From: Synechococcus sp.
GTDB lineage: Bacteria; Cyanobacteriota; Cyanobacteriia; Thermostichales; PCC-7336
Reading direction: 5' to 3'
Assembly: GCA_051439605.1 (NCBI GenBank)
Contig: JBFRWN010000095.1
Span: 1-30,719, forward strand
DNA length: 30,719 nt
Numbering within the stretch: position 1 is the first letter of the stretch; each line of letters starts with the position of its first letter. The position numbers and the translations under genes were made by a program. The notes beneath the pieces were generated by a model that saw only the letters and a list, made by a program, of their open reading frames with translations, did not search any database and was not told the origin of the DNA. Shown here in pieces: positions 1-30,719 of this stretch.

Positions 1-127
1 GGAACGCACAGGGGAACAACAGCAGGCCGGACCAACCTACGAATACGAAGCGGTCCCGCTTGAGCCAGTCGTCCATGATGTCGAACCAGCCGCGGCTCGC
101 TTGGCTGCGACCCATTGCGATGGTCAT
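1..127 (-). CDS. psbD: Photosystem II D2 protein, N-terminal part (runs off the left edge)
   Basis: Manual minus-strand translation from ATG at 127: [42 protein letters not shown], the conserved D2 N-terminus. Not in the ORF track. Confidence 0.97.
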
Positions 128-358
128 AGGATTTCCTCTATAAGCTCAAATCGAACAAAGTGATAAGAATGCAAAAAAGCAAGACTTAAATGTAATTACT
201 ATAGATAGCCGTATTTTTACGAAATATCAAGCGAAGCAACTTTTCCCTAAGCAAGACGGAAAAGTGGCCCCAGGGACTTTAGGTATGAATACCTGCTTGG
301 CTCTCGGGCATGGTTGCGTCCTAGGAAATAAAGATGCTGCGAGGTGATAGGCTTTATG

Positions 359-375
359 ATGCTAATAATTCTCAT
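359..375. promoter_or_regulatory. Candidate Fur/PerR-type box
   Basis: ATGCTAAT-A-ATTCTCAT; matches the 7-1-7 consensus TGATAATnATTATCA at 12 of 14 positions, in the divergent psbD/hypothetical intergenic region. Confidence 0.3.
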
Positions 376-582
376 TTTCTCTAGGAAGTTGAGCGGAAAT
401 GGTGAATTTATATGAACCGTAGACCCGATTTACCCACTTGCCGAAAGTAATTAGCTGAGAAGAACACAGATATTTGCGTTACGGACAGATAGGTTGCGGC
501 ATTTTGATCGCGAAAACAGACTACTAATAGATCCCGAATCAGCATCGGCGGATAAACGCTGGCCAAATTGAAGGAACTTAGC

Positions 583-1179
583 ATGACAAGGCTATTGAGA
601 ATCTGCTTTTTGATGGGGTTAAGCCTGGTAATGCATCGGTCGGCCTTTGGGCAAAGACTGAGAGATATTCCCGAACAGGTCGATCTCATTTACGAGCTCA
701 TGCCCGAGCTGCCACTAGAAGATAACTATGTCAGCATCAATGGCGAGGTCATGTCTGGCAGCAATTGGCTCAAACGGTTGTTGCTCTATCACATCCAAAC
801 TCAAGGAAGACTTCCCGACAGCCGCTTTGATTGGCGAATGACGTTCGCGGATTTTTTGGGTGCCAATGAACCAATGTACGCGAACCAATATCCTGGGGCA
901 GCCAGCTTTGCAACCAATCCTCTCAATCGAGATCGCGAGTTATTTCAAGCTCTTACTCGCCAGGAACGGAATCGCTTGCTGGAGGCGCTTGAGGCAGTCT
1001 ACGGGAATACTTCAGTGATTAATCCTCTGGAGAAACTAGCTGCAGTTAACGGGAGTTCAACATCGTTAACGATCCAAGAGTCTCAGCAGGAGACGGAAGC
1101 TGCCACGGAAGACCGTGCAGTCACCATAGATGTTGCTGAGCCTGGTGCTGCTGATTTGTTGCTTCCCCCTTTAGAGTAA
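583..1179 (+). CDS. Hypothetical protein with N-terminal signal-peptide-like segment
   Basis: 203-aa ORF; ATG 583 preceded by AAGGA; hydrophobic N-terminus ending SAFG. Confidence 0.75.
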   Translation: MTRLLRICFLMGLSLVMHRSAFGQRLRDIPEQVDLIYELMPELPLEDNYVSINGEVMSGSNWLKRLLLYHIQTQGRLPDSRFDWRMTFADFLGANEPMYANQYPGAASFATNPLNRDRELFQALTRQERNRLLEALEAVYGNTSVINPLEKLAAVNGSSTSLTIQESQQETEAATEDRAVTIDVAEPGAADLLLPPLE

Positions 1180-1212
1180 TGCTGAAATTACGACATGCTG
1201 AAATTACGACAT
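1179..1212. repeat. 16-bp tandem duplication
   Basis: ATGCTGAAATTACGAC twice (1179-1194, 1195-1210) plus AT, at the stop of the upstream ORF. Confidence 0.9.
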
Positions 1213-1247
1213 CCGGATTTTAGGAATTTCCACTTCGATTTAAAGGC

Positions 1248-1631
1248 ATGCTGCATCCAGAACTTAATCATTCCTCATTACAGGTGGGTAAAGGCTGGCG
1301 GGTGGGATTTAAATCGGGTCATCCAGAGTTTTGCGCCTTAGTGGGGGCAGATACTTGGGCAATAGAGCTGACTTTGGAAGAATGGCAGGATTTTTGTAGT
1401 GCTTTGCGACAGATTGAAGCCGCGATCGCCAACCTACCCGATCACCTGATGGAAGAGGAGGCTGTGACTCTAGAGCAAAGCTCTGAACGAATCGTTGCGA
1501 TCGCCTCCGGGGAATTGCCTCGCCTCAGTCTATACCTACAGGTCAAAGGTCACCGAGGGGCAGAAGGTTACTGGGATTGCGAAGCCCTGCCACAACTCTT
1601 TGATGCAGTGGGGAAATTTGTCAACATCTAG
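1248..1631 (+). CDS. DUF1818-like conserved cyanobacterial protein
   Basis: Motifs GKGWRVG, ALVGADTWAIELTLEEWQDFC, LMEEEAVTLE, RGAEGYW. Confidence 0.8.
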   Translation: MLHPELNHSSLQVGKGWRVGFKSGHPEFCALVGADTWAIELTLEEWQDFCSALRQIEAAIANLPDHLMEEEAVTLEQSSERIVAIASGELPRLSLYLQVKGHRGAEGYWDCEALPQLFDAVGKFVNI

Positions 1632-1856
1632 GTCAGTTCCTCATCCACTGATTGATTAAAGAAGGGGGGATGGAGTTTGTAGCGTCCATCAAGCCGTTGG
1701 GAACATCGGACATCATATGATTCAGAACCCGGAACTGGGATTAGATTGGTGGCTCTCTTTGAGATGACCCTTGCCCCTCGACTTGGCAGGGGAATTTTGA
1801 CCTAGAGTGAGTCGGTCTTCTATCTTGGGTGTGAACCATTTAGCAGCAAGGCAACT

Positions 1857-2123
1857 ATGACGCCTGCCCAAGTCAAAGACCTAATTGCACGGGACTTTCC
1901 CGAAGCGACTATTAACGTAAACGATCTAACGGGAACCGGAGATCACTTCCAAGCGGTTGTGGTCAGCGATCGCTTCACTGGATTAACGATGATTAAGCAG
2001 CATCGCCTTGTCTATGCCGCAGTTCAACCGGATATTGACAGCGGAGCACTCCACGCCTTGCAGCTTTCCACCTATTCTCCCGAACAATGGAGCCAATCTC
2101 GGGTGAAAATTGAAGGACCTTAA
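1857..2123 (+). CDS. bolA: BolA/IbaG family protein
   Basis: GDHFQAVVVSDRFTGLTMIKQHRLVY and LHALQLST motifs. Confidence 0.9.
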   Translation: MTPAQVKDLIARDFPEATINVNDLTGTGDHFQAVVVSDRFTGLTMIKQHRLVYAAVQPDIDSGALHALQLSTYSPEQWSQSRVKIEGP

Positions 2124-2232
2124 CAGGGTCCTTAGCGATCGTTAGGCAGTTCTGTCCTTTTGATTTGATGGGCACTCAGTTTGAACCCACCATGGCAAAG
2201 CTGAGATTGCGACAATACTCGTTCAGTTCGAG

Positions 2233-2463
2233 CTAAACCCAACCCAGCTCATCTAGCACCAGGGTAAATACCACCGCTACACATACAACCATCAAACAGT
2301 TCATAAAGGATTGCCCTCGCGCTACAGAAAAGGCAACTGCAGCAGTAGCCCCAATGCTTGCAGACATTAATCGACCAGCAGGATCTGTCTTTGGAGTTTT
2401 AGGGGGTTGGTTCGACATTTGTTCAATCGCCATGCGAAGTAAGCTGTTGTCCTCACAGGCCAA
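2233..2463 (-). CDS. Small hypothetical membrane protein (start may be a downstream ATG)
   Basis: 76-aa ORF with two hydrophobic segments. Confidence 0.55.
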   Translation of the reverse strand: MACEDNSLLRMAIEQMSNQPPKTPKTDPAGRLMSASIGATAAVAFSVARGQSFMNCLMVVCVAVVFTLVLDELGWV

Positions 2464-2741
2464 TTCTCAAAGCAACTGGCAATTCAAGACGAAAATTACT
2501 CAGAGACCTAACCTGCACCTGGAGACGGGCTTAAGTTATCACCAAAAATTTGAGGCCATCGAAGTTTCTCAACAATTCTTCAATCCGGCCTCACTCCTAA
2601 CACAAAGCTTCAATGGCCTTCCCCTAGTTAACTCAAAGGGTAGTATCGCAACCATCAAACTTCTGAGGACGTGCCCTCTGCCGATCTCTGGTAAGAGGGA
2701 TAAACGTACAGCCCTAAATTGAAAAACTATAGGTCGCTATC

Positions 2742-3428
2742 CTAGGCAATTTGCAGCTTATTCAAGATCGATTTCAGGCGAATATAGTCTTCTCGTAAGA
2801 ACAATGCCAGGGCTCTACCAGCCCCGAGCAACCACTGGCGACGGGGGGAAGTAGCTTGGCCAGAGGCTTCGTACACAGAAGCACTTTGACGCAGTACTGC
2901 AGCCACCAACTCATCCGTCGGAACCCTTTGAGTTTGCAACAAGGTACGGAGGAACTCTGTGTTTTGGCAAAACCTTGCAATGTCAGCATCGCAACAGCGA
3001 TACACCCCTTGATGAATCTGAGGAGGGCGGGGAGGTAAATACTGTCGAGGAGGTAGCAACCCCCCTTGATGCTCGATCGGTTCAAACCCCACAATAACCA
3101 CGCGAAATTCAGTTCGCAGCATGGCAAAGATCTGAGGTTGCTGTTCCTGCAACTGTTGCAGCGATAGGCCCAAAGGTCGAGCACGATGGATGGCGTCGAT
3201 TGGCAGAGTGGTGGTATGACAAACCACCCCGTAGATTGCATGGTTTGAATCTTCGTCAATCGCAGTCACCCAGCTCCCTAGAGCAGGCATGGTGGGAAAG
3301 CGAAGATCGTCAGGGGCAAAGCATTGGGCCAAGTACTCTGTCGTACTGGTCTCGATCACCTCCCCTAAGTGGGCGAGGGATTGGGGGGATGAAGTTGAAG
3401 GTAACGGTACACGCACCATCGATCGCAA
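2742..3428 (-). CDS. HAS-barrel domain-containing protein
   Basis: GEVIETSTTEYLAQC, PALGSWV, HRARPLGLS, QYLPPRPPQIHQ motifs of cyanobacterial stand-alone HAS-barrel proteins. Confidence 0.75.
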   Translation of the reverse strand: MRSMVRVPLPSTSSPQSLAHLGEVIETSTTEYLAQCFAPDDLRFPTMPALGSWVTAIDEDSNHAIYGVVCHTTTLPIDAIHRARPLGLSLQQLQEQQPQIFAMLRTEFRVVIVGFEPIEHQGGLLPPRQYLPPRPPQIHQGVYRCCDADIARFCQNTEFLRTLLQTQRVPTDELVAAVLRQSASVYEASGQATSPRRQWLLGAGRALALFLREDYIRLKSILNKLQIA

Positions 3429-3697
3429 CCCCTAAATTGACTGCTTGCTCACTACTGGAAACTTGGAAAGATCGGCTAGTTCAACAGTACTCGCGCATCC
3501 GAGAAATGGTCGCAATCAGAGTTTGATGTCCCAGCGCAGATGTTAACAGCTACGGGGGACCAGACTTACTGTTATTGCGAAATGTGATTTTCGCATTGCA
3601 ATAATGGCAGCCGACTGTTCCAGAATGTAACGGGCGGTAGGCAGTCTCAGGGATAATTCGTAGACTACAGCCATAGCAGCATCAGGTGTCGTTTGTT

Positions 3698-4186
3698 ATG
3701 GTATCGAGCCCTCCCCCGCCTGCAATTTCTCCCAAGCAAATGAACATCCTCCGCGCAGTCACAGCTATGGCTTGGGCTGATGGAGTATTAGAGCCGGGTG
3801 AAATTGATGTAATGGCCACCAAGCTTTCATCTGCATTTGCCAAAGACGCAAGTAGTCGCAGTCAGCTCTCCCTTAGAATCAAGGATTACTTCACCCAACA
3901 AGTCCCTCTGGAAGAAGTTCTACCCAAGCTTTCTGAAGAAGCCGATCGCCGGCTGATCCTGAAATTGGGATACCTTACCATCGAAGCCAGCGCTCGCAGT
4001 GAAGGTGAACCGCTTGTGAATCTGCAGGAGTTGGATGCATTCCACAAGCTAGCAGAGCTACTGCACCTTTCCCCCGAAACCATCCACGAGGTGTCGGAGG
4101 AAGCCAAGCTCGAGCTGAATGTGGAAGGTGCTGACCCGCTAGAAGCACTGGTGGAAGGGTTTTCTCGTCATTACGAACCCGCTTGA
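3698..4186 (+). CDS. TerB-like family protein
   Basis: AMAWADGVLEPGEIDVM motif. Confidence 0.8.
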   Translation: MVSSPPPPAISPKQMNILRAVTAMAWADGVLEPGEIDVMATKLSSAFAKDASSRSQLSLRIKDYFTQQVPLEEVLPKLSEEADRRLILKLGYLTIEASARSEGEPLVNLQELDAFHKLAELLHLSPETIHEVSEEAKLELNVEGADPLEALVEGFSRHYEPA

Positions 4187-4286
4187 GCCAGCAACTTCAC
4201 AGGTTTGGGGTTGACAACCCTAGAGCACCAAGCGTTCAAACTCCAGGCTTAAGTATTCAAGACTATGAGGACTAGAGACTGGAGTG

Positions 4287-4487
4287 CTACTGCTCCTCTC
4301 GAGCATTAGCAGTTTTAACCGCTGCTAAAAACAGAGCAACCGTAACTGGAACCCCCACCGCCAGCAAAATGTAATTGGCCATAAAGCCAAATTTGGGGGT
4401 ACCATAGGCGATTTCGAACACACAACCGGTGATGCCGACCCCGCAGACGCAGGATGCAAACAACAAAAAACTACTTATAGGGCTCAC
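4287..4487 (-). CDS. Small two-helix membrane protein, conserved hypothetical
   Basis: 66-aa ORF with two hydrophobic helices (GCVFEIAYGTP ... LFLAAV). Confidence 0.65.
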   Translation of the reverse strand: MSPISSFLLFASCVCGVGITGCVFEIAYGTPKFGFMANYILLAVGVPVTVALFLAAVKTANAREEQ

Positions 4488-4599
4488 GTTTCTGAAAAGT
4501 TAACTTGTCTAAGAGTAACGCAATCGGTATTGATGCAGGATGGGCGAAGTGTGTTTGTCAGGCACTCTCGTTAGCTGCTGGCAACTAATTGGTAGAGCC

Positions 4600-6036
4600 C
4601 TACTGAAGTAAGCTCACTGCCTCTAGACGGGCGATCGCCCATCCCCGTTGATGGAGCAACACAAATGACGTCATCAGGTCGGGACCGCGCAATGCTCCAG
4701 TGAGGGCAGCTCGCAAGGACTTCATCAAGAGTCCCTTTTTGACCCCCTGTTCTTTGGCTACAGTTCCTACCATGGTTTTTAGGACAGTCTCTAGGTCGAT
4801 CGTATCAGGGTCAATATCTGCCGCAGCAACCGCAACTGCCGAAATGGATTCTACGACATTAGGTTGCCGCAGTTGGGCGATTGCATCGGAGGTGTAGGCT
4901 AAGTCTTTTTCTAACAAATAGCGACTGATGGGGGCGGCTTCTGTCAACAGCGTCAGTCCCTCGGCAATCAGGCTGGCCAAAGCTTCTAGCCATTGGGTGC
5001 TGGGCACTCCTTGAGTGCTTAAACCTGCTGCCATCCAAAAGGGGGTGAGTTTCTCAACCAGCGCGCTCGGAGAGAGCTGGCGAATATATTGACTGTTAAG
5101 CCAGTTCAGTTTGTCCCAGTCAAAGCGGGCCGCTGATTTGGTGACGCGATCGAAGTCAAATTTTGTCGCGGCATCTTCTAAAGTAAAGACTTCTTCCCCG
5201 TCGGGGGAAGACCAGCTCAACAGCGCTAGGTAATTTTTCAAGGCTTCTGGGATAAACCCCATTTGCTGGAATTCCGCCACAGAGGTAGCCCCATCTCGCT
5301 TAGACAGCTTGCGTCCTTCAGGGTTCAAAATCAATGGGGAATGGGCAAACACTGGAGGTTCGTACCCTAGTGCGCGATACAGCAAAATCTGTTTTGGGGT
5401 ATTGCCAATGTGATCCTCCCCTCGGATCACGTGGGTGGTATTCATGTCGATGTCATCAACTACCACCGCCAAGTTGTAGAGGGGTTGACCGTTGGCCTTA
5501 GCAATCACCATGTCCCCCCCCAAATCCTGGGTATTCCAGGAGATATCGCCACGAATTTGATCCACCCAAGACACATCGAGGGGTTCTTCTATTTTGAAGC
5601 GCACCACTGGCTGGCGGCCCTCTTCCTCATAGGCGGCAATTTGTTCGGGAGTGAGGTTGCGATCTCGATTGTCATAGCGAGGGGCCTTACCCGCTGCTTT
5701 TTGGGCTGCCCGCATCGCATCGAGTTCTGCAGCGCTAGTGTAGGACTTGTAGGCCAGCCCCTTATCGAGCAACTCCTGAATCACCTGACGATATCGGTCA
5801 AGCCGATCGGTTTGGTAAAACGGCCCCTCATCCCAGTCCAATCCTAACCAGGCCAGCCCTTCTAAAATATTGCGCGTGTATCTGGGCTGCGAACGTTCGC
5901 GATCGGTATCCTCAATCCTCAGGATCATGCGGCCGTCGTGGCGATGGGCATATAACCAGTTGAAGACCGCTGTGCGGGCCGTGCCGATATGCAAATTTCC
6001 AGTGGGGCTGGGCGCAATGCGCACGCGAACAGTCAC
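4600..6036 (-). CDS. gltX: Glutamate--tRNA ligase
   Basis: VRVRIAPSPTGNLHIGT (HIGH), LRIEDTD, HVIRGEDH, KLSKR (KMSKS). GTG 6036 taken as likely start. Confidence 0.97.
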   Translation of the reverse strand: MTVRVRIAPSPTGNLHIGTARTAVFNWLYAHRHDGRMILRIEDTDRERSQPRYTRNILEGLAWLGLDWDEGPFYQTDRLDRYRQVIQELLDKGLAYKSYTSAAELDAMRAAQKAAGKAPRYDNRDRNLTPEQIAAYEEEGRQPVVRFKIEEPLDVSWVDQIRGDISWNTQDLGGDMVIAKANGQPLYNLAVVVDDIDMNTTHVIRGEDHIGNTPKQILLYRALGYEPPVFAHSPLILNPEGRKLSKRDGATSVAEFQQMGFIPEALKNYLALLSWSSPDGEEVFTLEDAATKFDFDRVTKSAARFDWDKLNWLNSQYIRQLSPSALVEKLTPFWMAAGLSTQGVPSTQWLEALASLIAEGLTLLTEAAPISRYLLEKDLAYTSDAIAQLRQPNVVESISAVAVAAADIDPDTIDLETVLKTMVGTVAKEQGVKKGLLMKSLRAALTGALRGPDLMTSFVLLHQRGWAIARLEAVSLLQ

Positions 6037-6327
6037 AATCGTTTCCTCAAAAGCCAATCTGCATCTTAGTGTTTGGGGGTCATTTTGTCAGTCAGCAATG
6101 CTTTCGAATTGACACGCTCCGGTCCATTAAAGAACTGCCTCAGACAACTCCATTCCTTTGCTGAGGCTAGCGGCATTGCTAGACCATCACTATCTACCTG
6201 TGTCTGCAATCAATGGGGACCCACAAATTTCTTCTCGAAAGGCGAATTTTTGAATTAGCGATTTTCTGTATCAACAGAATATTTGTTCAAACAACAATCG
6301 ATAGAAAGTTGGACAATAGGGGAAGCA

Positions 6328-7686
6328 CTACGAGGAGATTGCCGAGCCTGTGGCAATGTATTTCACGGTAGTCAGGTTTTCAAGGCTGATGGGGCCACGG
6401 GCGTGCAGCTTAGACGTGGAAATCCCCAGAAAAGCCCCCAGCAGAGTATTGCGCGGATCGCCCAGGTTAGGCAGACAGTTCACGTATAGGCTACTTGCTG
6501 TTACCGATTGAGAGAACCGTTCGATATCGCTCGCACAATCGGTGATGATGCCCTCCATTTGTCCGTAGCTGTGTTTACACAACCAGGCAATCCCCTCATC
6601 GAGGTTAGATACGATGCGTAAAGGAACTCCCGTCTGCTGCTCTGCAGCAGTGAAATCGCCGCTTACTGCAGCATTGAAATCGCTTGCTTCTGAACGAGAC
6701 TCATTTGCTCTAGCACTGGGAGCGATCCCTGCAGCACCCGTACCGTCATCTTCAAGCGACGCGAGCGCAGGAAGCATTGCCAACACCCGTTCGTCAGGTA
6801 TAACCTGCAGACCAAATTCCTTGAGCTGAACCACCAAAGATTCGAGGTGCTGCTCTGCCCAAGCTTCGTGCATCACAATTCCCATCACCGGAATTTGGAA
6901 TCGCTGGAGCAAATTACCAGTACGGATCACGTGACTATCCTCTGCCAGGACCGTTCCCTGCACTTGTGACCAACTTGCACTGGCAGCAATATAAACATTG
7001 CCACGACCGAATTGCGCGGCAATGGTGGGTACCGTACTTTGCTCCTGCATGCGCTCCACCCAGTTCCAGCGACCACACAGCAACATCAAGTCTATGAAGC
7101 GCTCTTGATGGAGCAAGGACTGTAACCCTTCGGGAGGGTCACTGGGAACGGCCTGAATGGCCCCTTCAGGAATGCCTGCTTCGTAGGCTACAGATGCAAA
7201 TAATTCGGCCATTGCGGCCTGAGTGGCCGCTAAGTTGGGGCTACCCGACAATACAATACCGTTACCAGATTTGAGCGCCATCCCAACCCCCCCAATCTGG
7301 ATCTCGGGATAGACCTCGGTCACCAGCCCTATGACACCTAAAGGAATTCGGCGGCGGACGAGAGAAATGCCGGTGTCGTAATTCCAGTTGCGATCGATAG
7401 CTCCGATCGGATCCGGCAGCTGAGACAGTGCGTTGAGCTGGCTGGCTGCAAACCCAAGTCGTTCGGGGGTGAGTTTCATGCCTTCTAATATCCATTGAGG
7501 CTGCTGCTGACCGCGTACCTGTTCTAGGTCAATGGTATTGGCTTCCAGAATGCTATCTGCTTGCTCTTGTAACGCTTGGGCCATAGCTTCTAAGGCCCGA
7601 TTTTTAACAGTCCCTTGCAGGCGACTAAGGGATGACTGCGCGCGGGCAGTCTGACGGAGGGTGGTACTGAGATCGAAATTATTCAC
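6328..7686 (-). CDS. proA: Gamma-glutamyl phosphate reductase (ProA)-like paralogue with degenerate active site
   Basis: ILEANTIDL, LPDPIG, RIPLGVIG, ALKSGN, LGISTSKLHARGPISLENLTTVKY; no recognisable catalytic CNA motif. Confidence 0.85.
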   Translation of the reverse strand: MNNFDLSTTLRQTARAQSSLSRLQGTVKNRALEAMAQALQEQADSILEANTIDLEQVRGQQQPQWILEGMKLTPERLGFAASQLNALSQLPDPIGAIDRNWNYDTGISLVRRRIPLGVIGLVTEVYPEIQIGGVGMALKSGNGIVLSGSPNLAATQAAMAELFASVAYEAGIPEGAIQAVPSDPPEGLQSLLHQERFIDLMLLCGRWNWVERMQEQSTVPTIAAQFGRGNVYIAASASWSQVQGTVLAEDSHVIRTGNLLQRFQIPVMGIVMHEAWAEQHLESLVVQLKEFGLQVIPDERVLAMLPALASLEDDGTGAAGIAPSARANESRSEASDFNAAVSGDFTAAEQQTGVPLRIVSNLDEGIAWLCKHSYGQMEGIITDCASDIERFSQSVTASSLYVNCLPNLGDPRNTLLGAFLGISTSKLHARGPISLENLTTVKYIATGSAISS

Positions 7687-8215
7687 CGCAAACTCTCATA
7701 AATGCCGTTCGATGGCTAGAAACAGAACGCTTGAGGGGGTTGAGAGGAACAGTTAGGGATAGGCTGGGTTGACTGGAAGAACGTGGAAAATCACGATGCT
7801 TTAAAGGTTAAAGCGAGGGGACTCACATCACACCGACTAAGCTGACATAACGATTCAAGTCAGATCGTTCCTTCCATTGCAGAGGAATAAAGATTCTGGA
7901 GGGCAGCTGAAAGAGTCAAAGGCCACCAGTAGCTTTCAAGCTTACTCTAAGCTGGGATTCGCTGCGCAGGAAAAAAATCACTCTGTTTATCTTGTGAACC
8001 AATCTGTCAACCTGCAATGACAACTGAAACCCCGATCGCCATCCATCACAATCCTCTAGCACCGAGCTTTGGATTGAAACGATTGAAGTTAAGAATTCGC
8101 CTCGACTATTTGCAACAGCAGTAAGAGGGATCGCCTCAAAACGGAAACGTAGGACGCATAGATCTTGATGTCGAATCTACACCCAGACCCATTCAGCGCT
8201 CTACGAGCTCCTGAC

Positions 8216-8674
8216 TCAATAACGAGAACGCAACTGCACGGAGAGGAACATCACCGCACCACTTAGGATAATTAACGCAGCCTGAGCTGCGCCTGGCATC
8301 GGCAACTGCATCTGTAGAGCCAGGATGGAGAGAAATACCATCAGGATCAAGGTCAAGATCCAAGCTAAAGATGAACTTGAAGGAGCACGATCGCAAATGC
8401 GCACCCAGCGGTGTCCCTGCCAATACCAAGTTGCGGGCGTCAAGTGGGACTGAGAAAGCGATTGAATCGCTAAACAGTCCGAGGTCGGAGCAAAAATCTG
8501 TTGGCATTGGAAGCAGCCCAACGCATGTGTCAGGGTAATAGGCTGAAGCTTTCCCCCCTTACATTGGGGGTTTGGACAGGGATACGTGCGATTGATATCG
8601 ATTTTTTGGGGGGCAACAACCACAGGACACCTTCCCAAGACGGCCAGATGGCTAATAACAGTGGGTTGGCCCAC
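8216..8674 (-). CDS. Hypothetical protein with Cys-rich putative Zn-binding N-terminus and two C-terminal TM helices
   Basis: YPCPNPQC...LGCFQCQQIF, WYWQGHRW, then hydrophobic segments. Confidence 0.75.
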   Translation of the reverse strand: MGQPTVISHLAVLGRCPVVVAPQKIDINRTYPCPNPQCKGGKLQPITLTHALGCFQCQQIFAPTSDCLAIQSLSQSHLTPATWYWQGHRWVRICDRAPSSSSLAWILTLILMVFLSILALQMQLPMPGAAQAALIILSGAVMFLSVQLRSRY

Positions 8675-8842
8675 ATCCTAACACCACCCTTTAGAGCCAG
8701 TTGTGACTTGGAACGTTTTGAAATAATGGCACTCATTTTGGTGAATAGTGCCTAATGCATAAAGCACTGTAGGAGATAGGGTAGTGCTGCCCAAGCAGGC
8801 AGTAAAGTAAATAGATAGGCCTTTAACTCGCACACTTTCGCT

Positions 8843-10345
8843 ATGCATATCCAAGCCCCCATCCTTCAGATACAGGTTGCAGATACCCCTTTAGCAACGT
8901 GGTCAGGAGACTGTTTGGTTCTAGGGTGTTTTCAAACCGAAGATGGAGCGGTTCTCCCGGCAGGAGCTGCCGAGCTTGACAGCGATGATTGGCGCGGAGC
9001 GATCGCCGATTTGATGGAAGAAATGAGCTTTAAGGGGGCCTTAGAAGCGACGGCAGCCACTCGAGTGGGGGCCGCCACCAAAAAAGTCGTCCTTGTGGGC
9101 TTGGGCAAAGACGAGGAACTGACCAAGGACAACCTCAGAAGAGCTACCGCCGCCAGTCTACGCATCGCTAATCGAATCAAAGCAAAGACCGTAGCAATAG
9201 CCTTTCCCGCGGGGGGACTCAGCAATCGAGATCGCCTCCAAGCCATGACGGAGAGCGCGTTATTGGTGGCCCACCGCGATATCCGTTTTAAGTCCTCATC
9301 CAACGAGAATGGTTCTAGATTTGGCGTTGAAACGCTGACATTCCTGGGTGTTGATGCTGACGAGGCAATTAGTCAGCAAGCGAGAGAAACCGCCTACGGC
9401 ACTATGCTGGCTCGCGAACTGGTGGCGGCCCCTGCCAATGTGGTTACTCCCATCGAGTTGGCTAATACCGCTCGTGAAATAGCAGATGAGTACGATCTCG
9501 AGCTTGAAGTGTTGGGTTGGACTGACTGCGAAGCCCTAGGAATGGGCGCATATCTCGGGGTTGCGCAAGCCTCCGACTTGCCCCCCCAATTTATTCATCT
9601 CACCTACAAGCCTGCCGGGACTCCCAAGCGCAAGCTGGCAATTGTAGGTAAAGGGCTGACGTTTGACTCCGGCGGGCTCAACATCAAAACGGGCATGGCC
9701 AGCATTGGCATGATGAAAACCGATATGGGGGGATCTGCAGCCACGCTGGGGGCTGCTCGGGCGATCGCTGCACTGAAGCCTGATACGGAGGTGCATTTCA
9801 TTGTGGCCGCTACCGAAAATATGATAAGTGGCCGGGCTCTCCACCCCGGGGACATCCTTACCGCCTCCAATAACAAAACCATCGAGATCAACAACACGGA
9901 CGCCGAAGGACGTCTGACGTTGGCGGATGCGCTTGTCTTTGCCGAGAAGTTAGAAGTGGATGCCATCGTAGATTTGGCTACTCTGACCGGGGCTATCATG
10001 ATTGCCTTGGGCAACCGCATCAGCGGCCTATTCACCCCCGATGAAACCCTTGCGGCAGAGCTCAAAGCAGCATCGGAACGGGCTGGCGAACAAATTTGGC
10101 AGATGCCCATGGAAGAAAGCTACGCCGACAGCCTCAAGTCTGTGGTGGCGGATATGAAGAATACCGGAGCTCGTAACGGCGGGTCCATCAGTGCGGCTCT
10201 GTTTTTGAAGCGGTTTGTAGAAAAAACTCCATGGGCTCACCTAGATATCGCCGGAACTGTCTGGACAGACAAGGACTTTTCCTACAACAACCAAGGGGGC
10301 ACTGGTTACGGTGTACGCACCTTAGTGGAGTGGGTGCTGGCGTAA
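8843..10345 (+). CDS. pepA: Leucyl aminopeptidase (M17)
   Basis: VGKGLTFDSGG, MKTDMGG, NTDAEGRL, WAHLDIAG. Confidence 0.97.
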   Translation: MHIQAPILQIQVADTPLATWSGDCLVLGCFQTEDGAVLPAGAAELDSDDWRGAIADLMEEMSFKGALEATAATRVGAATKKVVLVGLGKDEELTKDNLRRATAASLRIANRIKAKTVAIAFPAGGLSNRDRLQAMTESALLVAHRDIRFKSSSNENGSRFGVETLTFLGVDADEAISQQARETAYGTMLARELVAAPANVVTPIELANTAREIADEYDLELEVLGWTDCEALGMGAYLGVAQASDLPPQFIHLTYKPAGTPKRKLAIVGKGLTFDSGGLNIKTGMASIGMMKTDMGGSAATLGAARAIAALKPDTEVHFIVAATENMISGRALHPGDILTASNNKTIEINNTDAEGRLTLADALVFAEKLEVDAIVDLATLTGAIMIALGNRISGLFTPDETLAAELKAASERAGEQIWQMPMEESYADSLKSVVADMKNTGARNGGSISAALFLKRFVEKTPWAHLDIAGTVWTDKDFSYNNQGGTGYGVRTLVEWVLA

Positions 10346-10377
10346 CCGCTGAGTCATAACCGCCATTCTCAAACACT

Positions 10378-12081
10378 ATGGAACAGCTCCCCCACTCTCG
10401 GTGGCAAGCCCTCCGAGTCCCATTGGTATCCTTCTTGCGGCAGCTCGTGCCGAATAGTTGGACGGGAGTCGTAATGGCGATCGCCTTAGCCATCTCCATT
10501 CCCATTCTGGTGGTTCTAAGCAATATCTTTGTACCCACTGGCGAGGTTTGGGAACATCTCAGCCGGACGGTATTGCCCCGCTACGTGCGTAATTCCCTCT
10601 GGCTCATGCTGGGGGTGGGGGGAGGCACCGCCATTGTGGGGGTCGCTACCGCTTGGCTGGTGAGTCTGTGCAAATTTCCAGGTCGCGGGTGGTTTGAATG
10701 GGCGCTGCTGTTGCCCATTGCAGCCCCTGCCTACGTTCTGGCCTATACCTATACCGATTTATTGGATGTTGCCGGCCCCGTCCAAACCTGGATTCGGGAA
10801 ATAACTGGCTGGAGCGCCCGCGACTACTGGTTCCCTCCCATTCGCTCGCTGGGGGGGGCCATCTTGATGTTGGTATTGGTGCTGTATCCCTACGTTTACT
10901 TACCCACGCGAGTGGCGTTTTTAGAGCGTTCGCGATCGCTGCTGGAGGCTAGCCAAAGTTTAGGGTGCGGACCTTGGCGGACGTTTTGGACGGTGGCGTT
11001 GCCTTTAGCACGTCCGGCGATCGCAGGGGGATTAGCGTTAGTGCTGATGGAGACTTTGAATGACTTTGGCACTGTTGAATTCTTCGGTGTCGATACCTTT
11101 ACAACCGGGATTTTTCGGACCTGGCGTAGCTTAGGGGAACCGGTGGCGGCGGCGCAACTGGCGGCAATCCTCCTCATCTTTATCTTTGCGGTGTTGCTGT
11201 TGGAGCGCCTCTCTCGGGGAAGAGTGCGCTACTATCAAACCCCCTCCAGCCGCATTCAGCCCCCCTGCTACGAGCTATCGGGGTGGCGAGCTTGGTTAGC
11301 CTGTGCAGCCTGCGCGTTACCTACGTTCTGTGGCTTTGTGCTGCCAGGTGGGGCACTGGTGTGGTGGGCGATTGAAGAAGCCCATGCGGGGCTCGATCGA
11401 GGATTTTGGGGATACGTTCTCAATACAGTGTTGGCGGCAGGGGTGACCTCTTGCTTAGCTGTCACGATCGCTTTGGTGATGTCTTACGGAGTGCGACTCT
11501 ACGGCAAAAATCCCTGCATGAAGTTCTCAGCCCGCTTAGCCACTATGGGGTATGCCATCCCAGGTTCTGTGATTGCAGTGGGGGTCCTGATTCCCGCCGG
11601 AGCGATCGATAACGCCATCGATGACTGGGTGGAATCTACGTTTGGGATTTCAACGGGGCTGCTGCTAAGTGGGACGGTGGCCATCTTGATTTACGCCTAC
11701 ATCGTCAGGTTCTTAGCCGTTTCTAGCAACACAGTTGAGTCAAGTCTGGTGCGCATCCGTCCCGAACTGGATGATGCCGCCCGCAGTTTGGGATACGGCC
11801 CGTTAGCCACTCTGCGAAAAGTCCACGCACCGTTGCTTACTAGTGGGCTGCTGAGTGCGGCCATGTTGGTGTTTGTGGATGTGGTCAAGGAACTCCCCGC
11901 CACATTGGTCCTGAGACCGTTTAATTTCGAGACAATGGCCGCCAGAGTTTATCGACTCGCCTCTGACGAGCGCTTAACCGAGTCGGCTCCAGGCTCTTTG
12001 GCGATCGTATTAGTAGGAATGATTCCGGCAATTTTGCTGGTGCTGACGGTGATGAGATCGCGTCACGAAGCGGATCGCTAG
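10378..12081 (+). CDS. futB: Fe(III) ABC transporter permease (FutB/FbpB type)
   Basis: Two EAA loops (EASQSLG, DAARSLG), LYPYVYL, METLNDFGTV, KELPATLVLRPFNFET; many TM helices. Confidence 0.9.
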   Translation: MEQLPHSRWQALRVPLVSFLRQLVPNSWTGVVMAIALAISIPILVVLSNIFVPTGEVWEHLSRTVLPRYVRNSLWLMLGVGGGTAIVGVATAWLVSLCKFPGRGWFEWALLLPIAAPAYVLAYTYTDLLDVAGPVQTWIREITGWSARDYWFPPIRSLGGAILMLVLVLYPYVYLPTRVAFLERSRSLLEASQSLGCGPWRTFWTVALPLARPAIAGGLALVLMETLNDFGTVEFFGVDTFTTGIFRTWRSLGEPVAAAQLAAILLIFIFAVLLLERLSRGRVRYYQTPSSRIQPPCYELSGWRAWLACAACALPTFCGFVLPGGALVWWAIEEAHAGLDRGFWGYVLNTVLAAGVTSCLAVTIALVMSYGVRLYGKNPCMKFSARLATMGYAIPGSVIAVGVLIPAGAIDNAIDDWVESTFGISTGLLLSGTVAILIYAYIVRFLAVSSNTVESSLVRIRPELDDAARSLGYGPLATLRKVHAPLLTSGLLSAAMLVFVDVVKELPATLVLRPFNFETMAARVYRLASDERLTESAPGSLAIVLVGMIPAILLVLTVMRSRHEADR

Positions 12082-12365
12082 CGGAGTAGCAACCACAGCA
12101 GAACGATCGAAGAGAGCAAGGCGATAACGCTGCACCGAACGACGAGAGGGATTTCAACCGTTTTTGTCTCAGGCAATTTGACATCCTCAACTTTCGGAAG
12201 GGCTACTGAGGATTCCGGTTCGGATTGAATCTCAACGTCAGGTTCTGGAACTCGATTGGGCTCTGGAGTGAGTTCGGATTCAGGGTGTGTAGACATATCG
12301 GGTTTGGGAAATGCAGGTTCAGTTTCAGGTAAGCCTTGAACCGTAATCGACTGGTCAAAGCTCAA
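12078..12365 (-). CDS. Hypothetical Pro/Glu-rich protein with C-terminal membrane anchor
   Basis: 95-aa ORF, PE-rich low-complexity region then a hydrophobic C-terminal helix; TTG start. Confidence 0.5.
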   Translation of the reverse strand: MSFDQSITVQGLPETEPAFPKPDMSTHPESELTPEPNRVPEPDVEIQSEPESSVALPKVEDVKLPETKTVEIPLVVRCSVIALLSSIVLLWLLLR

Positions 12366-12483
12366 ACTAGGGTGCCATTGTTCGTGGCGGTATCTAGACA
12401 GCTCTATCCTGGCATCGTCTGCAGAAAATTGATTGTGAGAGATCGTGGCGCTTAAGGCTGTAATCGTGTCTGAGAGAGTGCCG

Positions 12484-12521
12484 AAATAAAGTGGCGATCG
12501 GGCAAGGCGATCGTCACTTTT
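12484..12521 (-). terminator. Likely intrinsic terminator of ndk (possibly bidirectional)
   Basis: Stem AAAGTGGCGATCG / CGATCGTCACTTT around loop GGCAAGG, with A/T runs on both sides. Confidence 0.6.
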
Positions 12522-12618
12522 CTACTAATGTTCGTGGTTACCAATATAGGAGGCTGCTATATACCTGGCATTCAAATCAGAGAAGCCATCTGAAAGTTAC
12601 AGATAATTCGACAATGAA

Positions 12619-13068
12619 TTACTCGTAAATCCAAGTGGAAAGGGTAGAAGACCAACTGGTCAGTTCCTCTGGCTTGAACCATAGAGCAATTTCGCGCTCG
12701 GCAGTTTCGGGAGCATCGGAACCGTGAATGATGTTACGGCCAATATCAATGCCATAATCTCCGCGAATGGTGCCAGGAGCAGAGTCCAGAGGATTCGTTT
12801 GACCGACTAACATGCGGGAAGAAGCGACAACTCCTTTGCCTTCCCAAACCATGGCGACAACGGGACCGGAGGTGATGAAATCAACCAGACCCCCGAAGAA
12901 AGGACGTTCCTTGTGCTCGCCGTAGTGTTCTTCCGCTAGCTCGCGGCTGACTGCCATCATCTTGATGCCTACCAGCTGAAATCCTTTTGATTCAAGCCGC
13001 TGAATAATCGTGCCTACCAAATTACGCTGTACGCCATCGGGCTTGATCATCAAAAAAGTACGTTCCAC
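12619..13068 (-). CDS. ndk: Nucleoside diphosphate kinase
   Basis: [30 protein letters not shown]. Confidence 0.98.
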
Positions 13069-13201
13069 AGCTGTCCAGTTCCTGAAAAAAACCGTTACAA
13101 ATTTACCACGCGATTGTGATGTCCTCTGTCACACCTCTGCTCTGGGGATCGCCAGCAATTTTTGACGATCGACCCTTTTGGTCATACGATTCTAATTACG
13201 G

Positions 13202-13326
13202 CTTTATCCAGAGCAGCTGAGGGACTGGCCCGATGACGCTGCGGCAACCCGATAGATGTCTGCTTTCTAAGAGATGTCTGTTCCGGTGCCAACTCCTGCG
13301 GTTGAACGGAAGACCGACAGATAAAG
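13202..13326 (+). ncRNA. SAM-I (S-box) riboswitch aptamer
   Basis: P1 CTTTATC/GATAAAG; CAGAG; P2 with kink-turn GCAGC-TGAGGGA-CTGGCCC-GATGAC-GCTGC; GGCAACC; GGTGCCAACTCC; directly upstream of metK. Confidence 0.92.
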
Positions 13327-13498
13327 TGCAATTCTTACTTGCCCTTCTGATACCACTCCGTTCAAATACCTGTTGCTGAACTAGTCCTGTGTCTACTTCT
13401 CGACACATCTAGGTACAGCATGACATCTAGGATAGATGTCTGGAGTTCACCTTTGCGGATCGCCTCTGAGAAGCTTTTATTTTCAGGAGATTTCCACA

Positions 13499-14746
13499 GT
13501 GACCAGGCGATATTTGTTTTCATCCGAATCGGTAACCGAAGGACATCCCGACAAGATCTGCGATCAAATTTCGGATACTATTCTCGATGCCCTGTTGACC
13601 GCCGATCCCGCTAGCCGCGTTGCTGCAGAGGTGGTGGTCAATACCGGACTGGTGTTGGTCACTGGAGAAATCTCTACTCAGGCGAACGTTAACTACACCC
13701 AGCTGGTGCGGGAGAAAATTTCAGAGATTGGGTACACCGATTCCAATAACGGCTTTGCTGCCAACAGTTGCTCCGTTCTGATTGCCTTGGACGAGCAGTC
13801 CCCCGATATTGCCCAAGGGGTAGATGTGGCTCTAGAAAATCGTATCGGTGGAGAGGATACCTTCGACTCAATTGGGGCCGGTGACCAAGGGTTGATGTTT
13901 GGGTTTGCCTGCAACGAAACCCCCGAACTGATGCCGTTACCTATCAGCGTTGCCCACCGTCTAACCCGAAAGTTAGCAGAGGTGCGCAAAAACGGCACGC
14001 TGCCTTACTTGGGGCCGGATGGTAAAGCTCAGGTGACGGTGGTATACGAAGACGGCCAGCCGGTTGGAATCGATACCATTTTGATTTCCACCCAGCATAC
14101 AGAAACCATTGACGACCTCACCAAGAATGAAGATGTGCAGGCTCGCATCCGCCAAGATTTGATCGAGTACACCATCACCCCAGCCTTTGCGGAGTTGGCT
14201 ATTCAGCCGAGCGAGTCCACCCGCATTCTGGTGAACCCTACGGGCAAGTTTGTGATTGGCGGACCTCAAGGAGATTCCGGTCTTACCGGACGCAAGATTA
14301 TTGTGGATACCTACGGGGGCTACTCTCGCCACGGAGGGGGAGCTTTCTCCGGGAAAGATCCCACTAAAGTAGACCGCAGCGCCGCCTACGCCAGCCGCTA
14401 TGTGGCTAAAAATATTGTGGCAGCCGGTTTGGCTGACAAGTGCGAAGTACAGGTGAGTTACGCCATTGGAGTGGCGCGGCCGGTCAGTATATTCGTGGAG
14501 ACGTTTGGAACTGGCAAGATCTCGGATGTAGAGCTGCTGCAGCTGGTGTCTGAGCATTTCGATCTACGTCCAGCAGCGATCGCAGCCCACTTTAACTTAC
14601 GCAAACTGCCTCAAGAAAGAGGGGGCCGTTTTTATCAAAACGTTGCCTCCTACGGTCACTTTGGCCAAACTCATCTCGATTTACCTTGGGAGGCAACGGA
14701 CAAAGTTGGGGCGTTAAAGGAAGCGGCGTTAGCTGCAATCGTCTAA
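13499..14746 (+). CDS. metK: S-adenosylmethionine synthetase
   Basis: [31 protein letters not shown] 13499 preceded by AGGAGA. Confidence 0.98.
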
Positions 14747-14769
14747 GCTTGTTCCGGAATAAAGCGATG

Positions 14770-14804
14770 TGTCTAGTCGCTTCTCGCTAACGACTAGGCA
14801 TTTT
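14770..14804 (+). terminator. Likely intrinsic terminator of metK
   Basis: Stem TGTCTAGTCG / CGACTAGGCA followed by TTTT. Confidence 0.55.
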
Positions 14805-14838
14805 GCTCCCGGAGAACATGCGGGGTGGTCTTTACAAA

Positions 14839-15103
14839 CTACCTATCGGCATACCTTTGCTCTAAAATCAGCCGTACTTCCTCCTCGGTACGGGCTGTAA
14901 AGCGATCGCCCGTTGTAGGGTCATAGATACGCCAGAATCGAACGCCATAAGCATCTTTTTTTCTGCCAGACTTTGGGCTCCCTTCCCCCAGAGCATTCGA
15001 CGACAATTTGCCATAATCGGGGTATCCGGCGGCTCGGCTGAGCTATTCGATAGCCCCCGATCGGATTGAACCTGCGGTGAAGGTGGTGGGGGAGATTTTG
15101 CAC
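14839..15103 (-). pseudogene. Small cyanobacterial hypothetical gene split by a frameshift in an A7 tract
   Basis: First frame ...EPKVWQKK; dropping one A continues DAYGVRFWRIYDPTTGDRFTARTEEEVRLILEQRYADR*, a motif typical of a small cyanobacterial family (W..YDP.TG...E.EVR..LEQRY). Confidence 0.65.
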
Positions 15104-15248
15104 GAACTACTGGGGTTGAAGCAGGCGGCCTGAAGATGGCTGGCTGCTGATTTGAATATTATGGGGATTAAGGAATAACGTTGGGAGTTTCCAAGGGAAG
15201 CGCCTACTCCTGCGACTAAGGGACGAAAAGCTTCCCTATAAACAGGAA

Positions 15249-16025
15249 TCACAGGGCATTGATCGCTCCACCGGTCCCCTGGAAGAACACCAATGATAGG
15301 AGAAAATTGGCCACAAAAATACAGAGCAGAGAGGTTACGACAGCTGCGGTGGTGGATTTACCCACCCCCTTTGCTCCGCCTGTCGTAGTCAAACCCCATC
15401 CACAGCCAATAATGGCAATGGCAATGCCAAATACAACCGCTTTTATACAGCAGACAATAATGTCGGAACCGGCTAAAAAATTGCGGGCAGAATTCATAAA
15501 CAGGCTGCTGGTCAGGCCGTAACGGGTGATACAGATTGCCCAGCCGCCGAAAATGCCCAGAATTAAGGCCAAAACCGTTAGAATTGGCACCATCAAGGCA
15601 CAAGCAATGACGCGAGGCACGACTAAATATTCCACTGGATTCGTGCGCAGTACTTTCAGAGCATCGATCTGTTCGGTGACCTCCATCGTTCCCAATTCTG
15701 CTGCAAACGCTGACCCTACGCGACCCGCTACTACCACCGCCGTCAAAATTGGGGTCATCTCTCTCGCCAATGCCAGAGCCAACACTCCACCAATGGCCGA
15801 AGCCGCACCAAAATTGATGAACTCGCGCGCCACCTGAATGGTGAAGACTCCGCTAATGACCACTGCCGTAATCATCACTACCCCTACAGACTCCGTTCCC
15901 ACCGCTGACATCTGCTCAATAGTGTTACGGCGGTAATAACGACCATTGAGTAAATGCAGTACCACCTGACCGGCTAATAAAATGCTGCTGAACAGTCGAG
16001 AAAACCACATGAGGTCGTTATCCAA
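15249..16025 (-). CDS. mlaE: MlaE/Ycf63 (TGD1-like) lipid ABC transporter permease
   Basis: REMTPILTAVVVAGRVGSAFAAELGTMEVTEQIDAL and GGAKGVGKSTTAAVV. Confidence 0.93.
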   Translation of the reverse strand: MDNDLMWFSRLFSSILLAGQVVLHLLNGRYYRRNTIEQMSAVGTESVGVVMITAVVISGVFTIQVAREFINFGAASAIGGVLALALAREMTPILTAVVVAGRVGSAFAAELGTMEVTEQIDALKVLRTNPVEYLVVPRVIACALMVPILTVLALILGIFGGWAICITRYGLTSSLFMNSARNFLAGSDIIVCCIKAVVFGIAIAIIGCGWGLTTTGGAKGVGKSTTAAVVTSLLCIFVANFLLSLVFFQGTGGAINAL

Positions 16026-16141
16026 ACGCGTTGGGGAATGGCCCAGCCACCTGTTCTCTATCGATAGCGCCTAAATAGAACGCTCCAAATAGACGTGGCA
16101 AGATGGGGCTGATACTACTGAGTGAGTCTATTCGAAATCTC

Positions 16142-17434
16142 GTGACGAAACTGGGCTATATTTATCGGCCAGCCATCATGCCCCCTAGCAAACGAGATCG
16201 GGATCGGTTGCGGGGGGCCGGGGCAGATGAGGTACTAGTGGACTTGAGCGATCGGCAAGAATATCTCCGTTTAGTTCAGCGGGTGGGGGCAGCGGATCAC
16301 CAAAGCTCTTTGCAGACGCTGCTGCTGTTAACGCTGGCGGATTTGGGGGACACGGTACCGAAGGTGGAGCAGCAGCTCAACTTCTGGCTGCAGCACGAGG
16401 TTACGATCGAGGTGGTGTCCGAGGAGTGTCCGCTGCTCTTGCAGGAACTGGATGCCGTTGCACCTGTATTAACTCGCCTCGCTCAAGACCTCAAAGGCAG
16501 GCACATTGCCGAGGGGCATGCCCACAATCGCCTCAATCGCAAACCGCCCCCCGGCCCAGCTCCCTTTGGTTATCGCCGCGTGCACAACACCTACGTGCTA
16601 GAGGAGCAGCAGGCAACTGTGGTGCGAGCATTTTTCGATCGCTTCCTGCTCTATGGCTCTATTCGCGGATCGGTGAAGTACGTCCAGGAGGAACGGGGGG
16701 AAACCATCTCTGTGACTACTGCACGCCGCTGGCTGACTTCTCCTGTCTATCGCGGAGATCTGCAATTTAAGGATGGAGTCACCCTGCGGGATACCCATCC
16801 GCCGCTGTTGAGCCGCGAGGAAGCGGCCCAAATCGATCGCTGGGCCCGCCGCAATAGCCCCATCTCCAGTCGATCGACCAGTGCCCCTCGTGCTCTGGCC
16901 GGCCTAGTGCACTGTCAAACTTGCGATCGCCCCCTGCGTATCGTGCAGGCGACCCGTAAAAATAGCCAGAGAATCTATCGTTACCTGCGCTGTCCCAGCT
17001 GCAAATACAGCGTCAAATATAATGATGTACTGCAAAATACCATTCAGGCAGTGTGCCAACAACTCCCTGCCAAAGCCGCTAACCTCAATTCCGTTCCGCT
17101 CGACAGTATTAAGAGTCGTATCGAATTACAAATCGAACATAACAAAGGGAAGATATCGGATCTTTCCATTAAGGATTTATCCAACGAAGCAGACTCATCA
17201 GGCAATACCGATCGCCAATATCAGCGCTATCAACTGGAAGGAGAAAATTCCAAGCTCAACCAAAAACGGGATCAACTCCCCCCCGCAGACCTAGCGGCAA
17301 TCGCCCAAACCGTCTCCATCGAACCCTTCTGGCAATCGTTGAGCGAGTCAGAACAGCGATCCTATTTACGGGAATTTATTCGCAAAATCACTGTCAACTC
17401 CCACTGTGAGGTAAAGCTCGAGTTTTTCTTTTGA
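16142..17434 (+). CDS. Large serine recombinase-family protein with degenerate catalytic domain
   Basis: Recombinase domain (GPAPFGY, LTSPVYRG, THPPLLS), Zn ribbon (ALAGLVHCQTC...YLRCPSC), coiled coil, C-terminal LREFIRKITV; no YxRxS or DRLxR. GTG 16142 likely start. Confidence 0.85.
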   Translation: MTKLGYIYRPAIMPPSKRDRDRLRGAGADEVLVDLSDRQEYLRLVQRVGAADHQSSLQTLLLLTLADLGDTVPKVEQQLNFWLQHEVTIEVVSEECPLLLQELDAVAPVLTRLAQDLKGRHIAEGHAHNRLNRKPPPGPAPFGYRRVHNTYVLEEQQATVVRAFFDRFLLYGSIRGSVKYVQEERGETISVTTARRWLTSPVYRGDLQFKDGVTLRDTHPPLLSREEAAQIDRWARRNSPISSRSTSAPRALAGLVHCQTCDRPLRIVQATRKNSQRIYRYLRCPSCKYSVKYNDVLQNTIQAVCQQLPAKAANLNSVPLDSIKSRIELQIEHNKGKISDLSIKDLSNEADSSGNTDRQYQRYQLEGENSKLNQKRDQLPPADLAAIAQTVSIEPFWQSLSESEQRSYLREFIRKITVNSHCEVKLEFFF

Positions 17435-17537
17435 ACTCTATTTCCATTTGTGAACTGCAATATTGACTTTCTTTGTCAGGTTTAACCCTCTACGATTCGA
17501 AATGCGATCGCCTTTGTGGTGATTCATGCGAGGGAAC

Positions 17538-17655
17538 TTGCCGCGCCTAGCCCGCTCTTCGCCTCCTCTAGTCCGAATATCTTTCAGGCGAAGAGTTCAT
17601 CCTCTCTGACTAGAGGATCGATGGGATGAACGGGAAGTAGACAGGGCGATCGCAA
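17538..17655 (+). ncRNA. Putative structured cis-RNA (three-way junction with kissing loops) in the chlL leader
   Basis: Complementary segments 17551-54/17631-34, 17555-64/17586-95, 17596-603/17623-30 and loop-loop 17565-73/17608-16. Confidence 0.5.
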
Positions 17656-17682
17656 CTATAAACTTCTGCGGGAGATGAAGCT

Positions 17683-18522
17683 GTGAAATTAGCGGTATAC
17701 GGCAAGGGTGGCATTGGAAAGTCCACCACCAGCTGCAACATTTCAGCCGCACTGGCAAAGCGAGGCAAAAAGGTCTTACAAATTGGCTGCGATCCCAAAC
17801 ATGACAGTACCTTCACCCTGACGGGATTCTTAATTCCCACCATCATCGACACTCTCGAAGAGAAGGATTACCACTACGAGGATGTTTGGGCGGAAGACGT
17901 CATCTACGAAGGCTATGGCGGCGTCCACTGCGTAGAAGCGGGTGGTCCTCCTGCGGGGGCTGGTTGTGGTGGCTACGTCGTTGGGGAAACCGTCAAGCTG
18001 CTCAAAGAACTGAATGCTTTTGATGAATATGACGTCATCCTGTTTGATGTGCTCGGAGACGTGGTTTGCGGGGGGTTTGCGGCCCCACTCAACTACGCAG
18101 ATTACTGCATGATTGTCACGGATAACGGGTTTGATGCACTGTTTGCAGCCAACCGAATTGCCGCTTCCGTGCGAGAAAAAGCCCGCACCCACTCCCTACG
18201 CCTGGCCGGTTTGATTGGCAACCGCACCTCCAAACGGGACTTAATCGACACTTACATTGCCGAAGTGCCCATGCCGGTGTTGGAAGTGTTGCCCTTGATC
18301 GAAGACATTCGCGTGTCCCGCGTGAAGGGTAAAACCATTTTCGAGCTGGCCGAGAGCGATCCCAGCTTGGAAGCGGTGTGTCAGTTCTACCTCAACATTG
18401 CCGATCACCTGCTGGCCCAACCGGAGGGGATCGTCCCCACAGAAGCTGCCGATCGCGATCTGTTCACCCTCCTCTCCGATTCCTACAACACCGTCCCCAC
18501 TGGAGCCCCCGCTTTGGTATAG
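17683..18522 (+). CDS. chlL: Light-independent protochlorophyllide reductase Fe-S ATP-binding subunit
   Basis: [50 protein letters not shown]. Confidence 0.98.
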
Positions 18523-18680
18523 CTCTGTTTCCTGGTAATGACCGAAGGGGGGAAGCAAAAGGCGATAGTCAAGTTGTTGGGGCCAGCTCGGCTCCAGAAA
18601 CCTGACTGGGAATCTTTCTATCTGTCCGAACTGAGAGGGCAAGAGCTATACCCCTCTCCTCTTTTCCTCCAAAGAGATAA

Positions 18681-20108
<1,428 letters not shown>

Positions 20109-20122
20109 CGGGTCTCGACCTT

Positions 20123-20601
20123 ATGGTCTCCGAGCCACAAACCGGATCTTTCCTACGGGCATTAGCCGCATCCAAACCAGCTGCAAACCTACTAGAACTG
20201 GGCACCGGTACGGGACGTCTGCTGCTTGGCTGCTGGACGGTATGGACGCCACTTCCCAACTGGATTCCGTTGATATCGATGGGCAGGTGATGGAAGTCGC
20301 AGAAAGCATTCTGGGGCATGAGGAGCGCCTCTTGCTCCATCAATGCGACGGGGCCGAGTTCCTGCAAACCTGTATGCCGCAAACCTACGATCTCATTTTT
20401 GCCGATGCCTGGCCCGGCAAATGCTCACATCTCGATGATGCGATCGCCGCACTGCGCATTGGCGGAATTTACGTTGTGGATGACCTATTGTCTCAACCCA
20501 ACTGGCCAGAGGGCCACAGCCGCCCCCAGAAAGTCCTATCGATACAAGGACTCGAACGCGACGAACTGCACGCTAGGCTCGACCAACTGCTAGCTCAGTG
20601 A
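20123..20601 (+). pseudogene. Frameshifted, truncated class I SAM-dependent (O-)methyltransferase
   Basis: MVSEPQTGSFLRALAASKPAANLLELGTGTG, one base missing near 20216, then SAAWLLDGMD...YDLIFADAWPGK...GGIYVVDD. Confidence 0.8.
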
Positions 20602-21609
20602 TGAAGATCGGGGGCGATTGTTATTAAAGTTGCCAACAATGGCTCGATTAACAGCCACATATCCTTCCTCTACATGCGTCAGATGCTCTTTCAGAACTTG
20701 ATGGGCATCCCCCAAAGAGTGGAACGGAATAGAAGGACAAAAATGATGCTCTGCATGAAAGGGCATATTCCACAACAACAATCGCAGGGGAACCCAAGTC
20801 AGCGTAGTCCGAGTATTGGTCAACAAATTGCCATCCAGACTGCAGCCCGTATGCTCCGCCAGCAAAATCAACCGCAACAGCGGCTGCCCAACTGCCAATG
20901 GCAACAACCAACCCAGCACAAACCAAGTCTGCCGAAAATAAACGCAAGCGGCGATCGCGCAGCCATACACCATTAGCTGGAGCTGCATCGACCGCTGCAC
21001 CTCTCTTCGTGCCGTTTCCGGAATATAGGAGAATCCGGCCATCTGACCGGTGGCGCAGAGAAAATGGGTCTGCAATTTGCCCATCCACCAAGGAATACCG
21101 CTGACATGCCAAAGATATTCCCGCCAGTTGCTTGGAATAAGGTCAGTGAGCTCGGGATCTTTATTTGGAATACGGGTATAGCGATGGTGCCACTGGTGAT
21201 AGCGCCGGTAAAACGTGCTGTTGTAAAACGACAGAACGCCAGCCAACCAGGCAATCAGGTCGTTCGCCCGACGATTGGCAAAGGCTGTACGGTGCACACA
21301 TTCGTGCAGTGGCATGAACGTCGTTGCCACTGCAAACCCGTACAGAACTAAGGCAGGCAATCCTATCCATAACTGGTCCGTATGAGTCATCCAGCAATAG
21401 CCGCTCGCTCCCAACAGGCTCAAATGGGTGATCGCCTGTACTGCCCCCTTGATGTTCGATCGCCGGTTGAGTTGCTCTAATCCCTCCCGAGCGAACACTT
21501 GCTGAGGAGATAAACGAGCAAACGCAATGGCCGAAGTGCCCTCGCTGGCAGATGCGAATTGCACTGTATGGGGGGTAAGGGGAGAGGATGCGTTGGGTTC
21601 GTGCAACAT
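20590..21609 (-). CDS. Membrane fatty acid desaturase / hydrocarbon oxygenase family protein (MocD-like)
   Basis: Three His boxes HECVH, HQWHH, HAEHH plus LAEHTG. Confidence 0.88.
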   Translation of the reverse strand: MLHEPNASSPLTPHTVQFASASEGTSAIAFARLSPQQVFAREGLEQLNRRSNIKGAVQAITHLSLLGASGYCWMTHTDQLWIGLPALVLYGFAVATTFMPLHECVHRTAFANRRANDLIAWLAGVLSFYNSTFYRRYHQWHHRYTRIPNKDPELTDLIPSNWREYLWHVSGIPWWMGKLQTHFLCATGQMAGFSYIPETARREVQRSMQLQLMVYGCAIAACVYFRQTWFVLGWLLPLAVGQPLLRLILLAEHTGCSLDGNLLTNTRTTLTWVPLRLLLWNMPFHAEHHFCPSIPFHSLGDAHQVLKEHLTHVEEGYVAVNRAIVGNFNNNRPRSSSLS

Positions 21610-21676
21610 CGGGTGGATGGAGATTGGAGCTGAAAATCTTGTTAAATGCCAGTTGATGCTCTTGGTGTCAGGCGAG

Positions 21677-22324
21677 CTAGCTCAACTCGCAAATCAGCAA
21701 TCGACTCAAAAAGAAGTAGGTCATCTTCCAGCCGTATGGGGAGTTCCACAAGCGGGCTGGGAAACCACCAACCGGTGCCTGCAAGGAGTAATCTAGTTCG
21801 TCGCAGCGCAACCAGCTGTCGTTGGCTCTCCATCCGAGACGTTCTCCCCATTGCTCGATGACAGTGCGATCCTGCGCGATCGTGGATTCGAGAGTGCCAC
21901 CCAGGTCTTGAAAAGCCTGCAGTTGGGGACTGAACCCAAAGCGATCGCCGCTATAGGTTGTCCACAACCGGTCAATCGCCTGCAGTTGACTGCAGGGAAA
22001 ACCGCGAATTTTTTCAGGACGCAGGGCATTTAATTCTGGAACACCTGCAATCTCTACAATCAGGGCGATTGTTTCGCGATCGGCATTATCCCAGTCTTGC
22101 GCCTCAAGATAAGCTTGCAACTTTTGATAAAGATAGACATCGCTTGCCGCGAGTAACTGCTTCTCGATACGGTCAACTTTGTCTGATAAAGGTTGCAGCT
22201 TTTTCAGTGTGGCCATCACCTCAGATAGTTGGCTGCCAATCTGACTCAACTGGGTTTCTAGGTTCGAAGACTCGACCGGTATGGAGGGATTGGCGTTGGA
22301 ATTATCTGGGATGGAATTATCCAT
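21677..22324 (-). CDS. GUN4 domain-containing protein with N-terminal coiled coil
   Basis: LQAYLEAQDWDNADRET, FPCSQLQAIDRLWTTYSGDRFGFSPQ, APVGGFP. Confidence 0.88.
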   Translation of the reverse strand: MDNSIPDNSNANPSIPVESSNLETQLSQIGSQLSEVMATLKKLQPLSDKVDRIEKQLLAASDVYLYQKLQAYLEAQDWDNADRETIALIVEIAGVPELNALRPEKIRGFPCSQLQAIDRLWTTYSGDRFGFSPQLQAFQDLGGTLESTIAQDRTVIEQWGERLGWRANDSWLRCDELDYSLQAPVGGFPARLWNSPYGWKMTYFFLSRLLICELS

Positions 22325-22542
22325 AGGGTTGCCTGCTCTCGCGCTAGTGCACCTTGGAGTTCTAGCACACCCGAAGTAAGGATTCAGTTAATTTTGAGCA
22401 ATACCCAAATCGTGCTTAGTTTTGGAAATAAACAGCGATTGCGGGTCCACATCGAGATCTGGATTTTTTAATGGAGTGTCTCCGGAGATAACAATTTCTT
22501 CCTAGATTTGAATTTGGGGAAAGGTAGAGCGGCATCCGAATT

Positions 22543-22611
22543 GAAACCCTAAAATCTCTGAAAACTCTAAAATCTTTGAAAACTCTAAAATCTTTAAAAC
22601 CCTAAAATCTC
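22543..22611. repeat. About four imperfect 17-18 bp tandem repeats overlapping a stop codon
   Basis: GAAACCCTAAAATCTCT / GAAAACTCTAAAATCTTT x2 / AAAACCCTAAAATCTC. Confidence 0.85.
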
Positions 22612-23300
22612 AAGTCAATGACGATGGACCCAATCACCGCATCATCGCGATATTCGGTGGTCTCCCGATAGCTAGACGTTTCCGATTCGTCATAGACCCC
22701 AGCAAAACTAGCGGAATTCGTCAGTACCTCCGGTTGGATCCAATAATTCGCCCATGGAAAGTCCTCGAACCTCAACCCCTCCCGCGACTCCGCTTCCAGG
22801 TTGTATCCCAACGTTGCCGAGCCATAAACCCCTTCTGCAGCAGCAATCGAGGACCCCGGCCCAATTCCCGCCGCTGTCATAACTCGTGGGTTTTCGGTGA
22901 CCAGATATTCAATCTTGTCGCTGTCCTGCATCGGCTGCCAATTGCCATACATGATATAGAAAACCACCTCGTCCCCATCCAGCACCGGAATCGCATCAAA
23001 ATCCACCAAAAATGGCTCCGGCTCTCCTAAGGTCAATCGATTCCCCAACGTTTGCCGCAGCTCCCCCAACGTCATTCCCAACCGAGCCGGTCCCATCGAA
23101 TCAGAGGTAATCAAATATTCGGGTTCTTCCACAGGTTCGGGCAACAGGCCCACTTCGCCTTCTACCTTCTTTGACTCCACAGTGCCAGGGGTAGGGCTAG
23201 GGGACTCGCTTACGGTGGGGTCTTCTACTCTGGCTGAAGGCTTGAACAATCCGCACCCCGCGATCGCCAACAGTCCCACCCACAACATCCACTTGTGCAT
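22602..23300 (-). CDS. Hypothetical lipoprotein
   Basis: Lipobox LLAIAGC, Pro/Ser/Glu linker, then domain with GPARLGMTLGEL and GIGPGSSI motifs. Confidence 0.8.
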   Translation of the reverse strand: MHKWMLWVGLLAIAGCGLFKPSARVEDPTVSESPSPTPGTVESKKVEGEVGLLPEPVEEPEYLITSDSMGPARLGMTLGELRQTLGNRLTLGEPEPFLVDFDAIPVLDGDEVVFYIMYGNWQPMQDSDKIEYLVTENPRVMTAAGIGPGSSIAAAEGVYGSATLGYNLEAESREGLRFEDFPWANYWIQPEVLTNSASFAGVYDESETSSYRETTEYRDDAVIGSIVIDLRF

Positions 23301-23384
23301 GACTGTTATCTCCTCGTTACATGGATCCTACCAACCTTATTTCGGCAACGGTACAGGAAAGGAACTGAGCCAGCCCTCTAATGC

Positions 23385-25685
23385 TCAGCGTTCGGGAGAC
23401 GATGCTCTAACCCGTCGTAAATCCAGCAGGCTGGGATATTCAGAGGAAATGGGTACGGAATGGCAAGGGACTGTTTCAGGGCGGGGACCGTGGGGAACGA
23501 AACGCTGTGCCATCCGCTCTGCTGCTTCTTCAGGGGTTTGGGGTAATTCGCGAGCGATGTCGAGTTGCGAATTGGGATAGTACGAACAGCCCCCCAGCGA
23601 TCGCCCTGGACGGCGATCTACCACCTCAAACGTGAGGCAAGGGTGAGGGACAAGAGCGGGATGAGAAGTTGCTATTGTTTGGTGGACGCGAAACCGAACC
23701 CCTCCCACCCGCACGCCGGGGATATTGCTGTCGGTGAAGGGGATGACACAGCCGTTGCAGGTGACGTCAAAGCGGTGGGTTTGCTCACCCTCAGGGCCCT
23801 GAAACCTCACCTGCACCCGTTCTAGCGAGGCATCCACCGTGCGAGAGGTACCGCCATTGTTGGCCTCGCCGTCAATAGCATTCCAGGGCTCGATCGCCTG
23901 CCGCAACTGCAGCTGAAGGGTTTCCCCTCCATCCATCTCAAGCGTGACCTCCCCATAGACCGGAAAACGAAAGTCGAAATACGGTTCGAACCACTCTGGT
24001 TGAAAATGGAATCCCGCTTGGTTCAGATCGGCGAGAATCTCTCGCAAATCTTGACGAATGTAGTGGGGTAGCAAAAAGCGATCGTGTAACTGGGTTCCCC
24101 ACCGAATTAAGGGGTCGGTGTAGGGCTGCTGCCAAAACATGGCCACGAGCGATCGCACCAGGAGTAGCTGCAGCGATCTGAGGGGGGCATTAGGAGGCAT
24201 GGCAAACCCCCGAAACTCCAGCAGTCCCAGTTGCAGGGCGGGGTTGCGCTGGGGATATAGCTTATCGATGCATAGGGCGGTGCGATGGGCATTTCCAGAA
24301 GAGTCCACCAGCAAATGACCAAGCAGACTGTCCAAGACTTCGGGCTCGACTTGCGCATCTGGATGCAATGCAGTGAAAGCCAACTCTAGCTCGTACAGCG
24401 TTTCCAGCCGCGCCTCATCCAGCCTTGGGGCAGGGCTGGTGGGCCCGACAAATTTTCCAGAAAAAAGATAGGACAGGCTGGGGTGATTTTGCCAATAGCC
24501 CATCAAACTGCGCAGCAAATCGGGCCGACGCAATAGGGGACTGCTTTGCGGCGTGTGCCCACCAATTGTGATATGTGCACCGCCCCCCGTACCGCTCCAG
24601 CGGCCATCCGTGGCCAACCTGCGAGCGCACAGGCCGCAAGCCCGCGCTTCTTTGTACAAAATCTCGGTTTGTTCCACGAGATCCCCCCAGTTATCCATCG
24701 GATGGATGTTCACCTCCAGTACCCCAGGATCGGGGGTGAGTTGAAACCCGCAGATGCCTGCGTTGGCGGGTGGGGGATAGCCCTCAATCAGGAGGCGGGT
24801 ATTGGTAACCTGCGCGGTCCGTTCGATCGCCTGCAGCAAGTCAACGTAGCTGCGGGGTGAGGAGAGAGGGGGCAGAAAGACCCGAAGCGTTCCTAAACGG
24901 ACTTCTAAACCCAGGGCGATCCCAATGGAATTTGGCGGGGAGTCTAGTGGAGGACCTGCGGTGACAATGGGGTTGTCCTCCAGATGCGCTTGGGCTTCTT
25001 CCGCGAGGGGGTCTGACCAGTCGATCGCCTGCAGGGGCAGTCGCAATCCAAGTTGTGATCGCCCCTGCAGCAACCGCAGGATCTTCAATTCATCCGATAG
25101 TATCCAGCGGCAGGTACTCCAGCGTAGTTCTCCCCCGCGAAGCTCTCCCGAATGACGCACGGGTAGCAGTGGCAACACATAACCCGCCCATTCGTCACCC
25201 TCGCGATCGTGGACCGACATTAGTCCAGATGCACTCACCCCCAATTGCCGGACAAGTTCGCTGGCAAACTGTTCCGCAGTGGCTTGAGTATGACCACAAT
25301 CTGTGGCCTCCTGCGCCTGCAGTTGGGGATCGGTCCAAAGGGGAACTCCATCCTGTCGCCAATAACAGCCGAGCGCCCAGCGGGGAGCCTCTTCCCCGGG
25401 ATAAAGCTTGCCAAGACCGTAATGTTTGAGAGAGCCTGGAGCTGAAAAGCGTTGCTCCAGCTGTCTCAGCAACCGGGCAGCGATGCGCAGTTTCTCGTCC
25501 CCTAAGGCTTCTGTACGCCACTGGGGAGATTCAAAATCTTTGCTGGAGACGAATGTGGGTTCCCCCCCCATCGTTAATCCCACAACAGCATCTTGCAGCA
25601 ATCTGTCCACTTGGTGGCCTATCGCCGCTATACGCTGCCATTCTGATGCGGTGTAGGGGGAAGAAAAGAAGCGGATAGGAGGCAT
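23385..25685 (-). CDS. DUF2126-type putative amidoligase without transglutaminase domain
   Basis: LTMGGEPTFVS, GKLYPGEEAPRWA, TPDPGVLEVNIHP, SPLLRRPDLLRS, HPSLSYLFSG, CIDKLY, LGLLEFRGF. Confidence 0.85.
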   Translation of the reverse strand: MPPIRFFSSPYTASEWQRIAAIGHQVDRLLQDAVVGLTMGGEPTFVSSKDFESPQWRTEALGDEKLRIAARLLRQLEQRFSAPGSLKHYGLGKLYPGEEAPRWALGCYWRQDGVPLWTDPQLQAQEATDCGHTQATAEQFASELVRQLGVSASGLMSVHDREGDEWAGYVLPLLPVRHSGELRGGELRWSTCRWILSDELKILRLLQGRSQLGLRLPLQAIDWSDPLAEEAQAHLEDNPIVTAGPPLDSPPNSIGIALGLEVRLGTLRVFLPPLSSPRSYVDLLQAIERTAQVTNTRLLIEGYPPPANAGICGFQLTPDPGVLEVNIHPMDNWGDLVEQTEILYKEARACGLCARRLATDGRWSGTGGGAHITIGGHTPQSSPLLRRPDLLRSLMGYWQNHPSLSYLFSGKFVGPTSPAPRLDEARLETLYELELAFTALHPDAQVEPEVLDSLLGHLLVDSSGNAHRTALCIDKLYPQRNPALQLGLLEFRGFAMPPNAPLRSLQLLLVRSLVAMFWQQPYTDPLIRWGTQLHDRFLLPHYIRQDLREILADLNQAGFHFQPEWFEPYFDFRFPVYGEVTLEMDGGETLQLQLRQAIEPWNAIDGEANNGGTSRTVDASLERVQVRFQGPEGEQTHRFDVTCNGCVIPFTDSNIPGVRVGGVRFRVHQTIATSHPALVPHPCLTFEVVDRRPGRSLGGCSYYPNSQLDIARELPQTPEEAAERMAQRFVPHGPRPETVPCHSVPISSEYPSLLDLRRVRASSPER

Positions 25686-25897
25686 ACGGATCGAGCCAGC
25701 AATTCGCTTGTCATAGGTTTACACCATCTTGTCAATTCATGCTCGCAGACACAACCAATCTTTTCGCTCAGAGATCGCCTCTGTAGGCCTCTTGAGGTTC
25801 GAAATTCGCACTCGAGTCTTGTGTGTAGCTCAACCTCAATTCCCACTGGGGGGAAGTCCCGCTAAGCTAACCATCAGTTACTGCAACTGCGCCCGCC

Positions 25898-26743
25898 ATG
25901 TCTTTGAAGCAAACTGCCAGACATCGGTGCTTTGCTGGCACCGTCGAGGTTTATCAGCATCACTCAACGGCCTGCAACAGCCCGATGGCGTTCTCGATAT
26001 ATTTGCCACCGCAAGCGAACACTGAACGCTGCCCCGCGCTCTATTTCCTCTCTGGACTGACCTGTACGGAGGCTAATTTTATAACCAAAGCTGGAGCTCA
26101 GCAGTACGCGGCGAAGTACGGCATTGTCTTGGTGGTCCCCGACACCAGTCCCCGAAATACCGGCATTGCAGGAGAAGACGAGCGCTGGGATGTGGGCACC
26201 GGAGCAGGGTTTTACGTGGATGCCATCTGCGATCCGTGGAGCCGGCATTACCGTACCTACAGCTATGTGGTTGAGGAATTGCCTCAATTGATCGGACGCG
26301 AGTTTGCTGTAGACAGCAATCGTCAAAGCATTTTTGGCCACTCTATGGGCGGGCATGGAGCCTTGGTTTGTGCCTTCAAAAATCCCGATCGCTATCGGTC
26401 GGTATCGGCGTTTGCACCCATTTGCGCTCCCACCCAATGTCCTTGGGGAGAGTTGGCGTTTAAGACTTATCTAGGGAGCAATCGCGATCGATGGAATGCC
26501 TACGATGCCTGTGAGTTGATTGCCAGTACCGCCTGGGATCGCCCCCTCCTGATCGATCAGGGGGCTGCCGATACTTTTTTGGAACAGCAACAACTGCGAC
26601 CGGATCTGTTACAGCAAGCTTGTGAAAAGCGTCAGCTGCCTCTGACGCTGCGCATGCAGGAGGGCTACGACCATAGTTACTACTTCATTTCTACGTTTGT
26701 GGGGGATCATTTGGAGTTTCATGCCCAGTATCTGATCAACTAA
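25898..26743 (+). CDS. fghA: S-formylglutathione hydrolase
   Basis: LSGLTCTE, PDTSPR, GHSMGGHGAL, GYDHSYYFI. Confidence 0.95.
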   Translation: MSLKQTARHRCFAGTVEVYQHHSTACNSPMAFSIYLPPQANTERCPALYFLSGLTCTEANFITKAGAQQYAAKYGIVLVVPDTSPRNTGIAGEDERWDVGTGAGFYVDAICDPWSRHYRTYSYVVEELPQLIGREFAVDSNRQSIFGHSMGGHGALVCAFKNPDRYRSVSAFAPICAPTQCPWGELAFKTYLGSNRDRWNAYDACELIASTAWDRPLLIDQGAADTFLEQQQLRPDLLQQACEKRQLPLTLRMQEGYDHSYYFISTFVGDHLEFHAQYLIN

Positions 26744-28101
26744 TTTGACGCAATCTGCTTGAAGTGAACTTTCAAACCATCTTTTGGAATAGGGGTTGGA
26801 GCGATTGTATAGTCGAGATTTTGATCGGGTAACAGCTCCCAATCGTAGTTCCGCAGAAGCTTAGCAGCAAAGATTTTCATCTCTAAACGGGCAAACTCCT
26901 TCCCCAAACATTCTCGCAATCCCCCTCCAAACGGGACGTGGCTAAAGGGCTTGGCTTTATCCTCCCTGCGATCGCCACCAAATCGGTCGGGGTCAAAGCG
27001 TTCCGGCTGCTCATAAGTCTCTGGATCTTGGTGGGTGAGGTTGATTTGATAGAGCACTGTCCACCCCGCAGGCAGTTGATAGCCGCCGTACTCGCAGGTC
27101 TGCAGTACCTTGCGGAAACCACCACCTACGGGGGGCACCACCCGCAATACCTCTTTCAACACCTGTTCTAGATACGTCATCTGCTTGAGGGTCTCCAGCG
27201 TCAGTTCCCGCTCCTGCAAAGCCGCTTGCTCCGCCCGAGCCACCGCTTTCATCTCTGGATTTTGGGCGATCTTGAGACAGAACGATGCCAGTGACGAGGT
27301 GAGAGTTTCGTGTCCCGCAAACAACAATAGCAACACCTGATCTTTGAGTTCTTCAATGCTGAGACCTTCGCCATTCTCATCTCGAGCATTCAGCAATAGT
27401 TCTAGTGCGTCTTTAGCTTCGGGCTGTCGATCTTGCGACTGCAGAATTCCCAACTGCTCGTTGGTCTGTTGGCGATCGCGAATCAGCCGCTCTAACTCTG
27501 CCAGTAAGAGATCTCGACTGCGTTTTGCCTTACCAAAAGCAGTCCAGGGCAGGTTGATGGGAAACGTGAACAATCCCGAACACCAAACTTCAAAGAGTTC
27601 TCCCAGGTCAGTCTCGGAGGCATTGTCCAACCCCACCAACAGCTTGCAGGCAATATCGAACGTATAGCGCCGCAGTTGAGGGTACCAAGTCAGGTGTGAA
27701 GCCTTCACCCATTGTGCGAAGTAGCGATCGCTAATGGCTTCCATCGTATTGATGTAGCCCGCCAATGCTCTGGGTTGAAAGGCTTGAGCCATCAGGCGAC
27801 GACGCTGAGAGTGGACTCCGCCAGTTTGCAAAGCTAGGGAAAGGGGGCCGAGGAGATCGCGCACGCTTGCAGGCCACGTTACGGCAAAGCGATCGCTTTC
27901 CTGACTAAATAAAAATCGATTAGCATCTGGCCCCTTCAAAAAGATTGTTGGCTGCCCCAGCAGGCGAGTTTTAAACAGTGGACCGTACTTGGCATGTTGT
28001 TTTTGGGCAAAATCGGGGTCGGTGAAAAAGTCGAGGGTTTTGCCAATCACAGGCAAACCAAAATCGCCTGGAGGCAAGGGAAGAGTCTGGGGTGAGGACA
28101 T
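26740..28101 (-). CDS. Cytochrome P450 (CYP120-like)
   Basis: PLPPGDFGLP, LLFAGHET, EVLR (ExxR), FDPDRF, FGGGLRECLG heme motif; ATG 28101 likely start. Confidence 0.95.
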   Translation of the reverse strand: MSSPQTLPLPPGDFGLPVIGKTLDFFTDPDFAQKQHAKYGPLFKTRLLGQPTIFLKGPDANRFLFSQESDRFAVTWPASVRDLLGPLSLALQTGGVHSQRRRLMAQAFQPRALAGYINTMEAISDRYFAQWVKASHLTWYPQLRRYTFDIACKLLVGLDNASETDLGELFEVWCSGLFTFPINLPWTAFGKAKRSRDLLLAELERLIRDRQQTNEQLGILQSQDRQPEAKDALELLLNARDENGEGLSIEELKDQVLLLLFAGHETLTSSLASFCLKIAQNPEMKAVARAEQAALQERELTLETLKQMTYLEQVLKEVLRVVPPVGGGFRKVLQTCEYGGYQLPAGWTVLYQINLTHQDPETYEQPERFDPDRFGGDRREDKAKPFSHVPFGGGLRECLGKEFARLEMKIFAAKLLRNYDWELLPDQNLDYTIAPTPIPKDGLKVHFKQIASN

Positions 28102-28328
28102 GGCGAATTGCGAGGAATGCTGAGTCTCGATCGTAACCTTCCAGCGAGCGATCTCGGCGACCTCGGCGGTCCGTACAACTGGCAAAATAAGCAGGCGTAC
28201 AAAACTGGCAGAGTTAGAATGTCCCAGCAAATGACTGATTTGGGAGACACAGCAGCTAGCCCAATACTGATGCATGGAGTCGGCTGTTTTGGCTGTTTTT
28301 TTAAATGGAAATCGTCTAAAAAATGCCG

Positions 28329-29030
28329 TTAGGGCTGCAAAATCATTGTCCAGCTGCGATCGCTTTCGTTCCAGTACGGAGCAACTGTCTCGGCAATGAC
28401 GTTGGGTCCCCAATAGCGGCGCGAACCATCAATGGCAAAGGCCACGATGACGTCTCCAGGCTGCACCATCAGCGGTTCCTGCTGGTTCAAGCTCAGGGTC
28501 AAGCCGTTGCTACCCCCCTCTCCAGGCTCAAAGTCCCAATGGGCTGGGGAGGCTCCGGAAGATCTATCGCGACGGTGCAACACCACCCGCAGCGGATGAG
28601 TGCTACGATTCCCCACCCGCAAGATGCCCTGCTGTTCGGCTAGTTCGTCAATGTCTTTTTGTTTTGTGAGATCCCGATCGTCTAACTCTTGTGCTTCTGA
28701 ACCGAGGTGTTCAGGATTTTGGTCGCCGGCATTTTCTGTTTTGATGGTGTCGCTATTATTGGGTAAGGAAATTGGTGGGTCTACCTCAGTAGAAACTTCT
28801 GCGAGTCCACCTTCATCCCATTGCCCAACGGTTTGGGCCTCTAAATTTTCGAGCTTGTCATAGTCTTCAGGCTTGTCATTCTCTTCAGGCTTGTCATTCT
28901 CTTCAACCGAATTGTCGTTTGCTGTTGTCTGTGCGAACGAAGTAAAACCCAGCGGTGTTACAACGCCTAGACCCCCCCCCACCACAGCCGCAATAGCCAC
29001 CTTCATTGCTCGCAATTGAATCCGTCTCAA
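28329..29030 (-). CDS. Hypothetical exported protein
   Basis: Signal peptide ending SFA-Q, acidic low-complexity region, C-terminal domain with HWDFEP and RRYWGPNV. Confidence 0.75.
   Translation of the reverse strand: MRRIQLRAMKVAIAAVVGGGLGVVTPLGFTSFAQTTANDNSVEENDKPEENDKPEDYDKLENLEAQTVGQWDEGGLAEVSTEVDPPISLPNNSDTIKTENAGDQNPEHLGSEAQELDDRDLTKQKDIDELAEQQGILRVGNRSTHPLRVVLHRRDRSSGASPAHWDFEPGEGGSNGLTLSLNQQEPLMVQPGDVIVAFAIDGSRRYWGPNVIAETVAPYWNESDRSWTMILQP
28853..28905. repeat. In-frame 18-bp tandem repeat (EENDKP)
   Basis: TCTTCAGGCTTGTCATTC x2 plus partial copies; protein EENDKP-EENDKP-EDYDK. Confidence 0.85.
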
Positions 29031-29243
29031 ATTCTTTCCTCGGGCATTAGTAGCGCCTGCAGGCTACATTTCCATGAAGGGGTAAATGTTGAGTACCGGC
29101 ATGCTGTGAATGTAGCTAAGCTAGCATGCAGCACAAGTCTGCGGAATGACCCAATTCATGAGTTAGCAGAAACAAGAAATCACCTTTATTCTTGAGTGCA
29201 GGGGATCAATCATGAGGCTAAGCTCAAAATGGTTGATTGTGCA

Positions 29244-29324
29244 GCATATCTCCTGAATTAACCGGCATTTTGAACCGTCGTTTTTGTAGGCTTTTAAATG
29301 CCGATCTTGATGGATTGGGTATGT
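29244..29324 (-). mobile_element. Degenerate integron attC-like site
   Basis: Minus strand ACATACC-CAATCCATCAAG...CCGGTTAATTCAGGA-GATATGC; inner inverted repeat CGGCATTT/AAATGCCG; overlaps the 3' end of the sulfotransferase; both core triplets deviate from AAC/GTT. Confidence 0.6.
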
Positions 29325-30100
29325 GAACCCAACCATGGTACTGGAGCTAACTCATTGTAATTGTTGATGCTGTATCCAAATTGGTTAGCCCTATCCTCAA
29401 GTTCTGGAGATACTCTATTCAATATTCGATGTAGTATATTTTTTCTGTCCTTCCCCCATCTCGCAAAATATTGATTGTTAACATTGATTCTAACATCACG
29501 AGTAATTCTGATAGGGTCGAGTCCCAAATAGCTATAAATGTCTTCAATCATGGCCTGTGGGTCACGTACAAATTCTTCGTACCTTAGAATGTATGCAGAA
29601 TCAATAAATTCCAAGTCTTTGAATAATATTTCATAGGCAAGAATTGAATGCTCTAATAATGATTTGATTGATGTTTTGCTCCATTTTTGAGTTGCATAAG
29701 AAACAGCCAGTGGATGCCGTAAAATTAAAATGAATTTAGAGTTGGGAAATAGTTTTTGCAAAAACCTTGTTTTGGTTATATTGGGCGGAGATTTTTCCAT
29801 TAAATACTTGCATGTTAGATCGTAATATTCGCTCCACTTTTGGAAAATTGTATTTGAACTTTCATCTGTCGCAAGTGGATGTGATTCATCCATATATGAC
29901 CTTTTATCGAATACAAATTTTCCTGGGCCACCAAAAACATTAGCTTCTTTATAGATAGTCTGTAAAAATTGTCCTTCGTCTTTTGGCACCCCAGTTTCTG
30001 AGAAACCGCTAATGTCGGAGTGGTCACGCATGATGGCGTGTAACAATGTTGTTCCACTCCGATGCAATCCAGCTAGGAATATAAAATCTCTATCTATCAT
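29294..30100 (-). CDS. Sulfotransferase family protein, AT-rich, probable gene cassette
   Basis: 5'-PSB motif FLAGLHRSGTTLL, EKSPPN, ILILRHPLAVSYA, LRYEEFVRDP. Confidence 0.9.
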   Translation of the reverse strand: MIDRDFIFLAGLHRSGTTLLHAIMRDHSDISGFSETGVPKDEGQFLQTIYKEANVFGGPGKFVFDKRSYMDESHPLATDESSNTIFQKWSEYYDLTCKYLMEKSPPNITKTRFLQKLFPNSKFILILRHPLAVSYATQKWSKTSIKSLLEHSILAYEILFKDLEFIDSAYILRYEEFVRDPQAMIEDIYSYLGLDPIRITRDVRINVNNQYFARWGKDRKNILHRILNRVSPELEDRANQFGYSINNYNELAPVPWLGSHTQSIKIGI

Positions 30101-30130
30101 TAGATTGTCCTTGATTGCAAAAAGTCCGAA

Positions 30131-30219
30131 TTCAAACGCTTAGAGTGGCCGCAGTTGACGTTGATTCTAGAAGTAGTGCCGAAGGCTATTTCTACGCGGT
30201 TGCAAATGACTAGTTAGCT
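30131..30219 (-). mobile_element. Second degenerate attC-like site
   Basis: Minus strand AGCTAAC...GTTTGAA, 89 bp, inner pairings CCGC/GCGG and TAGAAATAG/CTACTTCTA; ends ~30 bp before the sulfotransferase ATG. Confidence 0.5.
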
Positions 30220-30422
30220 GCATTTTCATTCTTAGTCAGCCGGTTTTCAAGATGTGTTGGAATCCAATAGATCGCATACATTAGAGTGACACAAAGCAAG
30301 AAGCTAATCAGAACGAACCCAGCATGCTCCTGAAGAGTTTCTTGAAGAAGGCAGGCCGCTAAGTTGTATCATTAAGTAATAGCATGTAGTATCGCTACAA
30401 AAATAGCACATAAATGAGGCAT
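30210..30422 (-). pseudogene. Remnant of a hydrophobic cassette ORF with internal stops
   Basis: MPHLCAIFVAILHAIT**YNLAACLLQETLQEHAGFVLISFLLCVTLMYAIYWIPTHLENRLTKNENAAN*, stopping immediately after the AGCTAAC box. Confidence 0.35.
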
Positions 30423-30555
30423 TCTATTGTTCCGACGGAATGTTATGGCAGAATGAGTCGCTTAGAGCACTCAATCTCACTTCTACCTATGACTTTTGGC
30501 GGTTCACGGTGCGTTTAAGTTGGGTTTTTAGGTGTGGGCACGTAGTAATGCTATG

Positions 30556-30719
30556 TAATACCAAATCCGGAGCCTCTAACCCCCGAAACACTATCATCAC
30601 TTATGGCCACCAGTGATAGTTAGTCAAGGCGCGAATGTCTTCGGTCATGGAGGTCAACGTGCGACAACGCTCCTCCAAGACATCCTCTAGTTGCTCCAGA
30701 GAATCAAAGCAGCGGTTGA
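30556..30719 (-). mobile_element. End of an IS630-family insertion sequence (partial)
   Basis: TA followed by ATACCAAATCCGG, resembling a cyanobacterial IS630 terminus, ~45 bp past the transposase stop. Confidence 0.75.
30601..30719 (-). CDS. IS630-family transposase C-terminus (partial)
   Basis: NRCFDSLEQLEDVLEERCRTLTSMTEDIRALTNYHWWP*. Confidence 0.8.
   Translation of the reverse strand, partial: NRCFDSLEQLEDVLEERCRTLTSMTEDIRALTNYHWWP

Follow-up and report, generated by a model that had tools for sequence, protein, structure and literature searches.

The spacer upstream of chlL in this Synechococcus genome contains a predicted Y-shaped three-way RNA junction whose two hairpin loops match over 10 nt. 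At a probability of about one half, we favour the explanation that a young, lineage-specific structure fills a hairpin-prone leader domain here and that it would influence mRNA stability or processing in a generic way at most. The original prediction had taken it for a cis-regulatory element controlling chlL. As a conserved element, that proposal fails: the junction and its loop-loop contact (the 'kiss') were found neither in the three other species of the genus nor in 37 other relatives. Because the closest relatives lack the Y-shape, it looks young and local rather than like a conserved genetic switch. A conserved switch controlling DPOR is no longer possible; a generic stabilising or processing structure is.

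Genomic setting

The window, that is, the whole 30,719-nt stretch of contig JBFRWN010000095.1 that we analysed, carries on its plus strand a recombinase-family gene (16103–17434), chlL (17683–18522; NifH/frxC family, PF00142, E = 9e-110, with a GTG start at 17683) and chlN (18705–20108; PF00148, E = 2e-48). The element lies in the 248-nt spacer 5' of chlL; both neighbours are on the plus strand, and no minus-strand gene was found near it. Two other features of the window deserve mention. A 56-codon open reading frame at 18538–18708 (plus strand) occupies the chlL–chlN spacer; the Synechocystis chlLN unit, as described in part of a published study (PMC4195498), has a small hypothetical gene, ssr1251, between chlL and chlN. 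A SAM-I (S-box) riboswitch, RF00162, lies at 13201–13327 (plus strand), scores 78.8 bits where the gathering score is 44.4, directly 5' of the S-adenosylmethionine synthetase gene at 13436–14746, and is a member of a known family.

The recombinase-family gene is single-copy in the genome, on the same strand as chlL and syntenic with it across the order (19 of 29 relatives' loci). Homologues of its product at about 40% identity occur in many cyanobacteria, with approximately five further genus-level homologues (P0002–P0005 and P0007) at 64–68% identity; the homologues start about 13 codons downstream of the listed start of this reading frame. Against XisF the protein scores 109 bits, far under the cutoff of 375, and Pfam finds no resolvase domain in it. 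Serine recombinases carry an R-x-S catalytic motif at the N-terminus; in its place, all ten aligned sequences have an N-terminal Y-x-Y-[RTSC]-[PD]-[ASP]. To judge from these sequences, the protein may be a domesticated, catalytically inactive recombinase.

A predicted three-way junction with matching loops

The three helices of the original prediction and its competing hairpin can all be read in the sequence. P1 is a 4-bp helix (CCCG at 17551–17554 with CGGG at 17631–17634, plus strand) with predicted pair probabilities of 0.72–0.93. P2 (17555–17595, plus strand) is a hairpin of 10 perfect base pairs with a 21-nt loop (CTCTTCGCCT at 17555–17564 with AGGCGAAGAG at 17586–17595; 0.86–0.95), and P3 (17596–17630, plus strand) is a hairpin of 8 bp, one of them a U-G, with a 19-nt loop (TTCATCCT at 17596–17603 with GGGATGAA at 17623–17630; 0.55–0.91). 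Over the nested ensemble of the 118 nt, P1–P3 thus span pair probabilities of 0.55–0.95, against 0.04 for the competing local hairpin inside P3 (17599–17605 with 17612–17618). The junction was also said to contain no unpaired bases, and 17554/17555, 17595/17596 and 17630/17631 do all abut; with zero unpaired junction nucleotides, there is therefore neither a ligand pocket nor a catalytic core.

The loops were proposed to match over 9 nt (CCTCTAGTC at 17565–17573 with GACTAGAGG at 17608–17616). They do, and the match extends to 10 bp (TCCTCTAGTC at 17564–17573 with GACTAGAGGA at 17608–17617, both on the plus strand) or to 13 nt of complementarity if one mismatch is allowed; its 5' arm directly abuts the 5' arm of P2. 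The duplex energy comes to −13.8 or −15.7 kcal/mol, the former being that of the isolated duplex. The junction fold is predicted at −39.0 kcal/mol, and a fold that forces 17564–17573 and 17608–17617 into an ordinary stem at −37.5 kcal/mol, a gap of only 1.5 kcal/mol, so that, besides making a tertiary contact, the loop arms could pair as an alternative helix. With linkers of no more than 0 and 4 nt, a full 9-bp contact would probably be strained while P3 is intact, as judged from a simple estimate of distances.

Two details bear on which strand would be read. The U-G pair had been said to favour the plus strand, and U17603–G17623 pairs on the chlL strand only. Among metagenome contigs from four runs, the sole variant listed inside the element is 17551 C>T, carried by X2 and X3, which cover the element (X4 does not reach it and X6 covers it from 17574 on); this change turns the outer P1 pair into a U-G on the plus strand and an A-C mismatch on the minus strand. 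The element is otherwise unchanged in contigs of three runs from two studies, but little can be read into this agreement, since the contigs come from near-identical strains that show 1 difference in 291 nt. As a single observation in such strains, 17551 C>T is compatible with RNA pairing on the plus strand.

Rarity and stability

A scan of the genome (4.9 Mb, both strands) for a perfect hairpin of at least 9 bp next to a hairpin of at least 7 bp, with complementary loops, yielded 2012 perfect hairpins of at least 9 bp and 252 adjacent-hairpin combinations. Only this locus has a 9-nt loop-loop match, and the next best matches are of 8 and 7 nt; these runner-up pairs lie on contigs C88 (about 25–129, minus strand) and C47 (about 7020–7114), respectively. 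Perfect hairpins of at least 10 bp are common in themselves, with 462 in the genome, or about three per window of this size.

The predicted nested stability is unremarkable by comparison. The minimum free energy of the 118 nt has a z-score of −0.72, with 48 of 200 shuffles folding as well, and that of the 84-nt core a z-score of −1.78 (9 of 200 as good). The minus strand folds better, at −46.9 kcal/mol (z = −2.86; 0 of 200 shuffles as good). The evidence that the element is more than chance is mixed, with its rarity speaking for it and its nested stability against it.

Conservation in relatives

Our comparison set comprised the three other species of the genus (by GTDB) and 37 further relatives, 40 genomes in all. 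Relatives are labelled as a 'Synechococcus sp.' MAG, 'Cyanobacteria bacterium J06642_12', Synechococcus sp. PCC 7336 and Thermostichus. Two of the three same-genus genomes (loci L003 and L005) have the flanks of the spacer in common with this one. The centre, from about 17545 to 17630, is not alignable with either of them in either orientation: local alignment scores were 20 and 14 forward and 14 and 13 in reverse, against a shuffle 95th percentile of 17–18. Between GCGAGGGA and GGGCGATCGC the three species have 108, 95 and 72 nt, and the sole word of the centre in common to them is ATCGATGGGA; L003 and L005 have the first 24 nt of the centre in common with each other. The 5' arm of the loop-loop match falls mostly in a 9-column alignment gap of both relatives, and the 3' arm within about 18 nt missing between TTCATC and GATGGGA in L003, the closest relative. 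Under a filter of at least 6 bp with at most one G-U, the stems here measure 12, 11, 10, 9 and 7 bp, and none exceeds 6 bp in the two relatives.

The third same-genus genome (G002, locus L004) has an unrelated chlL leader. It contains, about 150–190 nt 5' of chlL, the perfect palindrome CCCCTCTCCC TA GGGAGAGGGG with a run rich in G after it.

A covariance model of the junction, built on the single sequence with 22 pairs, matched in 0 of the 40 relatives' genomes at E ≤ 1 on both strands, and its best E value across 29 chlL loci searched without filters was 1.2. Given the absent stems and the lack of model matches among the 40 genomes, there is no structural conservation in relatives, the very outcome that the original prediction had named as refuting it. 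A scan of the genome collection returned the same two frame-sharing relatives only, and metagenome scans with a 22-nt conserved word and with a gapped pattern of three conserved blocks returned no further relatives.

A conserved frame around a variable centre

What surrounds the centre is conserved. The frame consists of the blocks 17425–17475, ATTCGAAnTGCGATCGCC, GGTGATT and GCGAGGGA on the 5' side and GGGCGATCGC on the 3' side. It also includes two extended copies of the HIP1 palindrome GCGATCGC, of which the genome has 4221 copies, one per 1160 bp. The 5' copy (TGCGATCGCCTT, 17502–17513, plus strand) is kept in the two leader-sharing relatives; the 3' copy is AGGGCGATCGCA (17643–17654, plus strand). 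In all three species, predicted pairing between the two arms closes a domain of about 150 nt that is more stable than shuffles, with z-scores of −2.46, −3.11 and −2.31 (5, 1 and 4 of 200 shuffles as good). Such a stem is cheap, given the 57 HIP1-type arm pairs 100–200 nt apart in this genome, and may therefore account for most of the domain z-score.

Both the outer stem and an inner basal stem are kept by RNAalifold, with 33 pairs, two of which have double changes, although three sequences offer almost no covariation power. By our reading of the stem listing, L005 has G-C as the twelfth outer pair where this species has U-A. The conservation of the domain is weak evidence, as pairing between HIP1 arms follows from their construction.

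Promoter, leader and ribosome-binding site

On the chlL strand, the element is flanked by the Shine–Dalgarno (SD) sequence on its 3' side and by a conserved block that resembles a promoter on its 5' side. The latter block (17425–17475, plus strand; about 50 nt) spans the stop of the upstream gene, is near-invariant in the three species, with two varying columns, and is more conserved as DNA than chlL itself; it is a candidate chlL promoter or operator. It carries a −10-like CAATAT followed by TGACT, and TGTGAACTGCAATATTGACT within it resembles TGCAGATAATACTGACT, the −10 region before chlL in the sister genus, and is close to TGTGGAGTGCAGATAATACTGACT of that genus. The putative −10 is proposed from this likeness to the sister genus; no consensus promoter was found in 17300–17760 on either strand. 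Because the block resembles the sister-genus −10 region, we infer from sequence a transcription start near 17470, which would give a leader of about 210 nt containing the element. A [CGT]ATAAT box, often in the form CATAATGCTGACTA, occurs 37–246 nt before the start in 22 of 30 chlL upstream regions (7.8 in shuffles), counts that are not independent because the genomes are kin; the box is missing at all four loci of this genus. Since no terminator-like site was found in 17300–17760 on either strand, read-through from the upstream gene is possible. P2 is followed by UUCAUCC and P1 by AAGUAG, neither of which is the U-tract of a terminator or attenuator. Just 3' of the element, at 17657–17662, is a TATAAA that reads TATAGA and TATAGC in the relatives and is not conserved.

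The chlL SD (GGAG, 17671–17674) is predicted to sit in its own local hairpin (17663–17674, plus strand), pairing with CUUC at 17663–17666 with a probability of about 0.77, and this hairpin may modestly modulate translation. A UCC...GGA is present at the same position in the two sister species. The predicted accessibility of the SD is nearly the same after in silico deletion of 17551–17634, and in the predicted ensemble no pairing between element and SD occurs, as an SD-sequestering switch or an RNA thermometer would need. On these predictions the independence of the SD makes the element a self-contained module and not an expression platform. Two candidates were rejected. An anti-SD role for the P3 5' arm (UUCAUC against GAUGAA at 17674–17679) was not seen in the predicted ensemble, and an upstream open reading frame at 17526–17609 (27 codons) lacks its ATG in both relatives.

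Comparison with known families

The original prediction did not recognise the sequence as a purine riboswitch or an SRP Alu domain, and the searches agree: no Rfam match was found in 17300–17800 on either strand at E ≤ 10, cmscan of that region giving only a chance miRNA match elsewhere, and at the gathering score the whole window contains the SAM riboswitch only. Nor is it a dispersed repeat or MITE, an identity that would have refuted the original prediction. The element is single-copy, and in a blastn-short search with word size 7 only its HIP1 tail recurs elsewhere in the genome.

The purine riboswitch (RF00167) and natural hammerhead ribozymes also have three helices with adjacent hairpins and complementary loops. 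Unlike them, the element has no unpaired junction bases, no pocket and no catalytic core; in riboswitch three-way junctions, conserved unpaired junction nucleotides form the ligand pocket. Its loops of 19–21 nt with a 9–10-bp Watson–Crick match also differ from those of the purine riboswitch, which are short and form a few tertiary pairs, and unlike these families it is not conserved outside one species and has no Rfam match. The element can also be compared with stabilising or processing stem-loops of bacterial 5' leaders, such as the 5' hairpin of ompA in E. coli. As in leaders of that type, the predicted structure is compact and stable, lies in an apparently long leader 5' of the ribosome-binding site and is independent of it, and its sequence is free to vary while a stable fold is kept. 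Known protective hairpins, however, lie at the very 5' end, whereas the domain here would begin about 30 nt into the proposed leader.

Two extended HIP1 copies make up the outer closing stem, but the junction between them is unique and unrelated to HIP1. Cyanobacteria also carry miniature inverted-repeat elements and small palindromic repeats, such as Nezha. Like these, the element is short, rich in hairpins and intergenic, and resembles an insertion; unlike them it has a single copy in its own genome, and no copies were found in the 40 relatives. A single event of replication template switching is enough to produce a perfect stem (Monttinen and Loytynoja 2022, PMC8794818). As in such hairpins, close and perfect reverse-complement arms lie here in lineage-specific extra bases, and the relatives' stems are imperfect. 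The published cases covered in the part of that study on which we draw (PMC8794818) are RNA genes, whereas here the site is a putative mRNA leader and two events would be needed. An intrastrand-triplex repeat was rejected, as both pyrimidine tracts would probably run antiparallel to the purine tract.

Discussion

We propose that a conserved frame, made of a promoter-like block, short conserved blocks and paired HIP1 palindromes, holds a filling that differs in each species, and that the centre would be the hypervariable middle of this hairpin-prone domain in the 248-nt spacer. The extra bases bearing both arms of the loop-loop match would have been gained here through insertions or replication template switching, which can give perfect reverse-complement copies in one step. 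Two template-switch events would be needed because the 3' arms stand permuted relative to the contiguous 5' tract. Template switching is a presumed origin, as three diverged sequences give no ancestral state. If the element is co-transcribed with chlL, as its position suggests, the Y-shaped three-way junction would be its dominant nested RNA structure, and the 10-nt loop match could give rise to a tertiary contact that is only partial, or to a long alternative stem 1.5 kcal/mol less stable. The most likely effect of such a compact, stable domain in the 5' leader would be slower attack by ribonucleases, or a site for processing, on the chlLN mRNA; the domain would sense no ligand and gate no ribosome-binding site. 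Selection for the exact fold, which would favour a switch, is an equally good reading of 31 bp that include a single wobble although the region can otherwise drift freely.

An unlikely but serious alternative is that the repeats are neutral DNA, by-products of mutation in an unconstrained spacer, with the chlL start lying downstream or the element transcribed but irrelevant. The centre evolves as if unconstrained, the perfect arms suggest recency, and the L004 leader with its different perfect palindrome suggests that the spacer readily takes hairpin-forming insertions. About 250,000 windows were scanned, and we estimate that among so many, chance alone would yield a one-per-genome oddity many times over. 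TATAAA just after the element would suit a downstream start, but this box is not conserved. Moreover, the frame around the centre is conserved and its domain stable in three species, and, as P1 closes the junction exactly, the joint chance is probably well below one per genome.

A dedicated cis-regulatory RNA of chlLN, in which the kiss-locked junction alternates with another fold in response to a signal, seems doubtful to us. The alternative fold would be either the hairpin at 17599–17605/17612–17618 or the long stem between the loop arms, and the signal, for example, temperature, a protein or a small molecule. In favour of such a switch are the combination itself, which no other in the genome equals, the 1.5 kcal/mol between the folds, which makes the RNA potentially bistable, and both non-Watson–Crick pairs (U17603–G17623 and the U-G created by 17551 C>T), which work on the chlL strand only. 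The constancy of the element, save for 17551, in contigs of three runs from two studies also fits, but those contigs are near-identical. The switch has no counterpart in the 3 same-genus or 37 other relatives, no unpaired pocket bases in the junction and no Rfam match. Its nested energy is unremarkable (z = −0.72), the SD has its own local hairpin and an accessibility independent of the element, and a full kiss with linkers of 0 and 4 nt looks strained. A more specific idea, which we consider a long shot, is that of a newborn riboregulator: template switching would have built a bistable junction and pseudoknot in an older chlL leader hairpin domain, tuning the oxygen-sensitive dark protochlorophyllide reductase in one species. 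If true, it would offer a rare view of how a structured cis-regulatory RNA originates de novo.

Function at the DNA level is very improbable, whether as a HIP1-bracketed invertible segment flipped by the adjacent recombinase-family protein or as an operator, either for that protein or for a regulator of chlL such as PedR. The gene immediately upstream, with its synteny in 19 of 29 relatives' loci, and the 12-bp inverted arms bracketing about 130 bp would suit inversion. However, colinear blocks adjoin both arms on their inner side in three species, the centres show no reverse alignment, and no strand-changing joints were found in contigs of four runs, although contigs drop rare variants. The protein has no R-x-S (10 of 10 aligned) and no Pfam resolvase domain, and, unlike the protein, the inverted repeats of the centre lack conservation. 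For PedR, the motif given in the part of a review that describes it, RWWTRGGYNNYY (PMC13421787), has no match in 17435–17682, and its 9 matches in the whole window compare with 8.3 expected. Just as improbable is a functional minus strand, that is, an antisense or divergent small RNA folded as one long hairpin: this strand does fold better (−46.9 kcal/mol, z = −2.86, 0 of 200 shuffles), but no promoter- or terminator-like sites were found on either strand, no minus-strand gene is nearby, 17551 C>T would give an A-C mismatch, and a search of both strands in the relatives found no conservation.

We return to the preferred reading, a young filling of a hairpin-prone leader domain, and to what it means for chlL. 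Control of chlL and DPOR by the transcription factors PedR and CyAbrB1 is described in part of a review (PMC13421787), and phosphate stress induces the chlLN unit according to part of an earlier study (PMC4195498). Among the papers listed on cyanobacterial chlL UTRs and transcription starts we found no description of a chlL leader structure, and none of those listed on chlL riboswitches names either term in its title or abstract. The main value of our result is cautionary, as a textbook-looking junction with a perfect loop match, unique in its genome, nevertheless fails the conservation test. Should the structure act on the chlLN mRNA, DPOR control, which the parts of the literature considered here describe as transcriptional, would gain a post-transcriptional layer, and the case would show fast turnover of leader structure between sister species.
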